A stretch of 64,000 nucleotides of DNA from the sequence record PX645697.1; one strand, written 5' to 3'. The notes under the pieces are model-generated. The model ran no database searches and was not told the origin of the DNA. It saw nothing but the letters and a program-made list of their open reading frames with translations. A program made the translations under genes and the position numbers. This document shows, piece by piece, positions 1 to 64,000 of the stretch; the stretch's first letter is position 1; each line of letters opens with the position of its first letter. This DNA is from a phage.

Positions 1-1311
1 GAGGATTCTCTTTGGTTATCTAACATCTACCAGAGGGGTAAATACTCTACGGGTAACGGTACAACGACTTTCCGTGTTCCTGACCGAAATGGTATTCAAG
101 AAGGGTCTCTGAAAGCTCTGTATGGTCGTGGTGATGGTGGAGCTTCGGCTGCTAATGGTCAAATATTTGATTCTGCTGCTCCTAACATTTATGGAGATAT
201 TGGTGGTGTTGTTGCTTATGGCCAGACTGGAGCTATTCTACGAGGTCAAGAGGAACAACCTCTCGCCCCTCAACCTTCAACTGGAAATGGTGTCTTGAGA
301 GTTAGTTTAGACGCCTCAAAAGCAAGTCCTGTATATGGTCGTTCCACTGATGAAATCCTAACCCGTAACTTTGTAGGTGTGTGGACTATTCGTGCTCATG
401 GAGGTTTTACTGCGGCTAACACTTCTTGGTCTGTTATCAACAGGGACAGCGCAGCTCCGGCTTTAAACACTTCTGTAGTTGGTGGTAAGGTGGAATCTAA
501 ATACACTAACCCAACCTCTTCCCAATATGCTCGTATGTATGTTTCCTCTTCTTGGGGGAGTGTTTGTTCTGCCGTGATTGAAGCACAAGGTGCAAGTACT
601 CACGCTTATAAGTTTTATGAGGATGGCACTGTTGATTTTAGGCAGTCTGGTAAGACAAACCCATTCCGCATGTACACACCAACTGGAACTTGGAATGGAC
701 TGACGGATGCGGGGACAAACAATTTAACCACCAATGGAATGGACAGGGTGGCGATTTCTAGTGGCTCTGACACAGTGGTGCATGGGTACTCTATTGGAGG
801 ATCTAAACCTAATGGTTATCCAACCAAGGTTGGGTATCATATGTATTTGCCGGGAAATGACGCCTTCGGTATCGCCTGTACAACTATTGGAGGAGACAAC
901 GGAAGGTTCTGTCGATATTTTTACGACATAGGCGGGCAGATATATGGCTCAACTGATTATGGAAACTTTAGCTATACAAAGAGTGGTGTCTCGGATGAAA
1001 ACCTGAAACATAACATTGTTGATATTGATGCAGAAAGAGCTATTGAAGTAATAAAAGGACTGAAGTTCAAATCCTTTGTTTACAACGATGATGAGAAGAA
1101 TCGATCTCGTCGTGGTATCATTGCACAGCAGGCAGAGACGGTAGAACCTCTGTATGTCAAGACTCGTAAGTATCCCGGAACTGGAAACGGCGATTCTATG
1201 AAAGAGCAGAAAGAGTTAGACACAACTCCTATGCTACTTGACACTATGCAGGTTGTTCAGAATTTGCTGAAGCGTGTAGAAGAGTTAGAAGCTCAACTGG
1301 CTGCTAAGTAA
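1..1311 (+). CDS. tail fibre / tailspike protein, C-terminal part (5' end outside window), ending in an intramolecular-chaperone self-cleaving (peptidase S74-like) domain
   Basis: Frame is open from base 1 into track ORF 295..1311; C-terminal ...SDENLKHNIVDIDAERAIEVIKGLKFKSFVYNDDEKNRSRRGIIAQQ... resembles the autoproteolytic chaperone module at C-termini of phage fibres/endosialidases; hairpin terminator follows. Confidence 0.7.
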   Translation, partial: EDSLWLSNIYQRGKYSTGNGTTTFRVPDRNGIQEGSLKALYGRGDGGASAANGQIFDSAAPNIYGDIGGVVAYGQTGAILRGQEEQPLAPQPSTGNGVLRVSLDASKASPVYGRSTDEILTRNFVGVWTIRAHGGFTAANTSWSVINRDSAAPALNTSVVGGKVESKYTNPTSSQYARMYVSSSWGSVCSAVIEAQGASTHAYKFYEDGTVDFRQSGKTNPFRMYTPTGTWNGLTDAGTNNLTTNGMDRVAISSGSDTVVHGYSIGGSKPNGYPTKVGYHMYLPGNDAFGIACTTIGGDNGRFCRYFYDIGGQIYGSTDYGNFSYTKSGVSDENLKHNIVDIDAERAIEVIKGLKFKSFVYNDDEKNRSRRGIIAQQAETVEPLYVKTRKYPGTGNGDSMKEQKELDTTPMLLDTMQVVQNLLKRVEELEAQLAAK

Positions 1312-1317
1312 AGGATT

Positions 1318-1335
1318 GCCCCTTCGGGGGCTTTT
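1318..1335 (+). terminator. rho-independent terminator after tail fibre gene
   Basis: GCCCC-ttcg-GGGGC hairpin followed by TTTT, 7 nt after stop codon. Confidence 0.6.
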
Positions 1336-1405
1336 AGAAGTTAAACTAGTGAATAGGTAATGAAACTAATATATCCCAAGAGGTTAATTTATAGGAGACA
1401 CTCAA

Positions 1406-1624
1406 ATGAAAATGATGAAACAAGCTGTATATGGTTTAGTTTGTTTAGGTGCAGGAGTCGTGGTATCTACTGCAATCCCTGTAAGCGCAGTTCATCCATT
1501 AGTTACAGCACCTGCTCCAGTAGAGAAACTTAGTTCTCAATGTAAGCAGCGAACCATTCAAAATAATCTAGTTGTTATTTGTCCTGATGCTGAATCTAAC
1601 GCTCTGAGAAAGATACTACCTTAA
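1406..1624 (+). CDS. small membrane protein, holin candidate (72 aa)
   Basis: Single N-terminal hydrophobic segment (VYGLVCLGAGVVVSTAIPVSA), located immediately upstream of the lysozyme gene; no homology evidence. Confidence 0.3.
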   Translation: MKMMKQAVYGLVCLGAGVVVSTAIPVSAVHPLVTAPAPVEKLSSQCKQRTIQNNLVVICPDAESNALRKILP

Positions 1625-1653
1625 TTTAAAGGGACCGCAAAAGGAGGTTAGAA

Positions 1654-2145
1654 ATGGATAACGCCGCATTGCCACCTGTACAACTAAACTTAAGCCCAGC
1701 TGGAATGGAATTCATCATGAAGCATGAGGGTATGAGAACCAAGGCTTATAAAGATTCCGCAGGTATCTGGACTATATGTGTAGGGGCTACGCGCGATATG
1801 AATGGTTATCCGGTTAGACAAGGATTAACGTATTCTATAGAGGATTGTCTAGCTCTGCTAGATAGAGACACACAAGACTCTGTTCGTGCTACTCAGAAGA
1901 ACATAAAGGTTCCTTTACTAGTTCATGAGTTTGATGCACTCACTTCTTTCAACTTCAATGTTGGCAGTGGGGCTTTGAGCACATCTAAGTTAAGGAAGGT
2001 AATCAATGGAGATGTTAAGGGGGATGTTTATTCCGAATTTCTTCGTTGGGATAAAATAACGGTCAAGGGAGAGAAGCAGAGAAGTCAGGGTCTTCATAAT
2101 AGAAGAGTTGCAGAAGCTAATCTTTACACCGAAGGTAAATATTAA
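1654..2145 (+). CDS. endolysin, GH24 lysozyme (T4/lambda lysozyme family)
   Basis: FIMKHEGMRTKAYKDSAGIWTICVG ... FDALTSFNFNVG ... GLHNRRVAEANLY matches catalytic Glu region and core of phage muramidases; SD AAAGGAGG upstream. Confidence 0.8.
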   Translation: MDNAALPPVQLNLSPAGMEFIMKHEGMRTKAYKDSAGIWTICVGATRDMNGYPVRQGLTYSIEDCLALLDRDTQDSVRATQKNIKVPLLVHEFDALTSFNFNVGSGALSTSKLRKVINGDVKGDVYSEFLRWDKITVKGEKQRSQGLHNRRVAEANLYTEGKY

Positions 2146-2157
2146 TGGAGGTGCCTT

Positions 2158-2961
2158 TTGGCTATCGAAACTAATGCGGTAGTTGTTACCGACTTAAACC
2201 CGCTCTATCCTAGAGACAGGGATTACATCTACGAAGGGGCGGCTCAAATCCGCCTCATTAAACAAACATTACAGAACACATTCCCCAATGTTACAGAACC
2301 AGTTGATATTGATTCTGACACCTTTAAGATTATGTCAGAGAAGCTCAAGTTTACTGGTGATGCAATGGATGTTGGCGGTCTTATGATCAAGAACGTTACT
2401 CCGGGAACTGGCGACAAGGACGTTGTTACTAAAGGCCAGATGGAAGCGTTCATGAAGAACTGGATGGAGAATAAGCTCTATCGAATTGGTTCTTACTACA
2501 TCACTGAAGAAGATATTAACCCCGGTGATTCAATCTCCTTAGGGTTTGGTTCTTGGGCTAAAGTGACTGGTGTCATTATGGGTACTGGTGTAGTAAACCC
2601 TGATGGCTCTGTCCCTAATGCTCAGAGAGTTGAGTTCCAAGCAGGTGGTACTGGTGGTCGTGTCTTCAATACCATTCGAACAGAGAACGTACCTTTGATG
2701 ACAGTTAATGGCTCCAGCTTCTCCTTATCCAGTAACACCCATAGCCACAATATGGTATTTGGTCGTGGAGATGCCAGTGGTCATAACAGCTCGCCAAACT
2801 GGTATAGTCCGGGTGGTGGATATAGTCAGAGAACTGATAATGATACTCACACTCATACAATCTCTGGTAGTGTAAGTCTTGGTCGTGATGATATCTCTCG
2901 TCAACCTATTAACACTTTGCCGCCATTCAGAGCAGCTCACATTTGGAGACGTATTAGCTAA
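2158..2961 (+). CDS. hypothetical virion/tail protein (TTG start per track)
   Basis: Track ORF in structural module; GGAGGTG upstream of TTG; no motif recognised. Confidence 0.4.
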   Translation: MAIETNAVVVTDLNPLYPRDRDYIYEGAAQIRLIKQTLQNTFPNVTEPVDIDSDTFKIMSEKLKFTGDAMDVGGLMIKNVTPGTGDKDVVTKGQMEAFMKNWMENKLYRIGSYYITEEDINPGDSISLGFGSWAKVTGVIMGTGVVNPDGSVPNAQRVEFQAGGTGGRVFNTIRTENVPLMTVNGSSFSLSSNTHSHNMVFGRGDASGHNSSPNWYSPGGGYSQRTDNDTHTHTISGSVSLGRDDISRQPINTLPPFRAAHIWRRIS

Positions 2962-2970
2962 GGAGGAATT

Positions 2971-5900
2971 ATGGCGCTGTATCCAATAAAGTCACTAGGT
3001 GCTGTAGGCGTTATCGCTGATCAGGCTCCGACAGACTTAGCTCCTAATGCTTTCACTAATGCTATAAATGCTCGATTTGTTGAGCAGAGAGTATTTAAGA
3101 CGGGGGGCAATGCCCCTCTTTCTTATGTAGATGAAGACAAGGATTTAACCCCTCTGTCTTTCGTTTCTATGCCTTTCGATTATTATAGCGCAGGTAATAG
3201 CTTTCTTGTTGTAGGTACAGATAAGAAGTTATATAAACTGACAGATGAAAGCTTGACTGATATTAGCCGTAAGGTTGCTACAGTCACTAAGAAGGCTTCT
3301 GCCTCAATTAAGATTTATCCAGTTGTTTCTCAGATCGTTCCTAAAGAATCAACTATCTCAATGAACTTCAATCAGACCAAGAATCTAGAGGTTTCTCTTC
3401 TTCCTGCTGATGCTAACAATACTGATCTTATTTGGGAGGTTAGTAATTCAACCTATGGGAGTGTTACAGTAGACCCTAGTGACTCTAAGCTTGCTACTCT
3501 AACATCTTTTGAGAAAGAGGGTAATCTTGTAGTAACTATTTCTACTGCTGATGATTCTGTAGTGGCTCAGATTGCTGTTAACATTATAGATGGCGATTCA
3601 GGCATCTTCTTGAGTCAAGATACTGTTACTATCCGTAAAGGAGGGACTACTACTCTCACGGCTGTTACTGGCAAAACTCCTGTAACTTGGTCCAGCAATA
3701 ACGCTTCTATTGTATCCGTAACCCCTAACTCCAACTCTCTAACCGCTGTCATTACAGCGAATGGAGAAGGTAATGTAACAATCACTGCTGATAACGGGAC
3801 TAAGACTGCTTCTTGTGAGATTGTTTCTATCCCTCAGATTGATAGTATCTCTTTAAGCCAGTCAGATGTTACTGTGAGCAGAGGTTCTCAGTATATCTTA
3901 ACTGCTACCCTTTCTCCTGCTAACGCCCCTAATCAAAATATTACTTGGACCTCTTCTAACCCAAATATTGCAACAGTATCAGGGACTAGCACACAAGGGA
4001 CGATCAACGCTCTACTTGCTGGTTTTACTGAGATTACAGCTACCACTGAAGAAGGTAATAGAGTTGCTGTCTGTACTGTACGTGTGGATTTAGCTGGAAG
4101 GACAATGAGAACAAGTGCTATGGCATTTGCCGCTCCTGTGTCAGAGTCAGTAGAAACTCAAGAGGAAGAAGTAGTAACTCCTACTGAAAGTGAAGAGACG
4201 GTTTATTTTGCTGAGCCTACATCTGGTATAGATACGTCGGGGATGTATGAAGGTAACAACTTCTATGACTATTCTAACGTGAATGACATTGAAGGTTTTG
4301 CAAGAGCTTCTTTACTCGCAACTCCTTTGTCATCTGTAACCTTAGATATTGTCAGCGCTTCTCTTGATGTTGGTGAAGAGATTGTCATTACAGCCACAGC
4401 TTCTCCAGAGGGTGAGTACTCTTATCAGTGGTCTGTTGATAAAACTGGTTATGTTTCTACAACCTCAGTTACTGGTAAATCTATCAAACTGGTTGCTCTT
4501 CGTAAAGGGGAGATTAACGTAACCTGTACTGTCAGTCAGATGACTCAGAAAGATTACGATGCTTTTGATGACTATCCTTGGTATCACGCTGTTATCTCTA
4601 ACTGTGCAGTTGCTACAACTCACTATGAAACCCCTCAGGTAAAAGAATTCGAATCAGAATACTTTGTAGATCTTCCGGGATGGGGTGAGCAAACAGTTGT
4701 GGATAATGATGGAAACCCTTCAGTCAAGAAGTTTAACTGGAAATGTGAGAGAGTAAGATCTTTTAACAACCGTCTTTTTGCTCTGAATATGAGAGAGGCT
4801 AATGCTTCTGGTGTTACTACTAACTACCCGCTTCGTCTTCGTTGGTCTAACTTTGCCAATGAGAATAAGGCTCCTACACTGTGGGATGACTTTGCCTATG
4901 ATCGAGTTGTGTCTTCGGACTTAGCTTCTAACATCGTAGGGCAGACTCAGGCTCTAGAGAATGGGTATGCTGGTTACATTGACTTAGCAGATTCTAATGG
5001 TAGCTTGATTGATATCCTACCTCTTAAAGACTACTTGTTTGTTTATACAGAGTTTGAAACGTATATTGGTTCTCCGACTAATAACACATACCAACCTCTG
5101 ATGTTCAAGAAGCTCTTTAACGACTCTGGTATCCTTGCTCCTGAGTGTGTGGTTGAAGTAGAAGGTAGTCACTTCGTAGTTACTCAGAACGATGTAATCT
5201 TACACAACGGTGCAACCAAGAAGTCAATTGCATCTAACCGTGTCAAGAACATGCTAATTAACGAGGTGTGCCTGGTTAACCCTCTAGCAACTCGAGTACA
5301 CTTGCATCAGGATAAGAAAGAAGTTTGGGTTCTGTACGTAGGTCCGGGAGAACCAAAAGAAAGCTTCGCTTGTACTAAAGCTGCTGTATGGAATTATGAG
5401 TTTGATACTTGGTCTTTCCGTACTATCCCATATGCTCAGTGTATCGGCCTAGTTGATCCTCCTGTTTTAGAGAGAGGTCCAATCTGGTCTGACTTCCAAG
5501 AGATCACTTGGGATGACCCATCTATTAAAGAACTTGTTTGGAGAAAGGATGCAACAAACTTCAGACAGAGGGTTACGATAGTAGGTTCGTTCTTGAGGGG
5601 ATTCTATCAGGTGGATGTAGGTGCTCTTGACTATTTCTATGACAGGCTAAACGATGTTGTTATAGAGAAACCTCTGGAAATGAGGTTGGAGAGGACTGGT
5701 ATAGATTTTGATAATGTGACGAATGAGTGGAATCAGAAGCATATTAACAGATTCCGTCCTCAGACAACTGGCTCAGGTACTTATATCTTTGAAGCTGGAG
5801 GTAGTCAATTCTCAAATGAATATGGACACCCACACACATCTAAGACTTATACAATTGGTGTTGACAGGCATGTCTCGGTGAGACTGAACCATCCATACCT

Positions 5901-5988
5901 TTTCTATAATGTTATAGATAATGATGTTAACAGTAATGCTGCTATCAATGGGTTAACGATAGAGTTTGCTGTTGGCGGACGGAGATAA
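2971..5988 (+). CDS. large tail fibre / receptor-binding-type structural protein with repeated bacterial Ig-like (Big_2-like) domains
   Basis: 1005 aa; repeated segments such as WSSNNASIVSVTPNSNSLTAVITANGEGNVTITADNGTKTASCEIV and ITWTSSNPNIATVSGTSTQGTINALLAGFTEITATTEEGNRVAVCTVRV typical of Big_2 repeats. Confidence 0.5.
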   Translation: MALYPIKSLGAVGVIADQAPTDLAPNAFTNAINARFVEQRVFKTGGNAPLSYVDEDKDLTPLSFVSMPFDYYSAGNSFLVVGTDKKLYKLTDESLTDISRKVATVTKKASASIKIYPVVSQIVPKESTISMNFNQTKNLEVSLLPADANNTDLIWEVSNSTYGSVTVDPSDSKLATLTSFEKEGNLVVTISTADDSVVAQIAVNIIDGDSGIFLSQDTVTIRKGGTTTLTAVTGKTPVTWSSNNASIVSVTPNSNSLTAVITANGEGNVTITADNGTKTASCEIVSIPQIDSISLSQSDVTVSRGSQYILTATLSPANAPNQNITWTSSNPNIATVSGTSTQGTINALLAGFTEITATTEEGNRVAVCTVRVDLAGRTMRTSAMAFAAPVSESVETQEEEVVTPTESEETVYFAEPTSGIDTSGMYEGNNFYDYSNVNDIEGFARASLLATPLSSVTLDIVSASLDVGEEIVITATASPEGEYSYQWSVDKTGYVSTTSVTGKSIKLVALRKGEINVTCTVSQMTQKDYDAFDDYPWYHAVISNCAVATTHYETPQVKEFESEYFVDLPGWGEQTVVDNDGNPSVKKFNWKCERVRSFNNRLFALNMREANASGVTTNYPLRLRWSNFANENKAPTLWDDFAYDRVVSSDLASNIVGQTQALENGYAGYIDLADSNGSLIDILPLKDYLFVYTEFETYIGSPTNNTYQPLMFKKLFNDSGILAPECVVEVEGSHFVVTQNDVILHNGATKKSIASNRVKNMLINEVCLVNPLATRVHLHQDKKEVWVLYVGPGEPKESFACTKAAVWNYEFDTWSFRTIPYAQCIGLVDPPVLERGPIWSDFQEITWDDPSIKELVWRKDATNFRQRVTIVGSFLRGFYQVDVGALDYFYDRLNDVVIEKPLEMRLERTGIDFDNVTNEWNQKHINRFRPQTTGSGTYIFEAGGSQFSNEYGHPHTSKTYTIGVDRHVSVRLNHPYLFYNVIDNDVNSNAAINGLTIEFAVGGRR

Positions 5989-6031
5989 CAACAAGGGGCT
6001 TCGTGCCCCTTTTATTGTTTTGGAGGAACTT

Positions 6032-7000
6032 ATGGGTGCAGGTGGTTTTCGTAAGAACACTGGTCGTAATAACACCACACTCCCGTACAACGTTGGGTTT
6101 CTCAATAATGTACAGGACACAGAAACATATAACGTAGCCGTATATGACGAGCTACAGAAAGTCAGTACAGCTACTAACCAAATGTTCCAAGCTATTGATG
6201 AGATTCATGATGAAATTGATGTTCGTATCAAAGCTCTTCATGCAATGAATCTACAATTTGATGAGCTTGAGAATAGAATTACTACAGAGATAGAGACAGC
6301 TATCGCAGATATTATAACACAGATGGGGAACCTCTCCACTGAAGATATTTGGGATAATTCTGTTCAACCTCCTGTAAAATTAGAAAGCACTGTATCTGGC
6401 TTTAAAACAAGTATTGAAGGTAACACAACTAAGATTCAAACGGTAGAAGGGATTGTTAACGACCAAGGTCAAGAGATTGCTTTAGTTCAGACAGAGATTC
6501 AAAATATTAATGGAAGCCTATCTCAGTATATGAAGCTTTCTGAGTATGAAGCTACTTGGGGTGTTAACTCTACGGTCAACGGAAGATACGCTGGGGTCAA
6601 GTTAACTAACAACGGAACAAACAGTCAATTCCAAGTAACAGCTAACAAGTTTATTGTTGGTGATGGCAGCTCTGGTAATACCCCTTTTGTATTTGAAGGC
6701 GGAAGAGCTAGGATGGAATTCGCTGATATAAAGAACGTCAATATCACAACAGCTCAGATTGCTAACGCTAGAATCCAATGGGCACAGATTGATAACGTAT
6801 CTATCTCCAACGCCCAGATCCAGAACTTATCAGCGGATAAAATCACTGCTGGTTCTATGTGGGGTTCTAACTGGAGACTTACTGTTGGTGGTGATTTTGT
6901 TATGGGTGGTACAGGCGGTTCTCAGTTATGGATGAACGGTAATAGAATAGATTTTTATGATGGGAGTGGAACTCTTCGCATAAGAATAGGGAGTTGGTAA
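6032..7000 (+). CDS. tail fibre-like protein
   Basis: Track ORF 5966..7000 trimmed to ATG at 6032 preceded by GGAGGA; C-terminal ...ITTAQIANARIQWAQIDNVSISNAQIQNLSADKITAGSM... fibre-like repeats. Confidence 0.4.
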   Translation: MGAGGFRKNTGRNNTTLPYNVGFLNNVQDTETYNVAVYDELQKVSTATNQMFQAIDEIHDEIDVRIKALHAMNLQFDELENRITTEIETAIADIITQMGNLSTEDIWDNSVQPPVKLESTVSGFKTSIEGNTTKIQTVEGIVNDQGQEIALVQTEIQNINGSLSQYMKLSEYEATWGVNSTVNGRYAGVKLTNNGTNSQFQVTANKFIVGDGSSGNTPFVFEGGRARMEFADIKNVNITTAQIANARIQWAQIDNVSISNAQIQNLSADKITAGSMWGSNWRLTVGGDFVMGGTGGSQLWMNGNRIDFYDGSGTLRIRIGSW

Positions 7001-7001
7001 C

Positions 7002-8036
7002 ATGGCATATGGAATATGGACAAGCCCGGTCGGTCCGGGTCCAGCGGCACCTGCTGACATTTACATTGACAGTGGTAGCACTTTCCCTCAACTCAGAAAT
7101 AGAGTCAGTGGGAATTTCTCTTTTAGCGGAAATACCTGTGACTTGCCTATAAGCGGTTGGGATGGTAGCGGTCAGATAGTTGTAGTCCCAACAGGGTCTG
7201 TTGTTTGGGAGAGATACATACCTCCTAATGTAACATCTGATGTGTATTGGCTAACGGATATATCTGTTATTAATAACTCAACCTTCAGAGTTACTATGGA
7301 CTATAACGTAAACGGTTGGGTATTTGATATGGCTTTTAATGTATATCAAATATGGCCTAGAGCTAATAGGAACTATGGAATCACATTCTCCAACTCTGCT
7401 GACTATTTCTCAATCTCTGATTCTGGAGTTGTTGGTCAATGTATTTGGGCTTGGGAAGGTGACATAAATGGCTCTCTTCAAATACCAGATATTGGAGGTT
7501 TTGATATGAGTCGAGCAACTGTCTATGCAAATTGGAGTAACGGCGGAGCAGGGCTACTATACAACCCATCTAATAGGGTTGTTTATGTGTACCAGAACAG
7601 ATCTCATGATAATGGTAACACAAATCAAACAGGGTACATTGGTGGTGTTAGGATTGCCGTATTCTGTGATGGTTCGGGAGTACCAACCCACAATGGAGGT
7701 TTAAATATCTTTTCTCCAAATGGGTCTCAGTGTGTTTTTTCTACATATAGAACCCCTTTTAGTGTTGAGGGATTTATGCCTATGAGTGGTGGTAACACAT
7801 CTTTGGCCTATCCAATGATACCTCTATCTTATGGTGCTGGAGCAATAAGAGGTAAGGCTAGTGGTTGGTATTTTCAACACACAAGATCTCACATGATGAA
7901 TGGCTCTTCTTTTGGTACAGGTTTCGGAAGGATGATTTACTCTTGGAGTAGTCAATATGATTTAGGAGGGGGTGGTGCCCTCGGGTTAAGTATTCCAATA
8001 TTAGATGCTAGAAAGATATTCAGGAGTATACAATAA
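7002..8036 (+). CDS. hypothetical structural protein
   Basis: Track ORF, tightly packed in structural operon; Gly/Ser/Asn-rich. Confidence 0.4.
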   Translation: MAYGIWTSPVGPGPAAPADIYIDSGSTFPQLRNRVSGNFSFSGNTCDLPISGWDGSGQIVVVPTGSVVWERYIPPNVTSDVYWLTDISVINNSTFRVTMDYNVNGWVFDMAFNVYQIWPRANRNYGITFSNSADYFSISDSGVVGQCIWAWEGDINGSLQIPDIGGFDMSRATVYANWSNGGAGLLYNPSNRVVYVYQNRSHDNGNTNQTGYIGGVRIAVFCDGSGVPTHNGGLNIFSPNGSQCVFSTYRTPFSVEGFMPMSGGNTSLAYPMIPLSYGAGAIRGKASGWYFQHTRSHMMNGSSFGTGFGRMIYSWSSQYDLGGGGALGLSIPILDARKIFRSIQ

Positions 8037-8045
8037 GGAGATATT

Positions 8046-8828
8046 ATGGCAATTAGAATGGGTATCGAAGAACTAGACCCAATGGTACAGCAAGCTTCAA
8101 AGAAGTATGGGATTCCTGCTGCTTTGATTCATGCTGTAATCCAAAGAGAGTCTAGTGGACGTCCTAAAGTAGCCTCTGGAACTGGTCCTGTAGGTTTAAT
8201 GCAGATCAGTAAAGGATTGGCTAAAGACTATGGATACAAACTAGAAGATAGACTGGACCCAGCAAAGAATATTGATATGGGCGCTCGTTACATAAGAGAT
8301 AACTTAAAAGCTTTTAATGGTGATGTTAAGAAAGCAATGGTTGGTTATTCAGAAGGTATCGGTGGAGCTAAGCAAATGTTCGCTGGTAAAAAGGGATTTA
8401 CTCCACAAGCTCTTGACTCCATGAACAATAAACACTTTCTTCCTTTCTATGGTGATGCAGCTTCTCAAATTGCTAACCCTGTTGGAGCTTTACAAGCTGT
8501 TCAACCAGTCAATCAGTTTAGTCCTGACTTGTTAGATAGAGAGAAGGCCGCACAAGCTCCAACTCAGGCAGACATTACTGCTTCTAAGACAGGTGCTTTA
8601 GGCGGAAATCCAGTAGAGTTTTACTCTGATGAAGTACAAGAAGGGGAAGATCAGAAGCCTCAACAGAACTTTGGTAATGCAGTATTAGGTGTAGCTGCTA
8701 TGCTTGCTGGTAAACCTCCGACTTCTCAAACAGTTCAGAGGGCAAGTGCACCACATGCAGCAGGTTCTCAGTACAGTCCACAAACACAAGCAGTGCTCAG
8801 ACGTTTGGCTAGCATTGGTGTAAAGTAA
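8046..8828 (+). CDS. lytic transglycosylase (SLT domain), probable virion-associated peptidoglycan hydrolase
   Basis: ALIHAVIQRESSGRPKVASGTGPVGLMQISKGLAKDYG matches the SLT catalytic ES...GLMQ motif. Confidence 0.7.
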   Translation: MAIRMGIEELDPMVQQASKKYGIPAALIHAVIQRESSGRPKVASGTGPVGLMQISKGLAKDYGYKLEDRLDPAKNIDMGARYIRDNLKAFNGDVKKAMVGYSEGIGGAKQMFAGKKGFTPQALDSMNNKHFLPFYGDAASQIANPVGALQAVQPVNQFSPDLLDREKAAQAPTQADITASKTGALGGNPVEFYSDEVQEGEDQKPQQNFGNAVLGVAAMLAGKPPTSQTVQRASAPHAAGSQYSPQTQAVLRRLASIGVK

Positions 8829-8847
8829 TAATCTTTAAGGAGGACTT

Positions 8848-9900
8848 ATGTCTTTATTTGGAAAATCAGCTTCTAGCAAAACCACAGTGGCCCCTTCCTC
8901 TCAGGTTGATGCCCTGCTGAAGCAGATTGTTGCTAATGCTCAGAATATGCAGAACAACGATCCGGGATTCATCTCCCAACAGCTGGCTGGGTTTAATGGC
9001 AACCAACAAGGTGCTCTGAACAACTTAGCAGCTTCTACTACTCAGAAGCAATTGGCTGACATGTACACGCCTCGTACACAGCAAGGGTTGGACCAATTAA
9101 ACTCTCTTGCACAGCAGTATCAGAATATTGTCAATGGTGGTGGTCTAACTGCTGATGGTGTTAATAACTTCAGTAAAGGATTGAATAACTCAGCTCTTGC
9201 TCAAGCGACTAGTAAGGCAGCTTCCAATGTATCCCTCGGAAATGGTTCTGACTCTGGTTCTCTTCGTAGGGCTGCGGCTCAAGGGGCTGCTTTGAACAGT
9301 GCTAATACAAACTTAGCCCGTACTATCAGTGGCAAGAATATGGGAATCAGTGCTCTTCAACAAGACCAAAACTTTCAGAGGGGTTTACTTGGTGCTCAGT
9401 CAGGATTGGCTGGACAGAATCTCAATCTTGGTGCTCAAGGTGTTCAGGCAACTCAACAAGCTATCCAGAATCAACTCATGGCTGGTAATCTACAACAGCA
9501 ACAAGCCCAAGCTCAAGCTGACATTAATTGGCAGAACGCTATTGGCTCTCAACAGTATGGGTGGAATCAGCTTAACAACCAACTTAATGTATTAAACAGT
9601 GTAAGCCCGATGGCTGGGTACACAATTAAGAATGCCGCTCCGGGCATTAACACAGGACAGCAGATTCTCGGTGCTGGTATCACTGGGTTAGGTATTGCAG
9701 GTCGTATGGGTGCTTTCTCTCCTAATCAACAGACTCAGAATGCTTGGAGTTCCTATAACAACTCAGGTGGGCAATCTGGAATGGCTGGACCTATGATTGG
9801 AGGTTCTAATCTTTCTCAACAGAAAGGTCAGTCTAACTGGTTATCCACAACAGGTAATAATATCTTAGGCGGTGTCTTAGGGGCATTCGGAGCAAACTAA
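8848..9900 (+). CDS. internal virion protein candidate, Q/N/G-rich
   Basis: Track ORF; N-terminus MSLFGKSASSKTT and GFNGNQQGALNNLAAS are paralogous to the next ORF. Confidence 0.4.
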   Translation: MSLFGKSASSKTTVAPSSQVDALLKQIVANAQNMQNNDPGFISQQLAGFNGNQQGALNNLAASTTQKQLADMYTPRTQQGLDQLNSLAQQYQNIVNGGGLTADGVNNFSKGLNNSALAQATSKAASNVSLGNGSDSGSLRRAAAQGAALNSANTNLARTISGKNMGISALQQDQNFQRGLLGAQSGLAGQNLNLGAQGVQATQQAIQNQLMAGNLQQQQAQAQADINWQNAIGSQQYGWNQLNNQLNVLNSVSPMAGYTIKNAAPGINTGQQILGAGITGLGIAGRMGAFSPNQQTQNAWSSYNNSGGQSGMAGPMIGGSNLSQQKGQSNWLSTTGNNILGGVLGAFGAN

Positions 9901-9912
9901 AGGAGATTTGAT

Positions 9913-10881
9913 ATGGCTTTATTTGGAGGAGGGAATAGTAAAACTACTTCCCAAATGATTCGCCCTGAATACATTCAACAGTATATTGACCAACTTAACA
10001 AACAGATTGGTAATACTAGTTCAGGGGATTATGTCTATCGTGACAATGTAGGGTTTAATAATAATCAGACAGAGGCACTTAATAACCTAGCACAATCTGG
10101 TGCTTTAGGCACTCTCTCACAGCAATACATGGATGCAGCAGGTCAAGGGTTAGGGTATCTAGATAATGCCTATAAAGGCTATCAGAGCCTTTCTGGACAA
10201 GGTGGGATTACTGGAGAACAGATTGGTGCTCTCGCTGGTCAACTGTATGATGATGACGCTGTGCAAGCAGCCATTACAGCTAATAATGAACAGGTTCAAC
10301 AGAACTTGGCACGTAATGCTCTTCCTCAGCTGGCTCAACAGTTTGCCGGTCAACAAGGTTCAGGTGCTCGTATGGCTAAGTCTTTTGCCCAAGGTGATGC
10401 TCTGAATCAGATGCAAGGCCAAGCAACAGATATTACCAATAGTGCCTATAACTCGGCTATTAGCCAAGCTGAAAGCATCCTCTCTGGTAATAGACAGAAT
10501 CAGGCAGCTGCTCTCTCTGGTCTTTCTAATATTGGTTCTAACCTTTCTAACCTAGGTCAGCAGGGTGCTAATTTGTCTCAACAACAAATAATGAATCAAT
10601 GGAATGCAGGGTTGCAGCAACAACAGCAACAACAGAATGAATATGATAATGCCTACCAGAATGCTCAGAACGCAGCTAATTGGGGATGGCAAGATATCAA
10701 TAACCAACTCGGTGCAGCAGGTGTACTTAACGGTGCTCTCGGACAAACTACAACTACTAAAACATCTGGTGGCAAAGGTGGTTTCCTTGGTGGAGCTATG
10801 AGTGGTGCAGCAGCTGGCTCTTCTTTTGGGCCTTGGGGTGCATTAGCTGGGGGTGTAATCGGTGGGTTGGCTAGTACTTAA
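9913..10881 (+). CDS. internal virion protein candidate, paralog of 8848..9900
   Basis: N-terminus MALFGGGNSKTT and GFNNNQTEALNNLAQS parallel the preceding gene; Gly-rich C-terminus. Confidence 0.4.
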   Translation: MALFGGGNSKTTSQMIRPEYIQQYIDQLNKQIGNTSSGDYVYRDNVGFNNNQTEALNNLAQSGALGTLSQQYMDAAGQGLGYLDNAYKGYQSLSGQGGITGEQIGALAGQLYDDDAVQAAITANNEQVQQNLARNALPQLAQQFAGQQGSGARMAKSFAQGDALNQMQGQATDITNSAYNSAISQAESILSGNRQNQAAALSGLSNIGSNLSNLGQQGANLSQQQIMNQWNAGLQQQQQQQNEYDNAYQNAQNAANWGWQDINNQLGAAGVLNGALGQTTTTKTSGGKGGFLGGAMSGAAAGSSFGPWGALAGGVIGGLAST

Positions 10882-10894
10882 TTAGGAGATAAAT

Positions 10895-12550
10895 ATGCAA
10901 CAGACAACTTACGCTCAGGTCAGAAGTCGTGACCCGAGAAATACTTTCTATGGTGTTAATCCGGGAGCGGCTTCGGCCTCTCCTTATATGGCTAGACCGA
11001 CTCAGACAGCAGATATTTCTATGTATCAACGTCCTGCTGTACCTTCATCTCTTGCGGGTCTTGTCTCTCAGGCAGAAGAAGATCAGAATGCTATGGTTAA
11101 TCCGGGATTCCAGCAACGTCTTATGGAACAGCAGAATCAAGGAACTCCTACCAGTCTTCAGGGTATTAATATTGGAGCACCGGCCCCTGTAGCATCTAAC
11201 CCTAACCTATCCACTGATCAAGGTTTACAGGATGCTGGGCTTATGCCTAGTGACCCTCTTCCGGTAACACCTCCTACTAAACCGTTAGAAGCTGGTCCTA
11301 TGGAGTTTACTCCTTCTCAGGTGGAACAGGCACAAGGTGTGATTAACACTCTTGCTCAAGGACAAGACACTGGTGATGGAATGGCTGCTGCTACTCGTGC
11401 TAAAGATCAGGAACGTGTTAACAATGATATCTTGCAAGTTGCGAAAGCTAAAGACCCTTCAGAAGCTTGGAACAAATTACAGAAAGAACCATTCTATCAG
11501 AACTCTAGTTTCTACACAGGTTTGATGGGTGTAGGTCTTTCAATCATGTCAGGTAAGTCTCCTATCGAAGCTTTCCAGATTGGTCAGGGAATGGCTAATC
11601 AAGATGAGACTAAGAAGCAACTGGAAGCTAACCGTGATGCTCTGATTGAACAAGGCTTCTCTCAAGACTCGATCGCAGCTGCTATTGCTAACGGAGACCC
11701 GTCTCTACTGAAGATGAGAGCTGTAGACCCTGCTCAGAAAGAAGCTCTGTATGCTGCTCGTGAAGAACGTCAGAATGCTGAATGGGATAGACGTCAACAG
11801 ATTCAAGAGCAGGCTATGCGTGAACGTGCCGAGGAAACTCGTCGTGCTGCTGAAAAGAGAACTGATATGAACTTTGAACGTCAGAAAGAGTTGATTGGTT
11901 ATCGTGATAGAGTTAAGGCTGAACGTGCTGAACAAGTTGCTCAAAGTTTCAACTTCCCCACGAAAGAAATCCGTAACGCTCAGAATACAGCTGAAGGTAC
12001 TATCGCTAAACAGTGGGCAGAGAAAGGTGGCTTGTTTAACCAGTCTAATAAAGACTTGGACTTGGCTGATAAAGCTGTTAAGGACAAAGACTATCAGACG
12101 GCCCGTTCTGCTTACATGCAGGCTATCATGAACTCCGCAAGGGCTGAAATTGGTTCTACTCGTTCTCTAACTGAAGAAGATTTGGGACATTTTGCAGAAG
12201 ACCCATCAATCTTTATCCGTGTAGGTAACAAGTTTGCTCTGAAGTCTGGGTGGCGTCCTACTGATTCTGCTCTTGCTTATGCTCGTAAACAGGCTAACGT
12301 CGGTCATACCTCTGCTATGAAAGGTGTTGCTGATGCTAAGAGAGATACTATCAACGCTTATGTTGGTTCTGGTATGGATAAGAAGAGAGCTACTGCATTG
12401 GTTAACCGTGCAATTCCTTCTGGCGGTTTCTATGACCCTCTCGGTGTTTTCTCTGATGAAGCAGAAGAGTATGTTGGTGGTGCAGCGACCAATCCTAAAC
12501 TGAATGGTGCTTTATCAGCTGTCGAAGACACTAGCTGGTTCACACAATAA
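10895..12550 (+). CDS. hypothetical virion protein
   Basis: Track ORF in structural operon; charged coiled-coil-like central region. Confidence 0.4.
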   Translation: MQQTTYAQVRSRDPRNTFYGVNPGAASASPYMARPTQTADISMYQRPAVPSSLAGLVSQAEEDQNAMVNPGFQQRLMEQQNQGTPTSLQGINIGAPAPVASNPNLSTDQGLQDAGLMPSDPLPVTPPTKPLEAGPMEFTPSQVEQAQGVINTLAQGQDTGDGMAAATRAKDQERVNNDILQVAKAKDPSEAWNKLQKEPFYQNSSFYTGLMGVGLSIMSGKSPIEAFQIGQGMANQDETKKQLEANRDALIEQGFSQDSIAAAIANGDPSLLKMRAVDPAQKEALYAAREERQNAEWDRRQQIQEQAMRERAEETRRAAEKRTDMNFERQKELIGYRDRVKAERAEQVAQSFNFPTKEIRNAQNTAEGTIAKQWAEKGGLFNQSNKDLDLADKAVKDKDYQTARSAYMQAIMNSARAEIGSTRSLTEEDLGHFAEDPSIFIRVGNKFALKSGWRPTDSALAYARKQANVGHTSAMKGVADAKRDTINAYVGSGMDKKRATALVNRAIPSGGFYDPLGVFSDEAEEYVGGAATNPKLNGALSAVEDTSWFTQ

Positions 12551-12570
12551 GACCTAAGTCCTGCCTTCTA

Positions 12571-12579
12571 TAATGTATA
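12571..12579 (+). promoter_or_regulatory. TAATGTATA motif, candidate phage-specific promoter element
   Basis: Exact 9-mer recurring 35-60 nt upstream of start codons at four other sites; lies 38 nt upstream of the ATG at 12618. Confidence 0.35.
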
Positions 12580-12617
12580 TAGGGGGTAGGACATTTTTAT
12601 TTATAAAAGGAGACGTT

Positions 12618-15600
12618 ATGGCTAACATTAAACCGTGGGAAGAAGCTTCCAAAGCTCCTGCGTATCTGAATGCCTCTCCGGAGCAGCAAGCTCAAATGAG
12701 AGAACAATATAAGGCAGCAGGTGGCTCTATTCCTGAGGAACAGCCAGTAGCACAACCACAACAAGAAGAACGTGGTGTTATAGGTGAGTTTGCTCAAGGT
12801 GTGTCAAATGCTCTTCAATCTGGTGGTGCAAATATTGCAGCTAGTGCTGCTAAAGGTATTGGTGGTTTAGTTGAGATTGGTGAGAATCTAGCTGGAGCAC
12901 AGACTAGTTATGGTAAGCGTATCCAAGAGAACTCTCAGAACCTTCTGAAAGAACGTATGGATAAGATTGAGGATGGGATTGGCAAAACTGTCGGTCAGTA
13001 TGCTGGCGTTGCTGGTGATATCGGTTTGACAGTTGCTAACCCATTGGCTGCTGCTGCTATCATCGCAGGTCGTGAGACAGGTCGTGCATATGCAGACCAA
13101 ACCCCTGAAGAGGGGGAAGATAAGTCTATTCTAGATGCAGCCTTAGTTGGTGGTGCTAACTACGCGGCTATGAGAATCCTTCCGGGTGCTGTTGGTACAG
13201 CTGAGTCCACACTTGGACGTATTGGTCAGAACGTTGCTACTAACGCAGTGGCTGGTGCTAAGGGCGGGGCTCTTATAGGTGCTGCTGAAGCTCAGAACAA
13301 GTATGGTGATGACAATGATCTAGCTAAGACATTGGAAGGTGTTATCGAAGAAGGAGCTATGGGTGCTGCATTTGGTGGTGCAGTTGGTGGGGTTCATGGT
13401 TTGATTAGCCGTCCGGATTCTGCTGTCTTCAGGAATACTCCAGAGTATGCGAAGACTGATATTGCTGCTGATGATGAACTGATTCGTAGTGCTAAGAATA
13501 TTGATGAGCTGAAAGAGGCTTACTCTAAAGCTGAAACTGCTAACGCTGCTTCTGCTCTGAACCTTCTCGATGAGAATGGATTCCGTATTACAGATGCTGT
13601 TGCTGTAGATTCTCCTGCTGCTCAGCGTATTCTTAATACTGACCAAGCTCGTGCTGAGAAAGCTGCTTCTGTTCAGAAAGAACATTCCAACATTCCTGGC
13701 CTTAATCCTTTAGCTTCTCCTGCTAAAACTCGTGGTAAAGCTTTCGCTGATAATGAGCACAACCAGAAACAGGCTGTTGCTATGAAGGATGCAATGGCTG
13801 ACTACACCAAGGATAATACTAAAACTCTTACAGATGTTCTAGATAACCTAGACCGTGAATTAACATCTCTCCGAGCTTCTGGTGATTTTACCGGTAGTCC
13901 GATTGACATTAAGAACCGTACGCAAGCTGACCGTGATTTCATTGATGCTTACAAGACTTTCTACAATGAAGCAAATCGATTCAAAGCTCGTGATGGGGAA
14001 GACTTTAATAACTTTGTAGAGAAAGCTACTGAACTACAGAAGATGGCTGATAATGTTTCTCCAGAGATGAAGAAAGCTATTGGTGGGTTGAAGAAACTGA
14101 AAGGTATGCCTGAAGGTTTTAATCCTATCCAAGATGCTTACACTCTGAACAATACAGCTAAATTCATGAGCAACCAAGATCGTGGCTGGACTTCCCTGAC
14201 TGATGATGGCTTCCGTGAGGCTTCTTCACCTAGTCTGGTAATGAACACTCTTGGTGCTGCTAAATATGCTCTGAATCGCTTCTCTTCTCAGCGTGCTCGC
14301 TCTCAACGTGTTAAGCAACAAGAATCTAACAGTGAAGCTATCCGCTCTCTAGCTCGTGGTGATTTGGAAGTTGCTCGTGCTAAATCCGCTGCTGATGAAG
14401 CTCGCACTAAGATGGAAGAAGAACCAGCTGTTGATGACATTAATTTTAAGACGCAAAATGATGTGGAAACTGAACCGGTTCGGGAGCCTTCTTCTAGTAC
14501 TGTGACGGGAGAAAATCTTCCTTCTTCTGCTCCTCAAGAAGCTCCTCTTACAGCTCGTGATTTAGTTGCTCAAAGACGTGCTATCCGTCAGGCTGAACAG
14601 CGTCGCGCTGAAGAAGAGGCATTGGCTGCTCAAGAAGCTCCGGTTGAACAGGCTCCACAAGCTGAACCTCTCCCTGCTCGTAATCCTTTAGAGGAGCGTC
14701 GTGTATTAGAGCAGCAACGTGCTCAAGAAGAGGGCCAAAAGGCTTCATCAGAGGATGCATCTTCTGTTACTAAAGAATCTCTCTCTCACTATGCTGAAGA
14801 TGGGATACTTTCTCAAGATTTAAATGGCAACATTGCCCTTCGCCTAAATCAGTTCACCCCGGCTGAGCAACAGTTTTTGCGTAACCATAATTTGGTTGAC
14901 TCAAATGATATGGTCAAAGCTAGTTCTCTAAGACAAGCTGATCCATTACCTACCCGTGCCCCTAAAGCTCCTAAAGAAGAGGTACAGGACGTTAAACCGG
15001 CAAGTGGTGTAGAACGTTTAGCTGCTATGTCTAGTGCTGCTCGTCAGGCTACTAAAGATCGTGCAGAACGCTTTGCTCGTTCTCTGTACTCTAAGGCTGC
15101 TAAGGCTAAAGCTACTGCTGAGAACTTCTTGTCTTACAAGGGTGATCCTAAGGAGTTGATGCGTCGTATTCGTCAGGAAGATAATGCTATCAACACTGAA
15201 CGTCATGAAGAAATGGCTCGTAACCAGCTGGCTTCTCAGCAAGGTATTGCTACTGCTAAGAACAACACTGTACGAACTAACTTTGCTGAATGGGTTAAAG
15301 AACGTGGTCTGCCAGAAGACATTGCTACTAAGGCATTACGTGCTGAAGAGAAAGGTTTAGGTGGGAACGTAACTAACTTGGATAGTCTGAAACGTCGTGC
15401 TGAAAGGTTGTATCAGAAGCAGCGTGAAGATGAGTTTGATAGACTGTACCAACAAGCTCTAGAAGAGAATAAAGCTTTCGATAACAAGAATGCTCCTAAG
15501 CTGGTTGACCAGAAGAAAGAGTTTCAGTCTGAGATTGATACTTTGATTGATGCAGAACCTTTACGTCCTGCTCAGAAAGACGCTATGCGTAAATTGATGA

Positions 15601-17198
15601 ATGACTTTGTAGATGGAAAGTTTAAATCTTCAGAGAAGGCTGGTAGGGAAGAGGCTTTGGAAGTTGGTCAGATGAAGGATATTTGGGATGGGTTTATTAA
15701 CACCTATAACAGAGAAGTGAATGCCTTCAACAAAGCTAACAAGAACTCTCAGTACGAAGCTGCTGCTAAGCATTTACAGGCTCGTGAAGAACGTCTTGCT
15801 ACACTCAGGAAAAAGGCTCAGGCTCGTTCGGATGCTAAAGCTGCTGTTGAGAATGAACGTAAAACTCTAGAGGCTATTGCAGCTCAGAAGAGTGAGATTG
15901 AGAAGATGATGGAAGGTTTACCTAAACCTGTTCGTGAGGCTCAGGAATCTCGTACACTGAAACAGTTGGCTGCTCACCACGATAAGAACTCTCCAGTTCC
16001 TCCAGAGAAGTTCCGTAGTTACATTGAACGTATCCATAACGCCGAGTCAGACTACCTTGATCGTCAGCGTCGTTTAACTGATGCAGAGGAAGATGCTCGT
16101 CAGGCTAAGTGGAACAAGATGTATGAGCAAGCGGAAGAGATGAACCGCAAGTTTGATGTGGACAAGAGAGTTAAGCGCAGTGAAGAGCTTAAAGCGGCCC
16201 AAGAGCGTGAGAATGATCTTATGGCAGTACAACGTCAACGTGATGATATTCATCGCCGCCTGATGCGTACTATGGAAGATAAGGGCATATCTAGAGAGGA
16301 TGCTGAAGCGTTTGCCGGCTCCTATATGGATAACCGTTATGCACTTCTTGAGAAACCTATGACTCCGACTGAACATCAGAATGCTCGTTCTCGTATCGAA
16401 GCTGATGTTGAGAAATTCGCTAAGAAGTATGAATCAATGACTCCTATTGAGAAAGAGATTGTTAAGGTTACTGGAGATACTGAAGGTAAGCTTGATAACT
16501 TGGATGCGGATACTAGGAAGGCTATTGAGGAGGCTCAGAAGGTTGACTCTGATATTAAGAAACTGCAAGAGGAAGAATTGGAGATGGAGAAGATTCGTTC
16601 TGCTCTGCCTGACGATGAAAAATCTCAAGCAAATTCTGATATCTTGGAAAGCATTAAACAACAGGAAGAGGTCTTTGCTGATAAAGTAGAGAAAGCTTTC
16701 TTGAGTGGGAAAAGCTTGGATGAGTTGGCTAGTGTGGCTGAAGTTTTAGACAGGGTTCATGGTGCAGATAAGGCTGGTAACAACCGTCGCTTTGTACGTG
16801 CATTGCAGACTGCTGCTGAAAACAAGAAGAAGTATGGTGATAATCCGGTAGCTTGGTTTAGTGCTGATGATTATTCTGCTATTGCTAAACTTGGCGCTTC
16901 TTCCGCAGGTGGTAACAAATCTAGAGCATTGGAGAAAATCTTTGGTTCTACAGCTGAACAGGCTAAGAGTAAGTTGCTTGGTAGGGATGATGTAGCGAAG
17001 ATGAGACGTGTAATTGAAGAGAACCCTGATGTTAAGATTCCTTCTTACAAGACAACGAATCGTACTGAGTACTTGCAGTTCTTGGAGAAGTTTAATGACG
17101 AAGGGAAGCCGAAGATTAAACGTGGCTCATTGTCAGAGAAGCTTGAACGCAGTAAGCGTCAATCGAGACTCCGTGTAAGAGTTCGACCTAAGGAGTGA
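12618..17198 (+). CDS. very large internal virion / ejection-type protein (about 1526 aa), coiled-coil rich
   Basis: Track ORF 12573..17198; start moved to ATG 12618 with AAGGAG 5 nt upstream, because the track start overlaps the TAATGTATA motif. Confidence 0.5.
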   Translation: MANIKPWEEASKAPAYLNASPEQQAQMREQYKAAGGSIPEEQPVAQPQQEERGVIGEFAQGVSNALQSGGANIAASAAKGIGGLVEIGENLAGAQTSYGKRIQENSQNLLKERMDKIEDGIGKTVGQYAGVAGDIGLTVANPLAAAAIIAGRETGRAYADQTPEEGEDKSILDAALVGGANYAAMRILPGAVGTAESTLGRIGQNVATNAVAGAKGGALIGAAEAQNKYGDDNDLAKTLEGVIEEGAMGAAFGGAVGGVHGLISRPDSAVFRNTPEYAKTDIAADDELIRSAKNIDELKEAYSKAETANAASALNLLDENGFRITDAVAVDSPAAQRILNTDQARAEKAASVQKEHSNIPGLNPLASPAKTRGKAFADNEHNQKQAVAMKDAMADYTKDNTKTLTDVLDNLDRELTSLRASGDFTGSPIDIKNRTQADRDFIDAYKTFYNEANRFKARDGEDFNNFVEKATELQKMADNVSPEMKKAIGGLKKLKGMPEGFNPIQDAYTLNNTAKFMSNQDRGWTSLTDDGFREASSPSLVMNTLGAAKYALNRFSSQRARSQRVKQQESNSEAIRSLARGDLEVARAKSAADEARTKMEEEPAVDDINFKTQNDVETEPVREPSSSTVTGENLPSSAPQEAPLTARDLVAQRRAIRQAEQRRAEEEALAAQEAPVEQAPQAEPLPARNPLEERRVLEQQRAQEEGQKASSEDASSVTKESLSHYAEDGILSQDLNGNIALRLNQFTPAEQQFLRNHNLVDSNDMVKASSLRQADPLPTRAPKAPKEEVQDVKPASGVERLAAMSSAARQATKDRAERFARSLYSKAAKAKATAENFLSYKGDPKELMRRIRQEDNAINTERHEEMARNQLASQQGIATAKNNTVRTNFAEWVKERGLPEDIATKALRAEEKGLGGNVTNLDSLKRRAERLYQKQREDEFDRLYQQALEENKAFDNKNAPKLVDQKKEFQSEIDTLIDAEPLRPAQKDAMRKLMNDFVDGKFKSSEKAGREEALEVGQMKDIWDGFINTYNREVNAFNKANKNSQYEAAAKHLQAREERLATLRKKAQARSDAKAAVENERKTLEAIAAQKSEIEKMMEGLPKPVREAQESRTLKQLAAHHDKNSPVPPEKFRSYIERIHNAESDYLDRQRRLTDAEEDARQAKWNKMYEQAEEMNRKFDVDKRVKRSEELKAAQERENDLMAVQRQRDDIHRRLMRTMEDKGISREDAEAFAGSYMDNRYALLEKPMTPTEHQNARSRIEADVEKFAKKYESMTPIEKEIVKVTGDTEGKLDNLDADTRKAIEEAQKVDSDIKKLQEEELEMEKIRSALPDDEKSQANSDILESIKQQEEVFADKVEKAFLSGKSLDELASVAEVLDRVHGADKAGNNRRFVRALQTAAENKKKYGDNPVAWFSADDYSAIAKLGASSAGGNKSRALEKIFGSTAEQAKSKLLGRDDVAKMRRVIEENPDVKIPSYKTTNRTEYLQFLEKFNDEGKPKIKRGSLSEKLERSKRQSRLRVRVRPKE

Positions 17199-17208
17199 TA
17201 AAAGAAAA

Positions 17209-17243
17209 GCCCCCAATCGAAAGAAAGGGGGCTTTATTTATTT
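17209..17243. terminator. bidirectional rho-independent terminator at the convergence of plus and minus modules
   Basis: GCCCCC-12 nt loop-GGGGGC flanked by A-run upstream and T-run downstream, so it is U-tailed in both orientations. Confidence 0.6.
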
Positions 17244-17397
17244 CTAGATTTTCTTGTAAGTGATAGTTCCTTCTTTAACAGCTTTATCATAAGCCGCTTT
17301 GAACTTTTTCATCATATCAATTTTGCTCTGTTTTATCTTTTCAAAATCCATCAAATTCATCATCATACATCCCAGCATTCTTCATTCATATAACCTC

Positions 17398-17625
17398 CTA
17401 GATCAAATCATAATACTGAATAATATCAGAGAGTTTGAACTCTCGAATCTCATCTTTCTCTATATCTATCGCTGTCATAATCCAACAAGGTTTGCCACCG
17501 TTATGAAAACGGGAGCTAGCAACGGAGGTTCGGAGTGGAATAACGGACCGGTCAGCAACCTCGCCTCTCCAATTGCGATAGCGAAAGCGAAGCACTTGTT
17601 GCGTAGATTTTTGATCATCACTCAT
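17398..17625 (-). CDS. hypothetical protein
   Basis: Track ORF 17398..17766 trimmed to internal ATG 17625 to avoid overlap with the HNH gene. Confidence 0.3.
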   Translation of the reverse strand: MSDDQKSTQQVLRFRYRNWRGEVADRSVIPLRTSVASSRFHNGGKPCWIMTAIDIEKDEIREFKLSDIIQYYDLI

Positions 17626-18019
17626 TTCCTTTTTTGAATTGTTTTCTTGCATCATTCTCTTCTTTTGTTTTAATCTTATGACAAGGGTCTTTACACAGAA
17701 CCTGAAAACCTTCTTTCTCACACAGAGCACGAGAGATAATTTCATCCCAAGTTGCTTCATGATCAAGAGGCACGATAGGATTTATATGATCTATAGCCAT
17801 ATCCTTTACAGGGTGGTCAGAACCACACATGGCACACTTAAAGTGCATTGCCAGTCTGCCTGTCTTTGGATTAATCTTCTGCTCTGTCTTGGCGTCTGCT
17901 AGTGCATCGAACATGGGCTTCCACTTTCTAGTCAGAGAACGAATCCCTGACTTGATGAAAGAGTTATAACGGGCTTCAGTCCACATTCCAGAGCATCTAG
18001 TCTTCTCAGACTTCGCCAT
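17618..18019 (-). CDS. HNH endonuclease
   Basis: Cys pairs plus DHINPIV...H motif: CAMCGSDHPVKDMAIDHINPIV...CKDPCHKIK. Confidence 0.5.
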   Translation of the reverse strand: MAKSEKTRCSGMWTEARYNSFIKSGIRSLTRKWKPMFDALADAKTEQKINPKTGRLAMHFKCAMCGSDHPVKDMAIDHINPIVPLDHEATWDEIISRALCEKEGFQVLCKDPCHKIKTKEENDARKQFKKGNE

Positions 18020-18195
18020 AATCAGCTTCTTCCCATACGCGCTTACCTACTCGATGTGATACTTTTTCGCGCTTTTCTTTAATATAGCGACTTCCTAATT
18101 CATGGCTATACTTAATGCGCTGCTCCTTACGAGATTCACGATTGGAGGAGTTTTCATCATATGAACGATAATCAAATTTACCCATTATAATATCC

Positions 18196-19017
18196 TTATT
18201 CCCAAGATTTATTTAACCACGACCAATCAAATAGGTCTTCCGGAGTCTGGCCAACAAAGAGCAGCCGAGCATTCTCAAGCATCTTCTCTTCATCTTCAGT
18301 ATCGAACTTCTTATAATATTCCATTCGTACTATATGATACATGGTCCACTTATCTGTAACATCAGCCAATAGTTTAGCTGCTGCTTTCTTCCCTATTCCT
18401 TGACGTCGAAGCTGGAGCTTACCACCCCACATAACTTCTTTACGTTCTCCACATCCGGGGATATTATCTGTACCATCTCCAATCAACATTTGATAGAAGA
18501 AGTTTTGCCATGAAACTAAATCAGATACGTAGTGAGGAGGAACCTCTTTCTGTCTTTCTCCACAAGCCCAACGGTAATGCCATCCGGGCGTTATCAACAA
18601 ATCTTTGTCTCTAGTACAGATAATAGTGTTCTTATCCCTACGTTGCCTTTCAGCTAGTGCATCGTCAGCCTCTCTCCCAAATACGTCTATGTATTCATAC
18701 TTGGCTTTAATGTAATCACCAACGTTTTGCCAGTGAAAAGGTCTTTCTCCGGGAGGTCTATTTGCTTTGTAATCTTGCTGCTTAGCAACATCGAAACGGA
18801 AGTTACCACCTTCGCTGAAGTAGAATACAACCTTACTGCAACCTGAGCGAGCAATGATAGTATCTATCTTGTACTGAAGTCGTTCAATCATGAAATTGTA
18901 ATCAACTGGAACACGTCCTGTGTCAAGAAAGGGATGCTCCTGAGTAAGAGCACCCACTTCATATCGAAGAACGTCAGCATCCACTATAGCTACTTCAGGG
19001 AGCTTAACGTCTTCCAT
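18196..19017 (-). CDS. 5'-3' exonuclease, FEN / T7 gp6-like
   Basis: YKANRPPGERP ... ICTRDKDLL ... IGDGTDNIPG pattern of flap-endonuclease-family phage exonucleases. Confidence 0.6.
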   Translation of the reverse strand: MEDVKLPEVAIVDADVLRYEVGALTQEHPFLDTGRVPVDYNFMIERLQYKIDTIIARSGCSKVVFYFSEGGNFRFDVAKQQDYKANRPPGERPFHWQNVGDYIKAKYEYIDVFGREADDALAERQRRDKNTIICTRDKDLLITPGWHYRWACGERQKEVPPHYVSDLVSWQNFFYQMLIGDGTDNIPGCGERKEVMWGGKLQLRRQGIGKKAAAKLLADVTDKWTMYHIVRMEYYKKFDTEDEEKMLENARLLFVGQTPEDLFDWSWLNKSWE

Positions 19018-19018
19018 A

Positions 19019-19545
19019 TTATTCTCCTAACAGCTTACGAATTTCATTGCGGAAGTTATCATACTCTTCAGGGTATTCAAACCCACATTCGAGAAGAGCG
19101 TAGTGAACAACCTTCAACAAATCCTGAGCCTTATTCTTATCCTTGTGTCGATAAGCATATTTGATCATGTTGGTTTGTTGGAAGTTCAACTGAGGGTTTG
19201 CATGATAAAATTCAACAGGCTGAATGATTTTAGATTCAGGGTTATAGTGTGCACCACCAACCATAGTATCTAAAGCTGGACTTCTTTTGCTGGTTTGTTC
19301 AGTTGTAGACTTAAAGCTGACTACAGGGACAGAGGAATAAATTGGATACTCTTCACCTACTGGCGGCTTTACCATCAACTTTTTCATTGCATACTGAATT
19401 TCTGTATCAGCAGAACACGAAGAGATTTCTTCAATAGATTTACGATAACTGTCAAGAACTGCACGTAGCATAGAGATTGTCCCATTCTTCTCTTTTGATC
19501 TCTCTGCTAATACAATAACTTCTGCTTTTTTGGATTCAAACTCTG

Positions 19546-19555
<10 letters not shown>
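19019..19555 (-). CDS. hypothetical protein
   Basis: Track ORF in co-oriented array. Confidence 0.35.
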
Positions 19556-21041
<1,486 letters not shown>

Positions 21042-21042
<1 letters not shown>

Positions 21043-21302
21043 TATTCTATTCCACGCTCTTTAAGAGCTTCTAACAATCCGTTGTGATTAGCAGCACATT
21101 CTGTGTACTGGTCCTGATACCACTCCAACGTAGTGGCTAGTGCTTTTCCTTGAGCACTCTCTAAAAGAGGTAGGTCAACCCTACATTCAGCTTTTAGGTT
21201 TGTTGGTAAGGGCATTGATTGCCTGCTGTTGTCGCTCGTTGAACAAGCTGACATACTCATCACTAGCGCAGACATTATAAAAAACTGGTTTAGTTTTCTC
21301 AT
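21042..21302 (-). CDS. o-spanin-like lipoprotein candidate, embedded/overlapping
   Basis: Internal ATG 21302; MRKLNQFFIMSALVMSMSAC lipoprotein-type signal with Cys; overlaps the 3' part of the next gene in another frame. Confidence 0.3.
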
Positions 21303-21561
21303 AATGCATCTCTTTATAAATGGTTTCCGTGTTCTTCTTCCAGTTAGATAAACCGGTAAGAACCCTCTGAGCAACTTCATCAGCTGCTCTATTTCTTTCA
21401 ATCTCTAACTCTTGTTGATGTTTCTCTTTGTCCAGATTACTGCTGTCTGTTTGATATTCGTTAAACTTCATACCACCAAAGAATACAAGAGCTGAGAAAA
21501 CGATAAACCCTAAGTTATCACTTAATGTGTTTTGCATGTTGTCTCCAACGAAAAAAGCCAC
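21187..21561 (-). CDS. i-spanin-like protein candidate (N-terminal TM plus coiled coil)
   Basis: LGFIVFSALVFFGGM hydrophobic segment followed by charged helical region; overlapped arrangement with the lipoprotein ORF. Confidence 0.35.
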   Translation of the reverse strand: MAFFVGDNMQNTLSDNLGFIVFSALVFFGGMKFNEYQTDSSNLDKEKHQQELEIERNRAADEVAQRVLTGLSNWKKNTETIYKEMHYEKTKPVFYNVCASDEYVSLFNERQQQAINALTNKPKS

Positions 21562-21572
21562 CCAGAGGTGGC
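21551..21572 (-). terminator. rho-independent terminator downstream of SSB-like gene
   Basis: Minus-strand GCCACC-ucug-GGUGGC followed by U6. Confidence 0.55.
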
Positions 21573-21594
21573 TAAGCTATAACAAGGAGAGTTA

Positions 21595-22341
21595 TTAGAA
21601 TGGGCTATCGTTGTCGTCTTCGTAAGTAGAAGCAGGCTCTTTATCAATCGTAGGGATTGAAGGAGTAGCTTCTTTCTGCTCTGTTTCAGAAGCACGAGTA
21701 ATTTCACGACCAGCCAGAGGCATGTTCTTAGCGTCATTAGCTTGAGTAAGCAGGTTGCGCTGGAACGGGAACATCAGTTGATAGGATGCTACGTTCTCAT
21801 CGGTTTCAGCATACGGTTCGAAGAATACCAGAGGACTACGAGCTTCACCAACTGCTGCACGATATTTAGTTGGGATTGGAGAAATGGTCTTGATGGAGTT
21901 TTTAACTTCACCAGCTTTGTTAGTGTAAGAGTTAACCAGAATGTTAACAGGCTGGCCTAACAGAACATCCTTGAACCAAGACAGATCACCTTTCAGCGCT
22001 TGAATACTTGGGTCAATCATCTTGCAAAGATCAAGAATACCAGAGTTCTTAGCTCGTGGGTTTACATCATAGCTCTTGAACTGGCAAGCCGGACGTGGTT
22101 CTAATGCCTTACCATCGGAATCTTTACCAGTAGCATCAACACCAATCAGCTCGAAAGCTAAATCCATACGGAAAGCCGGACTCTTAGGAGTTACTGCTTT
22201 GGTCTTCGGGTCAATCCAAGGATCACGATTGTGAACACCCAAACCTACTACACGAACAATACGTGCTTCGTATTCACCATCAGGGATTACATCGTAGTTG
22301 GATTTACGGGAAGCAGTTGCGATAGTTGGAATCATAGACAT
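21595..22341 (-). CDS. single-stranded DNA-binding protein candidate (T7 gp2.5-like)
   Basis: Size about 248 aa and acidic C-terminal tail ending in Phe (...YEDDNDSPF), as in gp2.5-type SSBs; own promoter motif and terminator. Confidence 0.4.
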   Translation of the reverse strand: MSMIPTIATASRKSNYDVIPDGEYEARIVRVVGLGVHNRDPWIDPKTKAVTPKSPAFRMDLAFELIGVDATGKDSDGKALEPRPACQFKSYDVNPRAKNSGILDLCKMIDPSIQALKGDLSWFKDVLLGQPVNILVNSYTNKAGEVKNSIKTISPIPTKYRAAVGEARSPLVFFEPYAETDENVASYQLMFPFQRNLLTQANDAKNMPLAGREITRASETEQKEATPSIPTIDKEPASTYEDDNDSPF

Positions 22342-22400
22342 ATTGTAATTTCCTTATTTAATTTGAAAGATTGTTGCTCTCTTTGAGCGGTTATGTATAG

Positions 22401-22409
22401 TATACATTA
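22401..22409 (-). promoter_or_regulatory. TAATGTATA motif (minus strand) upstream of SSB-like gene
   Basis: Exact 9-mer 59 nt upstream of ATG 22341; part of a palindromic TATGTATA-G-TATACATA arrangement. Confidence 0.35.
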
Positions 22410-22472
22410 CGCTTATACCGATAAGAGTACTATATAATATAAGTATCTTTGGTAGTAGATATAACACATTAG

Positions 22473-22481
22473 TAATGTATA
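22473..22481 (+). promoter_or_regulatory. TAATGTATA motif (plus strand) in large intergenic region
   Basis: Exact 9-mer pointing into a 270-bp stretch without ORFs. Confidence 0.25.
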
Positions 22482-22577
22482 TATTGTATAGCTGATAAAG
22501 TTATTGCAGGCTTGTATATTGGGCAATTCACAGAATCCCTTGCAAGTACCGAAGGGCAGGAGCCACCTGCGAGATAA

Positions 22578-22643
22578 AAATAGAGAATTAAGGAATCCTT
22601 GATTTAGGTTGTAGGGACTCCTAGGGACTTTGATTCTCTATTT
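22578..22643. repeat. 11-bp perfect inverted repeat (AAATAGAGAAT / ATTCTCTATTT) flanking a 44-nt loop that contains tandem TAGGGACT copies
   Basis: Read directly from sequence; located in the 416-bp intergenic region 22342-22757. Confidence 0.5.
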
Positions 22644-22757
22644 AAAAGAATATTAATTACTTATTACCTAAATAATTAACTAACTTACTTAAACCAAATT
22701 CAAGAATAATAGATAAAAAGATTATTCCTAAGAAAGCTAAAAAGTAAATAATATAAG

Positions 22758-23006
22758 TTACCATTCAAGTAAACCTTTAAAGTTAGTTTGTTCTACTATC
22801 CTCTGATAACGAAGATTAGAATCAGCTTGTTTCTTTAACATCTCATTATATTGATCTCTGATAGAGTCTTTATGTACTACAGGTTCTTTAAATAATGAGA
22901 TCTTGTTCTTTTCTTCTTTCATCAAAAACCTTCCTAATCTCTTGCAGAGAAACAGCTTTATAATCAATTTGCTCCATTGATGTACAGAAATATCTCCAAT
23001 CATCAA
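22758..23006 (-). CDS. hypothetical protein (5' end uncertain)
   Basis: Track ORF; upstream part overlaps phosphoesterase gene, true start probably internal. Confidence 0.3.
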   Translation of the reverse strand: MMIGDISVHQWSKLIIKLFLCKRLGRFLMKEEKNKISLFKEPVVHKDSIRDQYNEMLKKQADSNLRYQRIVEQTNFKGLLEW

Positions 23007-23391
23007 TTACATGATTATGTGTATGAGCATAAATATTAAACCTTCCTCTCATCTCATCAGTGTGAATAGGAATATGAGTTACCCAAAACTCTTTGTACTT
23101 ATAATCACCAGAGATTCTACGGAAGACTTTCATCATATCAGGGAGAAGTTCTAACCTGTCATGGTTTCCTAAAACTAGATGCTTCTCTCCTTTTACTTCA
23201 GCGATGATATCAAGGGCATACTTTTCAAACACCCAGTCACCAGTAAAGAAGATTTTATCTCGCTTAGTTACATGATCAAATGCAGCTAGAATTGCTTTGT
23301 CATGTTCTTCGATGGTTTTAAATTGCTTACGAAAACTACAGATGTTGCGATGACCTAAGTGACCATCCCCTGCAAAATAAACTTCAGCCAT
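22888..23391 (-). CDS. calcineurin-like metallophosphoesterase
   Basis: GDGHLG ... FFTGDWV ... LVLGNHD ... HTHNH motifs. Confidence 0.6.
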   Translation of the reverse strand: MAEVYFAGDGHLGHRNICSFRKQFKTIEEHDKAILAAFDHVTKRDKIFFTGDWVFEKYALDIIAEVKGEKHLVLGNHDRLELLPDMMKVFRRISGDYKYKEFWVTHIPIHTDEMRGRFNIYAHTHNHVIDDWRYFCTSMEQIDYKAVSLQEIRKVFDERRKEQDLII

Positions 23392-23400
23392 AAAGACCTC

Positions 23401-23616
23401 TTAGATAGTGCACCCGTCGCAAGTTAAATCACCTAGAAGGGATAGAGAAAGTAATCTGGATTGCTCATCACTGTATAGTTGATCTATCTCTTCTTTAAGT
23501 TTTGCCAACTCAATGAAATTGATAAGTTGACCATGTTCAAGACAGTCAGTTTTTAGTATGAACAAAACTTCAGCGTCTGTTGAATCTTCACTTGAGTATT
23601 TATCGATGTATTCCAT
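23401..23616 (-). CDS. hypothetical protein
   Basis: Track ORF in array. Confidence 0.35.
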   Translation of the reverse strand: MEYIDKYSSEDSTDAEVLFILKTDCLEHGQLINFIELAKLKEEIDQLYSDEQSRLLSLSLLGDLTCDGCTI

Positions 23617-23618
23617 TT

Positions 23619-23840
23619 TTATGCCACATCTCCTTGTTTATTGTTAATAACATCCAGTGCTGTATAAGCTTTACCTGTTCCTAAGTATTCCAGAACTGGA
23701 GGACTCTTCTTTTCTTCAGCGACTACATAAGGTGTGATTTTTCCTTTCAGTACAGCCTGAGATGCTTTAGCACTATCTTCAGATGTGTGAATAGTAGTAA
23801 GCCCTTTCTTCCCAATTCTATAAGTGTGAACCCAAATCAT
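23619..23840 (-). CDS. hypothetical protein
   Basis: Track ORF in array. Confidence 0.35.
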   Translation of the reverse strand: MIWVHTYRIGKKGLTTIHTSEDSAKASQAVLKGKITPYVVAEEKKSPPVLEYLGTGKAYTALDVINNKQGDVA

Positions 23841-23842
23841 TC

Positions 23843-24004
23843 TTATTCCTCATATTCCCAATTTCTTTCATAATATCCAGAGTTGTAGTTTAGGGCGCAC
23901 CTCTCGGCCTCTTCTATGTCGTCAGTGTTTAGGATATTTACCCATCCTCCAACTTCATCAAAACCTTCTTCTACTTCGTTAAACCATACACTATACTTTT
24001 TCAT
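23843..24004 (-). CDS. hypothetical protein
   Basis: Track ORF trimmed to ATG 24004, which overlaps the stop of the upstream small gene as ATGA. Confidence 0.35.
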   Translation of the reverse strand: MKKYSVWFNEVEEGFDEVGGWVNILNTDDIEEAERCALNYNSGYYERNWEYEE

Positions 24005-24177
24005 CGAGAAGTTCTTCCCCAATCTTTTACATAGCATCGACCGTTAACCCACTTTGTCTCTGACTTAAATTCTTGAGACAATCTCACTTCACAGTCTTCT
24101 CTACTGGCATCTCCTCCGATATCAATCAGATACAGGAATAGAGCTATACCTAAAGCCCAAAGAATTATCTTCTTCAT
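24001..24177 (-). CDS. small membrane protein, 58 aa (not in ORF track)
   Basis: Hand translation MKKIILWALGIALFLYLIDIGG...; ATG overlaps stop of the HAD gene (ATGA) and its stop overlaps the next start. Confidence 0.45.
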   Translation of the reverse strand: MKKIILWALGIALFLYLIDIGGDASREDCEVRLSQEFKSETKWVNGRCYVKDWGRTSR

Positions 24178-24566
24178 CGAATCACCAAAGGCTCTTCAGA
24201 GTACACAGGAGCGGCTATTTCTACAGGAGGTGCTGCCCTCAGGTCATTAAGTCTTACTCCCTTCAGCATACCGTCTAGGTGGTCCTTTTTGGGGATTCCA
24301 ACAGGGAAGTCGTCAATCCAAATATCGACGAAGAAACCTATCTGTCGACAGACCTCATCCTTCTGTACACCATTACAAAAGATAATAGGAATCTGCAAAC
24401 ACTCTGCATCAATCTTAATGTCGTGGTTATCGTACCCATTAGGCTCTGCAAAGCGATAAGTTACAAAGCGTACATCGTAGCCCTTTTCTTGCATTAATGC
24501 CACCACAGAGCTCCACAGCTTTTTATCTGAGGTATAAGTGTCATCATAATCTAAACCAATATTCAT
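24174..24566 (-). CDS. HAD-superfamily 5'-nucleotidase-like protein
   Basis: IGLDYDDTYT (DxDxT) and WIDDFP motifs; start set at ATG 24566 with AAGGA upstream. Confidence 0.45.
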   Translation of the reverse strand: MNIGLDYDDTYTSDKKLWSSVVALMQEKGYDVRFVTYRFAEPNGYDNHDIKIDAECLQIPIIFCNGVQKDEVCRQIGFFVDIWIDDFPVGIPKKDHLDGMLKGVRLNDLRAAPPVEIAAPVYSEEPLVIR

Positions 24567-24585
24567 GTCAAATCCTTTAGACAAG

Positions 24586-24605
24586 AAAAGCCGCCCGAAG
24601 GCAGC
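24586..24605 (-). terminator. rho-independent terminator
   Basis: Minus-strand GCUGCC-uucg-GGCGGC hairpin followed by UUUUCUUG. Confidence 0.5.
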
Positions 24606-24612
24606 TTCTTAT

Positions 24613-24789
24613 TTAACTGTTCACTTTAGCTTCAAGAGTTTCATTTTCAATACTCAAGTCAATCACTACACCAGTAAGCTCAACAACTGCTTGGCGAAGG
24701 GCATCTTTACCCATAGAGTGTACTTGAGATAAGAAGAAAGCTTTACCTTCTTCAGTGGACAGGGTTTCTTTTAATTCAGAAGCAGTCAT
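24613..24789 (-). CDS. small protein, 58 aa (not in ORF track)
   Basis: Hand translation MTASELKETLSTEEGKAFFLSQVHSMGKDALRQAVVELTGVVIDLSIENETLEAKVNS; AAGGAA 5 nt upstream of ATG; terminator follows. Confidence 0.45.
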   Translation of the reverse strand: MTASELKETLSTEEGKAFFLSQVHSMGKDALRQAVVELTGVVIDLSIENETLEAKVNS

Positions 24790-24798
24790 TGATATTCC

Positions 24799-24993
24799 TT
24801 ATGTTATGTTATAAATTCGCATGATTGTACCGCCATTGGCTTCAATAGCAGCAACCATTTGGTTTCGTTCTTCATCCGTGTAAACTAACACACTTCTAAA
24901 CTCACCCGTTGCATCAGTATAAAGGATGTTGTATTTCGGAGGTGGCTTACGGTAGATACCTTCCATCATTCTTTCTCCTCTCGTTCTTTCCAC
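24799..24993 (-). CDS. hypothetical protein
   Basis: Track ORF. Confidence 0.35.
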   Translation of the reverse strand: MERTRGERMMEGIYRKPPPKYNILYTDATGEFRSVLVYTDEERNQMVAAIEANGGTIMRIYNIT

Positions 24994-25149
24994 AGTTCAG
25001 CAAGTTCTAAATAAAACTCAGCTTCATCAGGACGTCCTTGTTCATTACAGATGGCGCTCTGACGATAACACCAATCCGATGGCATCTCTTCCACTTCAAT
25101 CTCCTTGTTACGAACCAATCAATAAGAATAGTTCATTCGTCTTATTTAT

Positions 25150-25341
25150 TCACTCTACCAACGCAGGCACTTCTATCCTTTTAACTGTGAATGTCTTGTT
25201 TGGAAACTTTCGAACTAACTCTGCTGCTTTGGTTATTGCTAAGTTCTCTGTCTCAAAGATACACAGTTGACCATTTAATGCTACAAGAGTGGAGCCACCA
25301 CTGAAGATGGCCCAAGATTCATAATAACCTTTAACACTCAT
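25150..25341 (-). CDS. hypothetical protein
   Basis: Track ORF. Confidence 0.35.
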   Translation of the reverse strand: MSVKGYYESWAIFSGGSTLVALNGQLCIFETENLAITKAAELVRKFPNKTFTVKRIEVPALVE

Positions 25342-25349
25342 AATCTACC

Positions 25350-27194
25350 TTAGTGCGTATGCATCCAGTTGAGTCCAATCTGGCAATCAGAAGCCAGAGG
25401 ACATTCCATGTTCAAATACTCACCAGCTTTCTTAACACAAAGCTCGGTGTGTTCTTTGAGTTTCTGTACATCGTTACGGTTCACTGAGAACTGGCCCTCG
25501 TCGTGCATGTCAATTACTTTAGCACAACGAACTCCATCTTTCTCAATCCATTTGTTAAGGAACATCATAGCATATTTCATAACAACAGCACCAGCACATT
25601 GCAGGAGAGTGTTAAGGGCTTTATGAACCATAACCTTTCCAGTGGCATCCCGTCTCATTGTAATCTTACGACCATCAACTCCAATCAAGTATCCTTGAGC
25701 AGCCTTCTCTGTCATACGATCAATGAGGATTGCAATACATGGGTTCTCTGCCAAGAATCGTGCTCGCATCACTGAACCTTCGTCAGCCCCACCACCTACA
25801 ATCGAACCAAGCTTAGCATCACCAGCACCATAGTTGAATGCGTAGATAAACGTCTTAGCGTTGTCACGAGTAGGAAGACCAGCAAGTTTCTGGTTATGGG
25901 AGTGGATATCACCTTCAAGAAGAATATCACGATACATAATAGCAGAAGCTAAACCACGTTCTGCCAGAGCTTTCTTAGCTGGATTATTCTCTTCGATTGC
26001 TTCAGCAAGCATATCCCTACATTCTTTAATGAGGTAGTGTGCAAGCATACGCAACTCTAATCCAGAACCATCATACCCTAAGAATACTTCTTTACCAGCG
26101 GGTATGTAATATTTGTAAGCACCTACAGGTTTGTCTTTCTTCCCCGGCTTACCTTTCTCATAAATTACGTTAGTACCTTTTCGTATATAACAACCATCAG
26201 GAACAACGTTAGTAATAACGAAAGGACGAGAGTGATCAACATCTGAGTTATAGTCAGACTCAAACAAACCGCGACACTCATGACCAAACAAACCACGGGA
26301 GGGAATATTAACCACGATACGATGTTTGAATCGAAAAGTCGGCGTAGCGCAGCTGTTAGCTTCTGCCGAAAGTTTACCATCTTCGCGTTCCTTTGCTATG
26401 AGTCCACTGATAAGACCTAGCCTGTGAGCCGCTACAACGCGTCTCTTAAGCAAACTCCCGACACTCCCTAGCTCACCCCCTAACCCTTCTTCAAGAGTCT
26501 CCTCGAGGTTTGTAGGAGCTGTAGGCCACTTGTTTGAGGTAGCTAGTGCTATCTTAATCTCATCAAAAGTGATAGGTCTACGTCGGTTAGGGTTTAAACC
26601 TAAACCAAATACATAAGCCTTCATATAGTTCTTAGTCTTAAACCTAAAATGCTTCTCTAAGAACTTCCTAATATCAGCGTCAACCATCTCGGCTGTCTGC
26701 TTCTGTTTAGCATTACCTCGCATCCAAGCTGAATACCATGCTTGGTATGTTCCATACTTTCGCATATCTTTCTTGATTTCAAAAGTATTCCAAGGCTTCT
26801 TAGATACGTTAAACTCTGGAGGAAGAAAGCCCTCATCCATAAGGGCTTCTTTAACTCGTGCATCTTTCGATGGGTCAAAGTCCACGTATTCAACACAGGT
26901 GAATGCTCCACCAATGTCTTCTCTCTTAAGACCAACTCTATCACAATAGGCTTGAGGCCACTTCTGTAAAGCTCCAGACTTCTTAAATGGCTTCATATAA
27001 GTAGAGCCATCTAATCTCATCTTAGGTAAGAGAGGAATCAGTTCTTTGTCAATATTAACAATAATCTCTTTAAGGAGGTGAACATACCACCGAGCATTTC
27101 TTCGGTTGAAACTCACTCCGTGCTTCGCTTGCTTAGAGATTATATCAGCGACAGTCATCTCTGTCAAAAATGGGAGAGCGTCCGGGTTGCTCAC
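25350..27194 (-). CDS. DNA polymerase, family A, polymerase domain only
   Basis: Motif A GYDGSGLELRMLAHY, motif B RDNAKTFIYAFNYGAGDAKLG, motif C VIDMHDEGQF; no DEDD exonuclease motifs in N-terminal part. Confidence 0.8.
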   Translation of the reverse strand: MSNPDALPFLTEMTVADIISKQAKHGVSFNRRNARWYVHLLKEIIVNIDKELIPLLPKMRLDGSTYMKPFKKSGALQKWPQAYCDRVGLKREDIGGAFTCVEYVDFDPSKDARVKEALMDEGFLPPEFNVSKKPWNTFEIKKDMRKYGTYQAWYSAWMRGNAKQKQTAEMVDADIRKFLEKHFRFKTKNYMKAYVFGLGLNPNRRRPITFDEIKIALATSNKWPTAPTNLEETLEEGLGGELGSVGSLLKRRVVAAHRLGLISGLIAKEREDGKLSAEANSCATPTFRFKHRIVVNIPSRGLFGHECRGLFESDYNSDVDHSRPFVITNVVPDGCYIRKGTNVIYEKGKPGKKDKPVGAYKYYIPAGKEVFLGYDGSGLELRMLAHYLIKECRDMLAEAIEENNPAKKALAERGLASAIMYRDILLEGDIHSHNQKLAGLPTRDNAKTFIYAFNYGAGDAKLGSIVGGGADEGSVMRARFLAENPCIAILIDRMTEKAAQGYLIGVDGRKITMRRDATGKVMVHKALNTLLQCAGAVVMKYAMMFLNKWIEKDGVRCAKVIDMHDEGQFSVNRNDVQKLKEHTELCVKKAGEYLNMECPLASDCQIGLNWMHTH

Positions 27195-27210
27195 TTTATA
27201 CTCCTTTAAA

Positions 27211-27633
27211 TTATTGGTAAATCAAATCCGTAAATGCTTGATTGTCTTCTATCACATCTAACACGGTAGCTTCATAACTGTAAGCCCTAACCGCCCCGTT
27301 AACAACTATCCGAGGAGTAGGTGGAGGTGGTGCATGGTTAGCCCTAGCTTCACTAGGTTGCTCTCGTACTAGATGAGCCACAACCCTTTGGTTGGCGACC
27401 TCTTCTCTTTCTCGGATAGCTCTCTGGATGTAAGCCAACTTCATACCCCAAGCTTCTTCAAACTCTTGAGGGTGCTTATCACTGATAACCACATACTGAC
27501 GTTCAGGGGTACCAGAGCGAATCTCTGACAATAGTTCATGGAACAAATCCAGCTCATGTTCAGTGAGATTCATTTCGATATCATCCCACTTGAGAACTAG
27601 GAAACGGTTTTGATGTCTAGTCGGTAATGGCAT
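27211..27633 (-). CDS. hypothetical protein
   Basis: Track ORF. Confidence 0.35.
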   Translation of the reverse strand: MPLPTRHQNRFLVLKWDDIEMNLTEHELDLFHELLSEIRSGTPERQYVVISDKHPQEFEEAWGMKLAYIQRAIREREEVANQRVVAHLVREQPSEARANHAPPPPTPRIVVNGAVRAYSYEATVLDVIEDNQAFTDLIYQ

Positions 27634-27636
27634 AGC

Positions 27637-27921
27637 TTAACCTTTTGGGAATGGCATTAAAGATTCCATAGCAGTCTTAATTTCACTATTGATTCGTGAA
27701 TCACGGTAAGAGATAAACTTACCTTTGCTGTCACGTAACATCACATGGGTTCTGGATGTTTTGTGAGGGAGCAATGTGATACTGGTTGGGATAGTGTCAA
27801 CCCCTGCAAGATATGTGTCAATAGTCTTGCTTTCAGTCAACAGATAAGACCAAGTACGCGGTTTCTGCTCCGGGCGGTTGGGGTATGTGTCTCGAATCTG
27901 AACCATAGCTAACTTATTCAT
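27637..27921 (-). CDS. hypothetical protein, paralog of 27923..28174
   Basis: Shared C-terminal ...GKFISY...FPKG pattern. Confidence 0.4.
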   Translation of the reverse strand: MNKLAMVQIRDTYPNRPEQKPRTWSYLLTESKTIDTYLAGVDTIPTSITLLPHKTSRTHVMLRDSKGKFISYRDSRINSEIKTAMESLMPFPKG

Positions 27922-27922
27922 A

Positions 27923-28174
27923 TTAAACTCCTTTAGGGAATGGGATGAGGTTTTCTACTGCAACACGGAATTCTTTCTCTACATCTTTATTCTTGTAGGA
28001 AATGAACTTCCCATCAGCACCACGGAGGATTACGTTAGTACGAGCTGTTTTTGGATTATGACTAATCTGGTTTGCAATAATATTAGCAATGCCGTGGTTA
28101 TTGGTAAATTTCCATTTAACCATACGATTGTTAGACATTACATCAATGATATTTACAGATTTTACAATAGACAT
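27923..28174 (-). CDS. hypothetical protein, paralog of 27637..27921
   Basis: Shared C-terminal ...GKFISY...NLIPFPKG pattern. Confidence 0.4.
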   Translation of the reverse strand: MSIVKSVNIIDVMSNNRMVKWKFTNNHGIANIIANQISHNPKTARTNVILRGADGKFISYKNKDVEKEFRVAVENLIPFPKGV

Positions 28175-28208
28175 ATTTATTACCTAAGAAGTTTAATTTG
28201 GTTTATAT

Positions 28209-28237
28209 AAAAGAAAAGGCCACCCAAATGGGTAGCC
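28209..28237 (-). terminator. rho-independent terminator
   Basis: Minus-strand GGCUACCC-auuu-GGGUGGCC followed by UUUUCUUUU. Confidence 0.45.
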
Positions 28238-28242
28238 TCATA

Positions 28243-28566
28243 TTACGATGAGCTTAAAGCTCCTTTTCGCTTAGCAGCACCAGCCGCTTTTCCAGCTCGA
28301 TCACCACTTTTGCCGCCGTTTGAACGGTTTGAGCTGACTGATTCAACACGTAAGTTGCTTGACGCATTAGAGCCTCCAGACTTGACAGCTCGTTTGTGTC
28401 CAACATCTTTACCTCTGACAGCAGCTTTTCCATCGCGCTTTTCAACGATGCGACGTGCACGGTGGCGCTGAGCATCTCCGCTCTTGCTCCCAACGCCTGT
28501 CTCACCACGGGCAATTGCGGTACGTCTTTCTTGCGCATAATCTCTTTTTCCTACATGATCTGCCAT
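28243..28566 (-). CDS. small basic low-complexity protein (K/R/G/A/S-rich)
   Basis: AAGGAG 6 nt upstream of ATG 28566; TAATGTATA motif 36 nt upstream; terminator downstream. Confidence 0.45.
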   Translation of the reverse strand: MADHVGKRDYAQERRTAIARGETGVGSKSGDAQRHRARRIVEKRDGKAAVRGKDVGHKRAVKSGGSNASSNLRVESVSSNRSNGGKSGDRAGKAAGAAKRKGALSSS

Positions 28567-28602
28567 TTAGAACTCCTTAATATATCAGTGTACACTAAGG
28601 AG

Positions 28603-28611
28603 TATACATTA
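28603..28611 (-). promoter_or_regulatory. TAATGTATA motif (minus strand)
   Basis: Exact 9-mer 36 nt upstream of ATG 28566. Confidence 0.35.
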
Positions 28612-28620
28612 TGGATGCTA

Positions 28621-28809
28621 TTAAAACTCTGCTAAGTATTTAATATCAGAGGCATATACCTCATCAAAGGAAATAACTTCTCCATTGTAAAGAAGTTCTA
28701 TTTTCAGTATACCAGAGCATTTAGTGTCTTTAGAATCAACCCTGATAGAGAGCTTATCAACTATCTGAGCTTTAATCTCTTCTATTACCGACTCTTGAGT
28801 GTTATTCAC
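28621..28809 (-). CDS. hypothetical protein
   Basis: Track ORF 28621..28869 trimmed to GTG overlapping the upstream stop. Confidence 0.3.
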   Translation of the reverse strand: MNNTQESVIEEIKAQIVDKLSIRVDSKDTKCSGILKIELLYNGEVISFDEVYASDIKYLAEF

Positions 28810-28987
28810 TCCACCCTCCCGGTGGTACAAAATCATCAGGAACATCAATGATAGTAGGTTCTCCATCATTCATGCAGGTGTCTTCATTGAACTCTTCACA
28901 CTCAAAGCACGCTCGTTCGATATTTTTGTAGAAGTCGATGGTTGCTGAACCATCACCACAATCTCGGATAACTAGAGCTACTTTCAC
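28802..28987 (-). CDS. hypothetical Cys-containing acidic protein
   Basis: Track ORF. Confidence 0.3.
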   Translation of the reverse strand: MKVALVIRDCGDGSATIDFYKNIERACFECEEFNEDTCMNDGEPTIIDVPDDFVPPGGWSE

Positions 28988-29727
28988 TTCTCTTGTCCTT
29001 TTTCCATTGCTTTAACAATAGCTTTACAGAAACCAGAACGAACAATGTCATCTGATTCGCCATCTACTATCTCAGCGAACTCATACAGATCATGTTCATC
29101 AATAAAGTTAGTAGCCCAAGTAAGACCACTCTCACGACCACGCATATCATGCTGGTTAGTATCACCCATGCAGAACAGCTGAGAGGTCTCTCCCAATCGA
29201 GTCATGATTGAGAAGGCTTCATCTTTAGTGGTGTTCTGGAACTCATCTACGATAACAATAGCATCGTTGAAAGAACGACCACGGAGATACTCCAGAGGTA
29301 CGAACTCAATATTACTGTTACCGAGCTGGCATTCATAGAACCCTTTACCATATCGCTGAGTAATAACATCAATGATAGGCATCAAATATGGTTCAAACTT
29401 CTCACGCATCCCTCCCGGAAGCAACCCAAGAGAATTACCCATGCCGACCGAAGGGCGACTCAGGATAATCTTCTGAATCTTACCACTCTTCAGTGCATCG
29501 ATAACCGTGGAAGTGATTACAAAGGTCTTACCACAGCCCGCAGGAGCGTCTGTGAACACAACTTGTTTAGTCTTAATAGCATTGAGTAGCTCAGACTGAA
29601 ACTGGTTCTGAGGGACTACAGGCTTTGCTAAAACCACCTCTTCATACTCTCGCTTACCTTTACGAGTAACAAGTGCTTCCCGACGAAGGTCTTTCCGTGA
29701 TTCTTTCCGTGATTGACGACGACTCAT
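28984..29727 (-). CDS. phoH: PhoH-like ATPase
   Basis: Walker A DAPAGCGKTF and Walker B VIVDEFQN in PhoH-type arrangement. Confidence 0.7.
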   Translation of the reverse strand: MSRRQSRKESRKDLRREALVTRKGKREYEEVVLAKPVVPQNQFQSELLNAIKTKQVVFTDAPAGCGKTFVITSTVIDALKSGKIQKIILSRPSVGMGNSLGLLPGGMREKFEPYLMPIIDVITQRYGKGFYECQLGNSNIEFVPLEYLRGRSFNDAIVIVDEFQNTTKDEAFSIMTRLGETSQLFCMGDTNQHDMRGRESGLTWATNFIDEHDLYEFAEIVDGESDDIVRSGFCKAIVKAMEKGQEK

Positions 29728-29921
29728 TTACGCTCTCCAATTTCTTCGTAATGACACTCAGTGGTTAAACAATCTTTACAGATTGCTGTGTAAACCCTGA
29801 CGTTAGTAAATCGTTTGTTCTTCCCTTTGGTTGGAGAGCCTTTGGCAAGCTCTCTGATAACCTTGTTACTTAAATGAAGGTTTGTTCCTTCACATCTAGA
29901 GCACTTCACCACAATGTCCAT
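29724..29921 (-). CDS. small zinc-ribbon protein
   Basis: CSRCEG...CKDC Cys pairs. Confidence 0.35.
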   Translation of the reverse strand: MDIVVKCSRCEGTNLHLSNKVIRELAKGSPTKGKNKRFTNVRVYTAICKDCLTTECHYEEIGERK

Positions 29922-30106
29922 TCAGTAAGAGACCACAGAGAGTCACCTATGTGGGCATTGTCATTCCTGATGAGGTCTTTGATTTTATCAACATCAGTCA
30001 AGTGAGTCACATTCAAAATATCCTCAACATCCGGGGCATATTTAAATATGGCAACAATACTGTTGCGATCTTCAGCGTATCTTTCTAGAACATAAACTAC
30101 GCTCAT
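29906..30106 (-). CDS. hypothetical protein
   Basis: Track ORF. Confidence 0.35.
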   Translation of the reverse strand: MSVVYVLERYAEDRNSIVAIFKYAPDVEDILNVTHLTDVDKIKDLIRNDNAHIGDSLWSLTEWTLW

Positions 30107-30426
30107 GCGAAGTTAACCTCTTTATGAAGTCTGTAAACAGCCGTCGCCATACAAGCAACAGCTTCGTTATGTGGGAGATGCATCCCTGTAGAACCATCCC
30201 AATCTTTGAACTCATTGTCAAAGACTCCGGTAGGCTCTGGATACAAGGCTTGCAACTCAACCAAATCGTTAGCAACTTGTTGCCATTTATCATCAGACCA
30301 GATAGGGTCATCCAACCAGTAATACAAATAGGAATGGATGATCAATTGCCTTCTATGCCGATTGATTACTTCAGCGGGACTTATCTCACTTCCGTTTGAA
30401 GTCCTAAATGTATTACCGTCGATCAT
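30103..30426 (-). CDS. hypothetical protein
   Basis: Track ORF. Confidence 0.35.
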   Translation of the reverse strand: MIDGNTFRTSNGSEISPAEVINRHRRQLIIHSYLYYWLDDPIWSDDKWQQVANDLVELQALYPEPTGVFDNEFKDWDGSTGMHLPHNEAVACMATAVYRLHKEVNFA

Positions 30427-30629
30427 TATGAAAATTTCCGTTCTGTTAAAAAGTATATAACTTCATTATCTGGAGACCGAACTTTCTCTCCATTTACTAA
30501 TTTCTTAGCATCTTCATATGAAGTACAATCCAAAGCAGGGTTATCAGGTGTTGGCTTCCCTAGGAAATATTTCCAAGTCCAACGCTCTCCGTCATCGTCT
30601 TGGCAGTCAAGAGTCCACAAAGTTTTCAT
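30426..30629 (-). CDS. hypothetical protein
   Basis: Track ORF. Confidence 0.35.
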   Translation of the reverse strand: MKTLWTLDCQDDDGERWTWKYFLGKPTPDNPALDCTSYEDAKKLVNGEKVRSPDNEVIYFLTERKFS

Positions 30630-30811
30630 TTCACAACCTTAAATTTGAATGTTGTTGGGTGATAATAGTGCAACCTATTAATAGTGTGCTTTGTTTCAAG
30701 ATATATCCTACAGGAGTGGCACATAACATGAGACAAACTAGTCACAGGATTGGGCTTAAAATTGATGATAGGCTTCTCTTTCTTACAGAAGCTACAGACT
30801 TTCTTTTCCAT
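30626..30811 (-). CDS. small zinc-ribbon protein
   Basis: Trimmed to ATG 30811; CSFCKK...CHSCR. Confidence 0.3.
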   Translation of the reverse strand: MEKKVCSFCKKEKPIINFKPNPVTSLSHVMCHSCRIYLETKHTINRLHYYHPTTFKFKVVK

Positions 30812-31025
30812 CTTTTCTCCAGTGGTCAACGAACTGCTGAAACACTTTACGGTCAAATGTGAAATTACGAGCAATTCCGCATTCTCTAAAAGTGGCAGGC
30901 ATATAATCTACATCACCTTCAGATGTATGACCATAGACTTGAATAAGCTTCTTAATCTTATCCTTCTCTCTTCGAGGAAGCATTCTAAATGCCTCCTGAA
31001 TATCTGTAATATGTTTTATCTTCAT
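30792..31025 (-). CDS. hypothetical protein
   Basis: Track ORF. Confidence 0.35.
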   Translation of the reverse strand: MKIKHITDIQEAFRMLPRREKDKIKKLIQVYGHTSEGDVDYMPATFRECGIARNFTFDRKVFQQFVDHWRKDGKESL

Positions 31026-31037
31026 CAGAAATTCCTG

Positions 31038-31169
31038 CTAATCCTCTGAGTTGTGGGAACAGCAATATTCACATACTCCACAACAAGGGCAAATTTCTAC
31101 ACTTGGGTCATATGCATCATCAACTGTCATCCCACACTTGGTGCAGAACACATCATCATCTTCTTCCAA
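31038..31169 (-). CDS. candidate Cys-rich small protein, 43 aa (TTG start, not in track)
   Basis: Hand translation ...EEDDDVFCTKCGMTVDDAYDPSVEICPCCGVCEYCCSHNSED; begins 3 nt after thyX stop. Confidence 0.25.
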   Translation of the reverse strand: MEEDDDVFCTKCGMTVDDAYDPSVEICPCCGVCEYCCSHNSED

Positions 31170-31171
31170 TA

Positions 31172-31855
31172 TTAACTCTCCAAAGTTTTCTTCAGAGCTG
31201 CCCACGAGATTGGGTAGATCTTAGCCATCTCTTCGTCTACGGATTTAGCAAACACTCGAACTTCATATTGAGCGTGAGATGAGAGTCGCTGACGACACAG
31301 CTCAAACCAGCCATACAAAGAACCAGTCCACACCCACTCAGTGATCATCCCCTGAGGAAGAACAAATCGAGCTTGCTCTGGTGCAATAAATTCAATCAAC
31401 TTGTCATATGCTGCTAGAGAATCTTCATATGCATCGTTAATCAGCATTAATGCTTCATCTCGCTCTCCGTCGATGAGTTGAATCCCTGAACCTGCATGGA
31501 GGTCCGCAGGTCTCGCAAAAATCTCTTTAGGGATGAAGACTTCAACTGCTCCATCTTTATACCGCCGGGACATTTCGTTCCACGAGAATCCAACCTGATG
31601 CTTGCCCAACTGTCTCGCAATTGCGATAGGTGCTTTGCATCGGAAACTGACTTGTGGGTGTCGGAATGGAGTAACATGCTTCTCTCTTGCGAGGAAATTG
31701 ATGAGACGTTCATCACGTTCATTTAAATCACCTTCACGGGTTACACCAAAGGAAACTCGAGCTGCGTTTACTACAGTTTTATCCGAGCCTAAAAACTCTA
31801 CCAGTTCTGCTTTAAGCTGATCATTCATTACTTTTTCTCTCCATCCATGAAGCAA
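31172..31855 (-). CDS. thyX: flavin-dependent thymidylate synthase (ThyX)
   Basis: ThyX-type motif ARVSFG...FRHPQVSF...QRLSSHAQYEVR. Confidence 0.7.
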   Translation of the reverse strand: MLHGWREKVMNDQLKAELVEFLGSDKTVVNAARVSFGVTREGDLNERDERLINFLAREKHVTPFRHPQVSFRCKAPIAIARQLGKHQVGFSWNEMSRRYKDGAVEVFIPKEIFARPADLHAGSGIQLIDGERDEALMLINDAYEDSLAAYDKLIEFIAPEQARFVLPQGMITEWVWTGSLYGWFELCRQRLSSHAQYEVRVFAKSVDEEMAKIYPISWAALKKTLES

Positions 31856-32273
31856 GTTTTCTAACTTCCTCTATCGTTATATCACTTTTTAACCTATTTA
31901 CTCTTCTTGACAAAAAGGTCACATTCCCTTGAACGTACCCTTTGTCTGGAATAAATCTGTCAAGCTCAGCTAAGTCATCAGAACCTTTTTCACCATCTAT
32001 CTTTATAGGCGTATCTAATACCGGACAGAATCCAGTCCAAATAGACTCTAGATACTCAGGAGTTAAATCAAAAGGTACGTTATCCCTTTTTGCTTTTATT
32101 TTAGTTCTGACATTCTTTAATTTAAAAGGTTGTGTCCTTTTATATTTTAGATATCTAGCTCTTTGACTTTCGTTGGCGCAAGAATAACAATAAGGCCGTA
32201 ACCTACCAGACCTATCATTACGCACAGGAAATTGATCTATGTCCAAATCCTTTTCACAGGAATTACAGATCAT
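31821..32273 (-). CDS. zinc-finger protein, possibly degenerate HNH-like nuclease
   Basis: N-terminal CNSC...CYSC; C-terminal IPDKGYVQGNVTFLSRRVNRLK. Confidence 0.3.
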   Translation of the reverse strand: MICNSCEKDLDIDQFPVRNDRSGRLRPYCYSCANESQRARYLKYKRTQPFKLKNVRTKIKAKRDNVPFDLTPEYLESIWTGFCPVLDTPIKIDGEKGSDDLAELDRFIPDKGYVQGNVTFLSRRVNRLKSDITIEEVRKLASWMERKSNE

Positions 32274-32338
32274 CGATCGCTTCCCATAGCTTCGATTAAT
32301 GTTGCTTGTAATTGTTCATTCATCCGTGAATTTCCCTA

Positions 32339-32539
32339 TTAATATTCTTTTACACAATAAACCACTAAGGTTCCTTGATCTGTTAATATTGACTTATGTA
32401 AGCTGACATTACTATAAAACTTTGGAGCTATCTTAAGGGCTTTCTTAAAACGACGAGCTTCTTTACGAGTAGCAAAGTGCTCTGTTACAGGAACTTTGTC
32501 GTTGTGTAGATAGTAAACTACTGTCCAATATTTTTTCAT
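32339..32539 (-). CDS. small protein, member of KEARR-KK paralog family
   Basis: MKKYW...TRKEARRFKK shared with four ORFs at 34.4-35.5 kb. Confidence 0.4.
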   Translation of the reverse strand: MKKYWTVVYYLHNDKVPVTEHFATRKEARRFKKALKIAPKFYSNVSLHKSILTDQGTLVVYCVKEY

Positions 32540-32814
32540 AATTTAATACCCAAAGCAGTTACTAAGAAAGCTTTCAGGTTTGCTTCGGTCTGCATACCAG
32601 ATAAGCTATAATGTGCATCGCTGTTACGATTAGGCACAACGAAAGCAGGGATACTTCGTACACCATACTTAACAGCTTGTTCACGACCATCACCTTCAAG
32701 GATGTTAATCTCTTCTACTTCTACATCAAACTCCTTAACAACCTTCTCAAAGGTAGGAGCCATTGCTTTACATGGAGCACACTGATCACTATAAAACTTA
32801 ATTACTTTACTCAT
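32536..32814 (-). CDS. thioredoxin/glutaredoxin-like protein
   Basis: CAPC active-site motif in thioredoxin-fold context (KFYSDQCAPCKAMAP...IPAFVV); start trimmed to ATG 32814. Confidence 0.55.
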   Translation of the reverse strand: MSKVIKFYSDQCAPCKAMAPTFEKVVKEFDVEVEEINILEGDGREQAVKYGVRSIPAFVVPNRNSDAHYSLSGMQTEANLKAFLVTALGIKL

Positions 32815-33004
32815 TCTATTCCTTGTTAATAAACAGGTTGATATGACGCTGGGTAGCAGGAACAACAATAAAAGATTTATACTGACCTTTTGCTAGGTCA
32901 TGAGCAATCTTCTTTGTCTGACCAAGACCCATCACACAGCCACTAACGATAATGGCATGTGCTTGTAATTCTTCAGGTAGGTTTAGTTTCACTCTTTGGA
33001 TTCC

Positions 33005-33190
33005 TTATAGCATACAAAGAATAATAACAAGAGGTAGTGTTATAGCAAAATGTACCAGAACAACACTACCTAGCTTGATAGCTTTAACATCCTCTTCTGC
33101 TGGGTTTTCTTTAATTGCTAAATTTCGAGCTTTATATATAACAGTACCAACTATTAACGACCACACGGCCCACACAATCAGTGAAATCAT
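33005..33190 (-). CDS. small two-TM membrane protein
   Basis: Track ORF; MISLIVWAVWSLIVGTVIY... paralogous to the adjacent untracked ORF. Confidence 0.45.
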   Translation of the reverse strand: MISLIVWAVWSLIVGTVIYKARNLAIKENPAEEDVKAIKLGSVVLVHFAITLPLVIILCML

Positions 33191-33199
33191 ATCAAATCC

Positions 33200-33379
33200 T
33201 TATGCAGTCAGGAGGTGAAGCAGGAATGGGATAACAACAGCTACGATAACCATGATAGTTGATGCTGTTTGAATCTCACCTTTCTTATCAGGGGTTTCTT
33301 CAATAAGCTTACCAGAAGCCCAATAAATACCACCACCAATAAAGATAGCCCAAATACCCCATACGATTGCTGATAACAT
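33200..33379 (-). CDS. small two-TM membrane protein, 59 aa (not in track), paralog of 33005..33190
   Basis: Hand translation MLSAIVWGIWAIFIGGGIYWASGKLIEETPDKKGEIQTASTIMVIVAVVIPFLLHLLTA. Confidence 0.45.
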   Translation of the reverse strand: MLSAIVWGIWAIFIGGGIYWASGKLIEETPDKKGEIQTASTIMVIVAVVIPFLLHLLTA

Positions 33380-33440
33380 ATATCTATATCCTTATAAATA
33401 AGTTCGCCCCACCTCGGGTTAGGAGACAGGGCGGAGGTTT

Positions 33441-34040
33441 TTAGTAAGACACATCACCACTTGAGTGGGACATGTTGCTCTTGACAAAGTAGCAATACTT
33501 GCCAAGACCTTCATTAATTTCTTGAAGCATACTCTGATCAACTGGATAAGTGACTAAATCACCATCAAACTCATCCATCTTCTCAATAATACACAACAAG
33601 GTCATGCACATATCAGAGAGCATTCCATCCATGTCTAGATCAGCATTACCCTCTGAGAACCAAGCATGAGAGAGGTAGTTAGCTGCTGTAGCGTCCACTT
33701 TAACACAGTGGTAACGCATACGTTCAGCAATACGATCTCCTACCTGTCGTGCGTAATCTTCCAGCTCGTCAAACATACCATGAACACCCTGAAATCCTGC
33801 ACCAGAGACGTTCCAGTGGTAGTTTTTAGCTTTAATATGCAAGAGTTCCATGTTAGCTTGTAAGCAGCTTAGGATGTGTTCTAGGTTGTTTCCGCTAATC
33901 ATGCCCTGCATAGTTTCAAGGCGAGAGATTGAAAGCTCAGATCGGTCTAACATGTTATATTCTGCACGACCGATTTCAGGTAAATCAAAGACATTCTTAT
34001 GCATTTGGGTTATCTCCATCAAGTTCAACTGAATTAGCAA
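33441..34040 (-). CDS. Dps-like / ferritin-like protein
   Basis: KNYHWNVSGAGFQGVHGMFDE...DRIAERMRY matches the Dps ferroxidase-region pattern HWN..G..F..VH.M.D....AER. Confidence 0.5.
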   Translation of the reverse strand: MLIQLNLMEITQMHKNVFDLPEIGRAEYNMLDRSELSISRLETMQGMISGNNLEHILSCLQANMELLHIKAKNYHWNVSGAGFQGVHGMFDELEDYARQVGDRIAERMRYHCVKVDATAANYLSHAWFSEGNADLDMDGMLSDMCMTLLCIIEKMDEFDGDLVTYPVDQSMLQEINEGLGKYCYFVKSNMSHSSGDVSY

Positions 34041-34326
34041 CGTTACGTTCGATGTTTGCCATCACTTGCTGCGTTATGACAATGCAGTTCTGTGGGTCAA
34101 CTGATTTAGAACGCCCCATTTCAGGGTCATACACTTTAACTCGCTTAGCAGTTGAACCTGTAACCTGAAGAACCTTCAACAGATATCCCTGATTACCAAT
34201 AGACCATGCAACAACATCACGATTCTTGATGAATCGACCAAGCATATCACGATGATAGAACTGCTGCATAACCTTTGATTTATTAATCTCTTCGGCTGGC
34301 GGAGCCACTTTACTCAAATCTAACAT
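33997..34326 (-). CDS. hypothetical protein
   Basis: Track ORF; AAATGTATA variant motif 35 nt upstream. Confidence 0.3.
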   Translation of the reverse strand: MLDLSKVAPPAEEINKSKVMQQFYHRDMLGRFIKNRDVVAWSIGNQGYLLKVLQVTGSTAKRVKVYDPEMGRSKSVDPQNCIVITQQVMANIERNVANSVELDGDNPNA

Positions 34327-34364
34327 TTCACTCTCTCCTGTTTAACACAATATTCTTATACTGT

Positions 34365-34373
34365 ATATACATT
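34365..34373 (-). promoter_or_regulatory. AAATGTATA variant of the recurrent motif
   Basis: One mismatch to TAATGTATA, 35-40 nt upstream of ATG 34326. Confidence 0.3.
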
Positions 34374-34398
34374 TGAGAGTGATCATATCTACTACCAA

Positions 34399-34608
34399 TC
34401 AGTAGTAAATTACTTTAGACATAAAAGAACCAGTGTTAGGGTCTTCATACCAGCGATGTATGTCAGCGCTTTTTACTATTGTGCCCAGAGTCTTCAACTG
34501 TTTCTTAGCAATACGAGCCTCTTTGCGAGTGTCAAACAATTTGATGCTATCTTTTCTCATATGTTGCTCAAGATCCCAAACAACATGAATAGCCCACATC
34601 TTTTTCAT
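34399..34608 (-). CDS. small protein, KEARR-KK paralog family
   Basis: MKKMW...TRKEARIAKK...VIYY. Confidence 0.45.
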   Translation of the reverse strand: MKKMWAIHVVWDLEQHMRKDSIKLFDTRKEARIAKKQLKTLGTIVKSADIHRWYEDPNTGSFMSKVIYY

Positions 34609-34823
34609 TAGTAATGTACCTTTCCGCTGATATAAATACGGCCTGAGGTATACTCATAGCCCTTGAGAATCTTAATAGAGATAAGATATCCAGTGTGTAA
34701 TTCACTGAACGATTTCTTAAGCCTACGTGCATCTTCTCGTGTTTTCTGGTAGGCCATGGTCACCCCCCCACTTGTCCACTCTGTCTTAACTAACCAAATT
34801 CTTTTCATAAGACCTGCCCTCAT
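34608..34823 (-). CDS. small protein, KEARR-KK paralog family
   Basis: ...TREDARRLKK...KVHY. Confidence 0.45.
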   Translation of the reverse strand: MRAGLMKRIWLVKTEWTSGGVTMAYQKTREDARRLKKSFSELHTGYLISIKILKGYEYTSGRIYISGKVHY

Positions 34824-35035
34824 TAGTAGTACACCTTGCTTCCAGCCATGAACGCCCCTGTCGAGCTTATCATGGCTTTGCTGATAGTAACTTTCTTACA
34901 CCGTAAACATACCTTCCAGTTCTTTTTACAGATTCGAGCTTCTTGTCGAGTGTTACAAAAAATAGCCGAAGATATTTCTTGGGTGTTGTTATCATAAACA
35001 CGAACACACCACTTTTTCATTGTTCCAAACTCCAC
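34823..35035 (-). CDS. small protein, KEARR-KK paralog family
   Basis: ...TRQEARICKK...KVYY. Confidence 0.45.
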   Translation of the reverse strand: MEFGTMKKWCVRVYDNNTQEISSAIFCNTRQEARICKKNWKVCLRCKKVTISKAMISSTGAFMAGSKVYY

Positions 35036-35226
35036 TATCTGTCAACCGATTCAGGGACAAACTGCATTACACAGACCTGATTACGAGGAAGGTTTATTTC
35101 ACAAGCGGTTTTTCTATCAGCAACCTTAGATGACGAGTTAGGGCCAATTTGAGCCATCATTAATCCCATAGCTAACATGCCGAGGATTACACCAATTGCT
35201 AGAGATGCTACAGTTTCTTGTTTCAT
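35035..35226 (-). CDS. small membrane protein
   Basis: Hydrophobic segment ASLAIGVILGMLAMGLMMAQI. Confidence 0.35.
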   Translation of the reverse strand: MKQETVASLAIGVILGMLAMGLMMAQIGPNSSSKVADRKTACEINLPRNQVCVMQFVPESVDR

Positions 35227-35241
35227 ATCGGATACACTCTA

Positions 35242-35490
35242 TCAGTAATATATCTTTTCATTGATAACCAAAGTGTCGTAATTCTCTGTCTGAGAGTGGA
35301 CCGCTTTGTGAATAGTAGCTACTACATCAACAGCATCTTTAAAGCGTCGATAATGGTTTATGGTTACTTTTTTGAGACGTCTAGCCTCCTCTCTTGAGGG
35401 AAGCTGAGTTTTTAGAACAGTGATTTTACCTGTTGAAATCTTGGTAATCACAACTTTCAGTGCCCAACAATCCAGAGCAGCCTTTTTCAT
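35242..35490 (-). CDS. small protein, KEARR-KK paralog family
   Basis: ...SREEARRLKK...KIYY. Confidence 0.45.
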   Translation of the reverse strand: MKKAALDCWALKVVITKISTGKITVLKTQLPSREEARRLKKVTINHYRRFKDAVDVVATIHKAVHSQTENYDTLVINEKIYY

Positions 35491-35693
35491 TTTACTAAAC
35501 CCTTCATGTAGTCATAAAGATCATTAGAAGCTTTACCCCATTCAAGGTGCTTCTTATCCATATAACTCTTACAAGCTTCTTTACTGCTTTCATCACAAGT
35601 ATCAAATCGATGACATGCTCGACCAAATGTCATAGCTTTTAATTGAACCTCGGTAGTCAAACCTTTCAGTTCTTGGAACTCTTCTTCAGTCAT
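35487..35693 (-). CDS. hypothetical protein
   Basis: Track ORF. Confidence 0.35.
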   Translation of the reverse strand: MTEEEFQELKGLTTEVQLKAMTFGRACHRFDTCDESSKEACKSYMDKKHLEWGKASNDLYDYMKGLVK

Positions 35694-36227
35694 TTACACA
35701 CCTTTAGATGCAACTACACCTTCAGAGTTATTATAACGACCCTTCACTGCATAGGAATGTTCCCCTGCATGAGAGTGCTCAAACATCACCATCTGACCAA
35801 CACGCATACCAGCACGAACTCGTAAGCTATGATGCTTGGTTACGTTATGGAACTCAAATGTCAGCTTACTGCTGTTAAACCCTGCGTCTGCCCACCCGGC
35901 GTGGAGGTGGTTCAAACCACAACGAGCCATAGATGAACGTAGGACAAACAGACTTGAGATGTTATCTGGAAGATTAAACTCCTCCATGGAGTGAGCCAAG
36001 AAGAACTGACCCGGAGTGATAACCAAACCCTCTTCAGGAATCTTTACTTCCTTCCACTGAAGATTCTCTTTCGCATCAATATCAACGATGCCATCAGCCT
36101 GTTCTTCAACAAGGATAGTATCACCAATACGGATATCCACACTAGCAGCGTTAACATATTTATGCTCCGCATTCAGATAGCCATTGTCAATTACATCGTG
36201 CAGTTCAATACTTCCTAGTAAACTCAT
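35694..36227 (-). CDS. dcd: dCTP deaminase / dUTPase-family protein
   Basis: VDIRIGD...PGQFFLAHSMEEFNLPDN...LRSSMARCGL...AGWADAGF pattern of Dcd family. Confidence 0.65.
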   Translation of the reverse strand: MSLLGSIELHDVIDNGYLNAEHKYVNAASVDIRIGDTILVEEQADGIVDIDAKENLQWKEVKIPEEGLVITPGQFFLAHSMEEFNLPDNISSLFVLRSSMARCGLNHLHAGWADAGFNSSKLTFEFHNVTKHHSLRVRAGMRVGQMVMFEHSHAGEHSYAVKGRYNNSEGVVASKGV

Positions 36228-36236
36228 TCTTATTCC

Positions 36237-37583
36237 TTAGTTATTTGTTTCTACGTCAAAAGAGATTCCACGACCCGCCTCATCGGCAAACCGAACTGTA
36301 CGGGTTTGAGGTTCTAATATTTCAGGGTTGTCAGCAACAAAGCGATCAGCGAGATTCTGGTTGACGGTCTCAGCAAGCTCCTCATGAGAAGGAACATCAA
36401 GACTACCTACCACATCTTGGGAAGAAGCTTCATCAGTCCAGATAACCCGAGCAGGAACAGCAAAACCCTGACCAGAGAGCTGACGTGCACTAACGTTGAA
36501 GCCATTTGGACGACCACGAGAAGGACTAGACATCCATCTCTCCATAGAATCACTTGTGATACCAAGAGCTTCTTCAAAAGATGTTCTACGAGTAGGGCTT
36601 TCTCTTCGTGACTCTTGTGCTCGACGCATTGCAGGGGCTACAAACACCCCTTCAATTGCATTGTGTCGGTTAGGTTCCTCTTCTCGACCAAGCAGATCAC
36701 CACCCGTGTTAGTCGTTAAATTTGTCAACCCCTCAGACCAATACGCATGAATCTGACCAGAACCGTGAAGACTAGACATAATCTGAATCTCTTCATAAGG
36801 GATTCCAAAGAATAGACTCATGTCTCGGTTAACACAATACTGAGCACTTGTTGTATCTTCAATAAGAGAAACCTGACCTAATCCATTAACCAGATGGCTA
36901 ACTGGCTGAGGTGTAGGAAGGTATCGAGTTTGGGCCATATATTGATATGCAACAGATGGAGCTGAGAATCTTAACACTTGTGAATTAGGCCACTTTTTGT
37001 GAACGTATCTGATTTCACGACTAGAAACAACCACAGGACAAGGAGAGGTCATAGCTAAATATCCATGAGGGGTCATGAATAAGTTATCAAGAGTCATCGC
37101 ACCACGGCACATCATAGGAAAATTATCCAACACCTCCTCAATAGAAGTAGGATAGTTAAACATGAATTGAATGCGGGTTCCATTCCACTGAAATTCAATA
37201 ATATCAGTGAATGTTAATTGAGAGTTCCCAGCATAGGATTCGTTTGTAGATTCAGCAAGAAGAGATGAATATTCAATATCTTGTGACTCAAGCCACTCCT
37301 TAACGTTGCTTTCAACCTCTCTTCCAAGATCTTGCCACTGATCATGGCGGACGAAAGTGTTTTGGGTTCTTGGTGTTTGTCCTCTGACAATAAAGATATC
37401 AATGTCATGTGGAGCTATATTGTTAAGGACAGCATCACGAATAGCCCCACCAGTAATGATGGGACAGATACCGTCTGGAATCAAGTTGTTGTTAATCAAC
37501 TGTTCAATGAAGTGACGACCAACAGTGATATCAGGTTGTTGAGCAACCTTATCTTCAATTTGGTTAATCGGGATAACAATCAT
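36237..37583 (-). CDS. Pol-beta-superfamily nucleotidyltransferase (CCA-adding / poly(A)-polymerase-like head) with low-complexity C-terminus
   Basis: ITGGAIRDAVLNNIAPHDIDIFIV matches the GG-x-RD...DxD head motif; start set at ATG 37583 just after exonuclease stop. Confidence 0.4.
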   Translation of the reverse strand: MIVIPINQIEDKVAQQPDITVGRHFIEQLINNNLIPDGICPIITGGAIRDAVLNNIAPHDIDIFIVRGQTPRTQNTFVRHDQWQDLGREVESNVKEWLESQDIEYSSLLAESTNESYAGNSQLTFTDIIEFQWNGTRIQFMFNYPTSIEEVLDNFPMMCRGAMTLDNLFMTPHGYLAMTSPCPVVVSSREIRYVHKKWPNSQVLRFSAPSVAYQYMAQTRYLPTPQPVSHLVNGLGQVSLIEDTTSAQYCVNRDMSLFFGIPYEEIQIMSSLHGSGQIHAYWSEGLTNLTTNTGGDLLGREEEPNRHNAIEGVFVAPAMRRAQESRRESPTRRTSFEEALGITSDSMERWMSSPSRGRPNGFNVSARQLSGQGFAVPARVIWTDEASSQDVVGSLDVPSHEELAETVNQNLADRFVADNPEILEPQTRTVRFADEAGRGISFDVETNN

Positions 37584-37584
37584 T

Positions 37585-38142
37585 TTACATTTTCCAATAT
37601 AATGAAGGTGGGTCGTAAGGGTCAAATCCCGTGAGTTCACACAAGAAAAGATAAACCTTAACAGTTAAGTTAACGTCCTGTTCACAATAAGTAAACATAT
37701 CTTCAGTGAAAGCATCCCATGCTTCCTCTTGCTCACCGTAATCTCCTTTAAGTTCCTCTAAGAACTCACCCCATTGCTTCAAGCCGTGACCTCTTGGGCC
37801 ACGTCTAGGGTCGCCTTTCGGATACTCAGGACTGTCACCAATACGGTCAGGTTTAAGATATCGACTAAGACAGAGAGTGTCAAAGACGTTAAAACGATAG
37901 TTGATCAGATTGGGATACATCTTCTTCAGAGCACAAAGGTCGAAGTCAATAATATTATGACCTACGAGCACATCAGCTTCTGTAAGTTTACGAATCCCAT
38001 CTTCAATTTGGTGAGGCCGATAGCCCCACCTTTCACCAGTTTCAACATCGAAGATGTAAATACACCATACTTTAGTTATGTCATCGTACAGTGCATTACT
38101 CTCGATATCGAATGCAAATACTTTCTTCTTTTTCTTTACCAC
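37585..38142 (-). CDS. DEDD-type 3'-5' exonuclease (DnaQ-like), stand-alone
   Basis: Exo [11 protein letters not shown], Exo [13 protein letters not shown], Exo III FTYCEQD. Confidence 0.6.
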
Positions 38143-48326: not shown

Positions 48327-49523
48327 TTATTTTCCTAAAAATAATCCGCTCATAATACCATCCCACTCAGAGGATGGAATCACTGAATACACTGAACTTT
48401 GGTCCAGAGTTCCACTACTAAATCGTTGAACGATGTTATAGATGTTGAACAGATCTTTAGTCTCAGCACGAATGCCGTAGATTAGACTATTAGCTGTTCT
48501 TTCATCTTTAGACACTCGACGGGTAAAGTTAATCAGAAGGTTGTCACATTTCAGGATTTCTGATTCACTCTCTACTAAGTCGGGGTGCATCACCGGCAAG
48601 AACATCGAGTTATTAACTCGTAATTCTGCTGTTTCATCATTCTCATAATGAATCCACTTAAAATCTTCATCACGGAAATGACCACACCCATCTCTATATG
48701 ACTGTTGACGCCAAGGCACTTGAAATGCTTCAGCATACTTATTAGCCATGCCAACTGTAAACAGCGACGCTGGGAAGATACAAGCATCCCAATCATTACC
48801 AACCAGAGTTGCTTTCGTTTCACCTAAGAGGTTAGTGTAAGTGCTAACCATTCGTGAGTAAACGTAAGCCTGAAGAATTGTCCATCCTTCAACCAACCAT
48901 TTATGGAGGAAGGTTTCAACTTGACTCTCTTCATCTTCACAATAGAAGGTTCGATCTAACATCAAATAGAATAGACAACGATCAGCAGGAACATTTTCAG
49001 TTGCTACCCCCATAAAACCTTTATCGTGCCAGCGTAAACAGGAGGGACGATCTTTGTCCACAAATGCTTCCATAGCTTCCAGTACAGCACGAGGTGTGGT
49101 TCGATGTTCAGGGTTTTTGTCGTTCCAACGTTCGATGTTATTCTTGGGAGGTGTGTCTTCATCTTCATACGAACACCAACTTAAAGCTTCAGCTACATGC
49201 TTTTCATCACGCCAACGTCTAAAACCTAACATCTTCATATGAGTTCCGGAGTTCCAGATATGCTTGATTTTACACATATCCATCTCTCGGCTTAACAGGA
49301 ACTCTTCCCCATCAGCACTACGAACGTTAGCTTCTTCATGCCACACTCGAACGTGCATATTCCATCCATGAGTTGCCTCATACATGTTAGGGTCGAAGTA
49401 TTCATCTTCGTAATCATCTTCATCAACGCCACCATTATAGTTGCGAAGCTGAAGGAACCCATAACAAGGAGGGTGGACCGTTAAAACATTACCTTCAGTA
49501 TCTTCTAATGTTACTGGAAACAT
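48327..49523 (-). CDS. hypothetical protein
   Basis: Track ORF. Confidence 0.35.
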   Translation of the reverse strand: MFPVTLEDTEGNVLTVHPPCYGFLQLRNYNGGVDEDDYEDEYFDPNMYEATHGWNMHVRVWHEEANVRSADGEEFLLSREMDMCKIKHIWNSGTHMKMLGFRRWRDEKHVAEALSWCSYEDEDTPPKNNIERWNDKNPEHRTTPRAVLEAMEAFVDKDRPSCLRWHDKGFMGVATENVPADRCLFYLMLDRTFYCEDEESQVETFLHKWLVEGWTILQAYVYSRMVSTYTNLLGETKATLVGNDWDACIFPASLFTVGMANKYAEAFQVPWRQQSYRDGCGHFRDEDFKWIHYENDETAELRVNNSMFLPVMHPDLVESESEILKCDNLLINFTRRVSKDERTANSLIYGIRAETKDLFNIYNIVQRFSSGTLDQSSVYSVIPSSEWDGIMSGLFLGK

Positions 49524-49534
49524 TATACCAACCT

Positions 49535-49897
49535 CTATTGGTTTTTAATCAACTCAATTGACTTACGGATATAAAGAATATCTCGGAAGTTTCTGTAGTT
49601 GTTCATAAATTGGTGCTTCTGGAAAGTAGCTTCTTCCAGAGCTTTCTTTGCTTCTGCGTAGTTTTTACGGGCAAGATGTACAACCCGCTCTGGTAACGTA
49701 TTTGCATGACGGATGACATACTTGTGAGCTTTCATGTTGCTTTGCTCACGAGCAATCTTACCTTTAGCAACTTTGATACCATTTGCAATCCAAGCAAGTT
49801 CTTGCTCAAGATCATCGTTGGACATTCCACCGAGATTTGATGCAACCTTGTTCAGAGTTTCAATATTAACGTTGCCCTTAATGGGACGTGTATTCAT
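49535..49897 (-). CDS. hypothetical protein
   Basis: Track ORF. Confidence 0.35.
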   Translation of the reverse strand: MNTRPIKGNVNIETLNKVASNLGGMSNDDLEQELAWIANGIKVAKGKIAREQSNMKAHKYVIRHANTLPERVVHLARKNYAEAKKALEEATFQKHQFMNNYRNFRDILYIRKSIELIKNQ

Positions 49898-49899
49898 AC

Positions 49900-50052
49900 T
49901 TACTCCTGTTGTTTACACTCGTCAATAACCCACTGATAAGTGGATTGCCCAGAAAAGAAACACTGAATAAATCCAGATGTTCTCTGCGTTACCAGTGCTA
50001 GTGCACAAATCACTACCGCTGCTGCTAGCAGTTTTAAATCTAATTTAGACAT
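49900..50052 (-). CDS. small membrane protein, 50 aa (not in track)
   Basis: Hand translation MSKLDLKLLAAAVVICALALVTQRTSGFIQCFFSGQSTYQWVIDECKQQE; stop 2 nt before next ATG. Confidence 0.4.
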   Translation of the reverse strand: MSKLDLKLLAAAVVICALALVTQRTSGFIQCFFSGQSTYQWVIDECKQQE

Positions 50053-50166
50053 ATTTCCTCTCATTGAATTTAAAAAAGGACTCTCCTAAAAGAGCCAAGC
50101 TTTAAATCCAAAAAAAGATATTACCCAATATCTGTGGATAACCTGCTCTTAAAATATCTATCCGAC

Positions 50167-50281
50167 GGATGTTCGAGGATTATTCCTCTCCCTAGCATCG
50201 GCCCCATACGGGAAATATATTAAGATTAGGTTAGTTGAGCCAGAATAGCTCACATAGCCCTCTGATACTCACAAGGGCTAT
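50167..50281 (-). repeat. conserved 3' element, copy A (GGATGTTCGAG, CTCTCCCTAGC blocks and 8-bp-stem hairpin ATAGCCCT/AGGGCTAT)
   Basis: Hairpin begins 5 nt after stop of gene 50287..50538; element repeated at 55248-55348. Confidence 0.5.
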
Positions 50282-50286
50282 AGATG

Positions 50287-50538
50287 TTACTCTGTGGCTC
50301 CGTCGAAGCGGAGGATTGCTGTTGGAACAGGAATCACAACCATATCAATCTCTAAACGGAAGAGATGACCCGTACTTAGCTGAACTGCTGTTACCGGTTT
50401 AGCGATACCACCAACAGATGCTGAGGGGATTCGAATAAAGAAATCCCCCGGATATTCCGTTGCACGAAATACATCTCCCGGTGACATATCCTTTACTTGG
50501 ATAATTGATTCAGGAGGGGTTTTATTAGCAATTTGCAT
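50287..50538 (-). CDS. small protein, early-region paralog family
   Basis: ...VKDMSPGDVFRATEYPGDFFIRI... Confidence 0.4.
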   Translation of the reverse strand: MQIANKTPPESIIQVKDMSPGDVFRATEYPGDFFIRIPSASVGGIAKPVTAVQLSTGHLFRLEIDMVVIPVPTAILRFDGATE

Positions 50539-50771
50539 TACAGACCTTTCTTAGCACGATCTTTGGCAGTTTTACCAGTGCGGATGCGATGGGAAACGTT
50601 AACCAGAGTGCCACCGTCAACCACGGTAACGCTCTTGTTTTTAGCCAGATCGAACACAGTCTTCTCTGTGCCACCCAAGCGAATTTGCTTAGGTTCACTG
50701 AAGGTTTGGGTTGATTTGGATTGGAACTGGAACGGTTGACGGATTGCATCAATTGCACTTACTTTAGACAT
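50538..50771 (-). CDS. hypothetical protein
   Basis: Track ORF; stop overlaps next start (TAATG). Confidence 0.4.
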   Translation of the reverse strand: MSKVSAIDAIRQPFQFQSKSTQTFSEPKQIRLGGTEKTVFDLAKNKSVTVVDGGTLVNVSHRIRTGKTAKDRAKKGL

Positions 50772-51005
50772 AGGGGAAATTCCTTAAAAAGTCATGGCTG
50801 CGTAGAGGGAATTCCCTACGCAAATTGGGCCGCCCACAGAGAGGCGTCATAGTACTAAAAGGAGGAGAGAAGAGGGCTTATTTAGCTACCTTTTTCTGTC
50901 CGTTTACAAACCAGATGATTGAACCATCAGGCTGCCGTTGACCGAAGCCTTTCATGTTGGTCATTTCTTCTGTAGAATCATTAAATGTGATCACTTGTTT
51001 TCCTA

Positions 51006-51218
51006 TTAACAGGCGTAGTTACGTAGGTATACATGCTGATCTCTCAGCACCTCACCAAGAAAAGATTTGTAATCTTCTGTTATGCCAGAATAAAACTTCT
51101 CTTTAGCTTCTCCTTCGGACACTTTCCACAACTTAGAAAGCTGATTGAACAATACTTCCTCAGAGGAGAATAGTAGGTATGCATTCTGGATGAGTATATC
51201 TTTCTCTTCTTGAGTCAT
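51006..51218 (-). CDS. hypothetical protein
   Basis: Track ORF. Confidence 0.35.
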   Translation of the reverse strand: MTQEEKDILIQNAYLLFSSEEVLFNQLSKLWKVSEGEAKEKFYSGITEDYKSFLGEVLRDQHVYLRNYAC

Positions 51219-51227
51219 AGAACACCC

Positions 51228-51473
51228 TTACATTGGAGTTAAGATGATCTCTGCTTTGGTATACTTCACACCAACTTCAAGAGTGTCAGCAACGGGACGA
51301 GGAACGCCTGTCCCAAGACAAACAGCTCTTCGATACCCTCCAGTCACAGGCATCATCAAATAGATGATCTGATTATCATCTTCTTTTAAAGTAAAGATGT
51401 CAGCGACTGATAAGTCTTTAACAAAGAGTTTCTTTTCTTCTTTGTGACGGACCTTGATATGTATTGTGCTCAT
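51228..51473 (-). CDS. small protein, early-region paralog family
   Basis: ...VKDLSVADIFTLKEDDNQIIYLM... Confidence 0.4.
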   Translation of the reverse strand: MSTIHIKVRHKEEKKLFVKDLSVADIFTLKEDDNQIIYLMMPVTGGYRRAVCLGTGVPRPVADTLEVGVKYTKAEIILTPM

Positions 51474-51475
51474 AC

Positions 51476-51721
51476 CTACTCCTGAACCACAGACATACGA
51501 ATCATTTCCACCGGAGTGTCACCCTTCATAACACCCAGCACACCAGTCAGTAGGTTAACTGTAGTAATCCAACCCTCTTCTACAGAGATCTTGTTGGACA
51601 CATTATTAACACGCATGTAATACTGAGGTGATGCTGTACCCCGCTGAACTACGAAAGGGTTTCCGGGGATGATAGTATCCAGCGGATGTGTGTTATCTTT
51701 GACCTTGGGGATAATTTTCAT
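51476..51721 (-). CDS. small protein, possible family member
   Basis: Track ORF. Confidence 0.35.
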   Translation of the reverse strand: MKIIPKVKDNTHPLDTIIPGNPFVVQRGTASPQYYMRVNNVSNKISVEEGWITTVNLLTGVLGVMKGDTPVEMIRMSVVQE

Positions 51722-51729
51722 CTTGATTC

Positions 51730-52041
51730 CTATTTAAGTTTAAGGCTGATATTAAGGTGCATACACGCCCTATTCTGTACAGCGGCATAACTTCTACCGA
51801 GTATGTCGGCCATTCTCTGAATAGGCATGAACCCAGCGTTACGAATAACAAACTGATCTTCTTCTTCTGTCCACTTGACACGAACAGTAGCTCTTGATAT
51901 ATCGAACTTGGTACAGGCTGTGTTAACAGCATTCTCCGTTACATTCATAATCTGAGCAACTTCTTGAACCGAGTACTCTTTGATTAGTCTCCGAAGATTT
52001 TCAATCTGCATCGGAGTCCATATAGTTCTTCGTGCTTTCAT
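51730..52041 (-). CDS. tandem HTH-like protein, putative transcription regulator
   Basis: Two repeats WTPMQIENLRRLIKEYSVQEVAQIMNVTENAVNT / WTEEEDQFVIRNAGFMPIQRMADILGRSYAAVQNRA. Confidence 0.35.
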   Translation of the reverse strand: MKARRTIWTPMQIENLRRLIKEYSVQEVAQIMNVTENAVNTACTKFDISRATVRVKWTEEEDQFVIRNAGFMPIQRMADILGRSYAAVQNRACMHLNISLKLK

Positions 52042-52593
52042 ACATCCTCCAATTAATTGTTAAAACTATCAGGGGAGCACACTAGCTCTGGGCCACGCTG
52101 TAGACATCGGCCTACCTTCCACAGCTAATCAGCTAATGTACTCTCCTAATAGTTTATGAATAGGGGGAGGGGACGAATCCTCCCTTATCCTATTAATTAG
52201 TGTTGCATGTAAGATCTAACAATCGGTTGCCTTTGTAGGAATAAGCGTAAAGCTAATCCAGCACTAAACTCCCGCCCCCTTAGTGGGCTGGGTTATTAAA
52301 GGGTAACGCCCTTATGGGCTAGTTACGTGAATGTTAGTTTGATAGGAGATCTGAAGTCCTATCTCAAAGGACTCTCGTAAGAATCCTTCACGATAGTCAC
52401 GCTTTGAGCGTGGTACAGATTAATGTTGCATGACGTTGATTATATAACTCAAAATATCGAGGCTTTCTCCAATCTCGATCTCTCATAAAGGATTGTAGGA
52501 TGAAATGTCTATCACATCCCAGCCATTCCGATACATCTATAGCTAACCTGATTGGAGACCCTCTAAACTCTCTTCGCTCCACACTAACCTCTA

Positions 52594-52767
52594 TTAGCAA
52601 GACTCATCACAAGGTTGATCACCACATGTTTTACAAATCACGGGTGAATAACTACAGGCAGGATACACTGACACACCATCAAACGTCTCACACCCACAAT
52701 CAGGGCATGTACCGTTGGATTCCATGTCATCATCATCATATACTTCACCGCCACCATAACAGCTCAT
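52594..52767 (-). CDS. small Cys-rich zinc-ribbon protein, 57 aa (not in track)
   Basis: Hand translation MSCYGGGEVYDDDDMESNGTCPDCGCETFDGVSVYPACSYSPVICKTCGDQPCDESC; AAGGAG 6 nt upstream. Confidence 0.45.
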   Translation of the reverse strand: MSCYGGGEVYDDDDMESNGTCPDCGCETFDGVSVYPACSYSPVICKTCGDQPCDESC

Positions 52768-52776
52768 ATGAACTCC

Positions 52777-52998
52777 TTAGTAAACTAAACCTATAGCCTT
52801 TGCATCAGGCTGAGGGACTACTTTTGCACTAGGGCGATAGCCATCCACTGAGCCATTCCAAAGATTGACACAGGTGATATACCCATCGTTCAAGTAGTCT
52901 GTTTTAATCCAGAAGTGTTTATCGTGACCAAAAATACTTCCGTTTGGCAGTGTGGACAGTTCAACAGTTTTAAGTGACTGCTTAGAGTCTAGTTTCAT
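52777..52998 (-). CDS. small protein, early-region paralog family
   Basis: ...STLPNGSIFGHDKHFWIKTD... Confidence 0.4.
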   Translation of the reverse strand: MKLDSKQSLKTVELSTLPNGSIFGHDKHFWIKTDYLNDGYITCVNLWNGSVDGYRPSAKVVPQPDAKAIGLVY

Positions 52999-53005
52999 AA
53001 TAACC

Positions 53006-53254
53006 TCAATTATCGTAGCATGTATTCCAATACATGTAGTTAACGTACGTTCTCGGTTTGATTCCGTACATGATGAAGTGAGTCTTCTTGATCCTTTCCT
53101 TCAGCGTGTAATAAAGGCCATCACTGAAGTTACCAACCTTTACTTGGAAGCGTAAGGAGCGAGCATCCATTCGAAGCATGGAAATTAGCTGTACCCTACT
53201 ACCTCCAGCCATCTCTTCAAGAAGCTTCTTTGTATTCCAATAATGAGCTGTCAT
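53006..53254 (-). CDS. hypothetical protein
   Basis: Track ORF. Confidence 0.35.
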   Translation of the reverse strand: MTAHYWNTKKLLEEMAGGSRVQLISMLRMDARSLRFQVKVGNFSDGLYYTLKERIKKTHFIMYGIKPRTYVNYMYWNTCYDN

Positions 53255-53255
53255 A

Positions 53256-53543
53256 TTACCACTCCTTACCGGTTGTTGTTACAGAACCACCACACCACTG
53301 CGCATCGGATAAGGTTTTAGTCTCCTCATCTACTGCTGCACCATTCAGGCATGAGATACCACTGTAACGCATATCAATTTCACCAGAAGGAACCTTCTCG
53401 CCCTTATGCCAGCGAGATACGCAAACACCTTCCACTGCTACTGCACACCATCCATCAGGACGGCTCTGTACGCAGCCTGTAAGGGCTATGCAGACGATGA
53501 AGATACAGATTAAGGATATTACACCACCCCAACTCATAACCAC
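53256..53543 (-). CDS. lipoprotein candidate
   Basis: Signal-like N-terminus ending in lipobox ALTGC. Confidence 0.4.
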   Translation of the reverse strand: MVMSWGGVISLICIFIVCIALTGCVQSRPDGWCAVAVEGVCVSRWHKGEKVPSGEIDMRYSGISCLNGAAVDEETKTLSDAQWCGGSVTTTGKEW

Positions 53544-53642
53544 CTCTCATTCAATTTGGCGCACCGTGGAGGATTCTAACCTCCAACCAATTTCTTAGAA
53601 GGAAACTGCTCTATACAATTGAGCTAACGGCGCTGGATTTGT

Positions 53643-53957
53643 TTACAAGGAGAAGGACTTCTTGCAATCTTTCTCTTCAAAAGTGTAGTAGCCCGTTGCA
53701 TCAGGGAAGTAGGCATACTTTATTTCTTTGCCATCTACAGCCATGATACGATTACCAGAGGTCGTTTCAACAAACAGAAGCCCATCTCTTACCATACCGT
53801 GAGCTTCTTTAATATCAGTTAAGCTGTGTTCTTTAAGGACACATTGCTGGACACTCTGATACTTAACCCCAATCTCTGCACTGTTAACAGAGACAATACC
53901 AATGGTTGTCATCAGCATCAAGGTTGATATGATAAAATGCTTCTGCTTCACGTTCAC
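53643..53957 (-). CDS. secreted/periplasmic protein candidate
   Basis: N-terminal signal-like segment FIISTLMLMTTIGIVSVNSA. Confidence 0.4.
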   Translation of the reverse strand: MNVKQKHFIISTLMLMTTIGIVSVNSAEIGVKYQSVQQCVLKEHSLTDIKEAHGMVRDGLLFVETTSGNRIMAVDGKEIKYAYFPDATGYYTFEEKDCKKSFSL

Positions 53958-53964
53958 CTCTTAT

Positions 53965-54174
53965 TTAACTGAAAATATGCAAGGCCACATCATGACCGAT
54001 ATGACCGGGAACTTTATGCTGTTCTATTTTCAAACAGAGTTTACAGACACGAGATACACGAGACTCTTTCGCTTCAACTGGAGTGTCTGTAGCGTGAGTG
54101 ATATGTAGGTTTTCAGTGATCACCCACTCGTGTTTACATCCAGAATCTTCGGGCTTTTTCTTACGAAAGAACAT
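53965..54174 (-). CDS. hypothetical small protein
   Basis: Track ORF. Confidence 0.3.
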   Translation of the reverse strand: MFFRKKKPEDSGCKHEWVITENLHITHATDTPVEAKESRVSRVCKLCLKIEQHKVPGHIGHDVALHIFS

Positions 54175-54182
54175 AACACCCC

Positions 54183-54344
54183 TTAGATTATGTCACGATG
54201 ACTAACTTCACCACACACCTTACACTGGATAATGTAACGTGTGCCCTTGTCATTGTTTCCATCTGAATCTGTATAGACCAGAGGGCGAGTATTAATAATC
54301 TTCCAATCATGACAATGAAAGACACGCTTTAGCCACTTGAACAT
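54183..54344 (-). CDS. small zinc-ribbon protein
   Basis: Track ORF trimmed to ATG 54344; HCHDW...CKVCG. Confidence 0.3.
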   Translation of the reverse strand: MFKWLKRVFHCHDWKIINTRPLVYTDSDGNNDKGTRYIIQCKVCGEVSHRDII

Positions 54345-54351
54345 ATTAACC

Positions 54352-54603
54352 TCAAGCACAAGCAGGGAGAGTGATGATTTTATACTTGCCTTCAAACTCT
54401 CCAAATAAACCCAAGAATGTAGGACTGTAAGTACCAGTACAAACAAACTCATCAAACAGTGCGTTATAGCTAGGCTTAATCTTCCAAGCCCATACATAAC
54501 CCATCTTGTCAATTGCAATGTAACGAGTGTTCAGAGGAACAGTCATCATCACATCATCAACTTCGATCACTTTAGTGATTGGTGCAGCTTGGAAGTTTTT
54601 CAT
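54352..54603 (-). CDS. hypothetical protein
   Basis: Track ORF; start overlaps stop of upstream small gene. Confidence 0.4.
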   Translation of the reverse strand: MKNFQAAPITKVIEVDDVMMTVPLNTRYIAIDKMGYVWAWKIKPSYNALFDEFVCTGTYSPTFLGLFGEFEGKYKIITLPACA

Positions 54604-54776
54604 ACTTTACCTTTAATAAAAATGTCATTACCACAGACACAGCATGAACGAACAACAGTAGCGCCACGCTGAACGATGCGAACCTCTTCTTTAACCAGAT
54701 TGACACGAGCACCACAGCAAGGAGAGTTGACATAAGAGTAACCGGCTTGTGTATTCTTGATTGTTTGCTTAGACAT
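54600..54776 (-). CDS. small zinc-ribbon protein, 58 aa (not in track)
   Basis: Hand translation MSKQTIKNTQAGYSYVNSPCCGARVNLVKEEVRIVQRGATVVRSCCVCGNDIFIKGKV; stop TGA overlaps next ATG. Confidence 0.45.
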   Translation of the reverse strand: MSKQTIKNTQAGYSYVNSPCCGARVNLVKEEVRIVQRGATVVRSCCVCGNDIFIKGKV

Positions 54777-54820
54777 TTGAGCTTCCTCTTGTTAGTTTAA
54801 GTAAGAGCTGTCCCTTAATT

Positions 54821-54849
54821 AAAACAACAAAGGCCACCCGAAGGCAGCC
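54821..54849 (-). terminator. rho-independent terminator
   Basis: Minus-strand GGCUGCC-uucg-GGUGGCC (two G-U pairs) followed by UUUGUUGUUUU. Confidence 0.45.
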
Positions 54850-55247
54850 CTTTATTAAATCAGTTATTGTAAACCCAACCACCTTGACGTTTACGGATGT
54901 TACCCATCAGACGCAGCATGGCAGATTCAATCTTCAGAGCACCATTTGTTACTGCATCCATACGTTCAGGGCGGTTCATACGTTTGGTTGATACTTTCAT
55001 ACACATCTCTCTTTGTTAGTGGAGGCATTATTGCCAGTTGATATAAGGGATAGCCCTAGTCAGGAGGCTAATTCTGACCGCGCACTCATTGCCGACCTTC
55101 TCTGCCTAAGAGTTCAGGTTCTAGAGCTATCTCTTATCCCAACTGGTGAAGACTCCCTACCCCTAGGAAGTCTCCTGAATCCCAAACCAATATGTACCCC
55201 TACATATCGGAAATCTTTCGAAAATTAACAGGTTTTAGTCTAGCACC

Positions 55248-55348
55248 GGATGTTCGAGCAAGCTCTCCCTAGCGGTGTGGCATATGCCTGAATTAATAAG
55301 TTAATGAGGAACACCCTCACATAGCCCTCTGATAAACACAAGGGCTAT
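55248..55348 (-). repeat. conserved 3' element, copy B
   Basis: Same three blocks and ATAGCCCT/AGGGCTAT hairpin, ending 9 nt after stop of gene 55358..55576. Confidence 0.5.
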
Positions 55349-55357
55349 AAGTCGGTG

Positions 55358-55576
55358 TTACTTTTGAGTCACATGAAGATCAGGGCGAGGTGTAACAGTG
55401 GTGCCACCCTTAAAAAGACCAACATAACCAGTACGAAGATTGGCTGCTTTATGTGAACCATTATTTGCTACCTCTTCAAGCAGCAACCAGAACCGGCTAT
55501 CATAAAAGAAAACCGACCCACTTTCTAGATCACATATTTTTGAAAACTTAAGAGGTTTACCTTCATTGATTTCCAT
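55358..55576 (-). CDS. small protein, early-region paralog family
   Basis: ...ICDLESGSVFFYDSRFWLLLEE... Confidence 0.4.
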   Translation of the reverse strand: MEINEGKPLKFSKICDLESGSVFFYDSRFWLLLEEVANNGSHKAANLRTGYVGLFKGGTTVTPRPDLHVTQK

Positions 55577-55834
55577 TTACTTACCTTTATTAGTAATAAC
55601 AACATCATGAAGCACAACAGCAGGGAGGTTGGAGTTGAGTTTCATAACCTGATTGGTATTTAAACTCAGAACCGTGCACCCTTCATCGCGAGGCTTAGTC
55701 TCTGTCACATGTGGTGTGAAGAGTTGTACAATCATGTAATAATCGATACATGTTGACTTTACTTGGAACACATCACCAAGTTTCAAATCACCTACACACA
55801 ACTTATTAACCTTAGGATTAAGATCAATCTTCAT
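55577..55834 (-). CDS. small protein, early-region paralog family
   Basis: ...VGDLKLGDVFQVKSTCIDYYMIV... Confidence 0.4.
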   Translation of the reverse strand: MKIDLNPKVNKLCVGDLKLGDVFQVKSTCIDYYMIVQLFTPHVTETKPRDEGCTVLSLNTNQVMKLNSNLPAVVLHDVVITNKGK

Positions 55835-56084
55835 CTTTAGCCTCGATGTTAGTTATGTGGAGATCGTTGCGCACTTGGCAGACTTCATCACGATTAATAG
55901 GGATGAGTTTTCCAGTGACTACATCAACGCAGTTCACATAATTATCTGCATATAAAGAATCGGTTCGAATATAAAGGAACCCTTTAGACTCAAAGAGAAC
56001 CCCCGGCTTCATGTTATTTAAGCGAAGCATTGTACGGTTAGGTTTAATATTAACCTTCACTGTTAATCTCCTGCTGCTTAGCAA
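55824..56084 (-). CDS. small protein, early-region paralog family
   Basis: ...LNNMKPGVLFESKGFLYIRTD... Confidence 0.4.
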   Translation of the reverse strand: MLSSRRLTVKVNIKPNRTMLRLNNMKPGVLFESKGFLYIRTDSLYADNYVNCVDVVTGKLIPINRDEVCQVRNDLHITNIEAKDED

Positions 56085-56346
56085 TAGCTACTCGCAAGTC
56101 TTCATTAGCACGAGCAAGGCGCAACACTTCGTGGTTGAGGCTCTGAAGACGTTTGTTTCTGTCCTCAACTTGCATAATAAGATCGTTAAGAATCACTTTA
56201 ACTTTCTCATTATACATCTCATCCACTCGGACTAGGGATTTATACATTCTCTCCCAGCTTGCTGCTTTGTTTCTTAGAATAATAAATCCTATAACGCTGA
56301 TAGTTAAACAGCTTACAAAAAGGAATTTATATACTTCTAAAGTCAT
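56050..56346 (-). CDS. membrane protein with N-terminal TM and coiled coil
   Basis: FLFVSCLTISVIGFIIL followed by charged helical region. Confidence 0.35.
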   Translation of the reverse strand: MTLEVYKFLFVSCLTISVIGFIILRNKAASWERMYKSLVRVDEMYNEKVKVILNDLIMQVEDRNKRLQSLNHEVLRLARANEDLRVAIAKQQEINSEG

Positions 56347-56545
56347 ATTATTTACCCTTTATCAGAGATTAAAAGTAATATTATTTAAGTAAGTTATATT
56401 TAGTAAACTTATTTTCTAAGAAATTTTCAAAGGGTCTATATACAGAGCATTACCCATAGTCCCAGAATACTACCATCTTTTTCAATAAATTTACTAAGTG
56501 GTTGGTTTATAAAGGAATTTAGTTTGTCAAATCTGGCACTAGTGA

Positions 56546-56935
56546 CTATTCCCTAGAGCTATTATCGAACACTAAATCACCACAATACATAGGATTGGCA
56601 TACCATTTTGGCACCCCTTCGCTCTTACTCTGAAAGTAAGTCCCACTATACAGCGGAACATAATTCTTCTTAAGGGCACGTTTAGCCAGCCGCTCGCTTT
56701 CTCCAATGGCTTGCTTAGTCATTGGATTTTTATCACGAATCAGCTTTACATAACGTTTATAAGGTTTCTCCTGTTTTAATAGTACCGGAATCCACTCAAA
56801 CTGGTTCTTTTGTCTTATCACCTGTTCAGCGGTCAGTTTTCGTTGGGCCATTCTATTTATCACGGTATCCGCAACTAAAGCTTTACATGCGGTTGGCTGG
56901 TTCCCTGCCTCATAATAAATAGTCAATGTCAACAT
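56546..56935 (-). CDS. cell-wall hydrolase, SleB/CwlJ-like
   Basis: TIYYEAGNQPTACKALVADTVINRMAQ...QFEWIP resembles the SleB-type hydrolase core. Confidence 0.45.
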   Translation of the reverse strand: MLTLTIYYEAGNQPTACKALVADTVINRMAQRKLTAEQVIRQKNQFEWIPVLLKQEKPYKRYVKLIRDKNPMTKQAIGESERLAKRALKKNYVPLYSGTYFQSKSEGVPKWYANPMYCGDLVFDNSSRE

Positions 56936-56984
56936 TAGCTGTGCCGTTGTTATCAGAACTTGATACCTCCTGTTTTACGGGCAT

Positions 56985-57010
56985 AAAAAAGCCCCAGCCG
57001 TAGCCGGGGC
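56985..57010 (-). terminator. rho-independent terminator
   Basis: Minus-strand GCCCC-10 nt loop-GGGGC followed by UUUUUU. Confidence 0.5.
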
Positions 57011-57262
57011 GGTTATTAACGTGATACTGCTTCCATGAATCCTATCATAAGTATCAATAAGGTGATAATAACACCAAAAAGCATACCACATAGGAAGAAA
57101 GATCCACCTTCCCCTAGATATGAAATAGCTGATTCCACGGATAACTCCTACAGCAACGCAAAAAGCCGCTCAAAGGCGGCTATGCGGAAGCTTCAAATGG
57201 GGAGAGGGCACGACGCGACAGAAAGAGCGTCATAGTACTAAAAGAGGGGGCTGTATTCCCTA

Positions 57263-57706
57263 CTACTTTACCCTTGCTTCTTTGATGGGGTCAATGTATT
57301 TTTCAACGCCCCACTTGTGTTTACTGTCAGCGTAGAAAACATCAGGTGCGCACTGACTAGTCTTAGGGAAAGCCTGCGGGTCTTTCGTGCTACCCTTAGA
57401 CTTCTGTTTACCTCGGGTGCGACCATTACAGAAGATTTCTAACTTCTTCTCCTCTTCTGTTTTAGCTCCCCCGCTCTTTAACAAAGAACGTTTATGATCG
57501 GCTAACAATAACGCATCAGCACGATGAACGCGATGGCCTACACGTTTTGCCACACTAGAAGGGATATAGGATTCAGCTTCAGCCCTTGCAGCACGACGTT
57601 TTAAACTGCGCTTACTAATGTAATTGGTTGCCTTCGGCTTCTCTTTCTCCAGTTCAGAGATAGAAAAACAACGCCCGCCCTTCATGCTGATTTTAGATTT
57701 AGTCAC
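57263..57706 (-). CDS. basic hypothetical protein
   Basis: Track ORF, K/R-rich. Confidence 0.35.
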   Translation of the reverse strand: MTKSKISMKGGRCFSISELEKEKPKATNYISKRSLKRRAARAEAESYIPSSVAKRVGHRVHRADALLLADHKRSLLKSGGAKTEEEKKLEIFCNGRTRGKQKSKGSTKDPQAFPKTSQCAPDVFYADSKHKWGVEKYIDPIKEARVK

Positions 57707-57775
57707 AATCTTATTCCTTTCAGTGATAAGTTATATCGGGCAAGCCCATCAAGTCGATAGGCTTGAACAAATAAC

Positions 57776-57985
57776 TTAATCGAGTAAACTAAATGACTTC
57801 CAACTACGTAGCAGGATTGTACCATCATCCATAGCTACGCATAACTTTAACAGTTTCTTGTTAGCACTACTTACCGTTGTAATTCGTCCAGTTGTACATT
57901 TACCTTTGTTGCTATAAAGGTATACAACACGACGGCCTAACAGTCGGGAAGGAGCTTTCTTAAATTCTGAAATGTTAGTGATCAT
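57776..57985 (-). CDS. hypothetical small protein
   Basis: Track ORF. Confidence 0.35.
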   Translation of the reverse strand: MITNISEFKKAPSRLLGRRVVYLYSNKGKCTTGRITTVSSANKKLLKLCVAMDDGTILLRSWKSFSLLD

Positions 57986-58206
57986 AATGCTTGATACCTT
58001 TGAATGTGTTCGATACGGGTGGATTGAGCAAATGACGCTTTAACAGCCATTTTCCTAACTTCTTCCTTACGTTGGTTGGCGTGTATAGTATCCCAATGGT
58101 TGTTATCACGTTGGCGCTGTAATATCTTACTACACTTGCGATGGTTTCCCGTGCTGCGATGTTTCTCACAAATAGGACACTTGCCAAAAGTATTACTGAA
58201 TATCAT
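57982..58206 (-). CDS. small zinc-finger protein
   Basis: CPICEKH...H..C pattern. Confidence 0.3.
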   Translation of the reverse strand: MIFSNTFGKCPICEKHRSTGNHRKCSKILQRQRDNNHWDTIHANQRKEEVRKMAVKASFAQSTRIEHIQRYQAL

Positions 58207-58430
58207 TTTCTCAATCCCAGCTTTCTTAAGATACGGCCTAACGTTGTTTCTTGCGTGATAATATAGCTTATCGCTTCACGTTCCAACGTTTCAATTTTCA
58301 TTGGTGACGGATACCATTCACCAGTAAGCACGCATTTACACTCAACGCCATACTTTTTAGATAGGCGGTAATGTTGACCGTTGACAAGATTCCGATAAAT
58401 CGTGGTATGCGTAATTAACATGATCGTCAC
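58203..58430 (-). CDS. hypothetical small protein
   Basis: Track ORF. Confidence 0.35.
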   Translation of the reverse strand: MTIMLITHTTIYRNLVNGQHYRLSKKYGVECKCVLTGEWYPSPMKIETLEREAISYIITQETTLGRILRKLGLRK

Positions 58431-58532
58431 CTTTGATTATATTCTTTGATTAATGCACTGAATCAATGCACTGATAAAAGAAAAGGCGCTACCCGTTAAG
58501 ATAGCGCCTCATGTTTATTATAATCGTATTAC

Positions 58533-59432
58533 TTATGCCGCCTGACGTGCCGCCATAATCTCAGCCGCTTTACGCAATACTTCTTCCTCTTCTTCTTTCG
58601 CAGCTTGTTCGGTACGGGTAGCAACCGTTGAAGAGATACGACCGCGCAGGTTGTCTAACTTCTCCTGCATTTTGGCAATAGTTGATTCCATTTCATCAGC
58701 GTACGAATCCAGTGATTCCAACTCCTTGCTCGATGCGTTCATCAAGTAGTCATCAGAGATCGCTACCGTTGAAGCCGTGACCTTCTTGATGAGTGAATCA
58801 AAGGACTTTTTAACCTTCCCAACTTCTTCACTCAGGGCGATAGTGTTATCGCTAGTTGCGCCGTTGCGCTCATCAGCCAGTAATTTGGCTTCAATACGGA
58901 TTGCATTCAAGCGTTCAACTAAAGCGTAAATATCCTGATTAAAATCTTCCTTGTTTTTCGCCGGGATTTGCAGGTGTGCCGCTACGTTGTCATTGCAACC
59001 TTTGAAGAAGTTAGGGTTATCGACTTCAATTTCACGACCTAAAGCAAAGTTTTCGAAAGCGTTTGACCAGCGAGCGCGGTTTTGTTCCATTTTGGCCTTA
59101 ATTTGCGCTTCTTTCGCATCTTCTTTCGCTTTCGCTTCACCTTCCAGATTAATCCACTTTTTACGACCGTTTGCCGCCTCGGTGTTAAACTTGATAGGAG
59201 TCAGGAAAGTAATTGCAGTGGCGATCACATCCATATCGCGGAAACGTTCGGTTAACAGAAAATCGACCGCCGCTTGCAATACGTCCAGCTTTTTACCGTT
59301 ACTGCGGAAGTGCTGCAAGTGCCCTAACAGAAAATTAGAAACATCTTGCTTAATCGCTGCGTTATTGCTACGAATGTTGTTAGCCAGTGCGTTAAAACCA
59401 GATTCTTTTACCAGATTAAAAACTTTAGCCAT
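58533..59432 (-). CDS. hypothetical coiled-coil protein
   Basis: Track ORF 58533..59441 trimmed to ATG 59432 (AAAGGTG upstream; track start GTG is inside the SD). Confidence 0.4.
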   Translation of the reverse strand: MAKVFNLVKESGFNALANNIRSNNAAIKQDVSNFLLGHLQHFRSNGKKLDVLQAAVDFLLTERFRDMDVIATAITFLTPIKFNTEAANGRKKWINLEGEAKAKEDAKEAQIKAKMEQNRARWSNAFENFALGREIEVDNPNFFKGCNDNVAAHLQIPAKNKEDFNQDIYALVERLNAIRIEAKLLADERNGATSDNTIALSEEVGKVKKSFDSLIKKVTASTVAISDDYLMNASSKELESLDSYADEMESTIAKMQEKLDNLRGRISSTVATRTEQAAKEEEEEVLRKAAEIMAARQAA

Positions 59433-60355
59433 GATATTCACCTTTCAATTGTAAGGGCACTATGCCCCGCTCTCTATGAGCTTTTTAAGTCACTATTAAC
59501 TTAACTATAACCACTCGTTGTTAAGTAGTTATAGGTAAGCAGGGCGGTCTTATCAGGAGTTAACCTTGCCGCCCCCTTATCCGTGATGTTTCATCTGGTA
59601 TCTTTAATTAGTCGCTATAAACGAAGCCGACCTGATAGCGATGATCAATCATCACAATAAGGCTATGCGTCCGACTCTATTTAATCACATTGCTGTAACC
59701 GTCGGCAATACCGTCTACTTTGTTTTCGCTCCCGCTTATCCTTTGTGCCAACTCCTAACCGCTAACCATCGCCCACTACGGGAGGTTATTGCGGAAAGAG
59801 ATCATTGACCGCCTAATATTCCGGCGTTTTATATCTTTCGGCGGGTTTACTACATAACCCGACTATGTACTTCCGTCATAAGACGAATCTCAAGCCGTTC
59901 ACATCGTAAACGTTCGCATTAAACCTTATTGTTAAATAGCAATTTGCCACTTTTTAACCACTCCCCGCCGCTCTCAATTGAACGTTAATTCGTCGGGATT
60001 GCCTACCCTGATTAACTTCTTTCACTGTAGCACCGTGTTAGCGATGGCCGCCGCTACCCTTTAACCGTGGGCGATTAGTTTAAGCCGTTGCGTGTACTCA
60101 ATGAATCCGTTTATCAGTGGTGACGTTTCCAGTTAAGGGATTGTAAGACTGTTTACCCTGATAGTTTAGGGGTCTTACACCGTTTTATCTGGTATGCTTT
60201 CCGATGGTTATTATCTTCCAGCATATGCAACCGATATAGGAGAATGTTTAAATTATTAAAGAGCGGTAAATCTATCAACGTGCTTTCTCACGTTATGCAA
60301 CTGTTAGCCGTTGTTACGCTTTTCACTAAAGCGGTGATTTGCTCAAGTGATGCTC

Positions 60356-60384
60356 ATTATGGACCATGATGTTTTCGCTGTCAA
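60356..60384 (-). promoter_or_regulatory. sigma70-type promoter (TTGACA-N17-CATAAT) with A-rich upstream region
   Basis: Read on minus strand: -35 at 60384-60379, -10 at 60361-60356. Confidence 0.5.
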
Positions 60385-60807
60385 TCGCTTTTTAATCTTT
60401 TTCGTCGTTCCCGCTATTGGGAGGATATATCAATCAGCTTTATTTGATTGAAGATTAAGCGATAAGGCTTAACTCATGATTCACATTGTTAAAGAGCGTT
60501 TTTAGCCTTTTATAGTGTCTGCTAGTCACTGCGTCATTGAAGGCTTACTTATTCATTAACGGGGCGCCTAATCCCGAACTACTCGCTGCACTATGTGCCA
60601 CCTTTCCCGCGATACGTTGATTTGGGAACTAGTTAGCGATGTTTTGCTAACTTGTGGTTAGTATGAACTACTTTAACCACGTTTGCAATCTCTTTTTTAT
60701 CATCTTCTTTTATTTTCTTTTCCCTTATCTCGCTTGAATCTATGCGAAAGGGCAAGATGATAAGTTTTTAAAGAGCGGGATTTTTTAAGTCATCGCTGAC
60801 TATGCTC

Positions 60808-60836
60808 ACTATATATCAGGCTGTTTTCGGTGTCAA
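60808..60836 (-). promoter_or_regulatory. sigma70-type promoter (TTGACA-N17-TATAGT) with A-rich upstream region
   Basis: Read on minus strand: -35 at 60836-60831, -10 at 60813-60808. Confidence 0.55.
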
Positions 60837-61098
60837 TACTCTTTTAAGAATATTTTTCACTTTCTAGCCTGATTTTTAAAGAGCGGTTGAAGTCTCTCTC
60901 TTCACGGGGTATTGCGTAGTGCCCAACGTTCTCTGTTACCGCGCTATAGGTAGTAACTTAGTATCCGACAATCAGACCTTCTTCACTCGGTGAAGCCCGG
61001 CCTCTCAATTTACTGTTAGTGAGGCGGTTACAGTGTACCTGCTACCGATTCCGTGGTGGCGTCTTACTGCTTGTTGCTTACTGCTTACTACGGGATTT

Positions 61099-61126
61099 AT
61101 ATTAATATATAGGAAAATCTTGTCAA
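61099..61126 (-). promoter_or_regulatory. sigma70-type promoter candidate (TTGACA-N16-TAATAT)
   Basis: Read on minus strand: -35 at 61126-61121; -10 less certain. Confidence 0.4.
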
Positions 61127-61336
61127 TACCTTTTTTTCAAATTATTTTATATCTCACTGTTTTATAAAGGAATTTATTTTAGGGAGGATAGGAACTACAA
61201 AGAAATCAGGAGGTAAAGGAACGGGTGCGCGTGATACATCATAGGAAACGGCTTGTAAATCGATATTTAACGGCCTAAAACGCATCGTAGCGAGCTAAAA
61301 GGGAGTAAGGAATACAATCACCTTAGAAAACAGAAA

Positions 61337-61353
61337 AGCGCCATAGCGGCGCT
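61337..61353 (-). terminator. rho-independent terminator
   Basis: Minus-strand AGCGCC-gcuau-GGCGCU followed by UUUUCUGUUUUC. Confidence 0.5.
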
Positions 61354-61429
61354 TATAGGAAGGATTAGAGCATCAGATAGATTATGACCATAGGCATGAC
61401 TACGGCACAATACAGTAGAAAGATTAAGC

Positions 61430-61807
61430 CTATGGATTTACACATTGACCATTACCGGACTCAATTTCATTCATGGACTCATCAAAGAGCGTCAACGATG
61501 AGCGCATCAAGTGATCTATCGTGATTTGTTTACCGGTAGTTTCATTTACCAGCAGAATAGCTTTGTTATCTGATTGCACATGATCAAAATCATTTACATG
61601 CAAAATAATAACTTTAGGTGACTGTTTACCAGTTTCATAGTTTTCTATCAAATAGGTGCACTGTAAACCGTCAACCGTAGCAGGGGAGAATATTGCAGCC
61701 TTAACACTACCCATAGACGATAGGAGAACGCCCAGCAGGAGAACGACAAGGAAGAAGCCCACAAATACTTTTACTACAAATTTGATAATACCCATGATAA
61801 TAATCAC
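61430..61807 (-). CDS. membrane-anchored hypothetical protein
   Basis: N-terminal hydrophobic segment FVVKVFVGFFLVVLLLGVLLS. Confidence 0.4.
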   Translation of the reverse strand: MIIIMGIIKFVVKVFVGFFLVVLLLGVLLSSMGSVKAAIFSPATVDGLQCTYLIENYETGKQSPKVIILHVNDFDHVQSDNKAILLVNETTGKQITIDHLMRSSLTLFDESMNEIESGNGQCVNP

Positions 61808-61899
61808 CTATAGTTAGAGAATATAAGAATAAAGCATATCAGCGACGAATAACGCCACTGTAACGACGAACAAGCACCGCCAAAAACAATCATGAATCA

Positions 61900-62166
61900 T
61901 TAGTTGCCTTTACCTTTAAATAATGCTACTCTAAGCAGTTCGATCTCTTCCAGTGAAAGAAGAATCCGACGTTGCGCCAAATACTGACCAGCTGCGACGG
62001 AATCCATGATCAAAGCAACAGCGGGAAAACTCACCGTCTTAATACTATCGCCGACAATAAACAAGATTAAGCACTTGTCAGAGCTGTCAGTGTATGAGAA
62101 ATCAATCTCACCATAATTATGGGTTGGAATAGTGAAGCTGTACTCTTTAGCCATTTTTGTCACCAT
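61900..62166 (-). CDS. hypothetical protein
   Basis: Track ORF. Confidence 0.35.
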   Translation of the reverse strand: MVTKMAKEYSFTIPTHNYGEIDFSYTDSSDKCLILFIVGDSIKTVSFPAVALIMDSVAAGQYLAQRRILLSLEEIELLRVALFKGKGN

Positions 62167-62411
62167 TTTGGCAAATCAATATCAAGAAGACCAGCAAGCG
62201 ACAAATCGCCGTCAATATAGATCGACTTGAAATCATCACGGGTAATTTCAAAATTAGCAAAGGCTAACCAATCCTTAAGAGGCTGGAATTCCATCCTGCA
62301 AAAAGTGATAATAGGCAATGTTATCTGACCGTCCAAAGTGTTGAACATGATTTCAGAACGACCAACAAAACAAGAAAAACCGTTAGATAATTTAACTTCT
62401 TTAATAGCCAT
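62160..62411 (-). CDS. hypothetical protein
   Basis: Track ORF. Confidence 0.35.
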   Translation of the reverse strand: MAIKEVKLSNGFSCFVGRSEIMFNTLDGQITLPIITFCRMEFQPLKDWLAFANFEITRDDFKSIYIDGDLSLAGLLDIDLPKW

Positions 62412-62436
62412 TTTTACACTCCCAAAAATAAGTTAT

Positions 62437-63309
62437 TTACTTACTAGCCTTGATGCAGTTGGCTAGATTAACGTGAACGGTATAAACAGCGTTATCCGCA
62501 TTATTGTAAACGGTAGTGGCGATCATCGACTCATTAACCGGACCATAACTCACTAGATTCGTGACAGCTTTCGCATGGCTGTAACGTTGTACAGTGCCAT
62601 ACGTCACCATATCCGCATCGTTATCAGTACGCTTGAGAACTAGATCACTGTTAGGCTGATTGTCTAGTGTTTTGGTACTAACGACCAGACCATCACGGGA
62701 AACGTTACTGAATTTAACCTTTAAAACGACCTGATTGGTGTCACTATCAGCACCATTGCAAATCATCCAACCTTTATTGATGGAACTAGCGAAAACGTCA
62801 GCGGCATTAGTTGCGGGAGTAGGACTAGCGATAGCCTTGTCAGAAAGAGATGTGACCAGTGCACTAACACCAATCGCTGCAACCAGTGCATAACTTGCCA
62901 GATTAATAGACTTCATAATCTTACTTGCAACAGTAGGCTTGATTGGCTGTTTCTTGTTTTTCTTGTTCCATGCTTCAACCATGACAGACAAGCGGGATAA
63001 TTCAGCTTTCACATCGCGGCATGACTCAGGCCAATCCTTCTGATTCCAGCTATCTAAATTCGCCTGAATGTAGCAATTAATAGCGTCCTGCATATCGGTA
63101 AAACCGTTTTCTTTGAACGTGCTTTCATCTTCACACTGTAAAGCGTTCGCAGTAGAATTGATGATCAAGCAAGCCAGCATTACAGAGTTTTTGAATCCTC
63201 TACGTGCACTTTCGTTTTCCATCCACGCATCAGGACTACCAACGGTTAAGCCTAAAGAGGAAAGGCTTTCGTTTGCTTTGTTCAAGTGATTAATTGCTAC
63301 TTTAGACAT
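62437..63309 (-). CDS. bitopic membrane protein, first gene downstream of a near-consensus sigma70 promoter
   Basis: Central TM LASYALVAAIGVSALVTSL; promoter at 63353-63381. Confidence 0.4.
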   Translation of the reverse strand: MSKVAINHLNKANESLSSLGLTVGSPDAWMENESARRGFKNSVMLACLIINSTANALQCEDESTFKENGFTDMQDAINCYIQANLDSWNQKDWPESCRDVKAELSRLSVMVEAWNKKNKKQPIKPTVASKIMKSINLASYALVAAIGVSALVTSLSDKAIASPTPATNAADVFASSINKGWMICNGADSDTNQVVLKVKFSNVSRDGLVVSTKTLDNQPNSDLVLKRTDNDADMVTYGTVQRYSHAKAVTNLVSYGPVNESMIATTVYNNADNAVYTVHVNLANCIKASK

Positions 63310-63352
63310 TTGATGATCCTTCTGGTTGATGAAAACTACAAACTACGCTCGC

Positions 63353-63381
63353 AACTATATAATAAAGGAAAAGGCTGTCAA
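63353..63381 (-). promoter_or_regulatory. sigma70-type promoter (TTGACA-N17-TATAGT)
   Basis: Read on minus strand: -35 at 63381-63376, -10 at 63358-63353; 44 nt upstream of ATG 63309. Confidence 0.55.
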
Positions 63382-64000
63382 CTATTTATTTTCTAACTTT
63401 CTCGCATCTCACTGAAAACTAAAGAAATTTAATTTACTAAACTTTCCATACTCAGAGAATCAGCTTACTAGATATTGTTACTTTATAACACTACGGGTAA
63501 CAGACCAACAGACCAGGACGAACGGGGGAGAATACAGCCGCAGGACAGACCACGGGGAAACATAGCAAGATAGTGCGGTAATAATATACCACTTAAATAA
63601 TTAGTTAACTATTAATGTAAACTCATACACATCGAACGTTAAAAGAAAAAGACCAACAGAACGCTGAAAAAAGAAAGTAATAAAAGAAATAATAAACATC
63701 AACTACTATCTTCCACTTAATTAATACATACATCATTATTGCACTCATAATCATTACCATTGAAACTATTTACAATCAAACTATGGGGGAAGTGGGTAGT
63801 AACTGTGGGGTATTATTAGCCTATTCATAGTGCCTTAATCTAATCATTATCAGTGCTAGCCTTTCTCTCACTCTTTAAAGGGGAACTAAATAAACGGGTA
63901 GGTAATGTATTGGGTAGTATACACGGGGGAATAATTACGGGGAGTAGGCACGGGGAAAGGTTGGAACGTTGATAGGGATGTAAAGGCATTGCCAATAGCC

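Follow-up and report, generated by a model that had tools for sequence, protein, structure and literature searches.

A gene for a predicted SleB-like peptidoglycan hydrolase in the early region of Kuravirus coliphages, separate from the canonical lysis genes

Results

A SleB-like gene in the right-hand region of a Kuravirus genome

The stretch of DNA analysed here (PX645697.1; 64,000 nt, referred to throughout as the window) belongs to a Kuravirus (phiEco32-like) coliphage. A megablast search with positions 55000..59000 returned approximately 100 phage records at 86-93% identity, and all are Escherichia or Shigella podophages of the Gordonclarkvirinae (Kuravirus: phiEco32, SU10, WFI101126, ES17 and others). 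On the minus strand of this region is an ORF (56546..56935) that encodes 129 aa from its annotated ATG and whose translation contains the segments TIYYEAGNQ, VINRMAQ and QFEWIP. This frame and its motifs are as described in the original prediction, which had proposed a SleB/CwlJ-like hydrolase at this position from the letters of the sequence, but the start that it used is most probably not the one employed by the phage. As detailed below, the gene more probably begins at a CTG codon and extends over 56546..56956 (-), giving a 136-aa protein with a single SleB/CwlJ-family (Hydrolase_2) domain. Residue numbers refer to this longer form unless stated otherwise.

Family, fold and active site

The search named in the original prediction as a check on its call was one with the Hydrolase_2 profile. 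Pfam Hydrolase_2 (PF07486) matches the 129-aa form at 32.2 bits (E = 1.7e-7) and the 136-aa form at 32.0 bits; the gathering cut-off of this family is 27 bits, so the call survives that check. Other single-step searches were less informative. The protein falls in phrog_12974, a PHROG of unknown function, with a weak match to an endolysin PHROG, a scan of NCBIfam gave no meaningful match, and a single-sequence phmmer search of the PDB returned noise only. A family profile, which we built from 53 homologues, was required to detect relatives in the PDB. This profile matches the SleB crystal structures 4F55 and 4FET (E = 5.5e-19 and 2e-18, respectively) over positions 8-133, which is essentially the whole domain. 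An exhaustive profile search of 1.8 billion representative sequences yielded only 76 matches at E <= 1e-3; they are mostly 115-190 aa long and share the pattern ...L.L.IYhEA(R/G)(G/N)(E/Q)P..GQ..VA.VV.NR...QF(S/E)W...

The residues that are invariant in the family are all present, the catalytic glutamate among them. E16 and R35 are invariant in alignments of 53 and of 97 members of the family, F130 is invariant in the alignment of 97, and Y14, A17, N34, Q52, F53, W55, P116, W118 and G126 are at least 90% conserved. The catalytic glutamate is E16 (E9 in the numbering of the 129-aa form), which lies in a Y-x-E-[AS] motif at the end of helix 1. In the profile alignment it is matched with the glutamate of the SleB motif YGESRGE, presumably the residue numbered E151/E157 in SleB proteins. 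[quoted passage not shown]

An AlphaFold2 model gave a pLDDT of 46 with a shallow alignment of 10 sequences, and an alignment of 97 diverse homologues was therefore used, which yielded a pLDDT of 92.7 and a pTM of 0.89. Among PDB entries, Foldseek assigned this model a probability of 1.00 only with 4FET and 4F55 (TM 0.56-0.65), all other entries having E > 2. In a library of viral structures the best match is the SU10 protein (100% identical over 128 aligned columns, with TM 0.91-0.96 to the model), and many further matches are phage 'SleB' cell wall hydrolases and endolysins. The protein has a mass of about 15.8 kDa and a pI of about 9.7. Hydrolase_2 is a recognized catalytic domain of lysins from phages that infect Gram-negative bacteria, and a basic pI is typical of such lysins (PMC8223927).

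With a Pfam score above cut-off, profile matches to SleB, a predicted SleB fold and SleB names already present in public databases, the assignment to the SleB/CwlJ family is secure as judged from sequence and model, and the original call is borne out by the Pfam and SleB profile matches, the modelled fold and the conserved catalytic glutamate. By analogy with SleB, the protein is most probably a lytic transglycosylase that would cleave the MurNAc-GlcNAc bond by means of Glu16.

The protein carries no recognizable export element. Its maximum hydropathy over 19 residues is 0.71, compared with maxima of 2.1-2.9 for the holin and for both neighbouring small membrane proteins, and no signal peptide, signal-arrest-release (SAR) or transmembrane segment was detected. 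The N-terminus (MITTAQLMLTLTIYYE) corresponds to helix 1 of the catalytic domain in the model (pLDDT ~93), and its stretch of about 14 moderately hydrophobic residues is too short and too weakly hydrophobic for a SAR or signal sequence; the protein is thus not a SAR or signal-peptide endolysin. A peptidoglycan-degrading domain without a secretion signal is what is found in a canonical endolysin.

A probable non-AUG start codon

No Shine-Dalgarno sequence precedes the annotated ATG at 56935. A perfect one, AGGAGG at 56966..56971 (-), is located 30 nt upstream of this ATG and 9 nt upstream of an in-frame CTG (56956..56954). Both the Shine-Dalgarno sequence and the CTG are retained in all 10 of the Kuravirus/Suseptimavirus-type sequences compared, the former as GGGGG in the two SU7-type phages and as AGGAGG in the others. 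SU7-type phages carry CTT where the annotated ATG should be, and the annotated start is therefore absent from them. The seven codons between CTG and ATG (L-ITTAQL-M/L) encode the same peptide in spite of synonymous differences (ACA/ACG, ACG/ACA and GCA/GCC). In two metagenomic relatives (L006 and L008) the homologous codon is TTG in the arrangement AGGAGG-N4-TTG, and the proteins called there begin MLTTAALL-LTLTIY; the homologue in phage Privateer is likewise annotated with a TTG start. Among the 75 nearest cluster representatives, 38 have the catalytic glutamate among their first 25 residues, where it typically follows 8-10 N-terminal residues, and in the AlphaFold2 model the seven additional residues complete helix 1 at a pLDDT of ~93.

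From these comparisons and the model, the SleB-like protein is most probably a 136-aa polypeptide initiated at the weak, non-AUG codon CTG 56956 rather than at ATG 56935, and its predicted N-terminal peptide would be (M)ITTAQLMLTLTIYYEAGNQPTACK. GenBank orthologues all start at the ATG or later, with inconsistent annotated lengths of 101, 128 or 129 aa. Judged by the model, part of helix 1 is cut off in proteins called from the ATG. Records of 101 aa (SU7 gp110, L005 1567..1872; EP335) start at an internal methionine and lack helix 1 together with the catalytic glutamate, and the predicted structure of the 101-aa EP335 protein (BFVD A0A2Z3DJI5) fails to align with the fold of the family (TM 0.28). 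The start codon is probably mis-annotated in a systematic way, the likely one being a CTG or TTG that follows a conserved Shine-Dalgarno sequence.

Transcription context and neighbouring genes

Three near-consensus sigma70 promoter-like sites with TTGACA -35 elements (61126, 60836 and 60384, within 60356..61126 on the minus strand) head the leftward early operon. SU10 and phiEco32 have three early promoters between genes 120 and 121, upstream of a 300-aa gene (PMC4281155), and the sites at 60.4-61.1 kb match these. The right-hand leftward cluster of phiEco32 and SU10 belongs to the early class (PMC8948821; PMC4281155; PMC9965538). The window was also searched for the promoter element of the phage sigma factor gp36 (TAATGTATA / tAATGTAtA, from PMC8948821), and no middle or late promoter of this type was found near or upstream of the SleB-like gene. 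Elsewhere in the window there are five exact copies of TAATGTATA, at 7337, 12571 and 22473 (+) and at 22401 and 28603 (-), and those at ~22.4 kb form a divergent pair between leftward replication genes and rightward genes. With one mismatch allowed, the element is no more frequent than expected by chance.

Several terminator-like hairpins separate the early promoters from the gene. The nearest (56985..57010, -) has an 8-bp G+C stem, a UACG (UNCG-type) loop and a U6 tract, with a folding energy of -18.8 kcal/mol (z = -3.7), and it ends ~14 nt before the Shine-Dalgarno sequence of the SleB-like gene. It is conserved, and SU7-type phages show one compensatory pair change in it (G-C to U-A). A second hairpin (57164..57181, -; AGCCGCC..GGCGGCT followed by U5, -12.3 kcal/mol) lies further upstream. 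A third, with a 12-bp stem, is found at 58483..58510 (-), immediately behind the gene that opens the early operon and encodes 302 aa, so that early transcripts have at least three hairpins to pass before they reach the SleB-like gene. There is no room for a promoter between the last hairpin and the gene. For phage 7-11, a relative, antitermination has been suggested (PMC8948821). We consider the gene to be expressed early, a class taken from the cluster in which it lies, and presumably by read-through or antitermination. The level of expression is probably low, given three terminator-like hairpins after the early promoters and a weak CTG start, although the latter is served by a strong Shine-Dalgarno sequence.

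A small ORF of 40 aa (57016..57138, -) sits exactly between two of these terminator-like hairpins. It has a GTG start with an AGGAG Shine-Dalgarno sequence 6 nt upstream, encodes one hydrophobic segment (FFLCGMLFGVIITLLILMI, hydropathy 2.86) and matches phrog_38462 of unknown function (2.1e-28); it is missing from this position in XT18, SU7 and phiEco32. Downstream of the SleB-like gene, the 98-aa protein encoded at 56050..56346 (-) agrees with its earlier description as a transmembrane and coiled-coil protein, with an N-terminal transmembrane segment (residues 5-23, Kyte-Doolittle 2.17) and, after it, a charged tail with a heptad-like pattern. In distant relatives, syntenic proteins of weak similarity (28-33% identity) are encoded behind the hydrolase gene. 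The label 'DNA helicase' that this neighbour carries (phrog_12154 and many GenBank records) is almost certainly a propagated mis-annotation, because a transmembrane and coiled-coil protein of 98 aa cannot be a helicase.

The spacer between the SleB-like gene and the conserved gene for a basic 147/148-aa protein (56936..57262) is a variable, hairpin-packed hot-spot of 240-650 nt (regions compared: L005 1171..1465; L006 9373..10001; L008 5924..6581; L001 4940..5850). In the window it holds the 40-aa membrane ORF, and in phiEco32 it holds two extra genes, gp118 and gp119 (the latter annotated 'agglutinating adhesin'). Two further conserved spacer hairpins, AAAGGGnnnnCCCTTTG and GAAACrTGGCAyGTTTC, are shared by SU7 and the metagenomic relatives, and a change from G:C to A:T in them seems to be compensatory. 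An Rfam scan of the structured intergenic region upstream of the gene identified no family and gave weak, terminator-driven matches only.

Distribution and selection

By tblastn, the SleB-like protein is encoded in 121 phage records, 63 of which are at least 99% identical to it. Approximately 99 records carry the gene at 80% identity or more, and all are Gordonclarkvirinae; in the 22 records in which identity is below 60%, the phages are Grimontviridae and relatives infecting Salmonella, Cronobacter, Proteus and Edwardsiella. Many deposited phages have an ORF that is 100% identical, and the reading frame is intact in every genome examined (~99 phage records). This is an ancient gene in this group of phages. 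The orthologue in phiEco32 is gp117 (phi32_117), annotated as 'hypothetical protein', as are most orthologues in GenBank. A few records (XT18, EcM-vB1 and ShigP1) use the label 'cell wall hydrolase', and the UniProt entry for SU10 gp116 (A0A0B4N207) already bears the name 'Cell wall hydrolase SleB domain-containing protein'.

Pairwise Nei-Gojobori comparisons among the window, XT18, SU7 and two metagenomic relatives (69-74% amino acid identity) give dN/dS values of 0.09-0.22, with dS ranging from 0.08 to saturation (>1). Between the window and phiEco32 there are seven synonymous and no non-synonymous differences. Such strong purifying selection indicates that the gene is not a relic.

The canonical lysis genes and the virion transglycosylase

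The remaining genes that the original prediction had put forward as possible parts of a lysis cassette were all recovered, and the peptidoglycan-cleaving domains do lie, as it had stated, at three separate places. A holin gene (1406..1624, +; phrog_11161 holin, 2.3e-48; one transmembrane segment) is found immediately upstream of a gene for a GH24 endolysin (1654..2145, +; Pfam Phage_lysozyme, 111.7 bits; phrog_7 endolysin), in agreement with the holin candidate and lysozyme reported there. The GH24 endolysin is present at 80% identity or more in ~99 Gordonclarkvirinae records. The overlapping spanin-like ORFs noted at 21042..21561 comprise an Rz-like i-spanin (21187..21561, -; phrog_1152, 1.3e-37) and a candidate o-spanin (21042..21302, -) that overlaps it and has the lipobox SMSAC; phrog_2425 is given for the spanin pair. 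Just downstream of the spanins, an ORF at 20602..21042 (-) encodes a Macro domain (PF01661 in Pfam, 37.4 bits with the cut-off at 22), which could bind or remove ADP-ribose and so act against ADP-ribosylating defences.

The holin and the GH24 lysozyme are treated as the lysis pair in the literature (PMC9965538; PMC7881722). The canonical lysis set consists of these two late, plus-strand genes and the spanin pair, and it is separate from the SleB-like gene. This assignment largely settles which of the genes make up the true lysis cassette, a matter that the original prediction had left undecided. Unlike a late, holin-linked endolysin gene, the SleB-like gene is situated 55 kb away from the holin gene, behind terminators in the early region that is read leftward.

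The third peptidoglycan-cleaving domain, the SLT transglycosylase of the virion module (8046..8828, +; Pfam SLT, 84.4 bits), matches the PHROG 'internal virion protein/transglycosylase'. It is a virion-internal entry protein and does not serve lysis from within. Mass spectrometry (MS) of SU10 particles detected a 27.5-kDa 'internal virion protein', which by size and synteny would correspond to this SLT protein. The SleB-like orthologue gp116 is not among the 34 SU10 proteins detected, and neither are the lysozyme and holin, in a sample that was a PEG-concentrated lysate rather than CsCl-purified phage.

Discussion

Possible functions of the SleB-like protein

We lean, with a confidence only slightly above an even balance, towards a reading from sequence and model in which the SleB-like protein would be an accessory, holin-dependent and weakly expressed lytic transglycosylase of the early region that acts with the GH24 enzyme as a back-up endolysin. 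The enzyme would be made at a low level from the sigma70-dependent early transcription unit and would accumulate harmlessly in the cytoplasm from early in infection. Since it has no export signal, it would gain access to the wall only when the holin (1406..1624) fires and permeabilizes the inner membrane, and it would then cut glycan strands beside the GH24 muramidase, in an accessory or back-up role. We infer in this proposal the bond specificity of the enzyme, its dependence on the holin, its level of expression and its contribution to lysis. Speaking against an accessory endolysin are the early-class placement, the upstream terminators and the non-AUG start, which are atypical for an endolysin gene, and the fact that the GH24 muramidase already cuts the same glycosidic bond.

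Strong purifying selection, together with the survival of the gene in two phage families while their main endolysin changed, hints at a role that is not redundant. The SleB-like protein could be a conserved early protein with a distinct function, either in regulation or host takeover (compare T7 lysozyme) or as an 'early-loaded' lysis enzyme for particular wall states. We judge this to be unlikely. If true, it would explain why the gene is retained in the sigma70 early region of two families whose main endolysins are unrelated, and also why purifying selection on it is strong and its non-AUG start deliberately weak.

T7 lysozyme inhibits T7 RNA polymerase, and this precedent suggests a moonlighting, non-lytic function in the early cytoplasm, such as binding or inhibition of a host or phage protein by a polypeptide that retains the SleB fold. 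The position of the gene in the early sigma70 region of Gordonclarkvirinae and, by accession arithmetic, of phage 7-11 would fit such a function, as would its retention while the main endolysin differs between families, the lack of an export signal and the strong purifying selection despite the presence of a GH24 enzyme. However, the catalytic glutamate and all family-invariant residues are kept, which pure binding would not require, and endolysins that are transcribed before the late phase exist elsewhere. A moonlighting function therefore seems improbable to us.

It is less plausible still that the SleB-like protein is the ancestral and still principal endolysin, with the GH24 enzyme as an auxiliary. 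Although it is the sole peptidoglycan enzyme common to Gordonclarkvirinae and Grimontviridae, and its homologues are annotated as endolysins in GAP52, Privateer and others, the GH24 gene is equally universal in the subfamily and directly follows the holin gene in the late module, where the published lysis pair is placed (PMC9965538; PMC7881722), whereas the SleB-like gene has a weak start codon behind terminators and no adjacent holin gene.

Membrane-protein genes on both flanks, the downstream one syntenic in distant relatives, and the early class of the gene would agree with remodelling of the wall from the periplasm early in infection, for superinfection exclusion or control of cell shape, by way of an unrecognized export route that might involve 57016..57138 and 56050..56346. 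The hydrolase itself has no signal peptide, SAR-like or transmembrane segment, though; the 40-aa ORF is missing from this region of XT18, SU7 and phiEco32; and the positive-inside rule would put the coiled coil of the 98-aa protein in the cytoplasm. We hold early periplasmic action to be very unlikely.

A decaying gene, poorly expressed and functionally irrelevant, might be suspected from the upstream terminators, from the loss of the canonical ATG in SU7-type phages with CTG as the likely start, from the lack of detection by MS in SU10 and from the inconsistent annotation (101, 128 or 129 aa). Against this, dN/dS is low while synonymous divergence is saturated, the frame is intact in ~99 phage records, the Shine-Dalgarno sequence is conserved, the N-terminal extension is kept at the amino acid level and every invariant residue is present, which leaves vestigial status a highly improbable explanation. 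Least credible of all is a virion-associated entry enzyme, for although some phage SleB domains occur within very large structural proteins (1191-1385 aa), this is a 136-aa single-domain protein of the early region, and the SLT internal virion protein, which already fills the entry role, was seen in SU10 particles while the SleB-like orthologue was not.

To return to the reading that we favour, an accessory endolysin, the gene concerned is already recognized by UniProt and by some of the GenBank records, and lysins with a SleB domain are an established class among Gram-negative phages. What is new is that the start is probably CTG or TTG, that the gene lies in an early context flanked by terminators and that it is conserved across families; these are useful points of annotation rather than a discovery. 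They tidy the inventory of lysis genes for Kuravirus phages, a group with uses in phage therapy against E. coli, and identify a third, overlooked enzyme of SleB type as a conserved early gene. They also raise the question of why two related families with different main endolysins both keep an early SleB-like enzyme.

Comparison with known systems

The phage protein shares with Bacillus SleB and CwlJ (PF07486; 4F55, 4FET) the fold of the catalytic domain, the glutamate of the Y-x-E-[AS] motif and the NR and QF motifs, and with CwlJ also its single-domain size. Identity to SleB in structural alignments is only ~16-17%. [quoted passage not shown] Bacillus SleB needs muramic-delta-lactam, and because E. 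coli peptidoglycan does not contain it, the substrate specificity of the phage enzyme must differ from that of SleB.

Closer relatives are the Hydrolase_2 'endolysins' of Grimontviridae (GAP52 gp023, Privateer gp098 and AEK82026 of 7-11), which are 32-36% identical to the SleB-like protein. They are likewise single-domain proteins of ~140 aa with no signal, from related podophages of the C3 morphotype that have a separate main endolysin. They are more typical of the family, with Pfam scores of 54-62 bits compared with 32 here, and their gene neighbours are different ones, namely Ter-like and COOH-NH2 ligase genes. In GAP52, gp025 (L004 4621..5169), whose gene lies two genes downstream from that of the Hydrolase_2 protein, is 182 aa long and carries a signal of the lipoprotein type (LLGC lipobox), an unusual companion for a putative lysin in a phage whose annotated spanins are elsewhere.

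The main endolysins of the two families are unrelated. GAP52 has a separate Peptidase_M15_4 endolysin, gp069, in its leftward late cluster, the Privateer paper names an endopeptidase as the endolysin, and according to the SU10 paper neither 7-11 nor GAP52 has the Kuravirus holin or lysozyme. Correspondingly, we found no M15 homologue in the window, and no GH24 or SLT homologue in the sequenced parts of GAP52 that were searched. Gordonclarkvirinae (GH24) and Grimontviridae (M15 peptidase) nevertheless have the SleB-like gene in common. The idea that Grimontviridae have the SleB-like protein as their only endolysin, and that GH24 displaced it in Kuravirus, was considered and rejected because of the GAP52 gp069 M15 endolysin and the Privateer endopeptidase.

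In 7-11, accession arithmetic calibrated on the sigma factor (gp47 = AEK81962) suggests that AEK82026 is the product of gene 111, which is located between two early sigma70 promoters (gene 151) and the first late promoter (gene 69). The M15 endolysin of this phage, AEK81965 (gene 50), is in the late cluster. From the position of gene 111, placement of the SleB-like gene in the early region appears to be conserved across both families.

Other Hydrolase_2 proteins of Gram-negative phages, in Vequintavirinae/Certrevirus (CB7_83, CR3_087) and Phapecoctavirus, have also been implicated in lysis or proposed to act in it (PMC7344957; PMC10793346), and in Phapecoctavirus a SleB-like protein is paired with a GH24 lysozyme, as in the window. 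CB7_83 is toxic when expressed, has a signal peptide and overlaps with a candidate class II holin, whereas the window protein has neither a signal nor an adjacent holin. SU10 gp116 and phiEco32 gp117 are identical or near-identical to the window protein and differ from it in nothing substantive.

Follow-up and report, generated by a model that had tools for sequence, protein, structure and literature searches.

Promoters, boxA signals and a large conserved structured RNA ahead of gene 124 suggest that the early leader of phiEco32-like phages is built like an rRNA operon leader

Introduction

The leaders of the E. coli rrn operons contain the tandem promoters P1 and P2 with UP elements, followed by boxB, boxA and boxC and served by a Nus/SuhB antitermination complex. 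This type of antitermination is known mainly against Rho, and a chaperone role has also been described for the rrn antitermination complex. The put RNA of HK022 is about 70 nt long, consists of two stem-loops and works without Nus factors. GOLLD and ROOL, two large ornate RNAs, occur in phage and prophage contexts.

In phages, the boxA of T7 has been described as a functional anti-termination element (PMC3709561), and the lambda nut site has the order BoxA, spacer, BoxB (PMC3177189). In bacteria, boxA shields long untranslated CRISPR transcripts from Rho (PMC7665894). Closest to the locus analysed here, three sigma70 promoters were already reported in the corresponding spacer of phages SU10 and phiEco32 (PMC4281155). 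Our literature searches for boxA or non-coding RNA in Kuravirus found nothing, with the reservation that the primary phiEco32 papers (Savalia 2008, Pavlova 2012) may mention either. These phages belong to the Gordonclarkvirinae, common coliphages with broad host ranges that are used in therapy studies; their molecular biology has been called poorly studied, and an unusually broad resistance to defence systems has been reported for them (BASEL preprint, 10.1101/2024.09.12.612763).

Location and Conservation of the Leader

The window, i.e., the whole 64,000-nt stretch of PX645697.1 that was analysed, comes from a Kuravirus, a phiEco32-like podophage, and the gene-free stretch within it is the spacer that separates the phi32_125 homologue from that of phi32_124. 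In the closest genome, WFI101126, the region is matched at 72277–74567 of 77307, which places it about 2.7–5.0 kb from the right end. No gene is annotated in the spacer in any of the three Kuravirus-type records inspected (WFI101126, EK010 and EP335); the GenBank records EK5 and 101114UKE3 have 7–9 “hypothetical proteins” there.

Conservation was followed in 13 genomes from three genera, plus three far more distant contigs. The more divergent relatives were reached through gp124 homologues and not through a scan of IMG/VR and metagenomes with a conserved 24-mer, which returned only Kuravirus-like contigs (87–94% identical). Salmonella phage 7-11, which is phiEco32-like but distant and placed in another family, also has a long non-coding leader; this leader is without boxA and gave no homologue of the large RNA described below in an nhmmer search.

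The features of the locus are collected in Table 1. The operon upstream, with the phi32_128 to phi32_125 homologues, is closed by the terminator at 61336–61354, just ahead of the promoter array. At the other end, gene 124 always follows immediately after the large RNA, which runs into its Shine–Dalgarno (SD) sequence; the most likely start is the ATG located 5 nt downstream of this SD, in agreement with homologues of 299 aa. Its product gp124 gave nothing above the cut-off in Pfam, with weak sub-threshold matches only, its PHROG is unannotated and the AlphaFold2 model is of low confidence (pLDDT 53.8).

Table 1. Features of the leader and its borders in the window, in the direction of the predicted transcription.
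Feature	Position	Strand	Remarks
Intrinsic terminator	61336–61354	−	8-bp stem, 5 GC pairs, then T-run
Predicted promoter P3	61099–61126	−	TTGACA-16-TAATAT, 10/12; conserved in relatives
Module M1, structured leader cassette	60889–61076	−	~190 nt, possible pseudoknot; 33 predicted pairs, 11 compensatory
boxB-like hairpin	60888–60905	−	3 nt upstream of boxA1
boxA1 (GCTCTTTAAAA)	60874–60884	−	about 208 nt downstream of P3 start
Predicted promoter P2	60808–60836	−	TTGACA-17-TATAGT, 11/12; A/T-rich tract upstream
5' hairpin AGTCA-GCGA-TGACT	60788–60801	−	upstream of boxA2; unit 60766–60801
boxA2 (GCTCTTTAAAA)	60766–60776	−	about 25 nt downstream of P2 start
Conserved hairpin after boxA2 (ATCATCTT...AAGATGAT)	60699–60761	−	read from sequence; segment common to most relatives
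Module M2, variable cassette	60501–60698	−	~185 nt; in some Kuraviruses, ~40 nt instead in others
boxA3 (GCTCTTTAACA)	60487–60497	−	about 300 nt downstream of P2, upstream of P1
Predicted promoter P1	60356–60384	−	TTGACA-17-CATAAT, 11/12; A-tract AAAAAGATTAAAAAG upstream
boxB-like hairpin	60276–60295	−	11 nt upstream of boxA4; helix 5, 3 compensatory pairs
boxA4 (GCTCTTTAATA)	60254–60264	−	about 85 nt downstream of P1 start
Domain I	59953–60252	−	long-range closing helix, A2 columns 164–177 with 452–466
Short hairpin, then domain II	59654–59952	−	closing helices 487–514 with 738–804; nested covarying helices inside
3' hairpin series	59454–59653	−	includes GGGCGG/CCGCCC and CTATAACTAC/GTGGTTATAG
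Gene 124 homologue	58533–59446	−	299 aa, phrog_13018; SD GAAAGGTGA at 59438–59446, most likely ATG at 59432–59430
Strong intrinsic terminator after gene 124	58483–58510	−	12-bp stem; also annotated in the WFI101126 record

Promoters and the boxA Array

A preliminary description of this DNA, made from the letters alone, had pointed to three minus-strand promoters near the sigma70 consensus. We find all three at the same positions, they are conserved in relatives and, as cited above, they were known from the literature. The tract upstream of P3 (about 61127–61150) is A-rich and UP-element-like, P2 is a paralogue of P1 (a 46-nt repeat, D1, 76% identical), and P1 was detected in all 13 genomes mapped, with a promoter-like site at the same relative position in L036 and L038. 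The total of promoter-like sites in 58–64 kb is not raised (16, with 14.5 expected from shuffled sequence), and the case for P1–P3 is made by promoter quality, conservation and literature, not by that total. Transcription of the leader is suggested by these promoters and by the published work on phiEco32 and SU10.

The same description reported four copies of a repeat, TTAAAGAGCG, and regarded them as iterons. The copies are real: all four are on the plus strand, with none elsewhere on that strand of the window and 0.11 expected from window density, and the 9-mer core occurs seven times in the window, compared to 0.94 expected. Read on the transcribed minus strand, however, they are boxA, the NusB/S10 antitermination signal, which had gone unrecognised: the gamma-proteobacterial consensus GYTCTTTAANA (PMC5725501) is matched perfectly four times within 630 nt, and the window contains seven such matches against 0.49 expected. 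The boxA sequence of the array is GCUCUUUAA-A, and the 13-mer of boxA3, CGCTCTTTAACAA, matches the pattern taken as rrn-type boxA with 0 mismatches. By analogy, the copies would act as NusB/S10-binding signals conferring Rho resistance.

The boxA copies alternate with the promoters, and this layout is kept in the 13 genomes as well as in the three distant contigs, three of the four copies having a predicted same-strand sigma70 promoter about 25–210 nt upstream. The copy number varies from 2 to 6 per genome and tracks the number of cassettes, the copies are unevenly spaced (108, 279 and 233 nt), and the core of boxA4 is invariant even in the most distant relatives (columns G28–T41) while its flanks diverge. 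A hairpin stands 2–11 nt on the 5' side of boxA1, boxA2 and boxA4, with covariation for the first and the last: in Kayfunavirus copies, the boxA1 hairpin holds its pairing while the sequence varies (GTGAAG..CTTCA, GTTGG..CCAAC, GAGGT..ACCTC), and the boxA4 hairpin appears as AACGTG/CACGTT, AGTGTG/CACACT or GAGGTG/CACCTC. A GU-rich, boxC-like element after boxA was not found by inspection, the sequence there being A/U-rich instead (e.g., AAUCAGGCUAGAAAG and UUUAAACAUUCUCC).

The locus resembles the E. coli rrn leader in its tandem strong sigma70 promoters with A-rich upstream tracts, in a nascent RNA that would carry first a hairpin and then a consensus boxA, and in a long structured untranslated product with long-range helices. 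It differs in having serial promoter-boxA units, in showing no boxC-like element, and in that the product is not rRNA and runs on into protein-coding early genes. T7, which carries a perfect boxA at 813–823 behind promoter A3, is likewise a lytic podophage that uses host RNA polymerase, three strong early promoters (A1–A3) and a boxA before the first early gene (0.3), and T7-like Kayfunaviruses have the M1-plus-boxA cassette in common with the present phage at 97% identity; however, T7 has one boxA with a leader of roughly 100 nt after it, compared to four boxA copies and an ~800-nt covarying RNA here. In CRISPR array leaders and suhB, boxA also opens an unusually long, Rho-prone untranslated transcript (PMC7665894, PMC5725501), whereas here a phage early transcript combines several boxA copies with one large folded RNA. 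A T7-like boxA device behind early promoters is thus of an already known kind, and the new part is the ~800-nt RNA.

The Large Structured RNA

Between the last boxA and gene 124, RNAalifold predicted 252 pairs over ~800 nt, 77 of them compensatory, compared to 34.8 ± 3.6 in shuffles (0/500 reached the observed number) and 9–11 when the partners were slid; the pair cells were paired in 98.7% of cases, against 34–47% with slid partners. The MFE z-score of the minus strand (−5.76) is lower than that of the plus strand (−2.23), and the helices contain many G-U pairs, which would be A-C mismatches on the other strand. Three distant phages on which the prediction was not based retain the long-range helices, with several compensatory changes in each case, and when these phages were added, double changes were present in 120 of 224 pairs (56.5 ± 5.1 in shuffles). 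The closing helix of domain I, for example, changes from TTTACATTCTCC/GGGGAGTGTAAA to TTTACCTTTGTT/AACAAAGGTAAG with 12 of 12 pairs kept, and in the 3' series, GGGCGG/CCGCCC and CTATAACTAC/GTGGTTATAG are wholly recoded in the distant phages, yet paired. The inverted repeats noticed earlier, GTAAGAC...GTCTTAC and GGGCGG...CCGCCC, are present and both are covarying RNA helices (12 and 38).

The ~800 nt at 59454–60252 form a conserved structured RNA of several domains whose base pairing is strongly selected, and therefore act as RNA. The leader has a mean pairwise identity of about 0.84 (average of 60-nt windows), and gene 124 one of about 0.83; the RNA is retained where gp124 is only 51–70% identical, and in the 51%-identity relative its sequence islands outdo gp124 in conservation. 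Of the candidates offered by the preliminary description, an abundantly transcribed structured RNA is strongly supported in its structural part, with extensive covariation, the strand difference in folding energy and no coding signature; Rfam, covariance and RNA-fold analyses, by which it proposed to check this, gave a covarying multi-domain fold and no credible Rfam family. With cmscan against Rfam 15 (58000–63000, both strands, E ≤ 1), only HIV-1_SL3 and 5.8S rRNA were returned, both at chance level and far below gathering scores, ARAGORN found no tRNA or tmRNA in the region, and nhmmer found no homology of the large RNA to the leaders of T7 or Kayfunaviruses.

GOLLD, ROOL and OLE are comparable in being several hundred nt long and multi-domain, with heavy covariation and conserved loops and junctions. 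Unlike them, the present RNA has no credible match in Rfam 15, is carried by a lytic podophage of an E. coli host, and lies behind boxA as the 5' leader of an early operon. The put RNA of HK022 is also a structured RNA just downstream of early promoters, and the leader, like put, could act on its own polymerase; the explicit boxA signals and a size more than 10 times larger set it apart by description. Large ornate RNAs are rare and have repeatedly opened new biochemistry, and an example in an E. coli phage would be unusually tractable genetically. About 1% of the genome is taken up by this large, deeply conserved structured RNA.

Proposed Mechanism and Alternative Explanations

We consider it probable that the leader is the main early transcription unit of phiEco32-like phages and that it is built like an rRNA operon leader, with boxA antitermination and a structured RNA. 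Three strong sigma70 promoters with A-rich, UP-like tracts would fire leftward on the minus strand, and the transcript from each start would carry a hairpin and then boxA within about 25–210 nt. On the model of the rrn operons of E. coli, of CRISPR leaders and of the T7 early leader, boxA would recruit NusB-S10, which with NusA, NusG and SuhB would make the host RNA polymerase fast and Rho-resistant. The polymerase so modified could cross about 1.7 kb of untranslated RNA and then gene 124 and the early genes beyond. Early transcription must also pass the terminator at 58483–58510, and rrn-type antitermination leaves this read-through unexplained. As the main early unit would copy the transcription strategy of host rRNA, a concrete and testable dependence on host Nus factors is to be expected.

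As a working guess, the large RNA could be an abundant immediate-early RNA whose folding is aided by the boxA-tethered polymerase, and it may function in host takeover by binding proteins or as a decoy, or else act together with gp124. Going further, and only tentatively, since we hold the whole of it to be possible but doubtful, the RNA at 59454–60252 might represent a new large ornate class, the first in a coliphage as far as we found, made abundantly in the first minutes by an rrn-mimicking, Nus-antiterminated unit and acting in trans, as an RNA-only assembly or a ribonucleoprotein in which gp124 may take part, so as to neutralise a host factor or defence system, with M1-like cassettes exchanged among unrelated podophages as mobile modules. 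A trans-acting RNA, if true, could contribute to the broad defence resistance of Gordonclarkvirinae.

Instead of acting in trans, the large structure could be only a cis-acting 5' UTR of gene 124, stabilising its mRNA or controlling its translation, which we regard as rather unlikely. The RNA is always directly upstream of gene 124 and contiguous with its SD, and no terminator or obvious processing site was found between the two. However, with about 800 nt and two long-range-closed domains, it is far above the size of known cis-regulatory leaders. A predicted pairing of the SD of gene 124 with the flank of boxA4 (helix 6) was rejected, as it shows no covariation and is broken in TH34, and the islands that are better conserved than gp124 also speak against a role confined to that gene.

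The boxA-hairpin units could also be lambda-type nut sites that need an N-like protein, or chiefly a sponge that draws NusB/S10/SuhB off the host rrn operons and so contributes to host shut-off; either way, ordinary rrn-type antitermination of phage transcripts would not be their purpose. The 2–6 boxA copies per genome on transcripts of very strong promoters, the adjoining hairpins and several nearby early genes of unassigned function would suit such a role, but the hairpin is on the 5' side of boxA, as in rrn, and not on the 3' side as in lambda nut. One boxA per promoter is explained most simply if every transcript has to carry a signal, T7 makes do with a single boxA and no N protein, and no N-like protein was noticed here. 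Altogether, we find this improbable.

The preliminary description had named, among others, a transcription-activated origin or a packaging-related repeat region. In such a region, an initiator would bind TTAAAGAGCGG iterons; iteron origins usually have regularly spaced repeats bound as double-stranded DNA, beside an AT-rich unwinding element and often DnaA boxes. Transcription-activated origins exist in T7 and T4, four near-identical 10–11-mers are clustered within 630 bp beside strong promoters, and a G-rich transcript would favour R-loops. This reading loses its main support with the iterons, since the repeat is the exact boxA consensus, always on the transcribed strand and with one copy behind each promoter. 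The signals are strand-specific, irregular in spacing and variable in copy number, following the number of cassettes, no good DnaA box was seen by eye, and the conserved part shows covariation of the RNA type, including the many G-U pairs. The ends of the phiEco32 genome carry terminal repeats, but the distance of the region from the right end of WFI101126 makes a terminal packaging element unlikely. We therefore take an origin or packaging region to be very unlikely.

Several ordinary small proteins missed by gene callers would account for the “hypothetical proteins” of EK5 and 101114UKE3, and three ORFs of 21–25 aa are intact in 10–11 of the 13 genomes. At about 85% sequence identity, however, intact tiny ORFs are expected, ORFs of 41–55 aa are intact in only 1–2 of 13 genomes, and above 25 aa none survives intact in more than 2. 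Counted by codon phase, the leader has 166/177/165 substitutions and gene 124 has 82/50/298, there is no 188-nt leader chunk with the 3-nt periodicity that gene 124 displays, and the variation is accounted for by paired compensatory changes. The leader is non-coding and without codon periodicity, the micro-ORF explanation is hardly credible, and the “hypothetical protein” annotations in several GenBank records are spurious and are corrected by this result. The earlier statement that no ORF of at least 60 aa lies between 59442 and 61429 holds (the longest has 55 aa, on the plus strand), while minus-strand ORFs between 59442 and 60240 are short as it said, but reach 24 aa and not 23; a 41-aa ORF with a TTG start at 60278–60153 straddles the 60240 limit, and a single tiny ORF is intact in most relatives.

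Decayed host-derived or junk DNA that merely lies downstream of promoters, also among the earlier candidates, would fit the gene-free state and the CpG content (observed/expected 1.24, with 0.70 in the backbone), but it is contradicted by the data: a blastn search of 5,426 complete E. coli genomes found no match, the conservation of the region equals that of the gene next to it, the region is retained where gp124 is 51–70% identical, and compensatory changes pervade it. This explanation is practically negligible.

Leader Cassettes and Base Composition

The upstream part of the leader is a mosaic of ~180-nt cassettes. Within Kuraviruses, M1 was found only in the phage of PX645697.1 and in a single metagenomic contig; with its counterpart in the T7-like Kayfunavirus phages it shares 97% identity, and it is present in Pectobacterium phage PPWS1 as well. 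M2 is partly matched in PPWS1 and in the distant contig L040. These could be exchangeable “promoter + leader RNA + boxA” cassettes moving between phage families, and the swapping of leader cassettes between phiEco32-like and T7-like phages means that regulatory RNA modules join phage mosaicism, beyond genes. An internal paralogy of M1, M2 and M3 was considered and dropped, as no similarity among the three was seen by eye and no paralogue of M1 was found by nhmmer. The outer stem of the hairpin at 60699–60761 is missing from the predicted MFE fold.

Overall, the preliminary description was confirmed in part in its observations and supported in part in its interpretation, and it overstated base composition and one small motif. 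GC content in the region is equal to that of the window (0.420 in both) rather than higher, although the raised CpG was correct. TAACC does occur in 9 copies, but the enrichment is weak (2.6 expected; p about 1e-3, uncorrected for the about 700 5-mers), and TAACC/GGUUA was rejected as a repeated binding motif on account of this and of the mixed paired and unpaired contexts of the copies. The transcript itself is composed of A 0.32, C 0.19, G 0.25 and U 0.24; being G-rich and C-poor, it is therefore a poor Rho substrate in any case.

Results and Discussion

Identity of the Spacer

When 59300–61500 was searched with megablast, 109 phage records were matched, mostly at 80–95% identity, and almost all of these belong to phages of Escherichia, namely Kuravirus and related phiEco32-like podophages of the subfamily Gordonclarkvirinae. 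The nearest RefSeq record has the studied stretch as a spacer, flanked by its phi32_124 and phi32_125 homologues and without an annotated gene, and an equivalent gap of ~1.8–2.3 kb is found in Kuravirus-, Suseptimavirus- and Nieuwekanaalvirus-type genomes. The preliminary description is largely real: the ORF check confirmed that the stretch has no ORF of 60 aa or more, the three sigma70 promoters (P1–P3) lie where they were placed, with 10–11 of 12 consensus matches, and both inverted repeats named there are present. The claimed rise in GC was not reproduced (0.420 in both stretch and window); that in CpG was (observed/expected 1.24 vs. 0.70), the phage backbone being depleted and the non-coding leader (59442–61130) not, which could reflect coding constraints, avoidance of restriction/modification sites or RNA helices. 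TAACC is in excess by count (9 copies vs. 2.6 expected), but the excess stops being notable once multiple testing is allowed for, and its copies occupy structural contexts of mixed kinds.

The promoters had been reported before, for SU10 and phiEco32 (PMC4281155). The literature searched, with two primary phiEco32 papers outside it, yielded neither a discussion of the spacer itself nor a paper linking boxA to phiEco32-like phages. The records of NJ01 (JX867715), EK5 (PQ805429) and 101114UKE3 (MZ234017) carry evidently spurious annotations in the spacer, namely a "cathepsin L-like cysteine proteinase A" in one GenBank record and 7–9 hypothetical proteins in the others.

A Large Structured RNA

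As the candidate "structured RNA" had rightly proposed, the part of the leader next to gene 124 folds. RNAalifold on 13 genomes predicted 252 base pairs, and compensatory double changes occur in 77 of these (34.8 ± 3.6 when shuffled, reached in 0 of 500; 9–11 with partners slid); 98.7% of the pair cells are paired, compared with 34–47% when partners are slid by 1–3 columns. In the predicted fold, long-range helices close two domains of ~300 nt apiece, and a row of 3' hairpins follows. Since the structure had been derived from the same 13 sequences on which it was counted, outside genomes were sought. Homologues of gp124 (the product of gene 124) at 70% and 51% identity led to contigs of 96 kb, 87 kb and 22 kb, each with a gene-free gap of 3.0–3.4 kb that contains a promoter/boxA array, and RNA homology is detectable in all three (nhmmer E-values 2e-108, 5e-51 and 6e-19). 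With the structure transferred to these distant genomes, key helices survive wholesale re-coding: TTTACATTCTCC/GGGGAGTGTAAA becomes TTTACCTTTGTT/AACAAAGGTAAG (12/12 pairs kept), CTATAACTAC/GTGGTTATAG becomes CAGAGTTAAC/GTTGATTCTG (10/10), and TCTCCGC/GCGGAGG becomes CTTAGAC/GTCTAAG (7/7). When they are added, double changes are present in 120 of 224 pairs (56.5 ± 5.1 shuffled, 35–50 slid).

The RNA lies on the minus strand, as many invariant G-U pairs and the MFE z-scores (−5.76 on the minus vs. −2.23 on the plus strand) indicate. Rfam 15 gave no credible match on either strand, and scans with a conserved 24-mer found the RNA solely in Kuravirus-like contigs. With its ~800 nt, the RNA seems to represent a family of large structured RNAs that has not been described. 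Ahead of the promoter/boxA array, on its upstream side, the distant 87–96-kb relatives share an extra conserved block of 400–640 nt (71–73% identity), to which gene calling assigned no gene and which has no counterpart in the window; a second RNA, a DNA element and an overlooked gene are all candidates.

Coordinates of features in the window and in related contigs
Feature	Sequence	Coordinates	Strand	Remark
P3, P2, P1	window	61099–61126, 60808–60836, 60356–60384	−	sigma70 promoters
boxA1, boxA2, boxA3, boxA4	window	60874–60884, 60766–60776, 60487–60497, 60254–60264	−	leader copies
boxA3 as 13-mer	window	60486–60498		CGCTCTTTAACAA; 0 mismatches to query pattern used as rrn-type boxA
boxA	window	57472–57484	+	CGCTCTTTAACAA, perfect; antisense to minus-strand ORF 57263–57706
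boxA match	window	21056–21066	+
boxA match	window	5523–5533	−
Cassette M1	window	60889–61076	−	plus its hairpin and boxA1
RNA body	window	59454–60252	−	~800 nt
Gene 124 start	window	59432–59430	−	most likely ATG; SD GAAAGGTGA 5 nt upstream
phi32_125 homologue	window	61430–61807	−	125 aa
Rightmost-operon promoter	window	63354–63381	−	strong, TTGACA-16-TATAGT
Terminator of rightmost operon	window	61336–61354
tRNA-Arg(UCU)	window	53557–53633	−	single gene
Extra block	L036, L040, L038	~1692–2301, ~1516–2145, ~1914–2299
M1 relatives	L007; also L008, L009, L010	2501–2706 (L007)
Phage 7-11 junction	L021, L022	1–1750, 3365–4417

The boxA Array and the Proposed Role of the Leader

The repeat TTAAAGAGCG, of which four plus-strand copies are confined to the studied stretch within the window, reads CGCTCTTTAA(A/C/T)AA on the transcribed minus strand, and all four copies match perfectly GYTCTTTAANA, the gamma-proteobacterial boxA consensus of Baniulyte et al. 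(PMC5725501). By this sequence match the supposed iterons are boxA. Seven consensus matches lie in the window (0.49 expected), and a 630-nt stretch of a single strand takes in four of them; the three outside the leader also compare with ~0.5 expected for the whole window. The order is terminator, P3, ~200 nt, boxA1, P2, boxA2, ~270 nt, boxA3, P1, boxA4, so that three of the four copies lie 25–210 nt 3' of a promoter, and boxA3 follows P2 at ~300 nt. Thirteen genomes from three genera share the alternating order, their 3–6 boxA copies varying with cassette number, and it is also kept in the three contigs with gp124 only 51–70% identical, where the boxA core is invariant and the flanking sequence has diverged. 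Hairpins lie directly 5' of boxA1, boxA2 and boxA4, and those at boxA1 and boxA4 covary.

From these features of the spacer we infer a mechanism in which host RNA polymerase would initiate at P1–P3 and transcribe hairpin and boxA, NusB/S10 with NusA, NusG and SuhB would render it Rho-resistant and fast-elongating, as at rrn operons and T7, and the converted polymerase would then run through the long untranslated leader and on to the early genes. For the rrn complex an RNA-folding chaperone activity is described as well (PMC8632103), which would suit a product having long-range helices. Devices of this kind have precedents: T7 has a perfect boxA at 813–823, between promoter A3 and gene 0.3, which PMC3709561 (citing Savalia 2010) describes as a working anti-termination element, Gp2 becoming dispensable when it is mutated, and in CRISPR arrays, whose long transcripts are untranslated, boxA protects the transcripts against Rho (PMC7665894). 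The antitermination part of the spacer adds a further case to those of T7 and the rrn operons.

As for the folded RNA, we favour a function exerted by the RNA itself, whether by binding proteins, as a decoy, or jointly with gp124, whose gene always adjoins it; gp124 gave no clue to the role. The main alternative is a purely cis-acting UTR. The array may instead be a lambda-N-type system or a Nus sponge, although its hairpin-then-boxA order is the boxB-then-boxA order of rrn leaders, unlike that of lambda nut. Other readings are contradicted. Against micro-ORFs, substitutions in the leader show no codon periodicity (166/177/165 by codon phase; gene 124 has 82/50/298), and at most 2 of the 13 genomes keep any given ORF >25 aa intact. 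Decayed host DNA disagrees with the lack of any match to the region in 5,426 E. coli genomes and with a leader that, between P1 and gene 124, is no less conserved than the gene itself (~0.84 vs. ~0.83, average of 60-nt windows), and an iteron origin or packaging region with the boxA identity of the repeats on the transcribed strand.

Upstream Cassettes and Neighbouring Features

Between P3 and P1, cassettes of ~180 nt are present or absent genome by genome. No Kuravirus record of the phage collection contains cassette M1. Its identity is 97% to Mt1B1_P3 and ASO2B, both Kayfunaviruses, and 84–88% to other Kayfunaviruses, and it is recognisable in Pectobacterium phage PPWS1, where M1-like and M2-like segments (M2 being the second leader cassette) adjoin each other. 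In ASO2B an annotated sigma70 promoter immediately precedes the cassette, and gp0.2 and ocr follow it. The cassette's own structure covaries (33 pairs, 11 compensatory), with a possible pseudoknot. The 97% identity and the absence from other Kuravirus records suggest that a non-coding early-leader cassette moved recently and horizontally between podophage families.

Salmonella phage 7-11 has a long non-coding leader without boxA and without a homologue of the Kuravirus RNA. Its junction is gene-free for ~2.8 kb, with sigma70 promoters firing into a 1–2 kb untranslated leader, and the 7-11 authors suspected that the phage uses some antitermination strategy, which they left undefined (PMC8948821).

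The ATG of gene 124 is preferred since it is conserved, stands behind a Shine–Dalgarno sequence and fits the 299-aa homologues; GTG 59441, the longest-ORF start, is probably wrong. The "terminase" label of the phi32_125 homologue in RefSeq records and PHROGs (phrog_13168) looks like annotation carry-over, because Pfam support is absent and the gene lies among early genes. Within the window boxA follows the spacer promoters only, and not the rightmost-operon promoter. A single tRNA-Arg gene, as in the window, is carried by phiEco32 too.
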